DNA from: Minisyncoccota bacterium
GTDB lineage: Bacteria > Patescibacteriota > Minisyncoccia > Phycocordibacterales > WO2-35-19
Direction: 5' to 3'
NCBI GenBank assembly: GCA_041664625.1
Contig: JBAYKK010000002.1
Location: forward strand, 7,755-71,754
DNA length: 64,000 nucleotides
The notes under the pieces: model-generated
The model's input: the letters and a program-made list of their open reading frames with translations, nothing else
Told to the model about the DNA's origin: nothing
The model's database searches: none
Translations under genes and position numbers: made by a program
Shown here: positions 1-64,000 of the stretch, one piece after another
Layout: every line of letters starts with the position of its first letter
How positions within the stretch are numbered: position 1 is the stretch's first letter

Positions 1-63
1 GGCCTCGATTTTTTCGAGGATTTCGAAGTTAAAATAAGCTTTTTTGTTTTGAATTAAGGACAT
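1..63 (-). CDS. smpB: SsrA-binding protein SmpB, first 21 codons only (gene continues beyond window start)
   Basis: Reverse-strand ATG at 61-63; translation MSLIQNKKAYFNFEILEKIEA fits the conserved SmpB N-terminus (NKKA-aromatic-E-I-E-EAG pattern). Confidence 0.45.
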   Translation of the reverse strand, partial: MSLIQNKKAYFNFEILEKIEA

Positions 64-122
64 ATTCTAATAATAGCAGTTTTGTGATAAAATATTAACT
101 TCAACAGATTAAATAAATCAAT

Positions 123-2027
123 ATGTCAAAACCAAAACCCACTAAAAAAAATATAGAAAAAAAGCCAAATGGAGTAATTAAAAATTCTTTTTTTGCTAAT
201 TTTGCTATCAGTATTTTGATATTATTTTTCGTAGTCTCTATTTATTCTTTGGTATCAAATAACAAAAATAAACCAGAAATCAGTATTTCTGAGTTAGCCA
301 AAGCGGTACAAGTGGGGGATGTGAAAGAAATCGCTGTTAAAAGTACTTCCATAGAAGCCACATTTAAAGATGGGGTTATAAAAACTTCAAAAAAAGAAGA
401 TGGGACAAACATTATCGAGACTTTAGCGGCTTATGGTGTAACGACCGAAGAGATTAGTAAATTAAAAGTCAGTGTCAATCAAGGTGGTGGATTTTTCTAT
501 TGGTTGGTCAATCTCTCCCCTATAATTTTCCCCGTACTTTTTATTGCTATTTTTATATGGATGATGACCCGCCAGATCAAAGGGGCTGGTATGCAAGCTT
601 TTTCTTTTGGTCAATCAAGAGCCAGACTCACCAATCCTGATGATCAAAAACAAAAAGTAACTTTCAAAGATGTGGCTGGCTGTAAAGAAGCCAAAGAAGA
701 ACTTTCAGAAATTGTAGATTTTCTTAAAAACCCTAAAAAGTTTTTTGAAATTGGCGCAAGAATTCCCAAAGGCATACTTCTTATGGGTGCACCGGGTACT
801 GGCAAAACGCTTTTGGCTAGAGCAGTGGCTGGTGAAGCGGGGGTAGCTTTCTTTTCGATCTCCGGTTCTGAGTTTGTGGAAATGTTTGTAGGAGTGGGAG
901 CTTCGCGGGTCCGTGATCTTTTTGATCTTGCCAAAAAAACCGCCCCAGCCATTATTTTCATGGACGAGATTGACGCCGTGGGTAGAGTGCGTGGGGGTGG
1001 TATGGGTGGCGGGAACGATGAAAGAGAACAAACTCTTAATCAGATTTTGGTAGAGATGGATGGTTTCGAACCAGCCGAAAAAGTGGTGGTCATGGCTGCT
1101 ACCAACCGGCCTGATGTTTTGGACCCAGCTCTTTTACGCCCCGGTAGATTTGATAGACGGGTGACTATTGATTTACCTGATAGAGCCGACAGGGAAGAAA
1201 TATTAAAAATTCATTCCAAAACCAAACCTTTTGCTGAAGATGTCAATTTGGTGATCATAGCTGAACGCACCCCTGGGTTTTCGGGTGCTGATCTTTATTC
1301 TCTTATGAACGAAGCGGCTATTTTGGCCGCTCGAGAAAATCGTACCAAAGTGGCCCAGTTTGACTTAGTGCGTTCTATTGAGAAAGTAATGCTTGGTCCA
1401 GAGCGAAGAAGTCATATTTTATCTAAAAAAGAAAAGGAAATCACTGCTTATCACGAAGCGGGGCATGCTTTGGTAGCTTCAGTTTTGCCTTATGCTGACC
1501 CGGTACACAAGATTTCTATTATTTCCCGTGGTCGTGCGGCTGGCTATACTCTGAAATTACCAATCGAAGATCACAGGTTGCAATCCAAAAATGAATTTTT
1601 GGATGATATTGCTATGTCTTTAGGTGGCTTTGTTACTGAAAAAATGATTTTTGGCGATTTGACTACCGGTCCATCCAATGATTTGCAGGTTTCTACGGCT
1701 CTGGCTCGTGATATGGTGACCAAATATGGTATGTCTGAAAGCCTAGGGCCCATAGCTTTGGAAGGGTCAGAAGGCAAAGCTCTCTTTGGTCGAGGAGTAA
1801 ATGATAAAGAATATTCTGAAGAAGTAGGAGCTCTCATAGACAAAGAAGTTTCTAAAATAATGAAAGAAGCACATGATAAAGCTGAAAAGATTCTCACCGA
1901 GCATAGGCCGTTACTTGATATAATAGCCAAAAGATTGATGGAAACTGAATCAATTGAAAGGGAAGAATTCGAAAATATGTTAGTTGCTAACGGTATAGAA
2001 CTTAAGAAAAAAGAGGTTTTGAATTAA
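123..2027 (+). CDS. ftsH: ATP-dependent zinc metalloprotease FtsH
   Basis: N-terminal TM, AAA+ Walker A GAPGTGKT, second-region-of-homology, HEAGHA zinc-binding motif; 634 aa. Confidence 0.95.
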
Positions 2028-2080
2028 AAGTTATTAACATAAAATATTGCCCGGTTTTTTGATTGGTCTAAAATGAAATT

Positions 2081-2551
2081 ATGAATAATAATCTATATTT
2101 TAGATCGGGCTTTACTTTAATAGAATTATTAGTGGTCATCGCTATCATAGGTGTCCTTTCTTCTATGGTTTTAGCTTCCTTAAATAATTCTCGAGTTAAG
2201 GCTAATGATGCTAAGATAAAAACCCAACTTTCTTCTTTGCGTGGGGCTGCTGAATTATATTATGGCGAAACCAACAGTACTTACGGTACTGCTGTGGTAG
2301 GGTCTGAAGCAGTAGGATTATCTATCGGTACTGGTTGTGCTTCAAATATGTTTGGTAATGCTAGAGTTTCTCCTTATACTCTCCTGGCCAATTACCCCTC
2401 TTATTCAAATGGTGGTAAGTGCACAACAAATGGGACAGATTATGCAGTTTCTGCTGAACTCAACGACGGCACGTTTTGGTGCGTTGATAGCAAAGGCAAA
2501 TCAAGACCCGAAGCTGCTCTGCAAGCCAATTCGGTTTACGTCTGTTCTTAA
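2081..2551 (+). CDS. type IV pilin-like protein (prepilin N-terminal cleavage/methylation motif)
   Basis: N-terminus ...RSGFTLIELLVVIAIIGVL: class III signal with G|FTLIEL, Glu5 and hydrophobic helix. Confidence 0.8.
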   Translation: MNNNLYFRSGFTLIELLVVIAIIGVLSSMVLASLNNSRVKANDAKIKTQLSSLRGAAELYYGETNSTYGTAVVGSEAVGLSIGTGCASNMFGNARVSPYTLLANYPSYSNGGKCTTNGTDYAVSAELNDGTFWCVDSKGKSRPEAALQANSVYVCS

Positions 2552-2681
2552 TTTTAAATTTTCAAACTTATTTTTTTGTGCACGCGGTAGGGATCTCTCG
2601 CCTTACAGGCGCAGTGCATCTTTTATATTTTTTCGTAGCGAAGCTACTCAAAAATTTATTCAAGATTTTCTCATCCTACCC

Positions 2682-2703
2682 GCAAGCAAAGCAGTTTGCT
2701 TGC
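2682..2703. terminator. GC-rich hairpin gcaagcaaa-gcag-tttgcttgc between pilin gene and tRNA
   Basis: 9-bp perfect stem seen directly; no clear U-run, so terminator function uncertain. Confidence 0.25.
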
Positions 2704-2745
2704 TCGCGTGCACAAAAAACACCAGCAAAGCTGGGTTTTATTTTG

Positions 2746-2818
2746 TGCACGCGGTAGGGCTCGAACCTACGACCACCGAGGTATAAGCTCGGCGCTCTAC
2801 CAACTGAGCTACGCGTGC
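2746..2818 (-). tRNA. tRNA-Ile, anticodon UAU (TAT)
   Basis: Hand-folded cloverleaf: acceptor GCACGCG/CGCGTGC, D-arm GCTC-AGTTGGTA-GAGC, anticodon arm CCGAG-CTTATAC-CTCGG, T-arm GTAGG-TTCGAGC-CCTAC, discriminator A; no encoded CCA. Confidence 0.75.
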
Positions 2819-2861
2819 GATGGTAATCTTAGAATAATACATATGGGCTAAAATTTCAATT

Positions 2862-5021
2862 TTACTCCATATGAACTACGTTTTTTGAAGCTATGTATTT
2901 GGCTAGGATCGGGTAGTTTTTTAATTCAAAATCTTCTTCAATTAAAGATCGGGCTTCGGTGCGAGCCGCCTCTACCATTTTGATGTTACGAAGCGCTTCC
3001 ATGGCCAAATCCGAAACACCCCACTGTTTGGCACCAGCCAAATCGCCAGTTCCTCTTTGTTGTAAATCAGCTTCAGCTAATTCAAAACCATTGCTGGAAG
3101 TGCTAAAAGATTTTAATCTGGCGATGGTTTTGGCCGATTTGCTATCAGCAAAAACAAAACAATATGGTTTGAAAGAGCTTCGCAAGACTCGGCCTCGCAG
3201 TTGGTGGAGTTGAGCCAAGCCAAATCGCTCGGCATTTTCAATGATAATGACGGTGGCGTTGGGCACGTTGACCCCCACTTCTATCACTGATGTGGCCACT
3301 AGTATATCTGTTTTGTGATCTTTGAAATCTCGCATTATTTTTTCTTTATCGGCCGGTTTCATTTGCCCAGTGATGGCCGATACTTTGAATTCTGGGAAAA
3401 CTTTATCTTGTAGTCTTTCGGTTTCTGATTTTACAGATTTGGCGTTCAAAGTATTTTCTTTGTCTGGATCAGGATCATTCACTCGCGGGCAAATGACGAA
3501 AACTTGCCGACCAGTTTGAAGCTCTAATCGTACTTTTTCGTAAGTTTCGGCTCTTTCGTGAGGTAAAACTATTTTGGTTTGGGGTAGTTGTCTACCAGGA
3601 GGCAATTCATCAAGTAGAGATAAATCTAGGTCTCCAAAAATAGTTAGAGCTAAGGTGCGAGGTATTGGTGTAGCGGTCATGGAGAGCAAGTGGGGAGCGA
3701 TGTCATGTTTGCGTCTGAGTTGCATACGTTGTTTGACCCCAAACCGATGTTGTTCATCAATTATTATAAGCGCCAAATTTTTAAATTTAACTGTTTTTTG
3801 GATAAGTGAATGGGTGCCGATAAGGATAGGGATTTCACCGTTTTCTACCCATTTCAAAAGTTGAGGTTTTGATATTTTGGTCCAAGTTTCTCTGTTGGTT
3901 TTGGAAGGGAATTTTTTGGCACCACTGCCAGTTATAAGCCCGATTGGCATTTTGTATTTAGCGAAATATTCTATAAAAGATTCAAAATGCTGTTCGGCTA
4001 GTATTTCAGTAGGGGCCATGTAAGCCACTTGCAGATTGCCGAATTCGCGGTTTGGGGGCAAGGTGGAAATAGCGGCGAAACTAGCAGTGGCAGCTACGGC
4101 AGTTTTGCCACTACCCACATCTCCTTCCAAAAGTCGAGACATGGGTGGCCCAGCTTTGAAATCATTTAATACTGCTTCTATTGATTTATTTTGAGCAGAA
4201 GTGAGTGGAAAAGGAAAAGTTTTTACAAATTCTTTTATTTCTTCTGGTTTTTTTGAAATTAAAAAAGATTTTTCTTTGGTTGCTAAATATTTTTCTTTCT
4301 GGCGATCAAGTTGGATGAAAAATATTTCTTCAAAAGCAAATCTTTTCCTCGCAATCTCGGCGTCTTCTTTTTTTCTAGGTGAGTGTATCCAGATCAAAGC
4401 GGTTTTCAAAGATGGTAGGCTATATTTTTTTAAAATATCAGCAGGGATAGGGTCTTCTATATTTTCTAACACTTCACTCCTGAATATTTTTTGCAAACAA
4501 TGATAAATCCAATTGGAAGAAATCCCTCGGCTTTCTGGATAAACCGGAGAAAGATTGAAATTGTCTTCGCCGGGGAACAACGAATCAGAAGTGCCTTCAG
4601 GTATTTCCGTGACTTTTTCTATTTTGGGATTAGAAAAATTAAGACTACCGTCTTTTTTGGCTGAAACTCGGCCTTCTACTCTCACCAACATACCCTCAAA
4701 AAACATTTTGGCGATATAAGGTTGGGAAAACCAAATGATGTTTATTTTACCGGTAGAATCTTCTACTTCGGCTGTTGAAATCGCCACTCTGGATTTGAAA
4801 GTTTTGCCGGTTTTTAATTTTGATATTTTACCAAAAACCACCACGTCTTCGCCGGCATTTAAAAATTCAATAGCTTTCACACTGCCAGCTTCACCGTATC
4901 TGGTAGGGAAGTGCCTTAAAATATCGCTTACTTTTTTGAGAGACATTTTGGCTAATGCCTTTTTTTGAAAAAGTGAGAGTTTTTGGATTGATTCGATAGG
5001 AGTATCTAAATTAATGATCAT
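2862..5021 (-). CDS. recG: ATP-dependent DNA helicase RecG
   Basis: N-terminal wedge/OB region, SF2 helicase motifs (GDVGSGKT, DEQHRFGV, SMTATPIPRTL, QLRGRV), 719 aa. Confidence 0.9.
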   Translation of the reverse strand: MIINLDTPIESIQKLSLFQKKALAKMSLKKVSDILRHFPTRYGEAGSVKAIEFLNAGEDVVVFGKISKLKTGKTFKSRVAISTAEVEDSTGKINIIWFSQPYIAKMFFEGMLVRVEGRVSAKKDGSLNFSNPKIEKVTEIPEGTSDSLFPGEDNFNLSPVYPESRGISSNWIYHCLQKIFRSEVLENIEDPIPADILKKYSLPSLKTALIWIHSPRKKEDAEIARKRFAFEEIFFIQLDRQKEKYLATKEKSFLISKKPEEIKEFVKTFPFPLTSAQNKSIEAVLNDFKAGPPMSRLLEGDVGSGKTAVAATASFAAISTLPPNREFGNLQVAYMAPTEILAEQHFESFIEYFAKYKMPIGLITGSGAKKFPSKTNRETWTKISKPQLLKWVENGEIPILIGTHSLIQKTVKFKNLALIIIDEQHRFGVKQRMQLRRKHDIAPHLLSMTATPIPRTLALTIFGDLDLSLLDELPPGRQLPQTKIVLPHERAETYEKVRLELQTGRQVFVICPRVNDPDPDKENTLNAKSVKSETERLQDKVFPEFKVSAITGQMKPADKEKIMRDFKDHKTDILVATSVIEVGVNVPNATVIIIENAERFGLAQLHQLRGRVLRSSFKPYCFVFADSKSAKTIARLKSFSTSSNGFELAEADLQQRGTGDLAGAKQWGVSDLAMEALRNIKMVEAARTEARSLIEEDFELKNYPILAKYIASKNVVHME

Positions 5022-5281
5022 TGTAGATTTGAACTAGTGGCGTTTATGGTGCCATCTTCAAATATTGTGCCGGGTGGTATTGGGCAAGCTTCAAAATCGC
5101 AGTTTGGTCCACTACGGCCCACGTAGCTCCCATCGGGGCAAAGCATCGCTTCCATGGTGCAGGCTACTGGTTTTTGTTCGTTAGGATTTTGGTATTCGGT
5201 AGGTGCCGGATTATATATATAAAGCAGGCCCCCAAAAATGAAGACCACTATGATAAACACAAATACGAAATTTTTATTCAT
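5018..5281 (-). CDS. small secreted/membrane Cys-rich hypothetical protein
   Basis: 87 aa, N-terminal hydrophobic segment, 4 Cys; no recognisable family. Confidence 0.45.
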   Translation of the reverse strand: MNKNFVFVFIIVVFIFGGLLYIYNPAPTEYQNPNEQKPVACTMEAMLCPDGSYVGRSGPNCDFEACPIPPGTIFEDGTINATSSNLQ

Positions 5282-5346
5282 AAGAGTATTTTAGCATATT
5301 TTCAATGTCTTACTAAAACATTGGGTATGATTTTTTAACAAAAAAT

Positions 5347-5374
5347 TTGCAACTTTATTTATATATTGTATAAT
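5347..5374 (+). promoter_or_regulatory. sigma70-like promoter TTGCAA-N16-TATAAT (TG immediately upstream of -10)
   Basis: Hexamers read directly; followed by AAGGAGA RBS and start at 5440. Confidence 0.4.
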
Positions 5375-5439
5375 ATAGTTTAGGTGATCTGGTTGCCAAA
5401 AGCGCCAGACAAAAGAACCTTATAAGGAGAATGCTTGTG

Positions 5440-6048
5440 ATGAGCGAAGACCGAAAGAAGTTTCTTCTTGATCAGCGTTTAGCAAACGGATTAAGCCTGA
5501 TCGTAGTGTGTAGTACAGTATATGCTACACTTGGTGGCAAGACTCACATCTTGACCAACCGGAACGGCATTATTTCCAAGAAACACGGCAGTATCGATTT
5601 GCGTTACGCAGAAGATAGCTGGGGCGTCGTCAGACATCGCACAGTAAGTCGCTGTGCCACACAGATTCTTTTCATTCCGCCTAAAAAACGGATGAATGTC
5701 AGCAATGGCGCTTTCAAGGTTATGGACGTGAATTACCAGAGCTTTGTTGAGGCTCACCACGCCGGAATTATCACAAACCCGCAGGACAAAACGGGAAAAG
5801 ATCGTGTGGAATTCGGCCACAAATTCGTGTGGTGCTCGCAATTCGGATGCTGGGAATGTAACAAGGGAAACACTAAAGTCTTTGTTTCTTGTCATCCAGA
5901 AGAACCTTTTTGGAGAGTCAGCGATCCGGCCGATTCCTCCAATAGCACGGTGTGCGGTTTCAAGTGTATCTACATGATAGGCGGAAACAGCATCAAGTCG
6001 GAATACAAAGCGTTTGAAGGGGCCGTAAAATACTTAGAGAATAAGTGA
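5440..6048 (+). CDS. hypothetical protein, compositionally GC-enriched orphan gene
   Basis: ORF-track frame 5431..6048; RBS AAGGAGA at 5424-5430 favours ATG 5440 (MSEDRKK...); visibly higher GC than flanks; own promoter and terminator. Confidence 0.6.
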   Translation: MSEDRKKFLLDQRLANGLSLIVVCSTVYATLGGKTHILTNRNGIISKKHGSIDLRYAEDSWGVVRHRTVSRCATQILFIPPKKRMNVSNGAFKVMDVNYQSFVEAHHAGIITNPQDKTGKDRVEFGHKFVWCSQFGCWECNKGNTKVFVSCHPEEPFWRVSDPADSSNSTVCGFKCIYMIGGNSIKSEYKAFEGAVKYLENK

Positions 6049-6061
6049 CGGCCCAAAGGTC

Positions 6062-6095
6062 CCGCAGAACACTGCGGGACCTTCGTTTTATGTTA
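6062..6095 (+). terminator. rho-independent terminator (aaggtcccgcag-aacact-gcgggacctt + T-rich)
   Basis: 11-bp GC stem followed by cgtttta. Confidence 0.6.
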
Positions 6096-6120
6096 TAAAC
6101 TTTTGTGGTATAAATTAAGT

Positions 6121-6750
6121 ATGAAAAATGAGGTTATATTTGATTATTCCGTGCAAGATGAGTGTGCCCGAGTAATAAAAACTCTCAAAAGGAGTGCTTG
6201 GTACAAAGAGCAGGGATACAAACCCAAATACCCTGATTTATTACAGAAAAAACTGGAAAAAGATGAAAAAATAAATGATCAAGATGTGCTGGAAGCCGTT
6301 TCGGCAGAATTCGATGAAAAATTTTATGCTAATGAAGTTGCAAAAATAAAAAACGATTGGGACCTAATAGAAGAAAAATTTTTTGAAAACCTCAAAAATC
6401 TCGGACAACCATTACAAGAAAAATATTATGTTTGTTTGACTAAATATGGCACCGTTGGTAGCTATGGCTGGCCAAGCGATATTCAAATAAATATAAATCA
6501 AAATAGGAGTAATTCAGCATCAAAAACATTGGCTCACGAAATTGTTCACCTGACTATAGAGCCGTTTATCAAACAATATAATATTGAACATTGGACAAAA
6601 GAGAGATTGGTAAACCTAACCATGAATAAATTTTTTCCTGAAACTCCAATATTACAGAGAGACCCTGAAAATGCAGAAAAAATTAACGAGGTTTTTGAAA
6701 GAGAATTTCCTAATATAGAAAATATAATAATTGGGATATCAACATTATAA
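6121..6750 (+). CDS. hypothetical protein with HExxH motif (AHEIVH), possible metallopeptidase-like
   Basis: ORF 6103..6750; TGGTATAAA -10-like box overlaps 6103 so ATG 6121 preferred; HEIVH seen. Confidence 0.5.
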   Translation: MKNEVIFDYSVQDECARVIKTLKRSAWYKEQGYKPKYPDLLQKKLEKDEKINDQDVLEAVSAEFDEKFYANEVAKIKNDWDLIEEKFFENLKNLGQPLQEKYYVCLTKYGTVGSYGWPSDIQININQNRSNSASKTLAHEIVHLTIEPFIKQYNIEHWTKERLVNLTMNKFFPETPILQRDPENAEKINEVFEREFPNIENIIIGISTL

Positions 6751-6957
6751 ATACCTCAAAAAAGCAATTTGGGGCTTCTGATTCCAAAAACTAAAGGCGG
6801 GGGGGAGGGAATTTCGGTCATTACATGACCAGTATCCCGATTGGATAATTTGTTTCGCGTAGCTCACAAATTATGCTCAATCGGGCTTCGAATCCCCCAC
6901 GAAAGTGCTCCCAGCACTTTCTCCTCTCCGCAGATTTTTCACTGCGTTTAAAATCTG

Positions 6958-7046
6958 CGGAGGGGGAGGGATTCGAACCCTCGGTACCTTTTAAAGGGTA
7001 CGCATCTTTAGCAAAGATGCACGATAGACCACTCTGACACCCCTCC
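6958..7046 (-). tRNA. tRNA-Ser, anticodon GCU (type II, long variable arm)
   Basis: Hand-folded: acceptor GGAGGGG/CCCCTCC, anticodon stem CATCT/AGATG with loop TTGCTAA, variable-arm helix GGTACC-loop-GGTACC, T-arm GAGGG-TTCGAAT-CCCTC, discriminator G. Confidence 0.8.
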
Positions 7047-7135
7047 ATCGGATGGCCAAAGCTTTAGCGAAGGCATCCAGTGGCTTATATTCTTACATAA
7101 GCCAGAGCTTTTATCAAAGGATTTCTAACATTTGA

Positions 7136-7201
7136 CCCAGTAGTGAATTTTGGCATTAGTTTCACTATGCACTTTGTGCCATGCCAAAATCTACTACTGG
7201 G
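7136..7201. repeat. MITE-like palindromic element, copy G (arms CCAGTAGTGAATTTTGGCAT / ATGCCAAAATCTACTACTGG)
   Basis: Shares conserved terminal inverted repeats with 6 other copies; flanked by TTGAC on both sides. Confidence 0.7.
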
Positions 7202-7236
7202 TTTGACTATTTTGTTTGTATTTGGTAGCTTTAGAG

Positions 7237-7258
7237 AAGCCCGTCAGAGGGCTTTTTA
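7237..7258 (+). terminator. hairpin aagcccgtcagagggctt + TTTTT immediately upstream of rpsN
   Basis: 6-bp GC stem plus U-run seen directly; terminator or attenuator. Confidence 0.4.
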
Positions 7259-7270
7259 ATAGAATTATAT

Positions 7271-7456
7271 ATGGCAAAAACTTCAGTAAAAGCAAGAGCT
7301 CTCAAAAAACCGAAATTTAGCACTCGGGCAGTTAAACGCTGTTTTAAGTGCGGTAGAGGCAGAGCTTATATGGGAGATTTCGGTCTTTGCCGAATTTGTT
7401 TCAGAGAACTTGCCAATGACGGCAAGATTCCCGGAGTTAAAAAATCATCATGGTAA
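7271..7456 (+). CDS. rpsN: 30S ribosomal protein S14 type Z (zinc-binding)
   Basis: 61 aa, CxxC...CxxC (CFKCGR...CRIC), conserved S14 C-terminal motif. Confidence 0.9.
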
Positions 7457-7848
7457 CAGACTCAATAGGAGATTTAATAATAAGGATCAAAAATGCAGGA
7501 AACACTGGTAAACAAAATGTTTCGGTGCCTTTTTCTAAAATGAAATTTGCTGTAGCCGAATTGCTTTCGGCTAAAGGTTTTGTTGGTGAAGTTTCTAAAA
7601 AGGGCAAAGGGGAAGTCTTTAGAACAATCGATATAGACTTGCTTTATACCAAAGACGGGGAGCCCATAATTTCCGGTGTCAAAAGAATATCAAAACCTTC
7701 TAGAAGACTTTATGAGAATTCTAAAAATCTCAAAGCTTTCCGCAAGGGTTATGGTATGTCAGTTTTGTCTACTCCCAAAGGGATTATGGCTGATGTAGAT
7801 GCTAAAAAAGGCAACTTAGGAGGAGAATTGTTATTTAATATTTGGTAG
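7450..7848 (+). CDS. rpsH: 30S ribosomal protein S8
   Basis: [17 protein letters not shown]... classic S8 N-terminus. Confidence 0.9.
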
Positions 7849-7962
7849 TTAAAGATACAAATATGCGAATGTTACAAATGCAACAAATGAATACAAATAA
7901 GAAAAATAGATTCGTAGCTATTAGTATAATTAGTACAATTCGTATATTGGTATCATAATATT

Positions 7963-8496
7963 ATGTCAAGAATAGGAAAAAAAGGAATAGTAATACCGGA
8001 CAAAACAGAAGTCACTATGAATTCTGGTGTTATTTTGGTGAAAGGACCAAAAGGTTCTTTGGAGAAGATTTTTCGTTCTGATATTTTGGTTACTATAAAT
8101 GAAAAAGATATTTCTTTGACTCTAGCTAAAGAAAACAAACAAACCAGGGCTTTGTGGGGAACTTACGCTTCTCATTTGAAAAATATGGTCAAAGGAGTAA
8201 CTGAAGGCTTCGAAAAGAAATTGATTTTGGAAGGAGTGGGTTTCAAATCTCAAGTGACTGGCAACAAACTGATTTTGGCTCTCGGATTTTCTCATCCAGT
8301 AGAGGTGGAGATACCAGAAGGATTGAGCGTAAAAGCCGAAAAAAACATAGTAACCGTATCAGGTATTGATAAAGAATTGGTTGGTAGTTTCTCTGCTAAA
8401 ACTAGAGCATTGAAAAAACCAGAACCATATAAAGGCAAAGGTTTTCGTTATTTTGATGAAGTTATAAGGAGAAAACAAGGTAAACGATCAGTATAA
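7963..8496 (+). CDS. rplF: 50S ribosomal protein L6
   Basis: MSRIGKKGIVIPDKTEVT...VKGPKG motif. Confidence 0.9.
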   Translation: MSRIGKKGIVIPDKTEVTMNSGVILVKGPKGSLEKIFRSDILVTINEKDISLTLAKENKQTRALWGTYASHLKNMVKGVTEGFEKKLILEGVGFKSQVTGNKLILALGFSHPVEVEIPEGLSVKAEKNIVTVSGIDKELVGSFSAKTRALKKPEPYKGKGFRYFDEVIRRKQGKRSV

Positions 8497-8512
8497 TTGA
8501 AAATTAAAAAAC

Positions 8513-8860
8513 ATGGATACCAAAGTTAAAAAAATACAAAGAGAAAGAAGGAAAAAGCGCATCAGAGCCAAGGTTTTTGGTGTGAACGCTAAACCTAGAC
8601 TTTCGGTATTTAGATCAAACAAATACATCACCGCCCAACTTATAGATGACACAAAAGGTTTGACTTTGGCTTCTGCTACTAGTAAGAATATGAAAGGCAA
8701 AAGTGTATTAGAAAAAGCCAAAGCGGTAGGTTCGAGTGTCGCCGAACAAGCCAAAACCAAAAAAATTGAAACAGCAGTGTTTGATAGAGGCGGTTATCTT
8801 TATACTGGTTCAGTCAAAGCGGTGGCTGATGGGGCTAGAGAATCTGGTCTTAAATTTTAA
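8513..8860 (+). CDS. rplR: 50S ribosomal protein L18
   Basis: RKKRIRAKV...PRLSVFRSNKYIYAQLIDD pattern. Confidence 0.9.
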   Translation: MDTKVKKIQRERRKKRIRAKVFGVNAKPRLSVFRSNKYITAQLIDDTKGLTLASATSKNMKGKSVLEKAKAVGSSVAEQAKTKKIETAVFDRGGYLYTGSVKAVADGARESGLKF

Positions 8861-8872
8861 TTAAATAATATT

Positions 8873-9505
8873 ATGCCTAACGAAGAAGAAAAAAAAGAAA
8901 TAGAAGGAATAGAAGAAGCGGTTGAGGAAACCATCATACCTTCTGAAATAGTGAAAGAAGCTTCTCCTGTAGCTCCTATTAATTTTACGCCAAACAACCG
9001 AGATAGACGCAAAAATGAACGCCGACCTTCTCGAAGACCAGAGCGAGCCAGACAAGAATTTGATAATAAAATCATAAGTGTAAGGAGAGTGACTCGTGTG
9101 GTTGCCGGAGGTCGTAGATTCAGTTTCAGTATCGCTATAGTTATCGGTGACAAAAAGGGCCGAGTAGGTGTAGGTATCGGCAAAGCGACAGATACTCCAA
9201 TCGCTATTGAAAAAGCTACTCAAGCAGCCAAAAAAAGCATGATCACTGTACGTTTGAACAAGAAAAATTCTATCAGCCACCCAGTCGAAGCCAAATACTC
9301 AAGCGCAATAGTTTCTATAATGCCGGCTCCAGGGAAGGGGGTGATCGCTGGAAGCGCTACTCGTGTAGTCTTGGAATTGGCTGGAGTGAAAGAAGTTTCT
9401 TCTAAAATCCTTTCCAGATCCAAAAACAAATTGAATATAGCTAGAGCTACCATCCAAGCTCTTCAGCAATTAAAAAATTTAAAGATTGAAAAATTAAAAA
9501 ATTAA
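8873..9505 (+). CDS. rpsE: 30S ribosomal protein S5 with ~60-aa acidic/basic N-terminal extension
   Basis: Core RVTRVVAGGRRFSFSIAIVIGDKKGRVGVGIGKA; extension EEKKEIEGIEE... Confidence 0.9.
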   Translation: MPNEEEKKEIEGIEEAVEETIIPSEIVKEASPVAPINFTPNNRDRRKNERRPSRRPERARQEFDNKIISVRRVTRVVAGGRRFSFSIAIVIGDKKGRVGVGIGKATDTPIAIEKATQAAKKSMITVRLNKKNSISHPVEAKYSSAIVSIMPAPGKGVIAGSATRVVLELAGVKEVSSKILSRSKNKLNIARATIQALQQLKNLKIEKLKN

Positions 9506-9551
9506 ACAAAATCATTCAATCTTTTAATATTTCAATTATTTAATCAAAAGT

Positions 9552-9971
9552 ATGCAACTCAACAATTTAAAAAAGAATAAATCAAACAGGAAAGCCAAAC
9601 AAGTTGGCCGAGGTGGTGCCCGTGGCAAAACTTCTGGTCGTGGGACCAAAGGTCAAAATGCTAGAGCTGGTAGAAAGAAAAGACCAGAAATGCGAGACAT
9701 CATTAAAAGATTGCCAAAATTAAGAGGTAGAGGAAAAAACTTCTTAAAATCTAGATTAGAAGAAAATACAGTCGTTAAATTCTCAGCTCTGGTTGAAGCT
9801 TTCAAAGTTGGCGAAACTGTCAGCCCTAAAGTTTTGCTTGAAAAAGGTCTCGTAAAAATAAGAAATGGTAAGATTCCAAAAATAAAAATCTTGGCCGATA
9901 ACCAAGTCAAAAAATCTTTTATCTTTGAAGGAGTTAAGGTTTCAGAAAATGTCAAAAAATTGGTGGTTTAA
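9552..9971 (+). CDS. rplO: 50S ribosomal protein L15
   Basis: GRGGARGKTSGRGTKGQ motif; only 46 bp after S5 so no L30 gene. Confidence 0.9.
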   Translation: MQLNNLKKNKSNRKAKQVGRGGARGKTSGRGTKGQNARAGRKKRPEMRDIIKRLPKLRGRGKNFLKSRLEENTVVKFSALVEAFKVGETVSPKVLLEKGLVKIRNGKIPKIKILADNQVKKSFIFEGVKVSENVKKLVV

Positions 9972-9982
9972 TTTATAACATA

Positions 9983-11254
9983 ATGAATAATTTTATTCAT
10001 AAAACAAAGTTAGTATTTGGAGATAAGATTTTAAGGGGTAGGATAATGTTCACCCTCTTAGTTTTGGTATTGTTTCGTTTGATGGCGGTGATCCCTATCC
10101 CTGGTATAGATACTTTGAGACTTGAGCAATTTTTGACTGGTAATGACTTCTTTGGCTTACTCAACATATTTTCTGGTGGTGGTCTTTCCAACTTGTCTAT
10201 CATAATGCTCGGAGTGAGCCCTTACATCACTTCTTCTATCATCATGCAACTTATGACGGTCATGTTCCCTAAACTCAAAGCTATGTATCAAGAAGAAGGG
10301 GACGCTGGTCGCAAGAAGTTTTCACAATATTCCAGACTTCTGACTGTGCCTTTGGCATTGATGCAAGGTTTTGCTTTTATCACTTTGCTTCAAAGTCAGG
10401 GTATTTTGGCTAAACTTTCTACTTTTGATTTGGTTACCAACTTGGTAGTTATAAGCACCGGTTCTATATTGCTTATGTGGTTGGGTGAACTTATTTCTGA
10501 ATTTGGTATCGGCAACGGTGTCTCGCTTATCATCTTCGCGGGTATCGTTTCGGTTTTGCCAGGTTCTATAAGCAAGCTTATCGTAGCTTTTGACCCATCA
10601 CAATTGCCAGCTTACCTTGGTTTCTTGGTAGCGGCTTTGGTAGTTATCTGGGGTGTGGTGGTGATCACTGAAGCGGAAAGACCAATACCAGTCACTTATG
10701 CCAAACAAGTCAGAGGCAACAAAGTCTATGGTGGAGTTTCTACTTATTTGCCACTGAGAGTGAACCAAGCGGGCGTGATACCTATCATCTTCGCTCTCTC
10801 TATTTTGCTTTTCCCTCAAATGATAATGAAGTTTTTGGTCAATATTAATATTGCTATCGTACAATCTATCTCTAATTTCTTGTTAGCTCTTTTGGAAAAT
10901 CAGTTGTTTTATGGAGTTGCTTATTTCCTTTTGGTTTTCATTTTTACTTATTTTTACACCGCGATCACTTTTGATCCAGATTCAATTTCCAAAAACTTGC
11001 AAAGGAGCGGAGCCTTTATACCTGGCATTCGCCCTGGTGTTCCTACTTCTCAATACATTGCCAACACTCTTTTCCGTTTGACTATGGTTGGGGCACTTTT
11101 CCTCGGTATCATCGCGGTCTTGCCGTTGGTGGTCAAATACTTCACTGGTATCAGCGCGGTGGCTATCGGTGGTACAAGCCTCCTCATCGTAGTTTCAGTT
11201 GTGATTGATCTCATCAAAAAAGTTGACGCCCAAATTTCCGCTAGGGAATATTAA
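9983..11254 (+). CDS. secY: preprotein translocase subunit SecY
   Basis: 10 TM pattern, conserved LFRLMAVIPIPGID N-terminal region, 423 aa. Confidence 0.9.
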   Translation: MNNFIHKTKLVFGDKILRGRIMFTLLVLVLFRLMAVIPIPGIDTLRLEQFLTGNDFFGLLNIFSGGGLSNLSIIMLGVSPYITSSIIMQLMTVMFPKLKAMYQEEGDAGRKKFSQYSRLLTVPLALMQGFAFITLLQSQGILAKLSTFDLVTNLVVISTGSILLMWLGELISEFGIGNGVSLIIFAGIVSVLPGSISKLIVAFDPSQLPAYLGFLVAALVVIWGVVVITEAERPIPVTYAKQVRGNKVYGGVSTYLPLRVNQAGVIPIIFALSILLFPQMIMKFLVNINIAIVQSISNFLLALLENQLFYGVAYFLLVFIFTYFYTAITFDPDSISKNLQRSGAFIPGIRPGVPTSQYIANTLFRLTMVGALFLGIIAVLPLVVKYFTGISAVAIGGTSLLIVVSVVIDLIKKVDAQISAREY

Positions 11255-11345
11255 AAACAAAAATAAAAAACAAATTCTTCCTCCCTAAAGGGTTCCCACA
11301 GAATTTGTTTTTTATTTTTGTTTTTACTTACTTATTTGCTATACT

Positions 11346-11996
11346 GTGAAAGAATTCGGTCGTGCTCCAATGGACGTATCGCACGACATGATTTCGCTAA
11401 ATCATATGACACCACAAACATTTATATTTTTTGGACCATCGGGTTCAGGTAAAGGCACTCAAGCCAAACTTTTACAAGACGAAATTAAAAAAAGAGATCC
11501 AGAACGCAATATCCTTTATATAGAAACTGGCCAAAAATTTAGAGAGTTGGCTCAGGGTGATTCTTTCACGGCTCAAAAAATAAAAGAAGTGATAGAAACC
11601 GGCGGGCTTTTGCCTGAGTTTTTGCCAGTCTGGGTGTGGACGGGGATTATGATTGAAAACATCAAAGGCGATGAGCACATTTTCACAGATGGACTTTCTC
11701 GTCAGCCCAAAGAAGCACCGGTTTTGGATTCGGCTATGAAATTTTATAAAAGAGAAAGACCAAAAGTTATTTCCATTGAAGTTTCCGACGAGTGGGCTAC
11801 CAAACTTTTGAAAGGCCGAGGTCGCGGGGATGATAATGACGCCGAAATAACCAAGAGATTGGGTTGGTACAAAGAAAATGTGATGCCTGCCATAGAATAT
11901 TTCAAAAACAATGATTATTATGAGTTTATAGCTATCGACGGCGAGCATACTATCGAAGAAGTGCATCAAGATATAATGACAAAAGTAGGTCTATGA
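11346..11996 (+). CDS. adk: adenylate kinase (true start possibly downstream ATG near 11406)
   Basis: P-loop FFGPSGSGKGTQA, LID region with R..DD. Confidence 0.85.
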   Translation: MKEFGRAPMDVSHDMISLNHMTPQTFIFFGPSGSGKGTQAKLLQDEIKKRDPERNILYIETGQKFRELAQGDSFTAQKIKEVIETGGLLPEFLPVWVWTGIMIENIKGDEHIFTDGLSRQPKEAPVLDSAMKFYKRERPKVISIEVSDEWATKLLKGRGRGDDNDAEITKRLGWYKENVMPAIEYFKNNDYYEFIAIDGEHTIEEVHQDIMTKVGL

Positions 11997-12766
11997 TTAA
12001 ATACAAAAAAGAGGAAGAGATAGCCATAATGAGAGAAGGAGGCAAGATCCATGCGCGCATTTTGCAAGAGGTGGCTAAAAAGGTTAAGCCAGGAGTCAAA
12101 ACTGATGCTTTGAATACTTACGCTGAACAACTTATCGATGAGGTCGGAGGCGTAGCTTCTTTCCTTGGTTACCAACCATATGACGCCAAAAGACCTTACC
12201 CTGCAGCGCTTTGCGTCTCTATCAATGAAGAAATCGTGCATGGTATCCCCAACGATGGTAACGAAAGGATTTTGTTTGAAGGTGATATTGTGACTTTGGA
12301 TTTGGGTTTAACTTACAAAGGCTTCATTACTGATGCGGCTATCACTGTGCCGGTCGGTAAAATAACCAAAGAGGTTGAGACTTTGGTTAGGGCTACCAAA
12401 GAAGCGTTGGACAGGGGCATAAAAGCTATGCGTCTGCATGGTCACATCGGAGATATCGGAGACGCTATCATGCAGGTAGCAATGAAGTATGATTTTGGTA
12501 TTATAGAAGGGCTCTCGGGTCATGGAGTGGGTTATAGTGTACATGAAGAGCCTTATGTGCCCAATAAAGCTAAGCGTGGCGAAGGCCCGGAGCTCAAAGA
12601 AGGTTTAGTTATCGCGATTGAACCGATGCTTTCGATGGGTAGTCGGGATATCAAAAGATTGTCAGATGGTTATACTTTCATCACACGTGACAAATCGCTT
12701 TCGGCGCATTTTGAACACACGGTGGTAATGACTAAAAGTGGTGTGGAAATATTAACAAAATTATAA
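11993..12766 (+). CDS. map: methionine aminopeptidase type I
   Basis: Pita-bread fold metal ligands (D..D..H..E..E pattern), 257 aa, overlaps adk stop by 4 nt. Confidence 0.9.
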   Translation: MIKYKKEEEIAIMREGGKIHARILQEVAKKVKPGVKTDALNTYAEQLIDEVGGVASFLGYQPYDAKRPYPAALCVSINEEIVHGIPNDGNERILFEGDIVTLDLGLTYKGFITDAAITVPVGKITKEVETLVRATKEALDRGIKAMRLHGHIGDIGDAIMQVAMKYDFGIIEGLSGHGVGYSVHEEPYVPNKAKRGEGPELKEGLVIAIEPMLSMGSRDIKRLSDGYTFITRDKSLSAHFEHTVVMTKSGVEILTKL

Positions 12767-12783
12767 TTAATAGTTCGCTAAAA

Positions 12784-13326
12784 ATGAATGAATTAACTTT
12801 CATTACAGGTAATGCTGGCAAAGCTAAATATCTTAGTGACTATTTTCATATTTCAATCGAACATCAAAAGCTCGATCTGATAGAAATACAATCTCTAAAT
12901 TTAAAAGAAATTGTGGAAGATAAAGCAAGGAGAGCTTACGAAATAATAAAAAGTCCTGTGATTGTAGAAGATGTTTCTTTAATTTTTAATGGAATGAAAA
13001 AGCTTCCAGGACCTCTTATAAAATGGTTTTTTGAAACTCTGGGTAATGATGGATTGATAAAATTAGTTGACTCATTAGATACTAGAGATGCTTTTGCAGA
13101 AGTTGAGTTTGCTATTTGTGATGAGTCTGGAGTGTATACGTTTAGTGGTTCAATGGAAGGAGTCATTTCAGATTTTCCTAGAGGAGAAATGGGATTTGGT
13201 TGGGACCCTATATTTATTCCTAAAGGCTATAACAAAACTTGGGCTGAAATGACAGATGATGAAAAGCATAAGACTTCTATGCGAAAAATTGCATTAGAAA
13301 AAATGTCAGAATTTTTAAAAAATTAA
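12784..13326 (+). CDS. rdgB: non-canonical purine NTP pyrophosphatase (Ham1/RdgB/ITPase family)
   Basis: FITGNAGK N-terminus and GFGWDPIF signature. Confidence 0.8.
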   Translation: MNELTFITGNAGKAKYLSDYFHISIEHQKLDLIEIQSLNLKEIVEDKARRAYEIIKSPVIVEDVSLIFNGMKKLPGPLIKWFFETLGNDGLIKLVDSLDTRDAFAEVEFAICDESGVYTFSGSMEGVISDFPRGEMGFGWDPIFIPKGYNKTWAEMTDDEKHKTSMRKIALEKMSEFLKN

Positions 13327-13398
13327 GTGAAAATAATTAGATTATTTGCTTTTCGATCTATATTAATATAGTATAAAAAATATAATTCAATTAAAATT

Positions 13399-13983
13399 AT
13401 GCAACATCCAAAAGAAGAACGTACATATGTAATGTTAAAACCAGACGGAGTCCGAAAGGGTCTTATCGGAGAAGTGATTAAACGTCTTGAGCAACGCGAT
13501 TTGAAGATCGTGGCACTTGAGATGTTTCAACCAACACTTGATCAAATTGATAATCATTATCCAAAAAATAAAGAATGGGTTACTAGATTAGGCACCAAAA
13601 CTTTGGGTACTTATGAAAAATATGGTTATGATGCGATGGCCGATTTTGGTACTATTGATCCAGCGTTAATTGGTCCTGAAATTCGTAAATGGTTACTTGA
13701 TTACATGATGTCTGCTCCCTTGGTTAAGGTGGTGGTACAAGGTATACATGCCGTAGATGTCGTCCGTAAGATTGCTGGGCCAACTTTGCCATATTTGGCT
13801 GATATGGGTACTATCCGTGGAGATTTTTCTATTGATTCCCCAGCTTTAGCAAATGCAGAAAAACGGGCAGTTATGAATATAATGCATTGTTCTGAAACTC
13901 CAGAAGAAGCCGAACACGAAATTAAACACTGGTTTGGCGATCAAAAAACCTTTAATTACAAACGATTCGGAGTTGATGAATAA
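13399..13983 (+). CDS. ndk: nucleoside diphosphate kinase-like protein (long form with insertions)
   Basis: ERT..MLKPDGVRKGLIGEVIKRLE, NIMHCSE (NIIHGSD-like) active-site region; 194 aa versus ~140 typical. Confidence 0.7.
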   Translation: MQHPKEERTYVMLKPDGVRKGLIGEVIKRLEQRDLKIVALEMFQPTLDQIDNHYPKNKEWVTRLGTKTLGTYEKYGYDAMADFGTIDPALIGPEIRKWLLDYMMSAPLVKVVVQGIHAVDVVRKIAGPTLPYLADMGTIRGDFSIDSPALANAEKRAVMNIMHCSETPEEAEHEIKHWFGDQKTFNYKRFGVDE

Positions 13984-13995
13984 AAACTGGTAATT

Positions 13996-14004
13996 TGGTA
14001 TAAT
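13996..14004 (+). promoter_or_regulatory. extended -10 promoter element TGgTATAAT
   Basis: Read directly; weak -35 TTGATG 19 bp upstream. Confidence 0.4.
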
Positions 14005-14019
14005 ACAAGCAGGGTTACT

Positions 14020-14172
14020 TGGATATTTTCTAACTTGCACATATTCAGGGAGGCTAACTTTTTTCGACGTAAAGTCGTAATCGAGGCCACCCACCTAATA
14101 TTTTTCAATTAGGGAATAAGTCCGGGTAGCCCTATGGAGAATCCGTCTCGTTTGTGCGAGACGGATTTTGCT
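14020..14172 (+). ncRNA. candidate ~150-nt structured leader / small RNA ending in intrinsic terminator
   Basis: Promoter upstream, internal hairpins (cgacgtaaagtcg, gggtagccc), terminator aatccgtctcg-tttgtg-cgagacggatt+TTTTG at 14140-14172; no ORF. Confidence 0.35.
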
Positions 14173-14228
14173 TGTCTCGCCGAAGCTCGAGCGTAGCGAG
14201 AAGCGGAGGAGGATGTTAAAATAACTTT

Positions 14229-14657
14229 ATGTTTAGAAAGCCGCTTTTTTTGGAAACTTTTATTTTACTTGCGACTGTTGGTATTCTTAATTATTTCGCT
14301 ACCCGTTATCATCTCTACTGGTCAACTTACGAATTTGATTCTCTAGTCCATTTTTTGGGTGGAGCCACTTTGTCTGCCTTTTTCTTGTGGGCTTACTTTT
14401 TTTCTGGTTTTTTTGATCCGCAAAAAAGAAAACTCAAAAACTTTTTGTTGGTCGCTTTTTTGGGGGCAATGTCGGTGGCTATAATTTGGGAGATTTATGA
14501 AATTTTTCTAGGCGAAGTGGCCGTGAGTGGAGCCGAATATCCGTACGATACTATGATGGATTTGATTATGGATTTTTTGGGTATTATGGCTTTTTGTTTT
14601 TACGGTTACATGAGAGAGTATAATCAAAAAATGATTATAAAAAATCAAAATGAATAA
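14229..14657 (+). CDS. hypothetical integral membrane protein (4 predicted TM)
   Basis: 142 aa, four hydrophobic segments; no recognisable family. Confidence 0.6.
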   Translation: MFRKPLFLETFILLATVGILNYFATRYHLYWSTYEFDSLVHFLGGATLSAFFLWAYFFSGFFDPQKRKLKNFLLVAFLGAMSVAIIWEIYEIFLGEVAVSGAEYPYDTMMDLIMDFLGIMAFCFYGYMREYNQKMIIKNQNE

Positions 14658-16119
14658 TTTAAAAATCACATTTTTTGGTGGGGCCGGTTCTACTACTGGG
14701 GCTAACATAATGCTTGAAGTTGGAAGTAATCCCACTTCGCCAAAGCTTCGCGGGACAAGAATTTTGGTGGATTGCGGACTTTTGCAAGGTGCTCGATTCG
14801 CTGAAGATAAAAATTTTGAAAATTTCAAATATAACCCAGCTGAAATTGATTTTCTTTTGATTACTCATGCTCATATGGATCATATAGGCAAAGTGCCCAA
14901 ATTGGTGCGTGATGGTTTCAAAGGCAAAATAATATCTACGGTGGAAACTATGGAACTGGCTCGACCGATGCTCGTAGATGCTCTGAAAGTGATGCAAGCT
15001 CGTCACCCCAACCAAACTCTTTTTGAAGAAGCTGATATAAACAAATCTTTTGCTTTGTGGGAAGGCCGAAGTTATGAAGAGAAAATAAATCTTTTTGAAA
15101 ATTGTAGTTTATTTATGCAAGATGCTGGGCATATATTGGGTTCGGCTATTTGCAATGTCACTTGTGGAGTGGGGGAAGAATCAAAGACCATAGCCTTCAC
15201 TGGGGACTTGGGTAATTCGCCTTCGCCTATTTTGCCAGATACCGAGACCCCAAAAGGAGTTGATTATTTGGTTATGGAGAGTGTCTATGGAGATAGGAAT
15301 CATGAAAGCAAAGACGAAAGAAGACAAAAATTAAAACAAGCTATTTTGAATGGCCAAGAAAGAGGGGGTACTATAGTGATCCCGGCTTTTTCCATAGAGC
15401 GGACTCAGGTTTTGCTTTATGAGTTGAATAATATGATTGAAGATCAAGAGATCCCCAAGGTGCCAGTTTTTTTGGACTCTCCTTTAGCTCTCAAAGTAAC
15501 TGATATTTATAAAAAATATCAAAAAGATTTCAAACCATCAGTCCAACAAGAAATACAATCGGGCGATGATATTTTTGATTTCCCTGGTTTACAAATAGTG
15601 AGGAATACCAGAGAGTCAGAAGAAATAGAAAAATTGGCCGGGCCTAAAATAATTTTGGCCGGTTCAGGTATGTCTGAAGGGGGGAGAGTGGTCAGTCATG
15701 AAGCTCGATTTTTGCCCGATCCTACGGCTACTATTATTTTAGTCGGTTATCAGTCAGTCGGTTCATTGGGTAGAGCGATTCAAGATGGAGTCAAAGAGGT
15801 TTTCATAGAGACTGATGGTGACAAGAGCAACGGTAAAGAAAAAGTAAAAGTCAGAGCCACTATTGAAAACATAACTGGTTATTCATCGCACAAAGATTCG
15901 GAGCATTTGCTGGAGTTCGTCGAAAAAGTAAATGACTCGACCTCACCCCCAACCCCTCTCCTTGCGAAGGAGAGGGGAGAAGGAAAAAAAGGATTGAAGA
16001 GGGTTTTCGTTATAATGGGCGAACCCAAATCATCCCTTTTCCTCACTCAACGCATCCGCGATTATCTCGATATTGACGCAGTTTATCCAGAAGAAAATAA
16101 AGAATACGAATTAAAATAA
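14650..16119 (+). CDS. metallo-beta-lactamase fold ribonuclease, beta-CASP family (RNase J-like)
   Basis: HAHMDH motif 2, D...H motifs, beta-CASP motif GYSSHKDSEHL; contains an in-frame hairpin-repeat insertion (TSPPTPLLAKERGEGKKG). Confidence 0.8.
   Translation: MNNLKITFFGGAGSTTGANIMLEVGSNPTSPKLRGTRILVDCGLLQGARFAEDKNFENFKYNPAEIDFLLITHAHMDHIGKVPKLVRDGFKGKIISTVETMELARPMLVDALKVMQARHPNQTLFEEADINKSFALWEGRSYEEKINLFENCSLFMQDAGHILGSAICNVTCGVGEESKTIAFTGDLGNSPSPILPDTETPKGVDYLVMESVYGDRNHESKDERRQKLKQAILNGQERGGTIVIPAFSIERTQVLLYELNNMIEDQEIPKVPVFLDSPLALKVTDIYKKYQKDFKPSVQQEIQSGDDIFDFPGLQIVRNTRESEEIEKLAGPKIILAGSGMSEGGRVVSHEARFLPDPTATIILVGYQSVGSLGRAIQDGVKEVFIETDGDKSNGKEKVKVRATIENITGYSSHKDSEHLLEFVEKVNDSTSPPTPLLAKERGEGKKGLKRVFVIMGEPKSSLFLTQRIRDYLDIDAVYPEENKEYELK
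15940..15977 (+). repeat. R-family hairpin repeat copy R1, inside the beta-CASP CDS, in frame
   Basis: acctcacccccaacccctctc-cttgcgaag-gagagggg matches intergenic family consensus. Confidence 0.7.
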
Positions 16120-16174
16120 CCTCACCCCGTTTTCCTTACGGAAAACTGCCCCTCTCCTAGACGCAGGGGAGGGG
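16118..16174 (+). repeat. R-family hairpin repeat copy R2 (double-hairpin variant)
   Basis: aacctcacccc + gttttccttacggaaaac + cccctctc-ctagacgcag-gggagggg. Confidence 0.7.
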
Positions 16175-16194
16175 AAAAATAAAAAATAAAACAG

Positions 16195-16242
16195 AAAAAC
16201 CCGCCGAGAGGGCAGAGATTTCTGCCGCCGTAGGCGGGTTCT
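16195..16242. terminator. bidirectional terminator between convergent genes (aacccgcc...ggcgggtt)
   Basis: Long GC stem flanked by A-run on plus and T-run on minus reading. Confidence 0.55.
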
Positions 16243-16244
16243 AG

Positions 16245-16787
16245 CTAGAGCAGGCTTCTGCCAGAGAAACTGTGGAAGCCGAGGAGTTCGCCATTGAGTT
16301 TGTCTTCGATTTCCTCACGGCCTAGAAATCTTTCAAAGTCTCCAGACCAGATATTGTTGTATTCAATACCAGAGTCATTATACCTGGCAGGCCCTCGTCC
16401 TCCATTGAAAATTTCCATTTCATAGGATTGACGTATGGCACTTTTCAAAAACGGGATAACGTTTTTGTAGTAAAAGCCATTGTATTCCATCCACCATACC
16501 GGAACCCAAATCAGGTTCACTCGGTAAAAAATCGTGGTGGTGCCAGCCGACCAGTCGGAGAGTGGGGTGGTGCAATAACGATCCACTACCCTGTACTTAC
16601 TATCTTCGGTGGTGTAAGTGATGGTCGTATAACCATCGTTACCGCTTGTTTTGATGGACTTACGGTTTTCGCCGCCGGCGTAACCGTCGAGCATGGCTTC
16701 GAAGAAAGCGGCCTTAGCCCCTTTCAAAATATCCACTTTCAAAACATCTGCTTTTTCCTGATATGTCATGAGAACCTTCCTGGGCAA
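16245..16787 (-). CDS. hypothetical protein (moderately GC-enriched)
   Basis: 180 aa, W/Y/G-rich; no family recognised by eye. Confidence 0.55.
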   Translation of the reverse strand: MPRKVLMTYQEKADVLKVDILKGAKAAFFEAMLDGYAGGENRKSIKTSGNDGYTTITYTTEDSKYRVVDRYCTTPLSDWSAGTTTIFYRVNLIWVPVWWMEYNGFYYKNVIPFLKSAIRQSYEMEIFNGGRGPARYNDSGIEYNNIWSGDFERFLGREEIEDKLNGELLGFHSFSGRSLL

Positions 16788-16806
16788 AATACTACCACAA
16801 CATTAC

Positions 16807-18336
16807 TTATCTCGCAAATTCAATAGTTCGAGATTCACGAATAACAACCACGCGGATTTCACCTGGGTATTTGAGTTCGTTTTCGATGCGGACGGCGATG
16901 TCGCGGGCCATACTTTTGGCTTCAACATCATTGACTTGAGAAGGGGTGACAAACACTCTGAGCTCTCTACCAGCTTGTAGAGCGTAAGCTTTTTCTACAC
17001 CAGTTACAGTAGTAGCGATGGCTTCTAGGTCACCCAAGCGTTTCAAGTAATTTTCTACGCTATCGCGTCTCGCTCCAGGTCTAGCACCAGAAATCGCATC
17101 AGCCGATTGGACGATATAAGATTCCAAAGTAGAGTAGGGGTATTCACCGTGGTGGGATTCCATGGCTCTGATTATTTTTTCATCAGCACCAAATTTCTGA
17201 AGGATGCGACGACCGATGTCTACGTGGGTACCAGCTATTTCATGATCTACCGCTTTGCCGATATCATGGAGCAATGCTCCGGCTTTGGCGACGGCTACAT
17301 TGGCACCGATCTCGGTAGCGAGCATACCAGCGATGTGGGACATTTCAATTGAGTGTTGCAAAACGTTTTGACCGTAAGAAGTCCGGAAATGTAATCGGCC
17401 CAAAATAGAAACTATGCGTGAGTCGAGGTTGAAAACTCCACACTCGTAAGCCGCCGCTTCGCCTTTTTCTCTCATTATTTTATTGATGTCTTGTTTGGCT
17501 TTTTCTATCATTTCTTCAATTTTGGCAGGTTGAATACGCCCGTCGGAAATTAAGTTTTCTAAAGCTACTCTAGCTATTTGTCTACGAACTGAATCGTAAG
17601 AAGAGATAGTGATAAGTCCTGGAGTATCGTCCACGATGACTTCTACTCCGGAAGCTCTCTCAAAAGCTTTGATGTTTCGGCCTTCTTTACCGATGATTTT
17701 ACCTTTGATTTCATCGGAAGGGATGGTGACAGTAGTAGAAAATACTTCGGAAGATACTGAGTTGGCCAATCTTTGGATAGAAGTGGTGAGTATTTCTTTG
17801 GCTTTGGCCTCAATCTTTTCGCTACCATCTTTTTCTAATTTCTGCATTCTCACTACGATATCTTCCTCGTGTTTTTTGGCTATTTCTCTGAGTAAGACTT
17901 CTTTGGCTTCTTCTTCGGTGAGGTTGGAGATTTTTTGTAACTCGTTAGATTTTTGTTTTTCCAAATTTTCTACCTTTTCTTTGATAGTTTTTACTTCGGA
18001 AACTTTTTCTTTAACTTGTTCTATTTCCTTGTCTATATCTACTTGTCTTTTATCCAAAAATTCCTCTTTTTTGATGAGGCGGTCTTCGGTTTTTTTAATT
18101 TTGTCTTCTTTTTCTTTAAACTCTACTCGGGTTTCTTTCAAAGTTTCTTCGGCTTTTTTCTCGGCTTCTTCGGTGATTTTCTTGGCTTCTTCCCTCGCGT
18201 GGAGCTCCATCTGCTTGATACGAAGTTCTACTGAACCGCGTTGACCTAAAGAGATTATCCATCGCAAGAAATAACCGAAACCGACTCCAACCAAAGCAGC
18301 TAATCCAGCTAGGAGTACTGCTAATTTTAATGACAT
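16807..18336 (-). CDS. rny: ribonuclease Y
   Basis: N-terminal TM, long coiled coil, KH domain, HD domain (LLHDIGKAVDHE). Confidence 0.9.
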   Translation of the reverse strand: MSLKLAVLLAGLAALVGVGFGYFLRWIISLGQRGSVELRIKQMELHAREEAKKITEEAEKKAEETLKETRVEFKEKEDKIKKTEDRLIKKEEFLDKRQVDIDKEIEQVKEKVSEVKTIKEKVENLEKQKSNELQKISNLTEEEAKEVLLREIAKKHEEDIVVRMQKLEKDGSEKIEAKAKEILTTSIQRLANSVSSEVFSTTVTIPSDEIKGKIIGKEGRNIKAFERASGVEVIVDDTPGLITISSYDSVRRQIARVALENLISDGRIQPAKIEEMIEKAKQDINKIMREKGEAAAYECGVFNLDSRIVSILGRLHFRTSYGQNVLQHSIEMSHIAGMLATEIGANVAVAKAGALLHDIGKAVDHEIAGTHVDIGRRILQKFGADEKIIRAMESHHGEYPYSTLESYIVQSADAISGARPGARRDSVENYLKRLGDLEAIATTVTGVEKAYALQAGRELRVFVTPSQVNDVEAKSMARDIAVRIENELKYPGEIRVVVIRESRTIEFAR

Positions 18337-18517
18337 ATATTTTGTTGTAATTCCGTCTTAGTTTAGACGAGTGCGGAGGCCTTTTTCTTTGTTTTTTGGA
18401 AAATTTAGGTTCATTTTGTTTAAAAATTGGGCATTCTTCACTGTTTATATAACGAAATTACTTGTTTAATAGTAATGCCTTAATTATACAGAATTTGCCT
18501 AAAATACGCAAATCAAA

Positions 18518-18574
18518 AACCTCACCCCACTTTCCTTCGGAAAGTTGCCCCTCTCTTATATTAAGAGAGGGGAG
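18518..18574 (+). repeat. R-family hairpin repeat copy R3 (double-hairpin variant)
   Basis: aacctcacccc + actttccttcggaaagt + cccctctc-ttatattaa-gagagggg. Confidence 0.7.
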
Positions 18575-18592
18575 TTCCGCCATAAATGAGTT

Positions 18593-19186
18593 TTATAGTA
18601 TTTTATCAACTATACCATAACGTTTAGCTTCATCGGCGGTCATGAAGAAGTCGCGTTCAACGTCGGCAGAAATTTTGGAGATTGTCTGGCCAGTATTTTC
18701 GGCGAGCATTTTGTTTAAATTTTCTCGAGTTTTCAAAATATGTTTGGCACGGATAGCGATGTCGGTAGCTTGACCTTCGGCTCCGCCAATAGGTTGGTGG
18801 ATCATCACTTCGGCATTTTTCAAAATAAATCTTTTACCTTTGGTACCAGCTGAAAGTACGATGGCGGCACCCGATGCGGCGATACCCACACAAAAAGTCG
18901 AGACATCTGGTTTGATGAATTTCATAGTGTCTACGATAGCTAAGGTAGAGGTGACTGAGCCACCAGGGGAGTTTATATAAAGCGAAATTTCTTTTTTGGA
19001 ATCTTCAGATTGCAAGAAAAGGAGTTGGGCGATGATGAGGTTGGCCATCGTGTCTTCGATTTCACCACCCAAAAATATGATGCGGTCTTTGAGAAGTCTT
19101 GAATAAATATCATAAGCTCGCTCACCGTTGTGAGTTTTTTCTATAACGGTGGGGACTAATATTGAGTTTTTTTCTGTGTTTTTCAT
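18593..19186 (-). CDS. clpP: ATP-dependent Clp protease proteolytic subunit
   Basis: Ser-His-Asp catalytic-region motifs ([11 protein letters not shown]..., MIHQP). Confidence 0.9.
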
Positions 19187-19193
19187 ATTTTTA

Positions 19194-20255
19194 TTAGTTT
19201 TCTAATAATTTGAGTACTTCAGAATTGATGAGGATGGTAGAAACATAAATACGGGCATTGGTTTCGGAAGCGCTAGGGTAGTGCTTCATAACTTCTTTAA
19301 CTTCGTTTTCCAAAATTTCTTTGTTTGGCTCTAGTTTTTCTGCTTCAGCGATTTTATTAAATATGAGTTGGATTTTGGCCTTTTTTTCAGAACTGTCCTT
19401 CAAATCTTTTTTCAAGTCATCTTCACTCTTTTTGATCTGGGTCAAATAATCGGCAAATTTACCACCCGCTCTTTCTATTTCATCTTTCATTTGGGCCAAA
19501 GATTTTTCGGTCTCGCTCTCTACTAATATATTAGGCAATTCGATATCGGTTTTTTTGACCAAAGCTTCCATGATTTGAGCTCTAGTTTTTTCTATGTTTC
19601 TGGCCTTCTTTTCGGCTACTATGTTTTCTTTTACTTTTTCTTTGAGTTCAGCCAAACTTTTAAAATTACCAGCTACTTTGGCGAATTCATCATCCAAAGC
19701 TGGTAAATCCTCATCTTTGATTTCTGGGTGGTTGTGGCCCGTCTCATCTTTATGAGCTTCATGCCAATCAAAATGCGCCTTGTTCCTTCGGATTTGCAAA
19801 AGTACATCTTCTAATTCTTTGTCTGTTGCCTCAGTTTTTTCTTCCTTGCTTGCTACTTGCTGCTTGCTACTTGCTGCTATTTTCTTATAGTCTGGCAATG
19901 TGAATTCTGGCATCACAGCAAAAACTACTTTGAATTCAACTGGATTGCCCAAGGCCAATTTGGTGATAGAAACTTTAGGTTGGCCGATTATGTCCAATTT
20001 GGCCTCGCTTATGATTTTAGGGAAGTGTTCTTTGAGTAATATATCAGCCGCTTCTCCCAATATTTCTCCTTCGTCTATTTTTTCAATTACTACGTTTTCT
20101 GGTATATGGCCTTTTCTAAAACCGGGGACGTCTAGAGATACACCAAACATATTTATGGCTTTTTTGCGGGCGGATACCAAAAAATCAGCGGGTATGGATA
20201 CTTCCATTTCCACTTCTGATTTTGGTAATTTTTTTATTTTGAATTCGTACGACAT
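19194..20255 (-). CDS. tig: trigger factor
   Basis: N-terminal ribosome-binding domain, PPIase region GFRKGHIP; 353 aa (short form). Confidence 0.8.
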
Positions 20256-20320
20256 CCCGTAGTAGATTTTGGCTATGTTATCACGATTCCGTAGGAATTA
20301 TAGCCAAAATTCACTACGGG
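20256..20320. repeat. MITE-like palindromic element, copy A, abutting tig start codon
   Basis: cccgtagtagattttggc...gccaaaattcactacggg. Confidence 0.7.
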
Positions 20321-20361
20321 AACACCGCACTAGTCTATCAAAATATGATTATTCCGACAAG

Positions 20362-20676
20362 TTATTGCAACTGTGCGTCGATGACTGCGGCGCCTTGGTC
20401 CAAATTGTTTATGTCGGTGGCGTTGAGGTCGGCTTGAATTGAGTCTAATTGATCAGAAGTGCTTTGAGTATTTAATGAAGCGGTTACAGAATCGATATTA
20501 TTTGTTTCTGAGACAGGCATGTAGGGGGTAGCTGGAGTCCTTTGTTTAAGGAAATACAAACCGGCAATTATTATAAGGGCCAAGATAATAATTACTGCTA
20601 TGAGTGGTCCAACTGATTTTTTTTCTACGACCTCTCCAGACATTGGGGGCATTTGATTTGGATTGAATGTGTCCAT
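20362..20676 (-). CDS. small single-pass membrane protein, hypothetical
   Basis: 104 aa, one TM (LIAVIIILALIIIAGLYFL). Confidence 0.5.
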   Translation of the reverse strand: MDTFNPNQMPPMSGEVVEKKSVGPLIAVIIILALIIIAGLYFLKQRTPATPYMPVSETNNIDSVTASLNTQSTSDQLDSIQADLNATDINNLDQGAAVIDAQLQ

Positions 20677-20706
20677 TTTTTTTAATTAAATTTATAATTT
20701 GTTTTT

Positions 20707-21405
20707 TTAATCTTCAATTTTATTAGTGGTTGTGGCAGTAGAAGTAGCTGAAGCGTGTTCTTTTTCAAATTTGTTTTGCCCCCTTTTAAGATTTTCAACT
20801 ACGTTCACTAATGCCTCATGAGCTTTTTTGATATCTTCTTTGACTTTTTCAATTTGTTTTTTGAGAGCTTCAAAATCTTTTTTTATGGTTTGGACTGTGG
20901 TTGAAGCGGCTGATACTGTCGTAGAAGCTGTGCTGGTAGAAATACCAATCAAACTAATACTGGTTTTGGCTATTTCTATTTTGGCCCTGGCTACAGTCAT
21001 GAGTTCTTTGGCTTTAGCCACATCAATTTTTTCGGCTTCCATTTTTGTTATCCTGGAATCTATACGATCGGCCAATTTCACTAATCTGTTTAAGGCGGCG
21101 CCAAACCTCTCTTGTGTGTTTTTAAAAAATTTGTCTACCTGTTCTTTTATTTTACCTACGACGTTTTGTCTTCTTTCTTCAATTGTGTTTTTAACTTCCT
21201 CTTTTTTTTGTTCCACTTCTTGTTTCAAATTTTCTCTTTGAGCTTCTATACCATCTTTGATGGTCTCTCTCTTTTGTTCCATTTCTTGTTTTCTGATTTC
21301 ATTTTGTTCTTGGTTATCGTCGGTAGAAGTGCTAGTTTCACCGAAAGTTAAAACAGGTGATACTAATAAAGCCATAAAAACTAAAAATGTTATTTTTTTA
21401 ATCAT
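20707..21405 (-). CDS. secreted coiled-coil protein, hypothetical
   Basis: Signal peptide MIKKITFLVFMALLVSPVLTFG then E/K/Q-rich heptad-like sequence; start chosen at internal ATG 21403-21405. Confidence 0.55.
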   Translation of the reverse strand: MIKKITFLVFMALLVSPVLTFGETSTSTDDNQEQNEIRKQEMEQKRETIKDGIEAQRENLKQEVEQKKEEVKNTIEERRQNVVGKIKEQVDKFFKNTQERFGAALNRLVKLADRIDSRITKMEAEKIDVAKAKELMTVARAKIEIAKTSISLIGISTSTASTTVSAASTTVQTIKKDFEALKKQIEKVKEDIKKAHEALVNVVENLKRGQNKFEKEHASATSTATTTNKIED

Positions 21406-21487
21406 TTTATTTTTGTTAGATAATAAAGTTCTACGCTGAACATGTTCAATTATACTACAAAAACAAAATTGCAAAAATAAAATGTGT

Positions 21488-22624
21488 TTATTCGGCCACT
21501 TCCAGTTCTTCGCCTTTGGTAGATTTTATATCTATTCTCCAGCCGGTGAGTTTGGCTGCCAGTCTCACGTTTTGACCACCTTTACCGATTGCAAGTGATT
21601 GCTGATCTTCAGAGACCACTACATTGGCTTGGTGGCTTTCTTCGTCCACTTCAATTGATGAGATTTTGGCAGGGGAGAGAGCGTCTTCAATGAATTCCAT
21701 TGGGTTTTCTGACCACTCTATGATGTCTATCTTTTCGCCGCCCAACTCAGATGTCACGGTTGCTACTCTTACGCCACGTTGGCCAACTAGTGAGCCGACT
21801 GGATCAATGTAGTTATCGTTTGAACCGACTGCTACTTTAGAACGTGAACCGGCTTCTCTGGCTACTGATTTTATTTCAATTGTGCCGTTGGCAAGTTCAG
21901 GAGCTTCGTTTTCAAAAAGTTTTATAAGGAATTTCGGATGTGAACGAGAAAGGCGCAAAGAAACACCTTTTGGACCATCTTCTACTCGATACAAATAAGC
22001 TCTGACTCTTTCTCCTTGAGCGAATCTTTCGCCAGGCATCTGTTCTTCGTAAGGCAAAATACCGACCGATCGGCCGACATCTACAAAAATATTTCCTCGT
22101 TCTACTCTCTGGACTGTGCCAGAAATAATTTCTCCTTCTCGGGCACCAAATTCTTTCAATACAGAAGATCTCTCGGCTTCTCGTATTTTTTGCATGATAA
22201 CTTGTTTGGCAGTTTGGCTTGCGATGCGACCGTAATCTCCTTTGGATTCAATTGGGAAAATAATCTCATCACCCACGGAAGTACCTTTTTTAATTTTTTG
22301 AGCGTCAGGCAAAAGAATATGGTGTTCAGGGTTGAAGAGCACTCGGTCATCATCTTTAGCCTCGGCTTCTTCCAAGGCTTCTTCCAAGGCCTCTTTGTCC
22401 ATGAATACTTTGGTGTCATCCACTACGATTTTGACTTGGCTCATCTCTACCCCACCACTGCGCAAATCGAAATTAGCCCGGATGATCTGGCCGCGTTTGC
22501 CGTATTCTTTTTTGTAAGCAGTCGCCAAAGCCATTTCTATAGCTTCTATAACTTTGTCTTTTGGTATACCTCGCTCTTCTTCTAATTGATCAAGGACTGA
22601 ATGTATAACTTTTAAATCAAACAT
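21488..22624 (-). CDS. nusA: transcription termination/antitermination factor NusA
   Basis: N-terminal domain, S1 and tandem KH domains, 378 aa. Confidence 0.85.
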   Translation of the reverse strand: MFDLKVIHSVLDQLEEERGIPKDKVIEAIEMALATAYKKEYGKRGQIIRANFDLRSGGVEMSQVKIVVDDTKVFMDKEALEEALEEAEAKDDDRVLFNPEHHILLPDAQKIKKGTSVGDEIIFPIESKGDYGRIASQTAKQVIMQKIREAERSSVLKEFGAREGEIISGTVQRVERGNIFVDVGRSVGILPYEEQMPGERFAQGERVRAYLYRVEDGPKGVSLRLSRSHPKFLIKLFENEAPELANGTIEIKSVAREAGSRSKVAVGSNDNYIDPVGSLVGQRGVRVATVTSELGGEKIDIIEWSENPMEFIEDALSPAKISSIEVDEESHQANVVVSEDQQSLAIGKGGQNVRLAAKLTGWRIDIKSTKGEELEVAE

Positions 22625-22647
22625 AATATGCGAATTAACGAATAAAA

Positions 22648-22685
22648 TAACTCACCCCCAACCCCTCTCTTACATTAAGAGAGGG
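22648..22685 (+). repeat. R-family hairpin repeat copy R4
   Basis: aactcacccccaacccctctc-ttacattaa-gagagggg. Confidence 0.7.
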
Positions 22686-22783
22686 GAAAACGAATAAATA
22701 AGAAAGAAAAAATCCGCGGGTAATGCGGAGTGACAATCTTTCAGTATTAAAACCATTATATACCCAAGAGGGTAAACAGTCAA

Positions 22784-22852
22784 CCCCGTAGTAGATTTTG
22801 GCATTGTGGCAAAGCCACCGCACGAAGTGCAATGCCAAAATTCACTACGGGG
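22784..22852. repeat. MITE-like palindromic element, copy B (flanked by GTCAA direct repeat)
   Basis: ccccgtagtagattttggcattg...caatgccaaaattcactacgggg. Confidence 0.7.
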
Positions 22853-22916
22853 TCAAGCCTGCTTTATCTACAGGTGCGCTTTGTTATTTAAATAACCTTA
22901 CCGTATAATTTGAAAC

Positions 22917-25900
22917 ATGAGTAATGAATCTCCCCAAAATCCACAACCTCAATATCCAGAAGGCTACGAAAATTGGCCTCAGGACGACAAAGAAGCTTTT
23001 GTAAAACTAAAAGAAAAGTTAGCCGATGCCGGTATAAAAATACAAATTGTAGAAGCCCAGATGAATCAGGGTATGTACAATGAAGACGAAAAAATTTTTA
23101 AGATTCGTCAAGACGCTAATGATGTCGACTACTTAACTGATTGTGCAGAAAATTCTATTTTTAAAGAACAAGATGGGGTGGATCAGCTGCCAGATCCGGG
23201 ACAAGTAGAAGATATTCACGAAGATCAAGAAGAAGAAACTGAAAAAGAAGATGATGAAGTAGAAGAAAATCGCGTGTTTGGTGGTGAAAAAGACGATGGG
23301 AGTATTGATAATAAAGTTTCTCCAGAACCAGCGATCGTTTCAGCCCCAGCCCCAGCCCCAGCCTCAACTCCGGAACTCCAAACAGAACCAAACACGAATC
23401 CAACTATTGAAGAATCAGGACTGGAAGGAGAAAAATTAGATAATTTTTTAAAAAAAATAGGTATTGCTTTTTTTGTTCACGGAGACGAGTTAGAAAATTT
23501 TAAAAAACTGTATCCTGGTCTTTTGGGAGAAAAATACAAAGAAATAAGAGAAGCATTTGAAGCTTTCTCTGGTAATGAAACTTTAAGAGAAAAGTTTTCC
23601 ACGGTAGTTTTGACTTATCCAAAGGAGTTGTATTATCCAAAAGTTTCTATTGAGCAAGAGATTAGGTTGTATGTAGATCTCAGGGCAACCAAAGAAGATA
23701 TAAGTGATTATCTCAATAATTTACCAGCTGAGGTACCGGGATCCCCAGAGCCGGGTCCATCAGAAATAAAAGAGGCTCTTGGTAAAAATGGAGAAACCAT
23801 AAAAGTGGGTGATAAAGTTGAGTGGGACAGTTTTACGGGTGAAGGGGTGGGTATGCTGGTTTCTTTTGAGAAAACCCCAGGCTCGCACATAAAAGCAATT
23901 ATTGATATCGGCTCAGATCGACAAATGGAAGTGTATGCAGACGAACTTTCTATTGTCAAAGATAATCCAGAGTTTGGGGCTGTGGTTCTGAGGTTGGTAG
24001 AAGAGGGCACAGAAAAAGAAAAACTTTTTGTAAGTCTCGACGAAATAAAAAGTATTATTAGTATTCAGCTTGGTCAGAGTGCAAAAATTGAAGAATTAAA
24101 TTTATCAGAAACTACTGAGGGTTTGCAATTAATGGTTAAACTGAATGCTGGAATGATGGGAGGTAAAATATCAATGGAAGGTAAAATAGTTAATATTGGA
24201 AATGATATCGCGGTTCAGGATTTGAATATTCAGGCTCGGGGTTATGTTAAATCTCAGATTGAAAGTAATGTTGCAAGCTTTAGTTCGATAATAAAAACAT
24301 ATTTTGAAAAACAAAAAGGAAAATCTGTATCAGGCCTACAAATAAGTGGTTCAGGATTAGTTGTAGAATTTGAAAATAAAAAAGCTCTAAAACCAACAGC
24401 AGTTACTTCTGAGTCTGATATTCCACCAGCCGCAGTTTCTACTGGAGAGAATCAGCCTGGTAATGGAGAGGAGTGGCAAAACTGGGAAGATTGGACGGAG
24501 TTTGAAAAAACGAGAGCTAGGAGAGCTAAAGGAGAAGTTGAGCATAGTCAAATAAGTGAAATCATAGATGGTATATATAAATCCCAAAAAAATAATATTG
24601 CTAAAAAAATAGAAGAAACTCTTAGGAAAAATGCCGGAGAAAATTTGACACCCGAACAAGAATTGGAACTGCGATCAAAAATAAACGACAAGATTTTTGA
24701 AGAGTTGGTCCAAAAGGAAAATGAGGCGTACTTAACGGTTTTGAAAGAAGCTCGAGGCGAAACTAAGATGGGTAAAGTGCTTGAAGGTGCCAAAAGTTTG
24801 CTCAGCACCAAAGCGGTGCAGTGGTATTTGGGGCTTTCTAAGACGCAGAGAATAGGGGTAAGTTTGGCGATTGGTGGTTTTGCTGGTTTTGCTATTGGTG
24901 GAGCGACTATAGGTGCGCTGGGGGTGGGAGGTTATTTAGGAAAAAGAGCTCTCACTGCTGTCACTGGTGCTGGAATGGGAGAATTGGTAAACAAAAAAAA
25001 GAGCTGGTCATTGGAAGAAATAAATAAAAATGAAGCAGAAGAAATTGAAGGTTTAAAAAAATCAGATTTTGATTTGGAAAAAAAATCAGAAAAATCTGCT
25101 GAAATAGATAAAAAATATAAAAAAGCAAGATTGAAAGCGGCTGCTTGGAAATTTGGTTTAACTGTCGCAGCTGGTGCTGGCACGAGTCTTTTGGCTAATC
25201 TTGCTGAAGGTGCATTTGTGGGTGTTGGTAGTGGTGGTGCTACCAAATCGGCTTTGGAATCAAAAGGTGGTAAATCTGCTCCTATTCAAGAAAGATTACC
25301 AAGAAAAGGTTTTGAACCAGGCCAAAAAACAGCTTCAGCTCCTGAAGGTTCTGTCTCAAAAACAACTGAATCTGTCGAGCCAACAAAATCATCTAGCCCT
25401 AGACCAGCCGAGGCCGTTATGCCAGAACCACAAATTGTGGCTAGACCAATACCATTCAAAGAAGTGCCAACTGAATCGGTGGTGATAAAGACACCAGCCG
25501 TATTGGAAATGTCAGAGCCATCAGCTCCAGAACCTGTGGTTTTAGAAAAAATATTTGATAATCCAGAAGTTTTGATACACGAAGTGAAAGCGGGGGATTC
25601 CACTTGGAATATTTTGAAAGAAACGCTGAATAATAACGAACAATTTAAAGGGTTAACCGAAGCCCAGCAGACTTATGTTTTGAGTAGTTTAACCAATAAA
25701 GTACTCCAAAATCCGCAGGATTACGGTTTGGGTGATGAGGGGGCTATCCAAATTGGAGATAAAACAGATTTCACTAAACTTTTTGAAAATACCAAAGAAG
25801 TAAATGCGATTTTTGAAAAAGCTAGTCAGACCATAACAGCCGGTGGCCCACAAGAAGTTTCTATTTTAGCCAACAATGCAAAGATCGCCAATTGGGTCAA

Positions 25901-26669
25901 CGCTCATCCAAATGAAGCTCTTACTGAAGACAAAGTAACTGAAATTTTAAGTACCAAAGAAATTTTGAGAGCCAAATATATAAATATGCCAATGCCAGAA
26001 GTTGCGACTGAACCATCGGTCACACAGACACCGGAAGTGCTAGAATTTTCAAAAGAACCAGATATTTTGCCAGAAGCCCTGGGGACACCAGAGGCACCAT
26101 TAGGGAAACCAACAGTAGATATGAATCCGGGGGAAACTGTCATGGCGGGGACCGGCTTAGCTGCCATGGGGCTTCTAAATAAAAACAATAGAAATCAATT
26201 AGAGGAGGAAATCAGGCAAGCCAAAGATAGATTGGGCGTACTTGAGGGCGGAAGAGCTAAAAACCCTAATTTGGAAAGGACTATGATGTCAGATTCTAAA
26301 TTTAACCAAGAGTTAGAAATGGCCTTTTTGGGCGAAATAGACAGTATATATGGCAAAAGTGGTTTGTTGGGTATAGGCCGAACACCGGGGATAAAGACCA
26401 AAGAATGGGCAGAAATGGCCAAAATTCCGGCTGTTAAGTTGGTAGAATATTATACCGGCGATTCTACAAAGGCTGGGCTTGCTCCAGACATTATCAAAAA
26501 ACTCACTATGAAAAATCATCAAACTTTGATGAGACAAATGGCGGGTCTCATGGAACAATCAAATGGAGCGGTCAAGCCGTTTGAAAATGAAAACGTAGAA
26601 CAATTTATTAGAAGATTGGGGGGCTATGTTTTGAGGACTCATTCTCAAAATTTAGCCAAAGCGGCATAA
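22917..26669 (+). CDS. giant hypothetical protein (1250 aa) with acidic/Pro-rich low-complexity, coiled coils and a Gly-rich TM cluster
   Basis: Single long ORF; PAPAPAPA and E/K-rich tracts; IGGFAGFAIGGATIGALGVGGYLG hydrophobic region. Confidence 0.7.
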   Translation: MSNESPQNPQPQYPEGYENWPQDDKEAFVKLKEKLADAGIKIQIVEAQMNQGMYNEDEKIFKIRQDANDVDYLTDCAENSIFKEQDGVDQLPDPGQVEDIHEDQEEETEKEDDEVEENRVFGGEKDDGSIDNKVSPEPAIVSAPAPAPASTPELQTEPNTNPTIEESGLEGEKLDNFLKKIGIAFFVHGDELENFKKLYPGLLGEKYKEIREAFEAFSGNETLREKFSTVVLTYPKELYYPKVSIEQEIRLYVDLRATKEDISDYLNNLPAEVPGSPEPGPSEIKEALGKNGETIKVGDKVEWDSFTGEGVGMLVSFEKTPGSHIKAIIDIGSDRQMEVYADELSIVKDNPEFGAVVLRLVEEGTEKEKLFVSLDEIKSIISIQLGQSAKIEELNLSETTEGLQLMVKLNAGMMGGKISMEGKIVNIGNDIAVQDLNIQARGYVKSQIESNVASFSSIIKTYFEKQKGKSVSGLQISGSGLVVEFENKKALKPTAVTSESDIPPAAVSTGENQPGNGEEWQNWEDWTEFEKTRARRAKGEVEHSQISEIIDGIYKSQKNNIAKKIEETLRKNAGENLTPEQELELRSKINDKIFEELVQKENEAYLTVLKEARGETKMGKVLEGAKSLLSTKAVQWYLGLSKTQRIGVSLAIGGFAGFAIGGATIGALGVGGYLGKRALTAVTGAGMGELVNKKKSWSLEEINKNEAEEIEGLKKSDFDLEKKSEKSAEIDKKYKKARLKAAAWKFGLTVAAGAGTSLLANLAEGAFVGVGSGGATKSALESKGGKSAPIQERLPRKGFEPGQKTASAPEGSVSKTTESVEPTKSSSPRPAEAVMPEPQIVARPIPFKEVPTESVVIKTPAVLEMSEPSAPEPVVLEKIFDNPEVLIHEVKAGDSTWNILKETLNNNEQFKGLTEAQQTYVLSSLTNKVLQNPQDYGLGDEGAIQIGDKTDFTKLFENTKEVNAIFEKASQTITAGGPQEVSILANNAKIANWVNAHPNEALTEDKVTEILSTKEILRAKYINMPMPEVATEPSVTQTPEVLEFSKEPDILPEALGTPEAPLGKPTVDMNPGETVMAGTGLAAMGLLNKNNRNQLEEEIRQAKDRLGVLEGGRAKNPNLERTMMSDSKFNQELEMAFLGEIDSIYGKSGLLGIGRTPGIKTKEWAEMAKIPAVKLVEYYTGDSTKAGLAPDIIKKLTMKNHQTLMRQMAGLMEQSNGAVKPFENENVEQFIRRLGGYVLRTHSQNLAKAA

Positions 26670-26694
26670 ATTAAAAAATAACTCAAAAATAGAG

Positions 26695-26994
26695 ATGAAC
26701 GAAGAATTTAACAAAAAAATAATCGAAGATTTTGGGCTGAGTAGCATGGATTCTAGGGAACAGGAGCGGATGATCGAAAAAATAGGCAATTTGCTTTTTG
26801 AATCTGTGGTAGAAAGGGCGGTGGATGTCATGGATGAAAATACCATGAATGATTTTGACGAGGCTGTGGGCAATGCTGGCAGTGATTATCAAAAAATTAT
26901 TGGTTTTCTCAAATCTCGTGTTTCTGGCTTTGATACTATAGTTTCCCAAGAGCTTTCCCGCCTCAAACGGGCTACTTCAGGTATTTTTGCTTGA
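26695..26994 (+). CDS. hypothetical small acidic protein
   Basis: 99 aa ORF, no family recognised. Confidence 0.45.
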   Translation: MNEEFNKKIIEDFGLSSMDSREQERMIEKIGNLLFESVVERAVDVMDENTMNDFDEAVGNAGSDYQKIIGFLKSRVSGFDTIVSQELSRLKRATSGIFA

Positions 26995-27018
26995 CACTCT
27001 ATTTTTGTTTGCTATGAT
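26991..27018 (+). promoter_or_regulatory. sigma70-like promoter TTGACA-N16-TATGAT upstream of tuf
   Basis: Hexamers read directly. Confidence 0.4.
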
Positions 27019-27088
27019 ATAAAATATTGTAAATAAGCAGGTTTTTAATTGCCTGCAAAAATTTATTATTTAATTTAATCAAAATATT

Positions 27089-28291
27089 ATGGCAGAAGCT
27101 TTTGATCGTTCTAAACCTCACGTAAACGTCGGTACCATTGGTCACGTCGACCATGGTAAGACTACTTTGACCGCATCAATTTTGAGAATCCTCGATATGA
27201 AAAAAGGCGAGGGTTATGGTGCTCGCGTTGAAGCCGTCGATAACATTGACAACGCTCCTGAAGAAAAGGCCCGAGGGATTACCATCGCCTTGCACCACAG
27301 TGAATATTGGACTCCTACTAGACATTACGCTCACATCGACGCTCCAGGTCACGCCGACTACATTAAAAACATGATTACTGGTGCTGCTCAGATGGATGGT
27401 GCCGTGCTCGTCGTTGCCGCTACTGATGGTGTGATGCCTCAAACTCGTGAACACATCCTTTTGGCTCACCAAGTGGGTGTGCCTAAGATTATCGTTTTCT
27501 TGAACAAATGCGATATGGTACCCGAACAAGATCTTATTGATTTGGTGGAAGAAGAAATTCGTGAACTTTTGACCAAAAACCATTATGACGGTGCTGCCAC
27601 TCCTATCATCCGTGGTTCAGGTCTCAAAGCTTTGGAAGCTAAAGATTTGGAAGACCCTTACGCTAAAGCGGTAGTAGAATTGGTCAACGCTCTCGATACT
27701 TACATCCCAATGCCAGATCGTGAACTTGATAAACCTTTCCTTATGCCAATTGAAGACATCTTCTCCATTGAAGGTAGAGGAACTGTGGTTACTGGTAAAA
27801 TCGAAAGGGGTGTCGTAAAAGTCGGTGAAGACGTAGACGTCATCGGTTTGCATGATGCTCAAAAAACTACTGTTACCGGTATTGAAATGTTCAATAAACA
27901 ACTTGAAAGAGGAGAAGCGGGGGATAACGCCGGCATCTTGCTCCGAGGTTTGAAAAAAGACGACGTGCATCGTGGTCAGGTTATTGCTAAACCAGGAAGC
28001 GTCACCCCTCATACAGACTTTGAATCAGAAGTTTACATTTTGAAGAAAGAAGAAGGTGGTAGACACACTCCATTTTTCACTGGTTACAAACCTCAGTTCT
28101 ACATCAGAACTACTGACGTGACTGGTGAAGTGACTTTGAAAGAAGGAGTAGAAATGGTTATGCCTGGAGACACCGCAACCTTCAAAGTCAAATTGGTAGC
28201 CCCAGTGGCCCTTGAAGAAAAACAAAAGTTTGCTATCCGCGAAGGAGGCAAGACTGTGGGAGCGGGTTTCGTAACCAAAATAGTTGCATAA
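27089..28291 (+). CDS. tuf: elongation factor Tu
   Basis: [25 protein letters not shown] motifs; 400 aa. Confidence 0.97.
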
Positions 28292-28293
28292 AA

Positions 28294-28361
28294 ACACCTC
28301 ACCCCTAGCCCCTCTTCATCGTCTGTTCGATTCTGCTGAATCGCCTAGATTAGGAGAGGGG
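28294..28361 (+). repeat. R-family hairpin repeat copy R5 (expanded, extra inner hairpin)
   Basis: acacctcacccctagcccctcttc...cgattctgctgaatcg...ggagagggg directly after tuf stop. Confidence 0.65.
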
Positions 28362-28385
28362 AAAAGGAAAGGAACAAAAGATAAT

Positions 28386-28757
28386 ATGACAGAGAGTACA
28401 TTAAAAAAAGAAAAGAAAACAACAAAGGCTAAGGTCAAAAAAGAAGACCCTATCTCTAAGTTGCGCATCAGAGTCATGGCCTATGAATATAAAGTGCTTG
28501 ATATTTCGGTCAAGCAAATCATAGACACGGCTATGCGTTATGATGCCAAGATCGTCGGCCCGATACCTTTGCCAACTGAAATCAAAAAATGGACAGTCAA
28601 CCGTTCACCTTTCGTTTACAAAAATGCTCGTGAGCAGTTTGAAATGAGAGTCCATCGCCGAGTGATTGATATAGTGAACCCAAGCCCAAAAATAATGGAT
28701 TCACTGACCAATCTTTCTCTACCAAGTGGTGTGAGTATCGACGTGAAAATCATCTAA
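28386..28757 (+). CDS. rpsJ: 30S ribosomal protein S10 with N-terminal K/E-rich extension
   Basis: Core IRIRVMAYEYKVLDISVKQIIDTAMRYDAKIVGPIPLPT; start moved to ATG 28386 (RBS GGAAAGGAA) because track ORF start runs through repeat R5. Confidence 0.85.
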   Translation: MTESTLKKEKKTTKAKVKKEDPISKLRIRVMAYEYKVLDISVKQIIDTAMRYDAKIVGPIPLPTEIKKWTVNRSPFVYKNAREQFEMRVHRRVIDIVNPSPKIMDSLTNLSLPSGVSIDVKII

Positions 28758-28811
28758 TACGAAGTAACGAATAGATTACGAATTGCAACGAAAATTACTA
28801 CGAATCAAATC

Positions 28812-28838
28812 AAAAAACCGCTGAGAGGCGGTTTTTGG
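28812..28838 (+). terminator. rho-independent terminator aaccgctgagaggcggtt + TTTT
   Basis: Read directly after rpsJ. Confidence 0.65.
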
Positions 28839-28984
28839 TTATCAACAGCGGGTCTTGCGCTTATTTGGGGTTTGTGATATACTTAATTATGTGAGTGTGG
28901 GAAAGCAATTTTCAGCACAAATGAATGTCTGCGAAAGCGCCACCCTCGGGTGGCATTTTCGTTGGTTTTTGGCTATAAATTTGA

Positions 28985-29051
28985 CCCGGTAGTAGATTTT
29001 GATATCGCACTTAAAGTGCCGGCAAGGCCAATATCAAAATTCACTACTGGG
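28985..29051. repeat. MITE-like palindromic element, copy C (flanked by TTGAC direct repeats)
   Basis: cccggtagtagattttgatatc...gatatcaaaattcactactggg. Confidence 0.7.
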
Positions 29052-29079
29052 TTGACTTTATTTTTTGAGGGAGTATAAT
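29052..29079 (+). promoter_or_regulatory. strong sigma70-like promoter TTGACT-N16-TATAAT; -35 box lies in the MITE target-site duplication
   Basis: Hexamers read directly. Confidence 0.5.
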
Positions 29080-29099
29080 TAAAGCACAGTTTAAAAGAT

Positions 29100-29120
29100 C
29101 CCCCGAAAGGGGTTTTTTCT
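29100..29120 (+). terminator. hairpin ccccgaaagggg + TTTTTT shortly after promoter (attenuator-like)
   Basis: Read directly. Confidence 0.5.
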
Positions 29121-29164
29121 AAACAAAATTTTATTTTATAATATAAATAAATTAACAAACCATT

Positions 29165-29341
29165 ATGTCATTAATAAATTATTTTAAAGAAACTAAAGTT
29201 GAGCTTACTCATGTCAATTGGCCAACCAGGAAACAGTCGATAGTCTTTTCTATCGTGGTGGTTATCATCTCAATTTTGACTGCTTTCTTTTTGGGACTAT
29301 TTGATTTTATTTTTTCTAGGATTTTGAATTTATTCATTTAA
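29165..29341 (+). CDS. secE: preprotein translocase subunit SecE (58 aa; below the ORF-track length cutoff)
   Basis: Translated by hand: MSLINYFKETKVELTHVNWPTRKQSIVFSIVVVIISILTAFFLGLFDFIFSRILNLFI; conserved V.EL..V.WP...E + single TM; precedes nusG. Confidence 0.75.
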   Translation: MSLINYFKETKVELTHVNWPTRKQSIVFSIVVVIISILTAFFLGLFDFIFSRILNLFI

Positions 29342-29456
29342 GTAAGATACAAATATACGAATGGTGCGAATGAAACAAATAGTTAAATCATACGAATCAA
29401 AAAATTTTATTTGTAGTCATTAGTATCATTTGTATAATTAGTATATTAGTATCATT

Positions 29457-30002
29457 ATGTCAAAACAACAAACACAAGAAAGTCGAAATTGGTATGCTAT
29501 CCATACCTACTCTGGCTATGAAAATGCCGTTTTAAGGAACTTGAAACAGCGCATTGAATCTTTGGGCATGGAAGACAAAATCTTCAATGTTTTGGTGCCA
29601 GTGGAGAAAAAAATAAAAATAAAAGGTAATAAACGAGTAGAAGAAGAGGAAAAAATCTATCCGGGTTATGTCTTGGTAGATATGATAGTGACTGATGATT
29701 CTTGGTATGTCGTCCGTAACACTCCTCGTGTGACTGGTTTCGTCGGAGCGGGAGTTTTCCCAGTGCCACTTGATCCCAAAGAAGTAGAAGAACTTTTCAA
29801 GAGGATGAGTTCTGAGAAGGTCAAACACAACATTGATCTTTCGCTTGATGATGCGGTAAAGATTGTTGATGGGCCATTCAAAGATTTGGAGGGCAAAGTT
29901 GGGGAAGTAGATGAGGAACGAGGCAAGGTCAAAGTCTTGGTGCCTATGTTTGGCCGTGAGACTCCGGTAGAATTGGACTTCTTGCAAGTTAAAAAGATTT
30001 AA
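29457..30002 (+). CDS. nusG: transcription termination/antitermination factor NusG
   Basis: NWYAIHTYSGYEN NGN domain, C-terminal KOW (KVGEVDEERGKVKVLVPMFGRETPVELDF). Confidence 0.9.
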   Translation: MSKQQTQESRNWYAIHTYSGYENAVLRNLKQRIESLGMEDKIFNVLVPVEKKIKIKGNKRVEEEEKIYPGYVLVDMIVTDDSWYVVRNTPRVTGFVGAGVFPVPLDPKEVEELFKRMSSEKVKHNIDLSLDDAVKIVDGPFKDLEGKVGEVDEERGKVKVLVPMFGRETPVELDFLQVKKI

Positions 30003-30019
30003 GGTAAGGTATAACCCGT

Positions 30020-30439
30020 ATGGCAAAAAAAATAACAAAAAAAATAAAATTGGTTATAACGGCTAAAAAGGCCACTCCAGCACCTCCAGTAGGTACTGCG
30101 CTTGGTCCAGCTGGTATAAACATTGGTGAATTCGTCACCAAATTCAACGAGGCCACCAAAGACATGGAAGGTTTGGTGCCAGCCGAAATTACTGTTTATG
30201 AAGACCGAACTTTTGATTTCGTATTGAAAACTCCTCCGGCTTCGAGCCTCATAATGAAAGCTTTGGGTATCGAAAAAGGAGCTGGTAAAGCACCTAGTCA
30301 AAAAGTGGGCACTATCACTAAAAAACAACTAGAAGAAATCGCTCAAATAAAAATGGTGGATTTAAACGCTAACGACTTAGAGGCAGCTGTCAAAATAATC
30401 GCTGGTCAGTGTAGGAGTATGGGCGTTGAGGTGAAATAG
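30020..30439 (+). CDS. rplK: 50S ribosomal protein L11
   Basis: [29 protein letters not shown] motif. Confidence 0.9.
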
Positions 30440-30446
30440 GCAACCT

Positions 30447-31112
30447 CTATAAAAGATATTTTTCTATATCTAATAAATTATTTAATTGTAGACATTCTAC
30501 GTTTGAATCGGGAGTTTTTAGGTTTACCAAAATGCTTTGAATCCCAAGTTTTCTGGGTTGTTCGTAGTCGGAAGACACTCGATCACCAATATAAAGAAAA
30601 TTTTCTGTTTTATAATCTGAATAAAAACTGAACCATAAATTAAACGCAGAAAGATCAGATTTTGATCCGTTATCTGCTGTAATAACATTTGAAAAAGTTT
30701 GTTTGGGAATTTCTAATTTCTCTAATTTAATTGTTGCATTGCTTTTATTTGATCCAGTAATCAAATCAATAAATTTATATTTGGTTTTTAGATTATTTAG
30801 CAAATCAAGCACTTTTTTATTTGGTTTCAGAAATTTGGCAATTGGAGCGTTTTCCAATGCTTCCTGAATTATTTCTCCGGCTCTTTCAATAGGGAATCCA
30901 AGGACAACAAGACTCTTGCTTCCACTCAAACCTTTTCCTTTTTTATATAAACCATCAAATTTTTTTCTCGCAGTTTCTTTATCCATTTTAAAATTTTTAG
31001 CAATTTGATCATAAATATATGTTTGTATAGCATCATCTATTTCTGGTGATTTTGGATAAAGTGTTTGATCAAGATCAAAACCGATTATTTTTATTTCATT
31101 AAAATCTTTCAT
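30447..31112 (-). CDS. HAD-superfamily hydrolase
   Basis: Motif I FDLDQTLY, later K and DxxxD-like motifs. Confidence 0.7.
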   Translation of the reverse strand: MKDFNEIKIIGFDLDQTLYPKSPEIDDAIQTYIYDQIAKNFKMDKETARKKFDGLYKKGKGLSGSKSLVVLGFPIERAGEIIQEALENAPIAKFLKPNKKVLDLLNNLKTKYKFIDLITGSNKSNATIKLEKLEIPKQTFSNVITADNGSKSDLSAFNLWFSFYSDYKTENFLYIGDRVSSDYEQPRKLGIQSILVNLKTPDSNVECLQLNNLLDIEKYLL

Positions 31113-31202
31113 TTATTTAAGTATTTTGCCATAAATATTGAGTATAATCTAGTTTTACATTTAATTGTTAAACAGGTAATCTGTGGGCAGAGAGGAAAAT
31201 AT

Positions 31203-31841
31203 ATGCAAATCATTAAACATGAGCTTTTGTCTAAAACTGAGTTATTGAGACGTCTCAAAGAAACTCGATTGAGAGGTTTTGATAAATTTCCTGTGTATCA
31301 AAATGCCACCTTGGAAGTTTTGGAGCAGGTTGATACGGAATTGTTGGTTCCCCCACAAAAGTATGTGTTGGTGGAAGGGGTCAAGACCATTTTGGATTTA
31401 GCCAGAAAATTTGCCGAAAGAGGAGTAGACATTTTTTCTTTGCAGGGAGCTCTTTTGTTTTGGCTTGAAGGATCTGATCCAGACAATGATCCACCCATTC
31501 CGTTTCTCCCGCCGGTGGTGGAAGAATCTTGGGAAAAAGATGAGCGAATGGTACCGCTCATTAACGATGGTATGCACCGAGTGTATACTGCTCGTAAGTT
31601 GGGGCGAAAGATCAACATTGTTTTGGTCAGAAATGTTCCAAAGGAATATCCTTACTACGCCTATGCGTTGGCGGATGGTTGGTCTCAGGTGGAGGAAATT
31701 CCAGAGCTTACGGATGGATACAAGAAAAAAGAGTATCGTAATCCGGATAATTACAAAGCTTTGTTCAGGGATTTCAACGCTGTGTTTGAAGGGGTTCAGA
31801 AGGATCGGAAAAAAACCAATCCGATTGAAATCAAGGCGTGA
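31203..31841 (+). CDS. ParB/sulfiredoxin-like domain protein (hypothetical), GC-enriched island gene 1
   Basis: In-frame ATG 31203 (MQIIKHELL) with RBS; LINDGMHRVYTARKLG resembles ParB/Srx DGHHR..A..LG motif. Confidence 0.5.
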   Translation: MQIIKHELLSKTELLRRLKETRLRGFDKFPVYQNATLEVLEQVDTELLVPPQKYVLVEGVKTILDLARKFAERGVDIFSLQGALLFWLEGSDPDNDPPIPFLPPVVEESWEKDERMVPLINDGMHRVYTARKLGRKINIVLVRNVPKEYPYYAYALADGWSQVEEIPELTDGYKKKEYRNPDNYKALFRDFNAVFEGVQKDRKKTNPIEIKA

Positions 31842-31924
31842 GTGCTTGTGTGTGGGGTCGTATCATACGGCCCCACTTTCTTTTTATATAAAAAAATGTA
31901 AGCTAGTACTCAGAGGAGAACTTT

Positions 31925-32539
31925 ATGGGATTTCAACGACCATCTTGGGACGAAATGTTTATGCTCAACGCGATTCTTGCTGGAGTGAGATCGTCGTGTC
32001 TTGTTCGGCAAGTTGGAGCTTCACTCGTGAAAGGAAAGAGGATTGTCGCTTCTGGATACAATGGCGCACCAAAGAATGTAATCACTTGTCTTGATAAGGG
32101 AGAGTGTTACTATCAGCGCCTTGCCTACGACGATTCGCTAAAGGGGCACGGAGACTTCACTGTTCTTAAAGAAGAGCGGAAACAATTTTGTAGTGCTATC
32201 CATGCAGAACAGAATGCTCTGAACCAGTGTCTGGAACACGGGGTGGAACCAAAAGGATCAACTCTATTTGTGACTAACGATCCTTGTCCGGGGTGTACGA
32301 AAAACATCATTCAAGCAGAAGTTGCTAAGGTTGTTGTTTGGAAAGATTATCTTCGTAATAAATTACTCACGGAAGATGAGTATAGTGTATCTCGGTACTG
32401 GCTAGCTCAAGCAGGTGTGGCGGTGACCAAACTGGATCTTTCAAGAGAAAGAATTCAGGAAATATTTTCTCTTGCACTGTCAGTTGGTGATCGGACCTTG
32501 TATCAATTTGTTGGTATGCTCACACCTCCCCAATCTTAA
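31925..32539 (+). CDS. dCMP deaminase family (cytidine/deoxycytidylate deaminase, ComEB-like)
   Basis: PSWDEMFM, C..RQVGA..V, GYNGAP, HAEQNAL and PCPGC zinc ligands. Confidence 0.85.
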   Translation: MGFQRPSWDEMFMLNAILAGVRSSCLVRQVGASLVKGKRIVASGYNGAPKNVITCLDKGECYYQRLAYDDSLKGHGDFTVLKEERKQFCSAIHAEQNALNQCLEHGVEPKGSTLFVTNDPCPGCTKNIIQAEVAKVVVWKDYLRNKLLTEDEYSVSRYWLAQAGVAVTKLDLSRERIQEIFSLALSVGDRTLYQFVGMLTPPQS

Positions 32540-32606
32540 TGATTGCGGGAGGTGGTTTTTTTATAATATAAAAAGTGGTATAAACAATCAGGGAGGATCT
32601 TTGATT

Positions 32607-34109
32607 ATGAAATTTGAACCACTGTATTATGAGGGGCGTCTCAGGGTGGTAAACCCTGAAGGTGATGTGGGCGTAGTAACTCTGTGGTCTAAGGTTGATT
32701 CGGCTATTCAAGTAATGTTGGAAGCTGGAGTCGACCTCTGTGAACAAACTTCGCGGGTTGCGATAGTGGCTAACCTATACGGTAATGGGTTGCAACAAAT
32801 GCTTCGTAACTTGCTATGGAATCCGCAGATTCAGCATATCTTAATTTTGGGGAAGAATCTGTCAGGCTCGCAGGAATCGCTCGTCAACTTTTTCGCATAT
32901 GGTCTGGAGGAAGTTGAATTTTTGGGAGCAAAGGCCTTTCAGATTCGTAATACCACCAGAAAAATTGATGGAGAACTGCAGGCAGACCGTTTCAAATCGG
33001 TTCCAAAGTTTTCTGTCTTGGGAGACTTGGGGAGTTCTGAAACTAAGGATGGGTTGGTGAAGTATTTCCAAAATCTTCTGACCCGTTTTCAAGGTGAAAT
33101 GGTACGCATTGAACCGCCACCAATTCCTGAGCCCGTTATTACTCGTTTTCCGTCTGAAGTTCGGTCACAGACGATTGTTCGGCGGACACCAATGGAGGCA
33201 TGGTCGGAACTGATTTTCCGTCTGTATCGTTTTGGTCATCGCAATAAAGTGACCAAAAGGACGGGAGAAGAGACTCGGATCGAACTTCTGAACACTCATG
33301 TGGTAGTGGAAGAACCATTTGAGGAGACGGAAAAATGTCTTTCTGAGTATGGTTTTAGTTTGGAAAAGTTTAGAGAATATCAGGATCGTTTCTTGGATTC
33401 TCAAAAACCTTCCGATCTTGACTACACTTACGGCAATCGATTGCGTGGACATTTCCATCGGGGCGATGTGATCGTTGATTCGCCACTCATTGTCGCTGAT
33501 CGGCTTCGAGAGTCGCCAGACTCTCGTCACTGTTATATTGCTCTTTGGGATAATCGACTAGATTTGCCCGAAGGCACTAAGTGTCCATGTTTCGTTTCTG
33601 CTTTCTTTCGTCATTTTGATGGCAAGCTCAACTTGACGGCAAACTTTCGAACTCACAACGCTATGGATGCTTGGCCAGAAAACCTTTATGGTCTGATGGC
33701 ATTACAGCGTTTCGTGGCTGGGCATGCTTCAATGCAAGTTGGACCCATCACAGTGATTAGCCACTCCATCAGCATTGATCCTATTGCTTTGGAAAAAGCG
33801 AAAGGAGTGGTTGAAAACAAAAAGACAGATGAGGTTATGGATCCTTCGATCGGAAAGTATGGTCCAAGAATGGATCCAAACGGGGAATTTACAGTTACTT
33901 TGGACACCATTTCATTTGAAATAGTTGTCGAACATTCCTACGGTGGAATGAAAATCGGAGAGTATAGAGGCAAAACTTCCGAAGAAATCGAACGACAGCT
34001 GGCTCGAGATGTGGCACTTTCTCAAATTTCCCATGCTCTTTACTTGGGGCGAGAATTGGCTCGTAAACAAATCCAGCTGGATGCAATACGAGCAAAAAAG
34101 CTTCTTTAA
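32607..34109 (+). CDS. fusion protein: ~220-aa N-terminal domain of unknown function + C-terminal thymidylate synthase (ThyA) family domain
   Basis: ATG 32607 with GGGAGG RBS; ThyA-family motifs KRTGEETR (RTGTGT-like), YGNRLRGH (YG..WR), PDSRH (PDSRR), KCPCF (PCH Cys nucleophile), DGKLNL, FRTH (QRS), NLYGL (NIASY). Confidence 0.7.
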   Translation: MKFEPLYYEGRLRVVNPEGDVGVVTLWSKVDSAIQVMLEAGVDLCEQTSRVAIVANLYGNGLQQMLRNLLWNPQIQHILILGKNLSGSQESLVNFFAYGLEEVEFLGAKAFQIRNTTRKIDGELQADRFKSVPKFSVLGDLGSSETKDGLVKYFQNLLTRFQGEMVRIEPPPIPEPVITRFPSEVRSQTIVRRTPMEAWSELIFRLYRFGHRNKVTKRTGEETRIELLNTHVVVEEPFEETEKCLSEYGFSLEKFREYQDRFLDSQKPSDLDYTYGNRLRGHFHRGDVIVDSPLIVADRLRESPDSRHCYIALWDNRLDLPEGTKCPCFVSAFFRHFDGKLNLTANFRTHNAMDAWPENLYGLMALQRFVAGHASMQVGPITVISHSISIDPIALEKAKGVVENKKTDEVMDPSIGKYGPRMDPNGEFTVTLDTISFEIVVEHSYGGMKIGEYRGKTSEEIERQLARDVALSQISHALYLGRELARKQIQLDAIRAKKLL

Positions 34110-34111
34110 AA

Positions 34112-34155
34112 TGGTCCGTCGCTTCTATTTGGAGTGACGGGCCTTCTTTTTTAAA
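34112..34155 (+). terminator. rho-independent terminator ggtccgtc...gacgggcc + TTCTTTTTT closing the GC-rich island
   Basis: 8-bp stem with one G-U wobble then U-run. Confidence 0.5.
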
Positions 34156-34190
34156 ATAGAAAAAAATCAATTATGTGGTATATTTTGGGC

Positions 34191-35399
34191 ATGAAAGATA
34201 CACAAATTAAAAAACTAATAGAAAGTGAAAAGAAGAGACAAAAGCAAGTCATAAACCTTATTGCCTCCGAAAATTATGTCTCCAAAGATGTGCTGGAAGC
34301 GTTGGGCTCAGAGTTGACCAACAAATATGCCGAAGGTTATGCGGGCGCTAGATATTATGGGGGGAATGGGTTTGTGGATAAAATAGAAAATTTGTGTAAA
34401 GAAAGAGCACTCAAACTTTTTGGGCTATCAAATAAAAAATGGCATGTGAACGTCCAACCACTTTCTGGTTCACCGGCTAATTTGGCAGTTTATTTGGGCC
34501 TAGTGCCAGTGGGGGGCAAAATCATGGGTATGAATTTACAAGATGGAGGGCATTTAACACATGGCTACAAAGTTTCGATTACTGGTAAAGTCTGGCAACA
34601 AGTCCCTTTTGGAGTAGACAGTAAGACTGAGGTTATTGATTATGATGAATTGAAAAAAATGGCAATAAAAGAAAAACCTCAGATTATCGTGGCTGGGTTT
34701 ACGGCTTATCCAAGAATAGTTGATTTCAAAAAGTTTAGAGAGATAGCAGACTTGTCACGCCGAAGCGATGCGAAGGCGGATGCGCCGTATCTCATGGTGG
34801 ATATGTCGCATTTTGCTGGATTGGTGGCTGGCGGAGTCTACCCGACACCTTTCAAATATGCCGATGTGGTCACGACTACTACCCACAAAACTTTGCGTGG
34901 GCCAAGATCTGCCATGATTTTTTCTAAAATTGATGAGAGAGAAATTTATAAAAAAATAGACAAAGCGGTTTTCCCAGGGATTCAAGGCGGTCCACATTTA
35001 AATCAGATAGCAGGTATCGCAGTTGCTTTGAAAGAGGCTTCTGGCCCAAGTTTTCAAAAATACGCCAAGCAAATTATAAAAAATGCCGATACTCTAGCCA
35101 AAGAATTAAAAAAATTGGGTTGGCGAATAGTCTCTGGTGGGACTGATACGCACTTGATATTGGTAGACACTTGGATGGATGGGAAGGGGATCGGAGGCAA
35201 AGAGGCAAGTGATAAGTTGGAAGCAGCTGGGATTATAGTCAATAAAAATACTATCCCAGGGGATACGCGGTCACCGGTTGATCCATCTGGTATCCGACTT
35301 GGTACTGCCGCCGAAACTACTCGTGGCAAAAAAGAAAAAGACTTCGTAGTGATAGCTCAAAAAATCGATAAGGTTTTGAGATCAAAAATGGTAAAATAA
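34191..35399 (+). CDS. glyA: serine hydroxymethyltransferase
   Basis: ASENYVS, GYAGARYYGG, THKTLRGPR (PLP Lys) motifs; start chosen at MKDTQIKK. Confidence 0.9.
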   Translation: MKDTQIKKLIESEKKRQKQVINLIASENYVSKDVLEALGSELTNKYAEGYAGARYYGGNGFVDKIENLCKERALKLFGLSNKKWHVNVQPLSGSPANLAVYLGLVPVGGKIMGMNLQDGGHLTHGYKVSITGKVWQQVPFGVDSKTEVIDYDELKKMAIKEKPQIIVAGFTAYPRIVDFKKFREIADLSRRSDAKADAPYLMVDMSHFAGLVAGGVYPTPFKYADVVTTTTHKTLRGPRSAMIFSKIDEREIYKKIDKAVFPGIQGGPHLNQIAGIAVALKEASGPSFQKYAKQIIKNADTLAKELKKLGWRIVSGGTDTHLILVDTWMDGKGIGGKEASDKLEAAGIIVNKNTIPGDTRSPVDPSGIRLGTAAETTRGKKEKDFVVIAQKIDKVLRSKMVK

Positions 35400-35403
35400 A
35401 AGA

Positions 35404-35934
35404 ATGAAAATGAACGAAAGGAAAATTGCGATGGTTGATTTGGAAACCAGTGGGGACGTTTTTGGGGTGCATGAAATATTAGAGATCGGCCTGGTAGTTT
35501 TTGATCAAAATACTTTTGAAATAACAGATACTTTGAATGTAAAAGTTAAACCGCTTAATATCGAAAATGCAGTGCCAGCCGCTATTGCTAAAAATGGTTA
35601 TAAAGCAGAAGATTGGCAGGATGCAATTGATTTGAAAGAAGCAGTACAAATGTTTGCTGACAAAACTCACGATGCTATTTTTTGTGCTTACAACGCTACT
35701 TTTGATTGGGGTTTTATGAATGATGCTTTTAGGAAGACTGGGGTCAAAGATATGATGGATTATCACCGTTTAGATTTGCTCTCCATCGCTTGGGATAAAG
35801 GCTTAGCTAAAAATGAAAGTTGGAGTCTCAAAACCGCTTGCGATATGTTTGGTATTTCGCCTGAACCTGCTGTCCATAGAGCTTTGAATGGTGCCATGAT
35901 AGCGTATGAGCTTTATAAAAAACTCATGCAGTGA
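35404..35934 (+). CDS. 3'-5' exonuclease, DnaQ-like DEDDh family
   Basis: Exo I VDLETSG, Exo II FDWGF region, Exo III HRALNGA. Confidence 0.75.
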   Translation: MKMNERKIAMVDLETSGDVFGVHEILEIGLVVFDQNTFEITDTLNVKVKPLNIENAVPAAIAKNGYKAEDWQDAIDLKEAVQMFADKTHDAIFCAYNATFDWGFMNDAFRKTGVKDMMDYHRLDLLSIAWDKGLAKNESWSLKTACDMFGISPEPAVHRALNGAMIAYELYKKLMQ

Positions 35935-35948
35935 TGTAAAATAAATAT

Positions 35949-37631
35949 ATGAAAATTCAAGAAAAAATTAAAAAATGGATAAAAGAAACTTTGGAGATAG
36001 AAGGGGATTTTGTGTTGGCTCATCCCAAAGATTTGAAAAATGGTGATTATTCTTTCTTTGCTACGTCGAAGCTTTCAGCGAAAGCGAGTACTCCAGAAGA
36101 AGCGGTAAATATTTTAAATGAAAATAAAATTCCAGAAATAGAAAAAATAGAAGTAGTGGGCAAGTTTATAAATTTTTATTTATCCAAAGGTTTTTTTGTC
36201 GATTCGGTTAAAGAAATTTTAGATAAAAAAGAAAATTATGGCAAAAATAATTTGCTTGAGGGTCAAAAAATCTTGATTGAGCATACTCAACCCAATCCGT
36301 TCAAAGAATTTCATATTGGGCATTTGATGAACAATGCAGTAGGAGAATCAGTTTTTAGAATTTTGGATGCAAACGGAGCAGAGATTACGGCCGTTGGTTA
36401 TCATGGGGATGTGGGGCTTCACGTAGCCAAAACTATTTGGGGCAAAATGCAAAAACCGGAACTCTCTTGGGGAGAGGCTTATGCCTATGGTTCTCAAAAT
36501 TTTGACGATCATAAAATAGAGATAACCGAAATAAACAAAAAAGTTTACGAAAAATCAGATCAGGAAATAAATAAATTATATGAAAATGGTAAAAAAGATT
36601 GTTTAGATTATTTTGAATCGCTTTATAAAAGATTAGACAGTCATTTTGATTTTCATTTTTTTGAAAGTGAAACTGGGGAAGTAGGGCAGGCTTTGGTAAT
36701 GCAAAATGTGGGTAAAGTTTTTGAAAATGGTGAGGGCGGGGCGGTGATTTTCAAAGGTGAAAATTTTCAGCCCCAGACTCATACTCGAGTCTTCATAAAT
36801 TCAGAAGGTATTCCCACTTATGAAGCCAAAGAAGTAGGTTTGGCTAAAATTAAAAAGGAAAAATATGATTATGATAAATCCATTACTGTCACCGCTAACG
36901 AACAGGATGCATTTTTTGATGTGACTGAGGTGGCGATCGGTGAAGTGAGGCCAGAACTCAAAGGCAAACTCAAACATCTTTCACATGGTATGTTGCGATT
37001 ACCGAGTGGTAAAATGTCTAGTCGCACTGGAGAGGTGATTACTGCGGAAAATTTGATTGAGCAGGTGAAAGAAAAAGTTTTTGAAAAAATAAAAGATCGG
37101 GAATTTGATGAGAATGAAAAACAAGAGATTGCGGAGATAGTGGCGGTCGGTGCCATTAAGTATTCCGTCTTAAGGCAAGCTATCGGGGGAGACATTATTT
37201 TTGATTTTGATAAATCAATTTCATTCGAAGGGGATTCGGGCCCTTATCTGCAGTATGCTTGTGTGCGCGCTAATTCGGTTTTGGAAAAAGCTAAAGCAGC
37301 CAAAATGATTTCTTCTGTCGGCTTCGCTGATTTTCCTTCGGAAAATACGACTCTAGAAATCATTTTGGCTGCTTCCGCGACTGAATTAGAAAAAATATTG
37401 TATCGATTTGAAGAAGTAGTAGAGCGAGCAGGGCAGGAGTATGCTCCACATCATATCGTGACTTACTTGACCGAGCTCGCCAGTGTTTTCAATAGTTTTT
37501 ATGCTAATAATAAAATTATAGACGGGAGTGACACGACTTCACCTTATAAAATTGCTCTGACTACCGCAGTAGCTCATACTCTCAGATCCGGTCTCCATAT
37601 TTTGGGTATCAAAGTGCCGGAGAAAATGTGA
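35949..37631 (+). CDS. argS: arginine--tRNA ligase
   Basis: Class I HIGH (FHIGHLMN), C-terminal DALR anticodon-binding region ending ...VPEKM. Confidence 0.9.
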   Translation: MKIQEKIKKWIKETLEIEGDFVLAHPKDLKNGDYSFFATSKLSAKASTPEEAVNILNENKIPEIEKIEVVGKFINFYLSKGFFVDSVKEILDKKENYGKNNLLEGQKILIEHTQPNPFKEFHIGHLMNNAVGESVFRILDANGAEITAVGYHGDVGLHVAKTIWGKMQKPELSWGEAYAYGSQNFDDHKIEITEINKKVYEKSDQEINKLYENGKKDCLDYFESLYKRLDSHFDFHFFESETGEVGQALVMQNVGKVFENGEGGAVIFKGENFQPQTHTRVFINSEGIPTYEAKEVGLAKIKKEKYDYDKSITVTANEQDAFFDVTEVAIGEVRPELKGKLKHLSHGMLRLPSGKMSSRTGEVITAENLIEQVKEKVFEKIKDREFDENEKQEIAEIVAVGAIKYSVLRQAIGGDIIFDFDKSISFEGDSGPYLQYACVRANSVLEKAKAAKMISSVGFADFPSENTTLEIILAASATELEKILYRFEEVVERAGQEYAPHHIVTYLTELASVFNSFYANNKIIDGSDTTSPYKIALTTAVAHTLRSGLHILGIKVPEKM

Positions 37632-37780
37632 TTTTGCCACCAGCAAAATCATCCTGAGCTAAACAAATAATTTTGATTATTTTTTAGCGAAGGGTAAATT
37701 TTGCCACCAGCAAAATCATCCTGAGCTAAACAAATAATTTTGATTATTTTTTAGCGAAGGGTAAATTTTGCCACCAGCAA
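37631..37780 (+). repeat. perfect tandem direct repeat, 67-bp unit x2.2 (attttgccaccagcaaaatcatcctgagctaaacaaataattttgattattttttagcgaagggtaa)
   Basis: Units 37631-37697, 37698-37764 identical; partial third 37765-37780; between argS stop and next ATG. Confidence 0.9.
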
Positions 37781-37787
37781 TAAAAAT

Positions 37788-38054
37788 ATGAAAATATTAG
37801 TTAAAGCCAAGACGGGAGCCAAGGAAAGCAAAATAAAAAAACTGAAAGATTCTCAAAATCTTTTTGGTGAAATTAAGTCTGAGTTAGATACATATGCTGT
37901 TTGGGTCAAAGAGCGGCCAGTGGCCGGCCAGGCCAATCTGGCCATAATTAAGCTTTTGGCTGAATATTTTGAAATCTCTCAATCTGAGGTGGTTTTGGTT
38001 TCTGGCGCTTCAACCAAAACCAAGGTGTTTGATATAGTCAGTTTGCTAAGATAG
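37788..38054 (+). CDS. small conserved protein, DUF167/YggU-like
   Basis: 88 aa; KAK.GA....I....L.V....P..G.AN..II..LA pattern. Confidence 0.5.
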   Translation: MKILVKAKTGAKESKIKKLKDSQNLFGEIKSELDTYAVWVKERPVAGQANLAIIKLLAEYFEISQSEVVLVSGASTKTKVFDIVSLLR

Positions 38055-38065
38055 TCTCATTTGAT

Positions 38066-38132
38066 CCAGTAGTAGATTTTGACATTACACTTCATGCTGT
38101 GGCTTTGCCACGATGTCAAAATTCACTACTGG
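38066..38132. repeat. MITE-like palindromic element, copy D (TTGAT / TTGAC flanks)
   Basis: ccagtagtagattttgacat...atgtcaaaattcactactgg. Confidence 0.7.
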
Positions 38133-38133
38133 A

Positions 38134-38161
38134 TTGACAATAAAACGTTATTTGGTAGTAT
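38134..38161 (+). promoter_or_regulatory. promoter TTGACA-N16-(TGg)TAGTAT upstream of rpsS; -35 adjacent to MITE end
   Basis: Read directly. Confidence 0.4.
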
Positions 38162-38200
38162 ATTACCTATCCGCCCCAGGCGGATTAAATTTGTAATAAT

Positions 38201-38545
38201 ATGTCACGATCACTCAAAAAAGGCCCTTACGTTGACCCAAGGGTTATCAAAAAAATAGAAGGCAAAAAGCCTCAGGATACTGGGGTTATTAAGACTTGGT
38301 CTAGAGCTTGTACTATTTCACCAGAGATGGTGGGTTTCACTTTTGGCGTGCACAATGGCCGAGATCATATCGAAGTTTTCGTCACTGAAGATTTGGTAGG
38401 TCACAAATTGGGTGAATTTTCTTTGACTCGCAAATTTATAAAACACGGAGGAAAGATGCAAAAAGATTTGGAGGCTAAGAAAAAAGACGATGAAATAAAC
38501 GCTGCTAAAGCTGCTAAAGCTTCGGTGGATGCCAAGAAAAAATAA
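38201..38545 (+). CDS. rpsS: 30S ribosomal protein S19 with K/A-rich C-terminal extension
   Basis: SLKKGPYVD...[23 protein letters not shown] core. Confidence 0.9.
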
Positions 38546-38560
38546 AATACTCAAAACAAA

Positions 38561-38929
38561 ATGAACGAAATAACCGCACAGCTAAATAGTTACAGACAAT
38601 CACCAAGAAAAGTGAGAGTAGTCGCAGATGCACTGAGGGGTAAGTCTATAAAAGAAGCCAAAAGTAGATTGGATTTTATAATCAAACGCGCTACTGGCCC
38701 ATTGCACAAACTGCTCAATTCAGCTGTCGCTAATGCCAAAAATTTGGGAGCCGATGTTGATAAACTTTTTGTTAAATCTATTTCAGTAGATGCCGGTAAA
38801 ATTTTATACAGAAGGATGCCAGTTTCTCATGGTTCAGCCCACACTATCCATAAACGCACTTCTCATATCAAAATAGTTTTGGCTGAGAAATTTAAAGCAG
38901 TAAAAAATAAAGATAATAAGAAAAAATAA
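38561..38929 (+). CDS. rplV: 50S ribosomal protein L22
   Basis: R.SPRKVR.V.D.IRGK pattern. Confidence 0.85.
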   Translation: MNEITAQLNSYRQSPRKVRVVADALRGKSIKEAKSRLDFIIKRATGPLHKLLNSAVANAKNLGADVDKLFVKSISVDAGKILYRRMPVSHGSAHTIHKRTSHIKIVLAEKFKAVKNKDNKKK

Positions 38930-38933
38930 TTTT

Positions 38934-39608
38934 ATGACACACACAGTACATCCATATGCTCATAGATTAGGTATCATTCGTGACTGGAAGTCACGTTGGT
39001 TTAGTGTCAAAGACAAATACCGAGAAAATTTGAAAAGTGATGTTTTGGTTTTTGAATATTTAAAAAAGAGATTAAAAAATTGTTTTGTTAATACTACTGA
39101 AATAGAAAGAAGCGCCAAAGTTTTTAGAATCATCATCGAAACTTCTCGTCCTGGTTTTATAATCGGCCGAAGCGGTGAGGGGATGGTGAAGCTCAGAGAA
39201 GATATCATCCGTTTTATGAAAAGACGCAAGTTGAATTTGGCCGAAGAGCTCAAAATAGACGTCAAAGAAGTTAAATCTCCAGAATCCAGCTCTATGATCG
39301 CGGCTCAGATGGTGGCCGAAGGATTGGAAAAAAGATTGCCTTTCCGCCGAGTCATCAAGACTATGATCGAAAAAGCTTATGCTAACCGTGATGTCAAAGG
39401 AGTGAAGATTACTCTTTCCGGTATTATGGGCGGTTCGGCTATGGCGAGGATAGAGACCAAAAAGGTAGGGCGTATCCCTTTGCAGACTTTGCGTGCTGAT
39501 ATTGACTATGCACTTTATGAAGCTCATCTACCGCTTGGTAAAATTGGTATAAAAGTTTGGATTTATAAAGGCGATATTTTCGAAAAAGATAAAAGTGTAA
39601 AATCATAA
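38934..39608 (+). CDS. rpsC: 30S ribosomal protein S3
   Basis: HPYAHRLGI..DW.SRWF, KH domain, C-terminal domain. Confidence 0.9.
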   Translation: MTHTVHPYAHRLGIIRDWKSRWFSVKDKYRENLKSDVLVFEYLKKRLKNCFVNTTEIERSAKVFRIIIETSRPGFIIGRSGEGMVKLREDIIRFMKRRKLNLAEELKIDVKEVKSPESSSMIAAQMVAEGLEKRLPFRRVIKTMIEKAYANRDVKGVKITLSGIMGGSAMARIETKKVGRIPLQTLRADIDYALYEAHLPLGKIGIKVWIYKGDIFEKDKSVKS

Positions 39609-39617
39609 TTTAATATC

Positions 39618-40037
39618 ATGTTATTCCCAAAAAAAGTTAAATACAGAAAATGGCATACCATGCGCGAAAATCCTGACAAAGTGAGTCCGGCTACTCGTGG
39701 TATCAAAGTGTCTTTTGGTTCTCATGGCCTCAAAGCCATGGTACCCGGCAGGATCACTTCCAAACAAATCGAAGCGGCTAGAAAAGCCATCACTCACAAT
39801 TTGGGTAAAACTGGTAGAGTTTGGATACGTATTTTCCCAGATATGCCTTTCACCAAAAAGCCAGCCGAAGTGAAAATGGGTAAAGGTAAAGGTGATATAG
39901 AAGGTTACTTGGTCAGAGTTTTGGCTGGGCAAGTGATGTTTGAAGTAGATGGAGCAGTTGATGCTGTGGCCGTAGAATCATTGCGCAAAGGCGGTACCAA
40001 GATGCCAGTGAAGACTAAGATTGTGGCTAGAATATAA
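39618..40037 (+). CDS. rplP: 50S ribosomal protein L16
   Basis: [13 protein letters not shown]... Confidence 0.9.
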
Positions 40038-40075
40038 CACCCCCCAACCCCCCTCTTACATTAAGAGGGGGAGAG
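40037..40075 (+). repeat. R-family hairpin repeat copy R6 (between rplP and rpmC)
   Basis: acaccccccaacccccctct-tacattaa-gagggggagag. Confidence 0.7.
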
Positions 40076-40098
40076 AAAAGAAAAAACAAAACAAAAAA

Positions 40099-40281
40099 AT
40101 GAAAAAAGAATTAGCAAAAAAGAATAAAGCAGATTTGCAAAAAGAACTTGACGAAAAGCGAGTAGCAGTTCATAGTATACGCTTTAACATGGCTGGTAGT
40201 AAAAGTAAAAATGTTAAGGAACAAAAGAACATCAAAAAAGATATAGCCAGAATCAAGACTGAATTAAGAATTATGAATTAA
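40099..40281 (+). CDS. rpmC: 50S ribosomal protein L29
   Basis: MKKELAKKNKADLQKELDEKRVAVHSIRF; internal in-frame ATG used because track ORF start lies in repeat R6. Confidence 0.8.
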   Translation: MKKELAKKNKADLQKELDEKRVAVHSIRFNMAGSKSKNVKEQKNIKKDIARIKTELRIMN

Positions 40282-40286
40282 GAATT

Positions 40287-40562
40287 ATGGATAAAAAGAA
40301 AGAAAAAAAGAATACAGAAGCAACAGAGACTATTTCCAGAGCCAAGACTTTGACTGGGGTAGTGGTATCAGACAAGATGAAAGACACTTGCGTGGTTTCT
40401 ATCACTCGATTTGTTAAACACACCAAATACAAAAAATATTATAAAGTTAGCAAGAAATACAAAGTGCATGATGTTGGCAATATCAAAAAGATTGGCGATA
40501 AAGTAGAAATAATTTCTTGCCGACCGATTTCCAAAGATAAGCATTTCATAATTGTAAGTTAA
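40287..40562 (+). CDS. rpsQ: 30S ribosomal protein S17
   Basis: LTGVVVSDKMKDTCVV core. Confidence 0.9.
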   Translation: MDKKKEKKNTEATETISRAKTLTGVVVSDKMKDTCVVSITRFVKHTKYKKYYKVSKKYKVHDVGNIKKIGDKVEIISCRPISKDKHFIIVS

Positions 40563-40566
40563 AAAC

Positions 40567-40944
40567 ATGATTCAACCACAAACAATAGTTAAAGTAGCCG
40601 ATAACTCAGGAGCCAAGATAGGTCGCGTTTTCAAGATACTCGGCAGTTCCAAAAAAAGATACGCTGGCATAGGCGAGTTGGTTATTTTTTCTGTTCAAAA
40701 AGCTGAACCCCGAAAAGAAATAAAAAAGAAAGCCGTTCTTTTGGGATTGGTGGTTCGTCAAAAAGCGCCATTACGACGCAAAGACGGTTCTTATATCCGT
40801 TTCGATGAAAACGCAGTGATCGTAGTAGATCAAAAAAAGGGTGAGATCGTACCAAAAGCCGGACGTATCTTTGGTCCAATACCTAGAGAAATTGCTGAGG
40901 CTGGTCACCAAGCTATAGTTTCGTTAGCCCCGGAAGTGATTTAA
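40567..40944 (+). CDS. rplN: 50S ribosomal protein L14
   Basis: MIQPQTIVKVADNSGAK. Confidence 0.9.
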   Translation: MIQPQTIVKVADNSGAKIGRVFKILGSSKKRYAGIGELVIFSVQKAEPRKEIKKKAVLLGLVVRQKAPLRRKDGSYIRFDENAVIVVDQKKGEIVPKAGRIFGPIPREIAEAGHQAIVSLAPEVI

Positions 40945-40948
40945 GATA

Positions 40949-40989
40949 ACACCCCCCAACCCCCCTCTTACATTAAGAGGGGGGAGGGA
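40949..40989 (+). repeat. R-family hairpin repeat copy R7 (between rplN and rplX)
   Basis: acaccccccaacccccctct-tacattaa-gaggggggaggg. Confidence 0.7.
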
Positions 40990-41016
40990 AAAGAAAAAAC
41001 AAATAAAAACAAAAAC

Positions 41017-41238
41017 ATGAAAATAAAAAAAGGAGACAAAGTAATGGTGATCACAGGTAAAGACAAAGGCAAATCAGGTCCTGTGGTTAAAGCTTTTCCT
41101 AAAAACGATATGGTTTTGGTAGAAGGAGTCAACAAACACAAATTACACAAAAGACCAAGGAAAAGTAATGAGAAAGGCAAGATTATAGAGCAGGCTACGC
41201 CGGTACATGTTTCCAATGTTAAGAAAGTAACCAAATAA
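41017..41238 (+). CDS. rplX: 50S ribosomal protein L24
   Basis: [23 protein letters not shown] motif. Confidence 0.9.
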
Positions 41239-41280
41239 AAACCTCACCCCCAGCCCCTCTCCTAGATGCAGGAGAGGGGA
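41239..41280 (+). repeat. R-family hairpin repeat copy R8 (between rplX and rplE)
   Basis: aacctcacccccagcccctctc-ctagatgcag-gagagggg. Confidence 0.7.
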
Positions 41281-41309
41281 GAAGGGAGAGAAAAAATAAC
41301 AAAAACAAT

Positions 41310-41858
41310 ATGAAATTAATGAAAGAAAAAACCAAAGACGCCTTCAAAGAACTCAAAGAAAAATTGGGTATGAAAAATGTCATGCAGTCTCCCAAGATTG
41401 TGAAAGTGGTAGTGAATTCCGGAGTTGGTTCTTTCAATGATAAAAAGAAAATTGATATCGTTATCGACCGATTGGCCAAAATCACTGGTCAAAAACCGAT
41501 CAAAAGGGGAGCCAAACAATCAGTCGCATCTTTCAAATCTAGACAAGGTGATATCGTAGGAGTGCAGATCACTTTGCGTGGCGAAAAAATGTGGAGTTTT
41601 TTGGATCGTCTTTTTCATATCGCGTTGCCTCGTACCAAAGACTTCAGAGGGATTTCAGAGACTGCCGTAGATGAAATGGGTAACTACACACTTTCCATCA
41701 AAGAGCATGTCGTGTTCCCAGAAACTGCTGATGAAGATTTGAAAGACGTTTTTGGTTTTTCAGCTACTTTGGTCACCAATCTCAAAAACTCAAAAGATGC
41801 ACTCGAATTTTTCAAAGCTCTAGATTTTCCTTTCAAAAAAACTTCTCTTAAGAAATAA
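41310..41858 (+). CDS. rplE: 50S ribosomal protein L5
   Basis: NVMQSPKIVKVVVN... L5 pattern, 182 aa. Confidence 0.9.
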   Translation: MKLMKEKTKDAFKELKEKLGMKNVMQSPKIVKVVVNSGVGSFNDKKKIDIVIDRLAKITGQKPIKRGAKQSVASFKSRQGDIVGVQITLRGEKMWSFLDRLFHIALPRTKDFRGISETAVDEMGNYTLSIKEHVVFPETADEDLKDVFGFSATLVTNLKNSKDALEFFKALDFPFKKTSLKK

Positions 41859-41870
41859 TTTTTTCCCAGA

Positions 41871-41908
41871 GGGTGACCCTTGAAGACCCTGCCCCAAAGG
41901 GTCACCCT
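41871..41908. repeat. inverted repeat agggtgaccct ... agggtcaccct (hairpin) after rplE
   Basis: Arms are reverse complements and each is self-palindromic. Confidence 0.5.
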
Positions 41909-41921
41909 CAGATTCTTAATA

Positions 41922-41954
41922 ACACACCCAACCCCCTCTTATTTTAAGAGGGGG
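41922..41954 (+). repeat. R-family hairpin repeat copy R9
   Basis: acacacccaaccccctct-tatttta-agaggggg. Confidence 0.65.
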
Positions 41955-41967
41955 CACTGGAACACAA

Positions 41968-42000
41968 AAAGCTCAACGACTCTCTCGTTGAGCTTTTTCG
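41968..42000 (+). terminator. rho-independent terminator agctcaacg-actctct-cgttgagct + TTTTT
   Basis: Read directly; ends r-protein transcription unit. Confidence 0.65.
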
Positions 42001-42039
42001 TTAATATACGCGCAAAAACAAGGACTTTTTGCGATTTAG

Positions 42040-42090
42040 TTGACAATCACTTGACAATTGAATACAGATTGGTTTACAATTGACTTGTAA
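42040..42090 (+). promoter_or_regulatory. operator-like region: direct repeats TTGACAAT x2 and perfect palindrome TTACAA-TTGAC-TTGTAA abutting ATG of downstream regulator
   Basis: Read directly at 42040-42047, 42051-42058 and 42074-42090. Confidence 0.4.
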
Positions 42091-43146
42091 ATGAAAAACA
42101 AGGAAAAAATACTAGAGATAATAAACAAACAAGGGAGGGTGACTTCTGCTGAAATCGCCTCTGAATTAGGCGTATCTCGCCAGTATGTAAATATGGTTAT
42201 TTCTGATCTGATTGCTGATAAAAAAATTATTAAAATAGGAGGAACTCGCAATGCCTTTTACATATCTTATACATTTGCAAAAAACCATCCTGAGACATTT
42301 CCTTCTGTATTTAAAAAAACTTATAAGAATCAATCGCTTGAGGAACACAAAGTTTTGGTTGAGATGGAAGAAAAACTTCCTCAAATTTTGAACTTGCCCG
42401 AAAATTTAAAAAGTATCATTACCTTTGCATTTTCTGAAATATTTAATAATGCTATCGAGCACTCACTATCAAAAAATATTTCGGTAGAAGTGGCTATGAG
42501 AGATAATAAACTTTCTTTTATTATTTTAGATTCTGGTATTGGGGTTTTTAGAAATATTATGGAAAAAAGAGGATTACATTCAGAAATTGAAGCTATCCAA
42601 GATCTACTCAAGGGCAAAACTACTACAATGCCAAAATCACATTCAGGTGAAGGTATTTTCTTTACTTCGAAATCGGCAGATTTATTTATTTTAGACAGTT
42701 TCGGCTACCAATTAACCATAAACACAAAGACAGACGGTGTTTCGATTAAAGATGTACCTGTTCTCAAAAAGGGTACACGGGTTATATTTGAAATTGATAC
42801 AAATTCAGAAAGACATCTCAATCAAGTATTCGAGAAATTCACCAATTTGGTGAATGAAGGAGAATATGGTTTTGATAAGACTGAAATCCGAGTCAAACTA
42901 TACACGATGGGCGGTGTGCACATATCACGTTCGCAGGCTCGTAGAATTCTCTCCGGATTAGAAAAATTCAAAATAATATTGTTTGATTTCGAAAATGTTC
43001 CTATTGTTGGACAGGCTTTTGCAGATGAAGTATACAGAGTTTTTCAGCATAAATATCCAGATATTAAACTTGAAGAAGAAAACATGTCCGAGGGTGTCCG
43101 CTTTATGATTGAGCGAGCCAAAAACGAGGTCAAAAAGTCATTGTAA
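42091..43146 (+). CDS. putative regulator: N-terminal HTH + GHKL/anti-sigma-factor-like ATPase + C-terminal DUF4325 (STAS-like)
   Basis: ILEIINKQGRVTSAEIASELGVSRQYVNMVI HTH; AFSEIFNNAIEHS / ILDSGIG N and G1 boxes; C-terminal KIILFDFENVPIVGQAFADEV. Confidence 0.6.
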   Translation: MKNKEKILEIINKQGRVTSAEIASELGVSRQYVNMVISDLIADKKIIKIGGTRNAFYISYTFAKNHPETFPSVFKKTYKNQSLEEHKVLVEMEEKLPQILNLPENLKSIITFAFSEIFNNAIEHSLSKNISVEVAMRDNKLSFIILDSGIGVFRNIMEKRGLHSEIEAIQDLLKGKTTTMPKSHSGEGIFFTSKSADLFILDSFGYQLTINTKTDGVSIKDVPVLKKGTRVIFEIDTNSERHLNQVFEKFTNLVNEGEYGFDKTEIRVKLYTMGGVHISRSQARRILSGLEKFKIILFDFENVPIVGQAFADEVYRVFQHKYPDIKLEEENMSEGVRFMIERAKNEVKKSL

Positions 43147-43194
43147 ATTTGATGAATATTGGGGATACCCAAGCTGTTTTTTGTCGAGGTTAAA

Positions 43195-43222
43195 AATCAT
43201 TCGCCTTGTAAGGAGAATGATT
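43195..43222. repeat. 28-bp palindromic element aatcattc-gccttgtaagga-gaatgatt (left copy)
   Basis: Inverted partner at 43523-43550; together they bracket the ArsR-like gene. Confidence 0.6.
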
Positions 43223-43239
43223 GGGAGTATAATTAGATT

Positions 43240-43515
43240 ATGGTTGCGATCAATTTTAAAGAATTGGAAAAAGAATTTGAAATATTTGCTAACGAGCATC
43301 GGTTAGCGATTCTAAAATGTTTAAAAAATGGCAAAAGTAAATGTGTAGGCGGGATATCGGATGAAATAAATCTCTCTTTTAAAATTACTTCCAAACATCT
43401 GTTGTATTTGGCCGAGCAGGGGATTTTGAGTAGGCACTATGATGGGCCGTTTGTGCTCTATAGTATTTCGGATAATTTATCTAGTTTAAATAAAACGATT
43501 ATTTCATATCTCTAA
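43240..43515 (+). CDS. ArsR/SmtB-family HTH transcriptional regulator-like protein
   Basis: HRLAILKCLKNGKSKCVGGISDEINLSFKITSKHLLYLAEQGIL fits ArsR wHTH pattern. Confidence 0.6.
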   Translation: MVAINFKELEKEFEIFANEHRLAILKCLKNGKSKCVGGISDEINLSFKITSKHLLYLAEQGILSRHYDGPFVLYSISDNLSSLNKTIISYL

Positions 43516-43522
43516 TTCCTCA

Positions 43523-43550
43523 AATCATTCTCCGTGCAAGGCGAATGATT
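43523..43550. repeat. 28-bp palindromic element aatcattc-tccgtgcaaggc-gaatgatt (right copy, inverted)
   Basis: Reverse complement of left copy except central 5 nt. Confidence 0.6.
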
Positions 43551-43719
43551 GGTTGGGCTTTCAAAATGCATAGGTTAGCCCTGTGCATTTTGATTAATGT
43601 CAGTTTGGAAAATGAGGAGAAAAGTTGTAAAATTTGGAGAGATATATTTAGGCCTGCCCGCCACGACTTCGTCATAGGCGATTCGGGTGGGTATATATTT
43701 AAATACTAATTTAAATTTT

Positions 43720-43893
43720 ATGTTAAGAAAAACCGAAGATCAAAATATAAGGAAACTTATGCGCTTGGGCAAAACTTCGCTCGGCATCACTTTGCCGGTC
43801 GCTCTCTTAAACCAGCTCGGCTGGCGCGAGAAGCAAAAACTCGTGGTCAAAAAAGTCCGCGGTGGCCTCACCATCAAAGATTGGCGTAAATAA
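43720..43893 (+). CDS. AbrB/MazE/SpoVT-type DNA-binding protein (antitoxin-like), orphan
   Basis: LGKTSLGITLPVALLNQLGW...LVVKKVRGGLTI resembles swapped-hairpin AbrB domain; start at in-frame ATG 43720. Confidence 0.45.
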   Translation: MLRKTEDQNIRKLMRLGKTSLGITLPVALLNQLGWREKQKLVVKKVRGGLTIKDWRK

Positions 43894-44178
43894 TTCCACC
43901 TTTATTGGAATTTTCCAGAATACCCTGAAGCTTTGTTTCAGGGGTGAATGGAAATGTAAAAGAAGTGTAAGCGGAGCTTGCTCTATACCAACAAAGTTGC
44001 CCTGATGTTGCTTGCCTAATAACCCGTCTGCTTTGCGGCGGGGATTAGGACAAGTAACCAACTTTATTTTTAGGGGTAAATGTGGTAGGGTTTGGGGTAT
44101 TATGATATTGGAGTGCAGACAAAAACTACATATAAAATAAAGGAGATGGATGAGGATTTCTTTGTTGAATAAATTAAT

Positions 44179-45270
44179 ATGAGCAACAATAACCACGAGA
44201 TTATAATTAATAAACAAGATGTTGTTCCATACATCTATTTTGTATGCTCAATGGCTCAGCGAGGCAGGATGTATGGAGGTCTGAGTGGAAAAAGTGATTA
44301 TATTGGAGGGGTATTTGATCGTTGGATTAATATAATACCTGAAAGTGTGATTTTTAATAAATATTTTCTTCCCAAGATAGCAGATAAGCTAGAAGTTATA
44401 TCTGATTATTATGAATATAACCCTAAAAAATCTGGGATTGCCCCAGATGTTTTGGGTGTAAAAATTGGAACAAAAGCAATACCATTTGTTGAATATGTAA
44501 ATAAATGGCAAGCACTAAATGATGCTCCGCAAATTGAAGTTAAATCATTCAAAAAAGGACAATATATGGTTAGTTTGAGAAATCAAGGTTATGACAAGCA
44601 ATATCTTGTGATGGTTGAAACGAATCTTGATAGCGACTATTTATTGCCTTTTTTCGAGGAAATTGCTACTAGCGAAGATATTTATAACAAATTAAAAATG
44701 GATGATAGTGTTTTCATTAAAAAAAATGAGAATAAAGATTTATCACCAGTCACAAAGATCAGGCGAGATAACACAAATTTGGGTTCTCTAAAACTTATTA
44801 CAGTTTGTTTGGCGAGTGACTTTATGCAATATTCAAACTTATGCAAAGGAGGAGAAAGTCCATTTTATATAAAAGAGATAAATATAACTCGTACTCCAAA
44901 AAAATTCCCGCGAGCATTATCTTTTTCAAATTTAGTAAATAAAAATAATAATAATGATATATATAAATGGAATGGAAAAAATATGTTAGATAAAAATATA
45001 AAACATAAATTACTTGATATTTATATTGAAAATATAGGTAAAATTCAATTTTTAAAAAATAGTAAAAGCTCGATCACAATCCACACAATTGGTAACGCGC
45101 AAATAAATAACACTGTATTAGAAGCAAATAAAACTTATATCGTGAAGCTCCAATTACTAGATAGATCCAAATCAAAGGGTGGTGAATATTTTATGCATAA
45201 ATCGATCATTGATAAAATTCCAAGCAAGGAGGATATTATGATTGACAATATAAGTAAATATATAAAATAA
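44179..45270 (+). CDS. hypothetical protein; candidate type II restriction endonuclease partner of adjacent m5C methyltransferase
   Basis: 363 aa, very AT-rich codon usage, convergent and 5 bp from MTase gene; no motif confidently recognised. Confidence 0.4.
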   Translation: MSNNNHEIIINKQDVVPYIYFVCSMAQRGRMYGGLSGKSDYIGGVFDRWINIIPESVIFNKYFLPKIADKLEVISDYYEYNPKKSGIAPDVLGVKIGTKAIPFVEYVNKWQALNDAPQIEVKSFKKGQYMVSLRNQGYDKQYLVMVETNLDSDYLLPFFEEIATSEDIYNKLKMDDSVFIKKNENKDLSPVTKIRRDNTNLGSLKLITVCLASDFMQYSNLCKGGESPFYIKEINITRTPKKFPRALSFSNLVNKNNNNDIYKWNGKNMLDKNIKHKLLDIYIENIGKIQFLKNSKSSITIHTIGNAQINNTVLEANKTYIVKLQLLDRSKSKGGEYFMHKSIIDKIPSKEDIMIDNISKYIK

Positions 45271-45275
45271 TTTTC

Positions 45276-46856
45276 TTACTCCATCGCTTTCATCATTTGC
45301 TTTGCTACAGCCTCAACAACAGGGACACTTACAGAATTTCCTGCTTGTTTGTATAATGATGAATCCGAAATTTTAGGTAAAATATATCCCTTAGGGAAAC
45401 CTTGTATTCTAAAACATTCTAGTGGTGTGAGTTTTCTTATACCTTTTTTGTCTTTAATAATTGGCACATTATGTCCGCCAGTACCCATGTTTGCGGTTAA
45501 AGTAGGGCATACACCGCTTTTATTTTCTCTCACATACTGTCTACGCCACTGGTATACTTTACCTTCTTCTCTAACAAAATTTTTTAGTCTGTCAAAAAGT
45601 GGTTTGCCGTTATAGTAGTATTTTTCCGGAACATTTTTTTCTAGTAAATTAGTGATTTTTTTGGTTAATTCAACCGACTCTGGGAATGAAAAATTGTCCG
45701 AATGCTCCTTATTTTTAAAACCAACGATATACACACGCTCCCTGTTTTGAGGAACATTCCCATATTCCATTGTGTTTAAAACTTTATATTTAATATGATA
45801 ACCAAAACCTTCCAGTGTTTCTCTGATTACTCGGAAAGTTTTCCCTTCATCATGGCTTGCTAAATTTTTTACATTTTCCAACAAAAATCCTTGTGGTTTT
45901 CTTGCCTCAATTATCCTCGCTATATCAAAAAATAAATTTCCTCTACCTTTTTCATCCTTAAAACCTTGCCTGTATCCTGCAATTGAAAATGCCTGACATG
46001 GAAATCCACCCAAAAGGAAATCAAATTCCGGTAAATCATCTATTCCTATTTTTCGTATATCCTCCACCACAAGTTTGGATGTTGGAAAATTCAAATCATA
46101 TGTCTTTTTACAATTTGGCTCAAAATCATTTGAAAAAACAGTTTCAAAACCAGCTTGCTCAAATCCAAGTCTTATTCCACCAACACCAGCAAAAAGATCT
46201 ATCGTTCCAAAGTTACTTTTAGATTTTGTTTTTGTTGGAGCAATTTTTAAATTATTAATATTGCGGATTACTTGAGCGACAACTCCTCGCACCTCCACCT
46301 CTTTTCTATAAATAGGGAAGAGAGTAGGGTTTGCGGGCTGGAGCCTAAATCTGCCATCTTCGCGGTACAACTTTTTTAAAGTAGTTTGATCTTCGTCAAT
46401 AATAGCGACTACAGTTTGACCATTTTCGGCAACTGATTGTTTTTTAATAACGACAACATCACCATCAAAAATTCCTTCATCTATCATGCTGTCGCCTGCC
46501 ACTCTCAAAGCGTAATAGCCATTCGAATTTCGAATGCTAGGATTCACAATTGAGATAGTTTCCTGATGATCCTCTATCACTTCAATTGGTTGCCCAGCAG
46601 CTATTGTCCCAATGATTGGGATTTTTACAAGTAAGTCGGTGTATTTAACATCAATTGAACGCTTCTGATTTTTTTTGTTTTTTTCTAAATGGCCAGCTTT
46701 TCTCATTTCCTCAACATGCTGGTGGATTGTAGATACAGACCGCAGTTTTAGTTTTTTCTTTATTTCTTCTAGAGAAGGGGAATAACCTTTGTTTTCAGAG
46801 TAAAGGTTTATAAAGTCCAGTATTTTCTTTTTTTGTGGAGTTAAACTTTTTTGCAT
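45276..46856 (-). CDS. LexA repressor (wHTH + S24 self-cleaving peptidase) fused to C-terminal DNA (cytosine-5)-methyltransferase
   Basis: N-term: IPIIGTIAAGQP (Ala-Gly cleavage site), RVAGDSMIDEGIFDGD (Ser), NGQTVVAIIDEDQTTLKKL (Lys), VIRNI; C-term: motif I DLFAGVGG, IV GFPCQAFS, VI ENV, VIII QNRERV, X GNSVSVPV; one continuous 526-aa ORF. Confidence 0.8.
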   Translation of the reverse strand: MQKSLTPQKKKILDFINLYSENKGYSPSLEEIKKKLKLRSVSTIHQHVEEMRKAGHLEKNKKNQKRSIDVKYTDLLVKIPIIGTIAAGQPIEVIEDHQETISIVNPSIRNSNGYYALRVAGDSMIDEGIFDGDVVVIKKQSVAENGQTVVAIIDEDQTTLKKLYREDGRFRLQPANPTLFPIYRKEVEVRGVVAQVIRNINNLKIAPTKTKSKSNFGTIDLFAGVGGIRLGFEQAGFETVFSNDFEPNCKKTYDLNFPTSKLVVEDIRKIGIDDLPEFDFLLGGFPCQAFSIAGYRQGFKDEKGRGNLFFDIARIIEARKPQGFLLENVKNLASHDEGKTFRVIRETLEGFGYHIKYKVLNTMEYGNVPQNRERVYIVGFKNKEHSDNFSFPESVELTKKITNLLEKNVPEKYYYNGKPLFDRLKNFVREEGKVYQWRRQYVRENKSGVCPTLTANMGTGGHNVPIIKDKKGIRKLTPLECFRIQGFPKGYILPKISDSSLYKQAGNSVSVPVVEAVAKQMMKAME

Positions 46857-46987
46857 ATGTTTATTATAAATTCTATTTGTTTATAGACCTAAAAAATCTG
46901 TGGATAACTTTCGGTTTTCTTTCGGTATTTATATAATGATTATGGTATAATACAAAAATTACAGGTAATTAAAAAATATTTTGATAC

Positions 46988-47677
46988 ATGGAATATAATT
47001 TACAAATTGAATTTATAAGTAGAAGGGGAGGAGTATTAGGACTATTTATTAAATCAGATGTCATACAGACTTTACCTTTTGAATTTGGTTTTAGACTAAA
47101 GAATATAGGTAATGAACCTATTAAGAATATAAATGTTTCTAATATTTTTTGGAAATCAGCTAATGGACAAGATATTGTTTTTAATGCAAACAAAAAATAC
47201 TATTTTGATATAATAAATCCAGGAGAAGAAATAGAGAGGTGGGTAGAAAAAGTTGGCACTTATGCTCATGGACTTTGTAATTTTAATTTGGGCGTAAAAT
47301 CAATTGACCCTAAAATTCTAGTTAAAACTTTCCAGGTTGATCCTTTTACAAAGAACTCTAGTTTTTGTGCGGACAACAATTTTGTAGACTTCTTTTTTGT
47401 AAGGAGTAAAAATGAATATGAGCAAAATTCGGCTAATAATTATATGTTACTTTTCGCGGTAATAACAACTGTTCTAACTGTTTTTACTTTTTATTTAAAC
47501 AAGCAACAGGTTTATTATACGGAAGTACAGAGTAGATCTGAACGAATTATCCAAGCTAGACAAGAATTAGAAGCGATTGAGCGTTGCAAACAATCGCCAG
47601 AATTAGAAGATTCTGGTCTATACGACACTTCTAGTGGAAAGCCCGCATCATGCAAAGAAGTACTTTCAGGGAGATAA
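46988..47677 (+). CDS. hypothetical protein with C-terminal TM segment
   Basis: 229 aa ORF. Confidence 0.5.
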   Translation: MEYNLQIEFISRRGGVLGLFIKSDVIQTLPFEFGFRLKNIGNEPIKNINVSNIFWKSANGQDIVFNANKKYYFDIINPGEEIERWVEKVGTYAHGLCNFNLGVKSIDPKILVKTFQVDPFTKNSSFCADNNFVDFFFVRSKNEYEQNSANNYMLLFAVITTVLTVFTFYLNKQQVYYTEVQSRSERIIQARQELEAIERCKQSPELEDSGLYDTSSGKPASCKEVLSGR

Positions 47678-47704
47678 AACTCTAAATAAAGTTTTTAAAT
47701 ATGT

Positions 47705-47754
47705 AGTCCGAATTTGGCTAAAATGTCATTTGACATTTTAGCCAAATTCGGACT
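47705..47754. repeat. perfect 50-bp palindrome (24-bp arms agtccgaatttggctaaaatgtca / tgacattttagccaaattcggact, 2-nt centre)
   Basis: Read directly; covers the start codon region of the downstream ORF. Confidence 0.85.
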
Positions 47755-48211
47755 TGAAAACAAGATTACAAGCCAACAAATTTGTGTTGAAAGTAATAAT
47801 TTAGAAATAGATACCAGTGATCTTTTGGAAAACATAAAAATATTGTTACAATATATTATATCACAAAAATCTAAATTAAGAAATAAATATATGGGATTAT
47901 TTGAATGGGGAGAAAAAAGATTTGCTCGTGGAATAGCAAAAGCTATGATACGAAGTTATAAATTATATAAAAAAACTTATCCAAATTTAAGTGAATTTGA
48001 ATTAATAAAAAATACATTGTCTGATCGTCCTGGTGATCCGGCCAAAAAATTACTCAATGATATTGAAGATGAAAATTTTTACCAAGATATTGGTGGTAAT
48101 TTTTTTGAAATCACGTATGTACTGATTCGTCTCGAATATATTGAATATATGCACGGAACATTAGATGAAGAAGATAAAAAACGAACGCAGTTTTTAGGAA
48201 TGTTCTCTTAG
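47723..48211 (+). CDS. hypothetical protein (track start 47714 is TTG; ATG 47723 preferred)
   Basis: ORF-track frame; MSFDILAKFGL... Confidence 0.5.
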   Translation: MSFDILAKFGLENKITSQQICVESNNLEIDTSDLLENIKILLQYIISQKSKLRNKYMGLFEWGEKRFARGIAKAMIRSYKLYKKTYPNLSEFELIKNTLSDRPGDPAKKLLNDIEDENFYQDIGGNFFEITYVLIRLEYIEYMHGTLDEEDKKRTQFLGMFS

Positions 48212-48233
48212 AAGAATTAGAAAAAGCAAATTT

Positions 48234-48479
48234 ATGAACAATACTGAAGTTTGTCCGATTTGTCAGAAACCTTACACTGATAAAAATATAAAAGTTGAGT
48301 ATCACTTAAGATATAATCCCATTCCAAAAACTATACATGCTTGTCAGGCCTGTAATTATGCAGAATTTTTGACAAGACATTGGAAAAGACATCTAAAACC
48401 CTGGCAATGGTGGAGAATAGCACGAGTTAGAGAATTTAATAAAGAAAACGGATATTTATTTGATAAAATAACTACCTAA
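48234..48479 (+). CDS. small zinc-ribbon protein, hypothetical
   Basis: CPICQ...CQAC Cys pairs. Confidence 0.5.
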   Translation: MNNTEVCPICQKPYTDKNIKVEYHLRYNPIPKTIHACQACNYAEFLTRHWKRHLKPWQWWRIARVREFNKENGYLFDKITT

Positions 48480-48500
48480 ATATATATTTAAATAAAACTT

Positions 48501-49157
48501 ATGAAATTACTACTTACATCGGGGGGATTGACCAATAAAAAAATAGTGGAGGCGCTGTTTGATTTGGTGGGGAAGAAACCAGAAGATACTTCGCTGGTTT
48601 TTATACCAACTGCCGCTAATGTGGAAAAAGGAGATAAGGGGTGGCTTATAGATGATTTGAAAAATTTGCAGAAGCAAAATTTTAAGCAAATAGATATTGC
48701 TGATATTTCCGCTGTTCCAGAAAGTGTTTGGAAGCCAAAATTTGAAGAAGCGGACGTAATGTTTTTTGAGGGTGGCAATACCTATCACCTGATGGAATGG
48801 ATAAACAAATCGGGACTTGTAAAATTATTGCCGGAATATCTAAAAACAAAAGTGTGGGTGGGTTTAAGCGCCGGAAGCATGGTTACGAATCCGGATTTGG
48901 CTAGAAAAATTTCCCAAGTGGTATATGAAGAAGATTTCGATAAGGACAGAGATATGGAAGGTCTTAATTATGTAGATTTTTATTTTCTACCCCATCTAAA
49001 CTCCCCATATTTTCCTCTGCTTAAGGAAAAAAATATCAGAAAAGCAACAAAGGATATGGTTAAAAAAGTTTACGCGATGGATGACCAATCGGCTTTAAAA
49101 GTGGTTGATGGAAAAATTGAAGTTGTAAGTGAGGGTAAGTGGTTTGTTATAAATTAA
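48501..49157 (+). CDS. peptidase E-like (S51 family / class I glutamine amidotransferase-like)
   Basis: LLTSGG..., GGNTYHLM, VGLSAGSMV (Ser nucleophile context). Confidence 0.65.
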   Translation: MKLLLTSGGLTNKKIVEALFDLVGKKPEDTSLVFIPTAANVEKGDKGWLIDDLKNLQKQNFKQIDIADISAVPESVWKPKFEEADVMFFEGGNTYHLMEWINKSGLVKLLPEYLKTKVWVGLSAGSMVTNPDLARKISQVVYEEDFDKDRDMEGLNYVDFYFLPHLNSPYFPLLKEKNIRKATKDMVKKVYAMDDQSALKVVDGKIEVVSEGKWFVIN

Positions 49158-49168
49158 TCTCTAACGGG

Positions 49169-49414
49169 ATGAAAAAATTGGAAATTGGTGGATTGTATGA
49201 GCATTATAAGGGGACGAAGGTGAGGGTGATTTGCGAAGCGACACACTCGGAGACTTTGGAACCGATGGTGGTTTATATGCATCTGGAAGATGGGGGAATG
49301 TGGGCTCGGCCTAGAAAGATGTTTTTGGAAACTATTATAAAAAATGGTAAAAAAGTGGAGCGGTTTAAAAAAATAAACCAGAAGCTTTCAATAAAGCCAA
49401 ATAAGAGAAAATAA
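49169..49414 (+). CDS. DUF1653-like small protein
   Basis: LYEHYKGTKVRVI...SETLEPMVVYMHLEDGGMWARP pattern; internal ATG chosen to avoid overlap. Confidence 0.5.
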   Translation: MKKLEIGGLYEHYKGTKVRVICEATHSETLEPMVVYMHLEDGGMWARPRKMFLETIIKNGKKVERFKKINQKLSIKPNKRK

Positions 49415-49561
49415 ATTTTTAAAATCAAACATATTTGAAGTAATTAAAAAATGAAAGTTATCAACATCTGGTACTTTTATTGGGTAGAAAATTATATAAT
49501 TAAGCTAGTTAATAAGACTCAATACATATTTACAAAGCAAGTAGAATGTATTATTATATAG

Positions 49562-50068
49562 ATGACTAATAAAAACAAAACTATGGCGGAATTAAATAAA
49601 TTAAAATATAGAAATGCAATTTTGTATTTTATAAAATATTGCAACAATAAATATTTGGGGGCGACAAAACTCAATAAGCTTTTGTATTATTTAGATTTTA
49701 TAAATTACCGAGACAGACAAATGTCTGTTACTGGGGATTTTTATATTCACAATAATTACGGACCGACCCCGATTGAAGTCGAAAGAATAATTTCTGAAAT
49801 GAAAGACAAAGAAATAAATATAAAGGAAGATCCTTTTGAAAATTCGCGCAAGATTTCTTTTGAGTTAAAAAAAGGAGTAGATGTTGATGAAACGCTTTTT
49901 AGCGAAGAAGAAAAAGAATTATTAAAAAGTATTTGCAAAGAATTTTCAGATTGGTCTACAGAAAAAATTGTTGAGCAAACCCACTTGGAATCTCCTTGGT
50001 TTTATTCAAAACCTTTTGAAAAAGTTGATTACAAATATTCGTCTGACATAGATTTTTTTACCGAATAG
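49562..50068 (+). CDS. Panacea-domain (DUF4065) antitoxin-like protein
   Basis: KLNKLLYYLDF...GDFYIHNNYGPTPIEV matches DUF4065/SocA-like pattern. Confidence 0.55.
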   Translation: MTNKNKTMAELNKLKYRNAILYFIKYCNNKYLGATKLNKLLYYLDFINYRDRQMSVTGDFYIHNNYGPTPIEVERIISEMKDKEINIKEDPFENSRKISFELKKGVDVDETLFSEEEKELLKSICKEFSDWSTEKIVEQTHLESPWFYSKPFEKVDYKYSSDIDFFTE

Positions 50069-50072
50069 ACTT

Positions 50073-50471
50073 ATGGAAATCGAATGGGATGTTATTGAAA
50101 CAGAGAATTTCATTCGTTCTTGCGAACGAAACAATGTATCCCAGGAAGTGAAAGAGTCTTTGAGGGTATGGGCTAAGTCAGTGAGAAGACAGATAACACC
50201 AAGAAATGCAAGGCCATTTATTTCTCCTCGTAATATTTTTGAAATATGGATAGCGGGAATCGGAAACCCTGATACTAATAAAGGCAAAAGTGGGGGTTAT
50301 CGTTTTATGTATTATATTTTGATTTCTGAAAAGAAATTGGTTATAGATATAATAGAAGAAAGGAACGATTTAAAATTTAAGGGCTCAAGCGGTAAAAAAC
50401 AAAAAAATTGGGATAAGCATTTTATTGAGCTAAAAAAGGAACTTCTAAATAAATACGAAAAATTAAAATAA
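50073..50471 (+). CDS. RelE/ParE-superfamily toxin-like protein
   Basis: GKSGGYRFMYYILISEKKLVIDIIEERNDL resembles RelE/ParE core; 4 bp after antitoxin gene. Confidence 0.45.
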   Translation: MEIEWDVIETENFIRSCERNNVSQEVKESLRVWAKSVRRQITPRNARPFISPRNIFEIWIAGIGNPDTNKGKSGGYRFMYYILISEKKLVIDIIEERNDLKFKGSSGKKQKNWDKHFIELKKELLNKYEKLK

Positions 50472-50524
50472 CTACTTAAATATATATTTAAATCACATGA
50501 AAAAATTATAACTAATTAAATACA

Positions 50525-50845
50525 ATGTTTGAAAAATTTTTTGGGCCAAAAAATGAAGAGGAAGTGGAAAGAGCTCTTTTTGAGGTGGGGAGCAAGGAAT
50601 TAGAGGTTGGGGTAAATGGTCCCACAATGTTCCATGCGTTTAATGCGATGAGGGAGGAGAATAAGAAAAAAGGATATGGTTTTACTAATAACCATATCTT
50701 GAAGGTGGTCAGAGAGTGTGCTTTTGGACATGTTTCTGAAATTGAGGATTCATTAATGGGTGGGCGAGATGAAGTGTATAAAAAGATTGATTCAGAGATT
50801 GAAAGGTTGCATCAAGATTTACCAGAATCAGAGCGAGGGGTTTAA
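50525..50845 (+). CDS. hypothetical protein
   Basis: 106 aa ORF. Confidence 0.4.
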   Translation: MFEKFFGPKNEEEVERALFEVGSKELEVGVNGPTMFHAFNAMREENKKKGYGFTNNHILKVVRECAFGHVSEIEDSLMGGRDEVYKKIDSEIERLHQDLPESERGV

Positions 50846-51059
50846 GAAAAGAAAAATTATTCTAAAAAAGGAAATAAATTTATGGTCATAGATATAGAAC
50901 TCACATTGAATAGGTTTGGATTAGGAAAGATTGCCGAGAATAAATTTCAATTTTTTTGGTTGAGGTTTTCTAAGTGGCAGATCCCAGGAAAATATTCAAT
51001 TTCTTTTGAAATAAACTGGAAGATGAAAGATAAATAAGAGATAAAATGCTGCTATTAGT

Positions 51060-51330
51060 TGGGGGAATGGTACTTGTCATGGGTCTCAAGGGAAGCATCG
51101 CTTCCCGGTGGCTGGAAACTTTCCAGCGAAGGGTTCATGCGCTTTCGGCCCGGACCTCGTGCGGCAGCAGGTGAGCCACAGCTTATCCTGCGGCATCCGA
51201 AAATTCGGCACACCCAGTTTGTGTCGGAATTCTGGATGATCGGCACACAGCCGACGATCCGCCTTGGAGTTCAATTCTCCAAGTAAATCAAAACCCCCGT
51301 CTCTTCAAGGAGAGCGGGGGTTTTCTCATT
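51060..51330 (+). ncRNA. GC-rich structured non-coding region of unknown identity ending in intrinsic terminator
   Basis: Three mutually overlapping stop-free frames (non-coding signature), hairpins gggaagc-atc-gcttccc, ctggaaa/tttccag, ccgaa-aa-ttcgg, T-arm-like TGGAG-TTCAATT-CTCCA, terminator aaacccccgtctc-ttcaag-gagagcgggggttt+TCTC. Confidence 0.35.
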
Positions 51331-51349
51331 AAAATGTTATAATAAGTTT

Positions 51350-51712
51350 ATGGAATTAAATAAATTAACTGCAGAGGAAAAGAAAGTGATAATTGATAAG
51401 GGCACTGAAGCGCCTTTTTTGGGTGAGTATGTCAACAATAAAGCCACTGGAGTATATGTTTGCAGACAGTGCGAGGCGCCTTTGTATAATTCTCAAGATA
51501 AATTTGAGAGCAGTTGCGGTTGGCCGAGTTTTGATGATGAAATAGAGGGGGCAGTCAAGCATGTGCCCGATGCAGACCAGGTGCGAACTGAGATTATTTG
51601 TGCTCGTTGCGGTGGACATTTGGGTCATGTATTTTTGGGGGAAAATTTGACTGATAAAAATATTCGACATTGTGTCAATTCGATCTCATTAAAATTTGTT
51701 AGTGGGCGATAA
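51350..51712 (+). CDS. msrB: peptide methionine sulfoxide reductase MsrB
   Basis: [31 protein letters not shown] zinc/catalytic Cys motifs. Confidence 0.85.
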
Positions 51713-52370
51713 ATAGGCCGATGATGCGGTGGGCACCGGCGTCGAGCAGGGCGCGGCGAGCTTCGTCTAGAGAGGCGCCGGTGGTGTAGACGTCGTCCAA
51801 GACGATAACGGTGGGGAGATGGCCGGCCCGCGGTAGCGGGCCGGCCATCATTGAGTCTTTAACATTTTCTTTTCTTTCTTCTTTGCTTAAGGTGGTTTGT
51901 CTTCGGGTTTCCCTCACTTTTTTCAAAGTGTTATAAGAAACGATTATGTTTTCGCCCCCTATTTTTTTAATTTCTTTAACTAATTCTTCACACTGATTAA
52001 ATCCTCGCTCTCTTTTTTCTTTTTGGCTCATAGGCATAGGCACAAGCAGGGGTGGGGAGCCTTCAAAAAGAGCGATCTCTGATGAGAGTTCCATCATTTC
52101 TTCATATAAATACAAAGCTATGCGCTTCCTTAGGTTAGCGTTGTTTTTGTATTTGATAGATTTGACGATCAATCGGACGACTTGGTTTTGATAATCAAAA
52201 AGTACAAAAATATCTTTTGAATAAACTGGTGATTTGGGTAGAAGGTCTCGCAAAAGGTTGGGGTCAAGCCTCAAGAGTTTTTGGACCTTCGTGCTTTCGG
52301 GCACCAAGAGGTTTTGACAAAATTCAATCAATTGCTTCCACCACATCACTATTGTTCGGGTGAATTTCAT
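51699..52370 (-). CDS. comFC: ComF-family phosphoribosyltransferase (ComFC-like)
   Basis: C-terminal PRTase motif [14 protein letters not shown]; start at internal ATG 52368-52370; 3' ~170 nt strongly GC-enriched. Confidence 0.65.
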
Positions 52371-52394
52371 TATGTTATAATAATACATCATGAG

Positions 52395-52528
52395 TCCCGT
52401 AGTAGAAAATGGCATGGGAAAGTTTTTATTGTTTAGATTAAGAATGTTATTATTAATGAATAGATTATTATGTGTTTTAACTATAAAAATGGCACTTTCC
52501 AAAAACAATGCCATTTTTCACTAACGGG
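52395..52528. repeat. MITE-like palindromic element, copy E (expanded ~134 bp; arms cccgtagtagaaaatggcat / atgccatttttcactaacggg), flanked by ATGAGT direct repeat
   Basis: Coordinates +/-1; right arm ends at pilM start codon. Confidence 0.65.
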
Positions 52529-53632
52529 ATGAGTTTCATTTCTGACATTTTTGAAAAGAAAAATACGAGCGCTATTGGTATCGATATTGGCTCTTCTTCT
52601 ATCAAAGTAGTTCAACTTCATAAAAAGGGTGATAAAGCTATACTTGACACTTACGGTGAGCTTTCTTTGGGTCCGTATGGGGGTGTTTCAATCGGCCAAT
52701 CTACCAATTTGCCCACCGAAAAAATAGTGCAAGCGGTCAGAGATCTCTTGGCCGAAAAAGAAGTTGCCATTACTACCAAAGTTTGTGGTTTGGCCATCCC
52801 TTTCAAAGCTTCTCTGCTCTCTATTATAGAAATGCCGGCCATAGGTATGAAAGAGCTCGGTATGATGATACCGATTGAAGCTCGTAAATATATACCGGTG
52901 CCGATATCAGACGTGACCATCGATTGGTCGGTAGTACCCAAATCCGAAGTTGAAGATATCCCTGTTATGAAGGGTGAAAATAAAGTCAAAACAGTCGATA
53001 TACTTTTGGTGGCTATCCATAATAATATTATCAATCAATATCGGGATGTTGTTTCCAAGGCTGGTTTAGAGGCCAAATTTTTTGAAATCGAAGTTTTCAG
53101 TTCTATGAGAGCTATTTTGGAAGGGGTGCAAGGGGCGGTCATGATTTTTGATATGGGGGCGTCAACTACCAAATTGTATATGATAGATAGAGGTTTGGTA
53201 CATCATTCTCACACTATAAATCGAGGCTCTCAAGACATAACCGCCAATATCGCGAGATCTCTCAATATTTCAACTGAAGAAGCTGAGGTAATAAAAAGAT
53301 CTGCTGGTTCCGGCAAAACATCAGAGGGCTTCGACCTTTCAGAATCGGTGGCCAATGTGGCAGACAGTATATTTTCTGAGGCCAATAGATTTTTGTTTGA
53401 ATTTCAGAAAAAAAGAAATCAAAATATCAAATCAGTATTTTTGACTGGCGGAGGTTCGGCTCTGCGGGGTTTCAGAGATTTGGCAGCAGCCAATTTCAAA
53501 GTTGAAGTGATATCCAGTAATCCATTTGAAAAAGTAGAAGTACCAGCATTTTTGGAAAATATCCTCAAAGAAACTGGCCCAGAATTCACCGTCGCAGTCG
53601 GCGCTGCTCTGCGTTGTCTCCAAGAATTATAA
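52529..53632 (+). CDS. pilM: type IV pilus assembly protein PilM
   Basis: Actin-like ATPase fold pattern IGIDIGSSSIKVV; start at ATG 52529 (MSFISDIF), in frame with the track ORF. Confidence 0.8.
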   Translation: MSFISDIFEKKNTSAIGIDIGSSSIKVVQLHKKGDKAILDTYGELSLGPYGGVSIGQSTNLPTEKIVQAVRDLLAEKEVAITTKVCGLAIPFKASLLSIIEMPAIGMKELGMMIPIEARKYIPVPISDVTIDWSVVPKSEVEDIPVMKGENKVKTVDILLVAIHNNIINQYRDVVSKAGLEAKFFEIEVFSSMRAILEGVQGAVMIFDMGASTTKLYMIDRGLVHHSHTINRGSQDITANIARSLNISTEEAEVIKRSAGSGKTSEGFDLSESVANVADSIFSEANRFLFEFQKKRNQNIKSVFLTGGGSALRGFRDLAAANFKVEVISSNPFEKVEVPAFLENILKETGPEFTVAVGAALRCLQEL

Positions 53633-53697
53633 AAATAAGTAATCAACAATATTTGTTTACACTGGGGTCTTGTTTTAGAGTATAATTAGTATTAATT

Positions 53698-54267
53698 ATG
53701 GCACCCAATTTTCAATCATCATTTATTCCCAAAGAACCGGTTACCGAGGAGGTTTTTAAAAGGAAAAAAACTGGCATCGCTGGGGTCTTGGCGGTTTCTT
53801 TGTTGATTGCTTCGATCATTATTTCTATAGGTCTTTATGTTTATAAGGGTATGGTTAAAAATGAGATTCAAAATCTAGAGTCAGAATTATCGACAGCTGA
53901 ACAAAACATCGATAAAAAAACTATCGCAGAAATGTCTCAGTTCAGCAAAAAACTGAGCCTTACCAAAAGTGTAGTGCTTAAACACCAAGTGCTTTCCAAA
54001 TTTTTGGAGGCCCTCGCTTCTTCCACAGTCAGTTCGGTGCAGTTTACGAGTTTTGATTATGGCAATATGGAGCAAGGCAAATTAAACGTTAGTTTGAAAG
54101 GTAAGGCGACCGGCTATGCTAGTGTAGCTTTGCAAGAACAAATATTTTCCCAAAATAAATATTTTAAATCTCTATCGTTTTCCAATTTGAATTTGACTGA
54201 TAAAGGCTTGGTTTCTTTTGATCTGGCTATTTCAGTTGATCCGCAAATTTCTACTTATTCCCCATAA
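53698..54267 (+). CDS. pilN: type IV pilus assembly protein PilN-like
   Basis: Single N-terminal TM then coiled-coil, position after pilM. Confidence 0.6.
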   Translation: MAPNFQSSFIPKEPVTEEVFKRKKTGIAGVLAVSLLIASIIISIGLYVYKGMVKNEIQNLESELSTAEQNIDKKTIAEMSQFSKKLSLTKSVVLKHQVLSKFLEALASSTVSSVQFTSFDYGNMEQGKLNVSLKGKATGYASVALQEQIFSQNKYFKSLSFSNLNLTDKGLVSFDLAISVDPQISTYSP

Positions 54268-54275
54268 TTTATTAT

Positions 54276-54818
54276 ATGAGTAATATTTCAATAATCGCGT
54301 ATTTAATAATTTCTGTTTCCATCGGGTATACTTTTGCGTACTCTTCGTTTGGAGAGGTAACTAAATTGTTAGATCAAAAACAAAAATATGAGAATTCTCT
54401 GGCCATGATCCTCAGTGTGGAAAACAAAAAAAACGAACTATTGACGGAGTTCAATGCGATATCTGATGCCGATAAAAAAAATATAGACACAGTCTTGCCA
54501 AGTTCTCTGGATTTTGTGAGATTGGTTTCTCAGATTGACGCGGTGGCTGCAAATTATGGCATATCTATAGGCAAAATATCTTCAAGAGAAGTGGGGACTT
54601 CCGCGGGTGCTTCAATAGAGACTACGGCGCCTACCAAAAGTTATGGTTCTTCGATTATTCAATTTTCTTTTGATTCGTCTTACGATAATTTCAATAAGTT
54701 TTTGACTGATTTGGAAAAAAGTTTGAGAATTTTGGACATTAGATCCATCAAATTAGAAACTCAAGACAAAGGAGTTTATGCTTATACAGTGGAGTTCGAA
54801 ACTTATTGGCTTAAATAA
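54276..54818 (+). CDS. pilO: type IV pilus assembly protein PilO-like
   Basis: N-terminal TM, coiled-coil, gene order. Confidence 0.55.
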   Translation: MSNISIIAYLIISVSIGYTFAYSSFGEVTKLLDQKQKYENSLAMILSVENKKNELLTEFNAISDADKKNIDTVLPSSLDFVRLVSQIDAVAANYGISIGKISSREVGTSAGASIETTAPTKSYGSSIIQFSFDSSYDNFNKFLTDLEKSLRILDIRSIKLETQDKGVYAYTVEFETYWLK

Positions 54819-54820
54819 TT

Positions 54821-55117
54821 ATGAAAAATTCAAAAAACAAAAGAACAATCGTACTAGCCGTCATTTTGTTGGGGCTTTTGGTTGTGGCTTACAAAACAAT
54901 GTTTGTTTCAAGCAATAACGATCTGCTGGTTAGCGATGAAAACGTATTGGCGGGGGAGAGAGTCGAAACAATCTTGAAAGAAATCGAGGGTATAAATTTT
55001 GATTTAAGTGTAATGGAAAATGAAAGTTTCAAATCTCTTAAAAGTATTGAAACTCCGCTCGTGTCTTTGCCTGTCGGCAGACCAAATCCATTTTCTTTAG
55101 TTTCTGGTTCAAATTAG
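54821..55117 (+). CDS. small single-TM protein (PilP-like position), hypothetical
   Basis: 98 aa, N-terminal TM; gene order only. Confidence 0.4.
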   Translation: MKNSKNKRTIVLAVILLGLLVVAYKTMFVSSNNDLLVSDENVLAGERVETILKEIEGINFDLSVMENESFKSLKSIETPLVSLPVGRPNPFSLVSGSN

Positions 55118-55128
55118 ATATATAAACT

Positions 55129-56901
55129 ATGAGTATTTTAGATGTTTTAATAAAACAAGGGGTAATTGAAACCAAAGATCTTTCTGGTATCAAAGAAAAG
55201 GTCGAAGTTTCGGGAGAAAACCTGGACGAAACTCTTTTGTCGTTTGGTATAAGTGAAGAAGATATTTTGAGAGCAAAGTCTGATTTTTATTCTATGCCTG
55301 TCAAAAAGATTGATGTTTCTTTGGTAACAAGTAAAATTCTTGATTATGTACCCGAAGAAGCGGCTGTCTATTATCAATTCGTGCCAATAGGAGTGGCCGA
55401 TGGGGTTTTGGAAGTCGGAGTCATAAATCCAGACAATATTTCGGCTCGCGATGCTCTCAATTTCATATCATCAAAAATAAATTTATCTTATAAAACTTTT
55501 ATTATTTCCAAAGAAGATTTTAATAAGGTTATAACTTTGTATAAAGGACTATCGGGTGAAGTGACCAAAGCTCTTTCTGAACTTGAAACTGAATTTGTAT
55601 CAGATTTAAAAAAAGAAGACAAAAATGATGAAAATGAAGAAAAAAAAGTGGAAGATGAAAACGAAAACGAAAACAATCTAAACTCTTCCGAATCGGATGA
55701 TACTAAGGGTACAAAAGTTATAGAGAATGCTCCAGTCACCAAAATAGTGGCTACTATTTTGAGGTACGCTATTGATGGGAGAGCTTCGGATATCCATATA
55801 GAACCAATGTCGGCCAATGTGCGTATACGTTTCAGAGTAGATGGCATCATGAACACTAGTATTGTCTTGCCTTTGAGGGTACACAGCGCCGTGGTAGCGA
55901 GGATAAAAATTATGTCCAACATGCGTCTTGATGAAAAAAGAAAACCGCAAGATGGCCGTTTCAGTGCAAAATTAGATAAGAGAAAAGTGGATTTCCGAGT
56001 TTCAACTTTCCCGACTTACTTTGGTGAAAAAGTGGTTATCCGTATTTTGGACCAAGAAAAGGGTATAAAAAAACTGAGTGAATTGGGTTTAAGCAAACAA
56101 AATCTCGAGCAGATCATGGGCGCCATTGATCGACCTTATGGACTGATTCTCATATCAGGGCCTACCGGCTCAGGTAAATCGACCACTTTGTATTCAATGA
56201 TGAATGAAGTCGATAGGGATCACAAAAACGTGCTTTCTTTGGAAGATCCCATAGAATACAACATGGAGGGTATGAGTCAGTCTCAAGTGATGCCTGAAAT
56301 CGGTTATACCTTTGCTTCTGGACTGCGTACTACTTTGCGTCAGGACCCCGACATCATAATGGTGGGTGAGATCCGTGATAAAGAAACCGCTCAATTGGCC
56401 ATCCAAGCCGCTTTGACTGGTCACTTGGTATTTTCGACTATCCACACCAACACGGCGATAGGAGTGGTGCCCCGTTTGATTGATATGGGTGTGGACCCTT
56501 ATTTGATTGCGCCTACTCTCATATTGGCTATCGCCCAAAGATTGGCCCGATCTTTTGCGCCAGGTGCTGGTAAGCCGATACCTATAGATGCAAGTATAAA
56601 AATGATGATTGATAAACAAATCCTGGATTTGCCAGAAGCTTACAAAAAAGAAATACCAATCGGCAAAGAATTTTATGGTATTTCTGCTGGGCCCAATTCA
56701 CCAAGTGGCATTTCGGGCCGAGTTGCCATCATGGAAGTTTTGGAAATAGATAAAGAACTAAGACAAATTATTTTGAAGACTCCAACCGAACAAGAAATTT
56801 GGAAACATGCCAGATCAAAAGGCATGCTCACTATGAAGGATGATGCACTGATCAAAGCTTTTGGCAAAATTATACCGTATGAAGAGTTTAATTCTTTTTA
56901 A
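55129..56901 (+). CDS. pilB: type IV pilus assembly ATPase PilB (GspE family)
   Basis: N-terminal GSPII_N-like domain, Walker A SGPTGSGKSTT, Asp box, His box, Walker B. Confidence 0.9.
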   Translation: MSILDVLIKQGVIETKDLSGIKEKVEVSGENLDETLLSFGISEEDILRAKSDFYSMPVKKIDVSLVTSKILDYVPEEAAVYYQFVPIGVADGVLEVGVINPDNISARDALNFISSKINLSYKTFIISKEDFNKVITLYKGLSGEVTKALSELETEFVSDLKKEDKNDENEEKKVEDENENENNLNSSESDDTKGTKVIENAPVTKIVATILRYAIDGRASDIHIEPMSANVRIRFRVDGIMNTSIVLPLRVHSAVVARIKIMSNMRLDEKRKPQDGRFSAKLDKRKVDFRVSTFPTYFGEKVVIRILDQEKGIKKLSELGLSKQNLEQIMGAIDRPYGLILISGPTGSGKSTTLYSMMNEVDRDHKNVLSLEDPIEYNMEGMSQSQVMPEIGYTFASGLRTTLRQDPDIIMVGEIRDKETAQLAIQAALTGHLVFSTIHTNTAIGVVPRLIDMGVDPYLIAPTLILAIAQRLARSFAPGAGKPIPIDASIKMMIDKQILDLPEAYKKEIPIGKEFYGISAGPNSPSGISGRVAIMEVLEIDKELRQIILKTPTEQEIWKHARSKGMLTMKDDALIKAFGKIIPYEEFNSF

Positions 56902-56939
56902 TGATGGTTTAGAATCTTTATTGGTGTATAATTTATTTT

Positions 56940-57329
56940 ATGACAGAACCAGAAAAAAAATACAAAATTATAATAGTAGATGATGACGATTTTTTGATTA
57001 ACATGTATTCAACCAAATTTGGTAATAGTGGAGTTTTGGTAGATGCCTGTAAATCCGGACAAGCTTTGTTGGAAAAATTAAGTGCCGGAGCCAAAGCGGA
57101 TCTCATACTCTTGGATATAATAATGCCTAACCTTAGTGGGGTAGAAACATTAAAAATGATGCGTAAACAAAAAATAGGCGCTGATATCCCCGTGATGGTA
57201 CTGACCAATCAAAATGATGAAAAAGACATAGAAGAAACCAAAAAATTGGGGGTAGTTGGTTATGTGGTCAAAGCGGCGGCGACGCCAACGGAGGTTTTGG
57301 AAGAAGTAATGAAAATCATCAAAAAATAA
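56940..57329 (+). CDS. stand-alone response-regulator receiver (REC) domain protein
   Basis: IIIVDDD...DLILLDIIMP...VLTN pattern with phospho-acceptor Asp. Confidence 0.75.
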   Translation: MTEPEKKYKIIIVDDDDFLINMYSTKFGNSGVLVDACKSGQALLEKLSAGAKADLILLDIIMPNLSGVETLKMMRKQKIGADIPVMVLTNQNDEKDIEETKKLGVVGYVVKAAATPTEVLEEVMKIIKK

Positions 57330-57330
57330 A

Positions 57331-58380
57331 ATGGAAGATTTAGACACACTTATAGAACTTTTGGTTAAAGAAGGAGCTTCAGATTTGCATATTTCTGAAG
57401 ATCGGAATCCCCATATAAGGATTTCTGGTCAGCTCATGCCTTTACTCAAATATCCAAAATTCACTAAAGCTTTGATGCAAAATATTTTAAGCAAAACTCT
57501 TTCTGAATTGAAAAGTGCTACTTTCAAAACTTCGCAGAGTGCAGATTTTGCTTATAGTCATAAAGGCGAAAGATTCCGAGTCCATTCGTATGTTGATCAA
57601 CAAAAGATTTGTATGACTTTTAGACATATTCCCAAGAAAATACCTTCTTTGTCTGACCTAAGCTTGCCTGATGCTTTGACTAATTTTGCTCGGTTAAAAT
57701 CAGGTTTTTTCCTCGTGGTTGGACCAACCGGTCATGGTAAATCAACCACTCTTGCTTCGTTGGTGGAAGTTATAAATATAGAAAGATTAGAAAATATTAT
57801 TACCATAGAAGATCCGGTGGAATATTTGTTTACCCCTAAAAAATCAGTGATTCATCAAAGAGAAGTCGGTATAGATACGCCAAGTTTTGCTTCTGCTTTA
57901 CATGATTGTTTCCGGGCGGATGTAAACGTGATAATGGTAGGAGAAATGAGGGATGCTGATACCATCTCTACAGCAGTTTCAGCTGCCGAAACTGGGCATT
58001 TGGTATTTTCTACTTTGCACACCAACAATGCTGCTCAGACCGTAGATCGCATTATTGATTCTTTTGATCCTTCCCAACAAAATCAAATCCGCATTCAACT
58101 AGCCGCTTCTCTTTCTGGTATTTTTTCCCAAAGATTGATACCCAAAATATCAGGGGGTTTAACTCCGGCTTATGAGCTTATGTTAAATAATGTCGCCGTA
58201 TCCAATCTTATAAGAGACAAGCGTACTCACGAATTAAATACTGTGATTGAGACCAGCTCCGGTGAGGGCATGATAGATTTCAATAGATGTTTAGTAGAAA
58301 AAGTAAACAAAGGTGAAATTACGGTTGAAAATGCTTATCTTTATTCCACCAATCCGAAATCTTTAGAAAAACTTTTGTAA
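57331..58380 (+). CDS. pilT: twitching-motility ATPase PilT
   Basis: Walker A VGPTGHGKSTT, AIRNLIRE-like C-terminal motif (SNLIRDKR). Confidence 0.85.
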   Translation: MEDLDTLIELLVKEGASDLHISEDRNPHIRISGQLMPLLKYPKFTKALMQNILSKTLSELKSATFKTSQSADFAYSHKGERFRVHSYVDQQKICMTFRHIPKKIPSLSDLSLPDALTNFARLKSGFFLVVGPTGHGKSTTLASLVEVINIERLENIITIEDPVEYLFTPKKSVIHQREVGIDTPSFASALHDCFRADVNVIMVGEMRDADTISTAVSAAETGHLVFSTLHTNNAAQTVDRIIDSFDPSQQNQIRIQLAASLSGIFSQRLIPKISGGLTPAYELMLNNVAVSNLIRDKRTHELNTVIETSSGEGMIDFNRCLVEKVNKGEITVENAYLYSTNPKSLEKLL

Positions 58381-58384
58381 TCTT

Positions 58385-59596
58385 ATGCTTTTTTTATACA
58401 AAACCATAAATAAAAACGGTGAAAGAGAAGAGGGTAGCGTAGAGGCTTTAAACGTGGACGTGGCTATAACTTCTTTGCAAAGGAGAGGTTTGGCAGTTTC
58501 TTCTATAAAAGCTAAAGACGGTGATGACGGCGATATTCTCAAAAAAATTCCTTTTTTAAACAAAGTTTCTAACAAAGATATTGTTATTTTGTCTAGACAG
58601 ATGTCTACTCTTTTTGAAGCTCAGGTTTCGGCTCTGAGGATTTTTAAACTTATCGGAACCGAAGCCGAAAATCCTACTTTAAGAAAACATTTATTGGAGA
58701 TCGTAGATGATTTGCAAGGTGGAGCTTATATATCGGCCGCTCTCTCAAAACACCCAGAAATATTTTCTGATTTTTACGTCAACATGGTTAAATCCGGAGA
58801 AGAATCTGGTCATATAGATCAGACTTTCGCTTATCTAGCCGATTATATGGATCGTAACTATGAAGTCACTTCTAAGGCTAAAAATGCTTTGATTTATCCG
58901 GCTTTTGTGATTTTCACTTTTTTGTCAGTGATGGTGCTCATGTTTACAGTTATTGTGCCAAAAATTGGCGCGATTATAAAAGAATCTGGTCAAGATGTTC
59001 CTATATATACTAAAATAGTTTTTTGGGTGAGTGACCTCTTTGTTAACAATTGGCTGGTTATGTTGGTAGGGGTGATAGCTGTGATAGGGGGTTTGATTTG
59101 GTACGGTGGGACCAAAGAAGGTAAGAGATGGATTTCTAATACTAGACTTTACGTGCCTTTCGTCGGTGATTTGTATAGAAAACTTTATCTTTCTCGTTTT
59201 TCCGACAACATGAGCACCATGGTACTTTCTGGTATACCAATGCTCAAAGCTATTGAAGTCACTTCTTCTATTATAGAAAATGAAATTTATAAAGAGATTT
59301 TGGATGGAGCTCTGGTCAAGGTCAAAGCTGGGCAAGCTCTTTCGGTAGCTTTGGCTGATAAAAAAGAGATACCCAATATTTTGATTCAAATGGTCAGAGT
59401 AGGTGAGGAGACCGGCGAGCTTGGTAATATTTTGAAAACTATGTCCAAGTTTTATCAAAGAGAAGTGATGAACGCTGTCGATACTTTGGTCAGTATGATT
59501 GAGCCTATAATGATCGTGGCCTTGGGTATTGGTGTCGGTATTTTGCTTGCTTCAGTCCTCATGCCTATTTATAATATAGCTTCATCAGCGACATGA
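58385..59596 (+). CDS. pilC: type IV pilus platform protein PilC (GspF family)
   Basis: Two GspF repeats, 3 TM, 403 aa. Confidence 0.85.
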   Translation: MLFLYKTINKNGEREEGSVEALNVDVAITSLQRRGLAVSSIKAKDGDDGDILKKIPFLNKVSNKDIVILSRQMSTLFEAQVSALRIFKLIGTEAENPTLRKHLLEIVDDLQGGAYISAALSKHPEIFSDFYVNMVKSGEESGHIDQTFAYLADYMDRNYEVTSKAKNALIYPAFVIFTFLSVMVLMFTVIVPKIGAIIKESGQDVPIYTKIVFWVSDLFVNNWLVMLVGVIAVIGGLIWYGGTKEGKRWISNTRLYVPFVGDLYRKLYLSRFSDNMSTMVLSGIPMLKAIEVTSSIIENEIYKEILDGALVKVKAGQALSVALADKKEIPNILIQMVRVGEETGELGNILKTMSKFYQREVMNAVDTLVSMIEPIMIVALGIGVGILLASVLMPIYNIASSAT

Positions 59597-60069
59597 TTAA
59601 AAAAATAAAAAATAAAGGACACGTCCTGAGTTTATCGAACGGATTTTCTTTGGTTGAACTGCTCATAGTTATTTGTATTATTGGTATTTTGTCTACTATT
59701 GTGTTGAGTAGTGTTTCTAATTCTAGGGCTCGGGCCTATGATTCAAAAATAAAACAACAACTTTCTAGTTTCCGTACGGCCGCTGAAATATATTTTTCCA
59801 ATCAGATTCCTCCCAATTATGGACCAACCACTTCAGTCTGCAGTAGCGGTATTTTCAATGACGTCAGTGCTGACAATGGGGCTCCGGGTTTGTATATAGC
59901 CGCTGGCAACATCCCTAGTTTTTCGGATATAAAGTGTGGTTCAAATGGAGTAGATTATGCTATTAAAGCTAGTCTTTATTCCGGTAATGAATATTGGTGT
60001 ATAGACAATAAAGGTTCTTCAAGAATAATCACCGGAGCTATAGGAGACTCTGCTACTTTTTGTTTATAA
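59593..60069 (+). CDS. type IV pilin (prepilin)
   Basis: Leader MIKKIKNKGHVLSLSNG|FSLVELLIV; class III signal. Confidence 0.8.
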   Translation: MIKKIKNKGHVLSLSNGFSLVELLIVICIIGILSTIVLSSVSNSRARAYDSKIKQQLSSFRTAAEIYFSNQIPPNYGPTTSVCSSGIFNDVSADNGAPGLYIAAGNIPSFSDIKCGSNGVDYAIKASLYSGNEYWCIDNKGSSRIITGAIGDSATFCL

Positions 60070-60170
60070 AAACAGATATCCACATATTTGTTACCAAAAA
60101 ATTATCCTTTGTTTATAATGTAGTTAAGGCTTGAAAGATATTAAATATTAAGGTCGATACAATCAAGCTT

Positions 60171-60184
60171 CTCTCTCGAGAGAG
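60171..60184. promoter_or_regulatory. 14-bp perfect palindrome CTCTCTCGAGAGAG ~25 bp upstream of pilin gene
   Basis: Read directly. Confidence 0.3.
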
Positions 60185-60209
60185 TAATTAATTAAATTCA
60201 TTTAAAATT

Positions 60210-60680
60210 ATGTTTAAAAATAAAAAAGGTTTTACACTTATTGAACTTTTGGTGGTTATAGCTATTATTGGTATTTTGTCTTCAGTTGTTTTGGCTTCCC
60301 TAAACACCGCAAGAGCAAGAGGTAATATGGCAAAAGTTAAAGCACAATTGGCTGGAGCCCGTGCAGCAGCTGAATTATATTATGACACTGCAGGTGGTTA
60401 TGCAGCTGGAACTTGTGCAGCCGCTCCTACAGGGATGTTTGCCGATACAAACTCTGGTTTGAATCAATACGCGGATACGGATAATTATCCATCTGGAACA
60501 ACTATGGACTGTGGTGGTTCAGGCACAGCTTATTCTATGGCGGCTGCTTTAGGAGGTAGTGTATGGTGTGTTGACAGTTTAGGTATTTCTAGAGACAAAA
60601 CATCAGCTGGAGTTACTTACACAGCTCTTACTGGTGCTACAGGTGCTCATGCAGTTGCAGCAGGTACAGTTTGTCAATAG
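60210..60680 (+). CDS. pilA: type IV pilin (candidate major pilin PilA)
   Basis: MFKNKKG|FTLIELLVVIAIIGIL; Ala/Gly/Thr-rich C-terminus with Cys pair. Confidence 0.8.
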   Translation: MFKNKKGFTLIELLVVIAIIGILSSVVLASLNTARARGNMAKVKAQLAGARAAAELYYDTAGGYAAGTCAAAPTGMFADTNSGLNQYADTDNYPSGTTMDCGGSGTAYSMAAALGGSVWCVDSLGISRDKTSAGVTYTALTGATGAHAVAAGTVCQ

Positions 60681-60707
60681 TATACAAAATTATATTTTGT
60701 CTAAAAT

Positions 60708-60736
60708 CAAAACCCCGCTGTTGCGGGGTTTTGTGT
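60708..60736 (+). terminator. rho-independent terminator aaccccgc-tgtt-gcggggtt + TTTG
   Basis: Read directly. Confidence 0.7.
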
Positions 60737-60756
60737 TATTATTTAAATAATGCAAT

Positions 60757-60827
60757 CCCGTAGTGAATTTTGACTATAATTCCTGCGGAATCAGTTAAAA
60801 ATTAACATAGTCAAAATCTACTACGGG
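60757..60827. repeat. MITE-like palindromic element, copy F, flanked by 7-bp direct repeat ATGCAAT (second copy is the pilD start)
   Basis: cccgtagtgaattttgactat...atagtcaaaatctactacggg; TSD at 60750-60756 and 60828-60834. Confidence 0.75.
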
Positions 60828-61688
60828 ATGCAATATATTTTTGGGGTACTTATATTTTTTGTCGGTACTGCTTTGGGGAGTTTTATCGCCGTGATTGCCG
60901 ATCGCTACAACACAGGGCTACCCTGGACCAAAGGCCGGTCAATTTGTTTTTCTTGTGATACTGAACTTAAAAATAAAGATCTTTTCCCTTTGTTTTCTTT
61001 TTTGTGGCTCAAGGGCAAATGCCGATATTGCCAAAGCAAAATTCCTAGAGAGACTTTTTTTGTGGAAATTTTGATGGGCGCTCTCACAGTTTTAGCTGTT
61101 TTTAAATCTGGTTTTTTGGGTTTTGATTTTTCTTCCTTAATTCTTAATTCATACTTCATAATTCAATTTTTACTTTTAACTGCTATTTTTGGAAATATCC
61201 TTCTGATTTCTATTTATGATCTTAAGCATTTCATTATTCCCGACGTTTTTTTAATTTGTTTCTTTGTTTTTGCTTTTATTCTTAATTCCTACTTCATAAT
61301 TCATAATTCACTTTCTTATTTTTTCATAATTCAAAATCTGCTTTCTGGTCTTGTTTTAACTTTACCGTTTCTTCTAATATTTTTGATTTCACGAGGGGCT
61401 TGGTTTGGATTTGGGGACGTGAAGTATATTGCGGTTTTGGGGTTTTTCCTTGGTCTGGTGCAGGGTTTGTCAGCGGTAGTTTTGGCTTTTTGGATTGGAG
61501 CGGTTTTTGCTGTTTTGGCACTGGTTTTTAAAAAAATTACACCCTATATAAATTTGCCTCTGTTTAAAAATAATCTTACAATTAAGTCTGAAATACCATT
61601 TGGACCTTTCCTTTCTTTGGGGATAATAATAAGTTTTTATTTGAGTCTAGATTTATTTTACATAAATGAAATATTTAAATTTTTCTAA
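60828..61688 (+). CDS. pilD: prepilin peptidase PilD (A24 family)
   Basis: N-terminal CxxC...CxxC zinc motif, multiple TM, conserved GFGDVK Asp region. Confidence 0.85.
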   Translation: MQYIFGVLIFFVGTALGSFIAVIADRYNTGLPWTKGRSICFSCDTELKNKDLFPLFSFLWLKGKCRYCQSKIPRETFFVEILMGALTVLAVFKSGFLGFDFSSLILNSYFIIQFLLLTAIFGNILLISIYDLKHFIIPDVFLICFFVFAFILNSYFIIHNSLSYFFIIQNLLSGLVLTLPFLLIFLISRGAWFGFGDVKYIAVLGFFLGLVQGLSAVVLAFWIGAVFAVLALVFKKITPYINLPLFKNNLTIKSEIPFGPFLSLGIIISFYLSLDLFYINEIFKFF

Positions 61689-62256
61689 AAATAAAGGATT
61701 CACATTGCTTGAGTTGATGGTGGTTATCACTATAGCCACAGCAGTAATAACTTCTTTGGTCTTTCAACAAAATAAATGGAACGACAGTTTAACTGTCAAT
61801 TCTCAAGCCTATGAATTAGCTTTGATGATCCGGCAATCCCAGATTTATAGTCTGGGAGTAAGAGAATATGTTGGTGGTACTGGTGATAAATTCAACATAG
61901 GTTATGGAGTTTACTTTAGTCAGAGTAATTTGAATGGATACGTGTTTTTTGCCGATAAAAATGGCAATCAAAAATATGATGCGGGAGAAAGTATAGAAAC
62001 CAAAACCTTCACTAGAGGTGTAACCATAAAAGATGTTTGTGGTGAAGACACCAATGGCTGTTTCCCTGGTAGTGGGCCTTTGACAAGTGTAAGCATTTCG
62101 TTTTTTAGACCAGAGATTAAAGCTAATATGAGTCTTTTGAATGCCGGCGGAGGTTCAACTGGTGACCCTCCTGTTACCATTCGTTTGCAATCTGTGGGTG
62201 GTAAGTATTCTTCGGTCAAAGTAGATTCTAACGGCCAGGTCTCTATAATACAATGA
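61666..62256 (+). CDS. minor pilin / pseudopilin (GspH/FimT-like)
   Basis: KNKG|FTLLELMVVI prepilin motif. Confidence 0.7.
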   Translation: MKYLNFSKNKGFTLLELMVVITIATAVITSLVFQQNKWNDSLTVNSQAYELALMIRQSQIYSLGVREYVGGTGDKFNIGYGVYFSQSNLNGYVFFADKNGNQKYDAGESIETKTFTRGVTIKDVCGEDTNGCFPGSGPLTSVSISFFRPEIKANMSLLNAGGGSTGDPPVTIRLQSVGGKYSSVKVDSNGQVSIIQ

Positions 62257-62834
62257 TAATTAAAAAATCTTCAATCTTCAATTTTCAATTTTCAATTCCC
62301 GCGAAGCGAAGTGGAGGCTTCACTTTGGTAGAACTTCTGGTTGCGGTCTCTTTGTTTGTGGTAGTGGCCACTATTTCTATTGGTGCTATTTTGAGTGTTT
62401 TTAATGCCAACAAAAAAGCCCAATCATCCAAAACAGTGGTAGACAATTTTAATCTTTCTATTGAAAATATGTCTAGGACCGTACGCTTTGGCAACAATTA
62501 TCATTGTGGCGTTAGTGGTACAATTTCTGTGCCGAGCAGTTGCCCAGGTGGAGATACTTTTTTTGCGGTTACCTTCAATGGCAGTGTCGTAGTTTATCGC
62601 TTAAATGGTACGGCAATTCAAAAATCTGATGATGGTGGAGTTAATTATACAGACATCACTGACCCAGCAGCGGTCATAGAATATTTGAAATTTTATGTTT
62701 TTGGTACTACTGTTTCAGACAATGATCAGCCTTACGTGGTGGTAGTTATCAAAGGTAAAGTTGGGAATAAAGTAATCAATCAAACCACATTTTCCATAGA
62801 AACTTTAATGTCTCAAAGATCACTTGATTTATGA
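62253..62834 (+). CDS. minor pilin / pseudopilin with 22-aa repeat-built leader
   Basis: ...KRSGG|FTLVELLVAV; leader encoded by heptamer repeats. Confidence 0.7.
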   Translation: MIIKKSSIFNFQFSIPAKRSGGFTLVELLVAVSLFVVVATISIGAILSVFNANKKAQSSKTVVDNFNLSIENMSRTVRFGNNYHCGVSGTISVPSSCPGGDTFFAVTFNGSVVVYRLNGTAIQKSDDGGVNYTDITDPAAVIEYLKFYVFGTTVSDNDQPYVVVVIKGKVGNKVINQTTFSIETLMSQRSLDL

Positions 62835-63406
62835 TAAATAAAATTTTCAATATTCAATATTCAATTTCTAATTACTCAAGAGGTTTTACTATACTTGAAT
62901 CAATAGTGGCCATTGCGGTTTTGTCACTCTCAGTTTCTGGAGCTTTTTCGGCAGTTACTCAGAGTCTTTCTCAGGCTACTATCGCCAAAGATGAAGTCAA
63001 AGCTTTTTATTTGGCTCAGGAAGCGATAGAAGTAATAAGAAACAAAAGAGATGCTAATCAACTCAGTTTATTAAATACTGGATCTGGTTTTTGGCTTGCT
63101 GGCATTGCTCAGTATGATACTGACCCTTGTTATTTTGAAAAAGTCTGTCAGATTGATGCCAATCCAATACCACCAACTTTGGTTTATTGCAACTCTTCTT
63201 CGTGGGGCAGCTGTGCTTATTTGAAACAAAACCCAACTACTTTTATGTATAATTACACTACCGGAACGGCCACCAATTTCAAAAGAGAAATAAAAATTGA
63301 ATCAGTAAATGCCAATGAAGTAGCCATAATCGTCAGAGTTTCTTGGACGAAAGGTATAATAACCAGAGAATTTAAGATAAAGAGCTATTTATTTAATTGG
63401 ATTTAA
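62831..63406 (+). CDS. minor pilin / pseudopilin (PilV/GspI-like)
   Basis: ...NYSRG|FTILESIVAI; leader encoded by heptamer repeats. Confidence 0.7.
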   Translation: MINKIFNIQYSISNYSRGFTILESIVAIAVLSLSVSGAFSAVTQSLSQATIAKDEVKAFYLAQEAIEVIRNKRDANQLSLLNTGSGFWLAGIAQYDTDPCYFEKVCQIDANPIPPTLVYCNSSSWGSCAYLKQNPTTFMYNYTTGTATNFKREIKIESVNANEVAIIVRVSWTKGIITREFKIKSYLFNWI

Positions 63407-63407
63407 T

Positions 63408-63953
63408 ATGAAATTGAAAATTGAAAATTATAAATTGAAAATTCCTGCGCAGAGGGCCGGTATGACATTGTTTATAGCGATTATGATCATGAGTGTATTA
63501 CTTTTTATAAGTTTTGCCGTGATTAATATAGGACTCAAAGCCACCACTTTCGCTACTTCGGGCAGAGATTCCCAGTATGCTTTTTATGCAGCTGACAGTG
63601 GAACGGAGTGTGCCGTGTATTGGGATTCTAAACCAGCTACTGGTAGTGCCTTTGCCACTTCTACTTCCGGGGATAGTTTAAATTTCACATGTGCCGGATC
63701 GGCCGATATGAATACTGGTCAAGCCATAGTCGGAACGTCTACGCTTTCAAGGATAGGGGGTGGAGGTAGCGCTAATCCTACCAGTATTTTTGGTTTTGTT
63801 ATGAACCAAGGATCTGATCCAGTAAATTATTGCGCTATCGTGACAGTCACCAAAAATCTGAACGGTACTACTTATATCAAATCTCGAGGTTATAACACTT
63901 GTGATACTTCAAATACTAAAAGGGTGGAAAGAGGGGTGGAGGTTACCTACTAA
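63408..63953 (+). CDS. PilX-like minor pilin / pilus-associated protein
   Basis: ...PAQRAGMTLFIAIMIM TM helix after repeat-built leader; Cys pairs in C-terminal domain. Confidence 0.5.
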   Translation: MKLKIENYKLKIPAQRAGMTLFIAIMIMSVLLFISFAVINIGLKATTFATSGRDSQYAFYAADSGTECAVYWDSKPATGSAFATSTSGDSLNFTCAGSADMNTGQAIVGTSTLSRIGGGGSANPTSIFGFVMNQGSDPVNYCAIVTVTKNLNGTTYIKSRGYNTCDTSNTKRVERGVEVTY

Positions 63954-64000
63954 AACCTCAGCTTTTTGTGATAGTATTTTGGTATGAAAACACCAAATGA

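Follow-up and report, generated by a model that had tools for sequence, protein, structure and literature searches.

Patescibacteria have tiny streamlined genomes with little repeated or mobile DNA. The window analysed here (the whole stretch of 64 kb from a Minisyncoccota bacterium) raises the question of how one small palindrome came to be scattered along such a genome, beside genes such as nusA, rpsN and pilM, and whether it is a mobile element, regulatory DNA of the host or a structured RNA. An earlier note, made from the sequence alone, had favoured palindromes of ~67-71 bp inserted by a DDE-type transposase acting in trans.

Copies in the window

When at most two mismatches were allowed, the window contained 20 matches to the arm motif GTAGTAGATTTTG, against 2.1 expected from shuffled sequences, and 12 of these 20 matches were the two arms of each of six canonical copies. 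With a covariance model these six scored 65-75 bits and the next-best match in the window 17.5 bits, and the same scan revealed no decayed copies there. Together with a long variant the total is seven copies in 64 kb, all of which fold as single-stranded DNA far better than their shuffles (z from -4.4 to -9.8). The seven positions listed in the earlier note were thus recovered and its picture of a dispersed family of small palindromes was borne out, none of them with coding capacity, but the canonical size range is 65-71 bp and the seventh copy, although real, is a long variant of 133 bp. The copies are the following:

7136..7201, minus strand: canonical copy (71.5 bits), between a tRNA-Ser gene and the promoter of rpsN (S14)
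20256..20320, plus strand: canonical copy (65.5 bits), between two minus-strand genes, one for a 104-aa protein and the other for trigger factor
22784..22852, plus strand: canonical copy (75.1 bits), between the divergent nusA and a gene for a 1250-aa protein
28985..29051, plus strand: canonical copy, between the terminator after rpsJ (S10) and the secE-nusG promoter
38065..38133 (also given as 38066-38132), plus strand: canonical copy, upstream of the rpsS (S19) operon
52396..52528, plus strand: long variant (133 bp, AT-rich interior, 3' box CACTAAC), between the divergent start codons of a gene for a 230-aa protein (minus) and pilM (plus)
60757..60827, minus strand: canonical copy (72.9 bits) and site of the original finding, with the pilin terminator on one side and the start codon of the prepilin peptidase gene on the other

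The interiors of the 22784 and 38066 copies are 88% identical, one of them as the reverse complement (in inverted order), and those of the 20256 and 60757 copies are 72% identical, which speaks for spread of the element along this genome; an interior similar to that of the 20256 copy was also found in a copy from another locus (L102). The GC skew of the window is positive throughout and the copies are oriented five plus to two minus, which is uninformative on replication-strand bias.

Anatomy and fold

The elements end in a closing stem of ~4 bp, (A)CCCN...NGGG(T), next to which lies an 8-bp subterminal box that reads GTAGTAGA in one arm and GTAGTGAA in the opposite arm. Because each copy joins a GTAGTAGA end to a GTAGTGAA end, the folded strand contains a fixed 2x2 internal loop (A.C/G.T). 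Beyond the box there is a covarying stem of ~10 bp and then a variable tip, usually with two mini-hairpins, and nearly all copies adopt a Y-shaped fold. The shared terminal inverted repeats described previously correspond to arms of ~22 nt, (A)CCCN-GTAGTAGA-TTTTGGCAT, in which 95.2% of the stem cells are paired. Double changes occur at each of the 13 variable pairs, and covariation scores 0.36 where shuffles give 0.10, a value that none of 500 shuffles brought up to that of the elements. The arms had been described as differing at one position, but they actually differ at two adjacent ones (AG versus GA), which become A.C plus G.T upon folding. The conservation of this asymmetry held: an AG box is joined to a (T)C box in every hairpin-type copy (46, 47 and 2 across the three forms counted), and none of the bona fide copies of this type has two like ends.

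The GTAG of the box is paired and lies inside the stem, and the box itself is invariant across the whole bacterial class; its conservation in the loci from the genome collection is partly built in, because these were retrieved by an exact-box pattern, and 20 copies found by other routes still keep the boxes. In the 52396 long variant a TTTT/AAAA segment of the stem has been flipped compensatorily to AAAA/TTTT, and the terminal nucleotides of the family vary and can even flip from CCC/GGG to GGG/CCC. Pairing is dominated by Watson-Crick pairs, with 18 G.T against 33 A.C mismatches, and G.U pairs are rare and do not favour one strand, which points to DNA rather than RNA. An intrinsic (Rho-independent) terminator was considered and rejected, as the elements carry no T tract and separate canonical terminators precede the 28985 and 60757 copies.

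Target-site duplications

Exact direct repeats of 3-6 nt abut the 4-nt closing stem in 72 of 88 copies, against ~7 expected from random pairing of flanks, and most of them are 4 nt (39 copies) or 5 nt (21 copies) long. The longest word shared by the two flanks averages 5.14 nt versus 3.45 nt. Of 60 duplicated words, 54 begin with T and 50 end in A, and the bases immediately beyond are enriched for G and C; this indicates a target with two-fold symmetry, (G)T-N2-3-A(C), which resembles GTYRAC. More than 30 different words are duplicated on both sides. This alignment of flanks, one of the checks suggested earlier, supports the direct repeats as statistically real target-site duplications and shows that insertion takes place by staggered cleavage, with duplication of 4-5 bp (range 3-7) of the target. 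In the window the duplications are:

7131-7135 and 7202-7206: TTTGA (7136 copy), the right one being the -35 box (TTGACT, 17 nt, TAGCTT)
22780-22783 and 22853-22856: TCAA (22784 copy)
28981-28984 and 29052-29055: TTGA (28985 copy), the right one being the -35 box (TTGACT, 16 nt, TATAAT)
38061-38064 and 38134-38137: TTGA (38066 copy), the right one being the -35 box (TTGACA, 16 nt, TAGTAT)
52390-52395 and 52529-52534: ATGAGT (52396 copy)
60750-60756 and 60828-60834: ATGCAAT (60757 copy)

The 20256 copy has no convincing duplication (the best is ACA, 3 nt). The repeats first read around these copies are therefore real, and ATGAGT and ATGCAAT stand as given; the words for the 7136, 22784, 28985 and 38066 copies had included a C or G that overlaps the closing stem of the element.

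Filled and empty sites

A way to look at mobility is to compare the same site with and without the element. The orthologous site of the 60757 copy is empty in a relative (L202), which retains the terminator, the stretch TTTTGTGTTATTATT and a single ATGGAGT, against ATGCAAT, the 71-bp element and ATGCAAT in the window. None of the closest NusG-linked relatives examined by eye (L121-L127) has the element at its secE promoter, which is itself conserved. Eighty relative loci (537 kb) contain 3 elements, against 7 in the 64 kb of the window, only one locus (L168) has a copy at the secE promoter, and element density differs 20-fold between close relatives. An empty site aligning with both flanks of the 28985 copy was not found in the relatives; the promoter side alone aligns, because the upstream synteny differs in them. 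At the tuf promoter the window has no element, and three other loci (L009, L039 and L046) have one.

Two copies lie within coding sequences. In uvrC of one locus (L019) the element is in frame (RI / 24 aa / EAYDVAHISG) and flanked by the duplication TAGA, and in nfo (endonuclease IV) of another (L079) an in-frame element splits the homology to solved structures at the insert. These data support the insertion of copies into both conserved genes, and duplications, filled and empty sites and in-gene copies taken together provide independent support for mobility. That part of the original proposal stands; its attribution to a DDE transposase does not follow in the same way. An autonomous partner sharing the ends of the family was looked for in the window, ~200 fetched loci and plasmids and not found (see below).

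Promoters, start codons and conservation in place

A -35/-10 promoter starts at the first base after the element in 27 of 176 flanks, against 0.4 expected, and the orientation of the core is independent of the side on which the promoter lies (15 versus 12). Besides the three -35 boxes listed above, the left end of the 22784 copy abuts, on the minus strand, a promoter directed at nusA (TTGACT, 17 nt, TATAAT), and the 20256 copy abuts the start codon of tig (CAT, 20253-20255). Three window copies are located between divergent promoters or start codons and would for this reason be transcribed only by read-through or from inside the element. A consensus scan for promoters inside the long variant gave nothing above shuffle level, so promoters within long variants are hypothetical.

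Several copies are conserved in place. The 7136 copy has orthologous copies in three loci (L050, L115 and L059) and the 38066 copy in two (L002 and L052, the outer stems of the latter being 21/22 and 21/22 identical). Conservation between orthologous copies is 95-100% in the outer stems, with ~50% identity in the left flank, and the same S14 and S19 promoters are occupied in several genera, where the promoter itself is less conserved than the outer stems. Taking this together with the absence of decayed copies in the window, an element selected by the host fits at least as well as selfish DNA. Covarying stems, the fixed mismatch loop, conserved outer stems and promoter abutment make clear that these are not ordinary decaying MITEs. 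Fixed orthologous positions of a conserved RNA had been named beforehand as an observation that would speak against transposition, and occupation of the same promoters in different genera goes part of the way; the RNA reading is nonetheless not favoured, and mobility has its independent support.

Distribution in Patescibacteria

The pattern scan of Patescibacteria MAGs detected ~90 hairpin-forming copies, mostly in Parcubacteria lineages, and the fetched Patescibacteria loci contain ~110 copies in all, with mini-elements also present. Homologous long variants lie beside start codons in four loci (L007 and L087, with one copy each, and L063 and L108, with two copies each), and L093 and L139 hold further long variants. 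Adjacent copies are mostly inverted (10 in opposite versus 2 in the same orientation). All 33 pattern matches in viral contigs are without stems and closing pairs, which indicates that the scan is specific; a phage origin was rejected on the same data. The label 'Uncultured Candidatus Saccharibacteria' carried by some of the MAGs is unreliable (L052 is syntenic with the Paceibacterota window, at 68-76% nucleotide identity), and true Saccharibacteria can for this reason not be counted as hosts.

Rfam 15 gave no match at gathering scores, and relaxing to E values of up to 5 gave only tRNAs and spurious hairpins. Literature searches on MITE, palindromic, REP or RAYT elements in Patescibacteria, CPR or Parcubacteria, and with the arm sequence, returned nothing relevant. 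The family is apparently undescribed, in agreement with the first reading of the window, in which no described family had been recognised.

Origin of the family

We consider these palindromes a non-autonomous, hairpin-forming (foldback, MITE-like) family of mobile DNA, widespread in Parcubacteria/Paceibacteria, with a probability of roughly two in three; that is, a new MITE/REP-like family. Four hallmarks of MITEs are present (small non-coding dispersed copies, terminal inverted repeats, a characteristic duplication and presence/absence polymorphism). The enzyme would act in trans and would probably recognise folded DNA (hairpin or cruciform), since conservation lies in the pairing and the mismatch loop and not in most of the stem sequence. 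The promoter boxes TTGAC and TGnTA would match its insertion target and genic insertions would be mostly lethal in tiny genomes, and for both reasons the surviving copies would pile up at -35 boxes, extended -10 boxes or the first codons of near-leaderless genes. At such sites the promoter or start signal disrupted by the insertion would be restored by the duplication. Selection would then retain many copies, perhaps in a structural or insulating role close to promoters, and the long AT-rich variants may supply promoters.

The domain scan detected no transposase among the window ORFs that it covered, as had been stated before, and the search for a full-length insertion sequence with the same terminal repeats, also suggested then, came out negative: neither the window nor ~200 fetched loci nor plasmids contained an autonomous element or a transposase with these ends. 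No unpaired arms in the fetched Patescibacteria loci bound an autonomous element; those considered as candidates were fortuitous intragenic matches (L026, L086) or belonged to the ends of long variants and mini-elements. A 417-aa ORF in L086 was discarded as a transposase candidate (its HTH matches are weak only), and matches to plasmid and insertion-sequence ends were at chance level (E = 7). Further observations count against a MITE-like origin: the duplication length (3-7 nt) is looser than for most DDE transposases, and variable, flipping terminal bases are unusual for transposase-bound termini. A further reading, which we regard as unlikely, is that of a domesticated promoter module used class-wide in Parcubacteria, in which a host or domesticated transposase-like factor would recognise the hairpin with its A.C/G.T loop in folded form and place or keep it exactly at -35/extended -10 boxes, insulating or tuning housekeeping promoters (for example S14, S19, tuf, secE-nusG and nusA), with the AT-rich long variants as portable promoters delivered to start codons.

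A different kind of enzyme would be a Y1 HUH transposase (RAYT or IS200 type) that moves REP/REPIN-like elements as single-stranded hairpins, with the GTAG box and the mismatch loop as strand-specific recognition features. The subterminal box starts with GTAG, a tetranucleotide that REPs conserve at their 5' end; conservation of pairing rather than sequence, the obligatory loop and the inverted arrangement of neighbouring copies also fit. RayT-like Y1_Tnp genes are abundant in Parcubacteria (1215 homologues), one of them (P0183) on a contig from the JGI sample of the window, and in a relative another one forms a polymorphic insertion in the pilin/peptidase spacer where the window has its 60757 copy. 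Yet the RayT genes (L201, L206, L208 and L210) have on their flanks a hairpin of another kind, xTCAAAGG-NNN-CCTTTGAx, of which the window has no copy; the hairpins of a RayT-like gene from the metagenome of the window are likewise different, and the covariance model detected no full GTAGTAG element beside seven RayT loci; the sole relative of the family there is an incomplete arm of a long variant, truncated by the edge of the locus L210, ~1.1 kb from the RayT gene. These data show no RayT link. To our knowledge Y1 HUH insertion (IS200/IS605, REP systems) makes no target-site duplications, and here they are nearly universal and varied in sequence. Palindrome-associated elements derived from IS200/IS605 were rejected, there being one hairpin per element and the many flank words duplicated on both sides. 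We hold single-strand transposition of this kind to be quite improbable.

The elements could also be mainly cis-acting DNA of the host (the site bound by a conserved factor, for example, or a cruciform with an insulating or tuning effect on promoters), the flank repeats being a functional site and not scars of transposition. Copies flush with -35 or extended -10 boxes, promoters shared by several genera, the lack of decay in the window, the mismatch counts and the three copies between divergent promoters or start codons would all be expected. Such a role leaves unexplained the in-frame copies in uvrC and nfo, the 20-fold density difference between close relatives, the same promoters free of the element in most relatives and the dozens of different flank-repeat sequences, and as the main explanation it is very doubtful; it is compatible with the MITE-like reading as a secondary, domesticated role. 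A structured ncRNA or cis-regulatory RNA motif with a Y-shaped three-way junction would account for the strong covariation, the conserved internal loop and the 20256 and 60757 copies, which would sit in 5' leaders just before a start codon, but it is highly improbable given the absence of Rfam matches, the mixed orientation to neighbouring genes, the several copies upstream of both divergent promoters and the scarce, unbiased G.U pairs, and an RNA gene predicts neither flanking duplications nor in-gene insertions nor absence from close relatives.

Significance

A class-wide hairpin that lands non-destructively on promoter boxes, start codons and conserved enzymes would be a new handle on regulatory rearrangement. 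The sequence tag GTAGTAGA ... TTCACTAC offers a way to find promoters and strain-level polymorphisms in metagenomes. The family also poses a biochemical question, namely which enzyme would recognise a folded hairpin with a fixed 2x2 mismatch and yet make 4-5 bp duplications, and annotation pipelines may take into account that inserts of 24-27 residues, for example in UvrC and endonuclease IV, derive from this element.

Comparison with known systems

Integron attC sites are imperfect palindromes of 57-141 nt in which the folded strand and not the sequence is conserved, with extrahelical bases and a variable terminal structure. The family shares with them the imperfect palindrome, the conserved fold, the conserved asymmetry and the variable terminal structure; in contrast, it has no RYYYAAC/GTTRRRY core sites and no context of cassette array or integrase, and it has a strongly conserved 8-bp box and repeats around each copy. 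An attC identity was rejected, since the flanks are direct and not inverted repeats and the copies are isolated beside housekeeping genes. Rickettsia palindromic elements (RPE) are short palindromic repeats found in frame within coding genes and in intergenic regions, and the uvrC and nfo copies are similar in this respect, but the present family is mostly intergenic and promoter-proximal, has clear target duplications, is about half the size of RPE and has no sequence relation to them.

The Correia elements of Neisseria (CREE/NEMIS) are small palindromic repeats without coding capacity that have inverted repeats at their termini and make a short TA target duplication; they are located beside genes, can affect promoters and transcripts and include some copies conserved between species, and no transposase is known for them. 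The likeness extends to all of this general design (small non-coding palindromes, inverted repeats, short duplication, gene-adjacent position, some cross-species conservation and no transposase identified). There is no sequence similarity, however, and the family described here duplicates 4-5 bp of T-N2-3-A instead of TA, and has covarying stems, an obligatory mismatch loop, insertion flush with -35/extended -10 boxes and patescibacterial hosts. With REP/REPIN-RAYT systems it has in common imperfect palindromes with GTAG, selection on hairpin pairing, inverted doublets, long vertical persistence and a RayT-like gene family in the same lineage, and it differs in that GTAG lies inside the stem, in the target duplications and in the unrelated hairpin that flanks the RayT genes of the lineage.

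MITEs derived from DDE elements resemble the family in size, non-coding nature, inverted repeats starting with CC, 4-5 bp duplications of a symmetric target, insertion polymorphism and copy numbers that differ between lineages; 4-5 bp duplications and CC termini are also features of the IS1380 family, which we mention as a lead only. The parent insertion sequence was not found in the window, the ~200 fetched loci or plasmids. What sets the present elements apart from such MITEs is that their arms are kept perfectly complementary by compensatory change and do not decay independently, that their terminal bases vary and that the subterminal box is invariant throughout the class.

Copies in the window and their hairpin structure

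The window belongs to a contig of a Paceibacterota MAG (JGI sample 3300037810), kin to Zambryskibacteria. Six of the copies listed in the earlier note were confirmed at their coordinates; the seventh (52396-52528) is also real but is a long variant of 133 bp rather than an element of 67-71 bp, with an AT-rich interior and a TTTT/AAAA stem segment flipped with compensation. The arm motif has 20 matches in the window (up to two mismatches) against 2.1 expected. In a covariance model scan of the window the six copies scored 65-75 bits and nothing else exceeded 17.5 bits, so that there is no tail of decayed copies. The two arms had been described as differing at a single position, when they actually differ at two adjacent bases (GTAGTAGA versus GTAGTGAA). 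Folded as single-stranded DNA, every window copy forms a long hairpin whose stem holds a 2x2 internal loop and whose tip is Y-shaped (z-scores -4.4 to -9.8). The adjoining genes have housekeeping roles (rpsN, tig, nusA, secE-nusG, rpsS, pilM and the prepilin peptidase gene). The interiors of copies 22784 and 38066 are 88% common, inverted relative to the boxes (the 8-bp subterminal motifs), and those of 20256 and 60757 are 72% common, both likenesses being consistent with copying inside this lineage.

Covariation was assessed on an alignment of 77 copies compared with 500 shuffles. In this alignment 95.2% of stem cells are paired and all 13 variable pairs have changes on both sides; the covariation score was 0.36 versus 0.10 in the shuffles, none of which reached it, and pairing drops to 28-48% when the partner columns are slid along the alignment. 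The closing stem is mostly (A)CCCN/NGGG(T), and the GGG/CCC flip also occurs. Across all the Patescibacteria loci examined, every hairpin-type copy has an AG box at one end and a (T)C box at the other: 46 lie in one strand orientation, 47 in the opposite one, and two are of the AG/C form. No genuine copy has two like ends. Twenty copies found without the exact pattern kept the boxes, 17 of them with the exact 5' box. Non-Watson-Crick stem cells are rare, and since G.T (18) shows no excess over A.C (33) on the oriented strand, the mismatch pattern argues for a palindrome at the DNA level and against an RNA under selection on a single strand.

Subtypes of the element
Mini-elements, ~30-40 nt, in three loci from other genomes (L002, L004, L112)
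Long variants, 125-160 nt, most adjoining a start codon
Adjacent doublets, 10 in opposite and 2 in the same orientation

In another such locus (L094, 2380-2700) a GTAGTAG element is strung together with unrelated palindromic hairpins, e.g., CCCAGCACCAGTT...AACTGGTGCTGGG; the identical GGG-TTTA-CCC junction between each suggests repeated insertion into one target word.

Spread of the family

A scan for GTAGTAGA-N4-G-N25-55-C-N4-TTCACTAC, in which each species was represented by one genome, yielded at least 118 loci, and about 90 of the 121 matches listed fold into this hairpin. With one exception they come from MAGs whose labels name Patescibacteria lineages (Nomura-, Zambryski-, Wolfe-, Yonath-, Niyogi-, Vogel- and Yanofskybacteria, Paceibacterota and one Kazan) or plain "bacterium", the lone exception by label among the matches listed being a Candidatus Humimicrobiaceae (L035). 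The other listed matches, from unrelated phyla, have no stems, and neither did any of 33 viral-contig matches used as negative control. Some "Saccharibacteria" labels are unreliable, since one locus so named (L052) shares synteny with the window, with a nucleotide identity of 68-76%. The earlier remark that the element fits no described family is borne out by Rfam 15, which has no matching family, and by a literature search that returned no description of such an element; the family is thus apparently undescribed so far.

Evidence for transposition

Taking the 4-nt closing stem as the element boundary, exact abutting direct repeats flank 72 of 88 copies versus about 7 expected from random pairing of left with right flanks, so the flanking duplications reported in the earlier note are well beyond chance. 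They measure 3 nt (11 copies), 4 nt (39), 5 nt (21) or 6 nt (one). Of 60 duplicated words, 54 have T as their first base and 50 have A as their last, and the word is preceded by G and followed by C; the target is two-fold symmetric, near GTYRAC, which is what a symmetric complex making a staggered cut should leave.

That the direction of the event is insertion is shown by two in-frame copies inside conserved enzymes. In uvrC (L019, 2211-2278) the element adds 24 residues where the RNase H-like endonuclease domain starts, and the original AGA ATA GAA GCT (R-I-E-A) is split by the element and a TAGA duplication. In endonuclease IV (L079, minus strand, 1615-1691) it adds 27 residues between conserved blocks, an insert that breaks the match to solved structures.

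Empty sites in relatives, a comparison proposed at the outset, were also found. Where the window has ATGCAAT, element, ATGCAAT (copy 60757), the relative L202 lacks the element: it has kept the pilin terminator and the stretch TTTTGTGTTATTATT, with the ATGGAGT start present just once. The secE promoter (TTGACT ... GGGAGTATAAT) is conserved and devoid of the element in each closest relative examined (L121-L127). At the tuf promoter the window has no element, but three other loci do (L009, L039, L046). Eighty loci (537 kb; NusG 77-96% identical) hold 3 elements versus 7 in the 64-kb window.

Orthologous copies and probable retention by selection

The S14 promoter is filled in the window and in L050, L115 and L059, and the S19 promoter in the window, L052 and L002. 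Compared with the closest orthologues (L050 for S14, L052 for S19), the outer 22-nt arms are identical at 21-22 of 22 positions, versus identities of ~50% for the left flank, ~75% for the promoter side and 55-80% for the interior. The arms of L115 match equally well only when flipped, and those of the more distant L059 and L002 at 16-20 of 22-23 positions; in L002 TTTTG/CAAAA has become AGTTG/CAACT, a compensatory change. Orientation varies among the orthologues (L115 and L002 are flipped), so that either the element was inverted where it stood or one hot spot was hit more than once. Palindromes between direct repeats are prone to precise deletion, and the persistence of the element thus suggests a putative benefit.

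Placement at promoters and start codons

In 27 of 176 flanks the first base beyond the element is the start of a -35-like box that has a -10 box at the right spacing, against 0.4 expected from all positions of the same loci. The promoter lies about equally often on either side (15 versus 12), so box orientation bears no relation to transcription. The word next to the element in Nomurabacteria-like genomes is TGCTA, part of an extended -10 box (TGCTATAAT). Four window copies have TTGA on both sides, the outward one forming the -35 box (S14, nusA, secE and S19 promoters), and three window copies directly adjoin a start codon; for 60757 and 52396 the duplicated word appears to include the ATG of a leaderless or near-leaderless gene. 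The simplest account would combine a preference for targets of the T-N2-3-A kind (TTGA, for example) with strong selection against insertions whose damage is not repaired by the duplication.

Just 3' of three promoters there are short G+C-rich hairpins, which may be leader or attenuator structures.

29080-29105, secE, CCCCGAAAGGGG plus a T run, conserved in L122, L123 and L127
7230-7250, S14
38165-38185, S19

Other repeats and genes in the window

A second repeat family consists of a C-rich leader (CACCCCCAACCCC), a hairpin directly after it (CCCCTCTCTTA-loop-TAAGAGAGGGG) and then a purine-rich stretch. Its copies lie 3' of stop codons, several within the ribosomal-protein operon, and one is also present in L121.

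Second repeat family, and further features
15946-15978, 16148-16175, 18548-18573, 22655-22687, second repeat family
40041-40073, 40953-40985, 41247-41280, 41922-41956, second repeat family
37631-37764, perfect tandem duplication of a 67-bp unit, 3' of the arginyl-tRNA synthetase gene, third copy partial
47704-47756, perfect palindrome, ~24-bp stem (AGTCCGAATTTGGCTAAAATGTCA..TGACATTTTAGCCAAATTCGGACT), GT just before; part resembles the element arm (AATTTGGC), without boxes, covariance model only 17.5 bits
45276-46856, minus strand, one 526-aa ORF with LexA DNA-binding domain, S24 peptidase and C-5 cytosine DNA methylase; region common to L115
28284-28757 and 38201 onward, rearranged ribosomal gene order

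S10, with a 60-residue N-terminal extension, is located 3' of tuf and followed by a terminator, and S19 opens its own operon, 3' of ArgRS and an 88-aa protein. L039 and L002 have the usual order, with L3 after S10.

The enzyme and the place of the family among mobile repeats

No transposase domain was found among the window ORFs scanned, in agreement with what had been noticed from the sequence. One candidate mover is a RayT-like Y1 transposase, of a family that is large in Parcubacteria, with 1215 homologues in Parcubacteria-like genomes and one gene on a contig from the JGI sample that also gave the window. A polymorphic insertion of such a gene even occupies the pilin/peptidase spacer, the same that holds copy 60757: the gene of L201 is absent from L202, which encodes an identical prepilin peptidase, and its insertion was accompanied by a ~60-nt duplication of the peptidase gene start. 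However, the RayT genes (217-222 aa; L201, 384-1037; L210, 1201-1869) bear their own, unrelated TCAAAGG-NNN-CCTTTGA hairpins, of which the window has none, and the genes have no full GTAGTAG element beside them. Since HUH Y1 enzymes are not known to make duplications, we consider this mover improbable. CC termini and duplications of 4-5 bp are features of IS1380-type elements, which provides a lead only. The earlier MITE-like reading is supported as to mobility and duplications; a DDE mechanism is unproven.

We rate the GTAGTAG family as a fresh variety of the small palindromic mobile repeats (MITE, REP, Correia, RPE). Unusual for such repeats are its hairpin covariation, the obligatory mismatch loop and the class-wide conservation of the boxes, together with the precise tie to promoter boxes or start codons and the occasional in-frame residence in genes.
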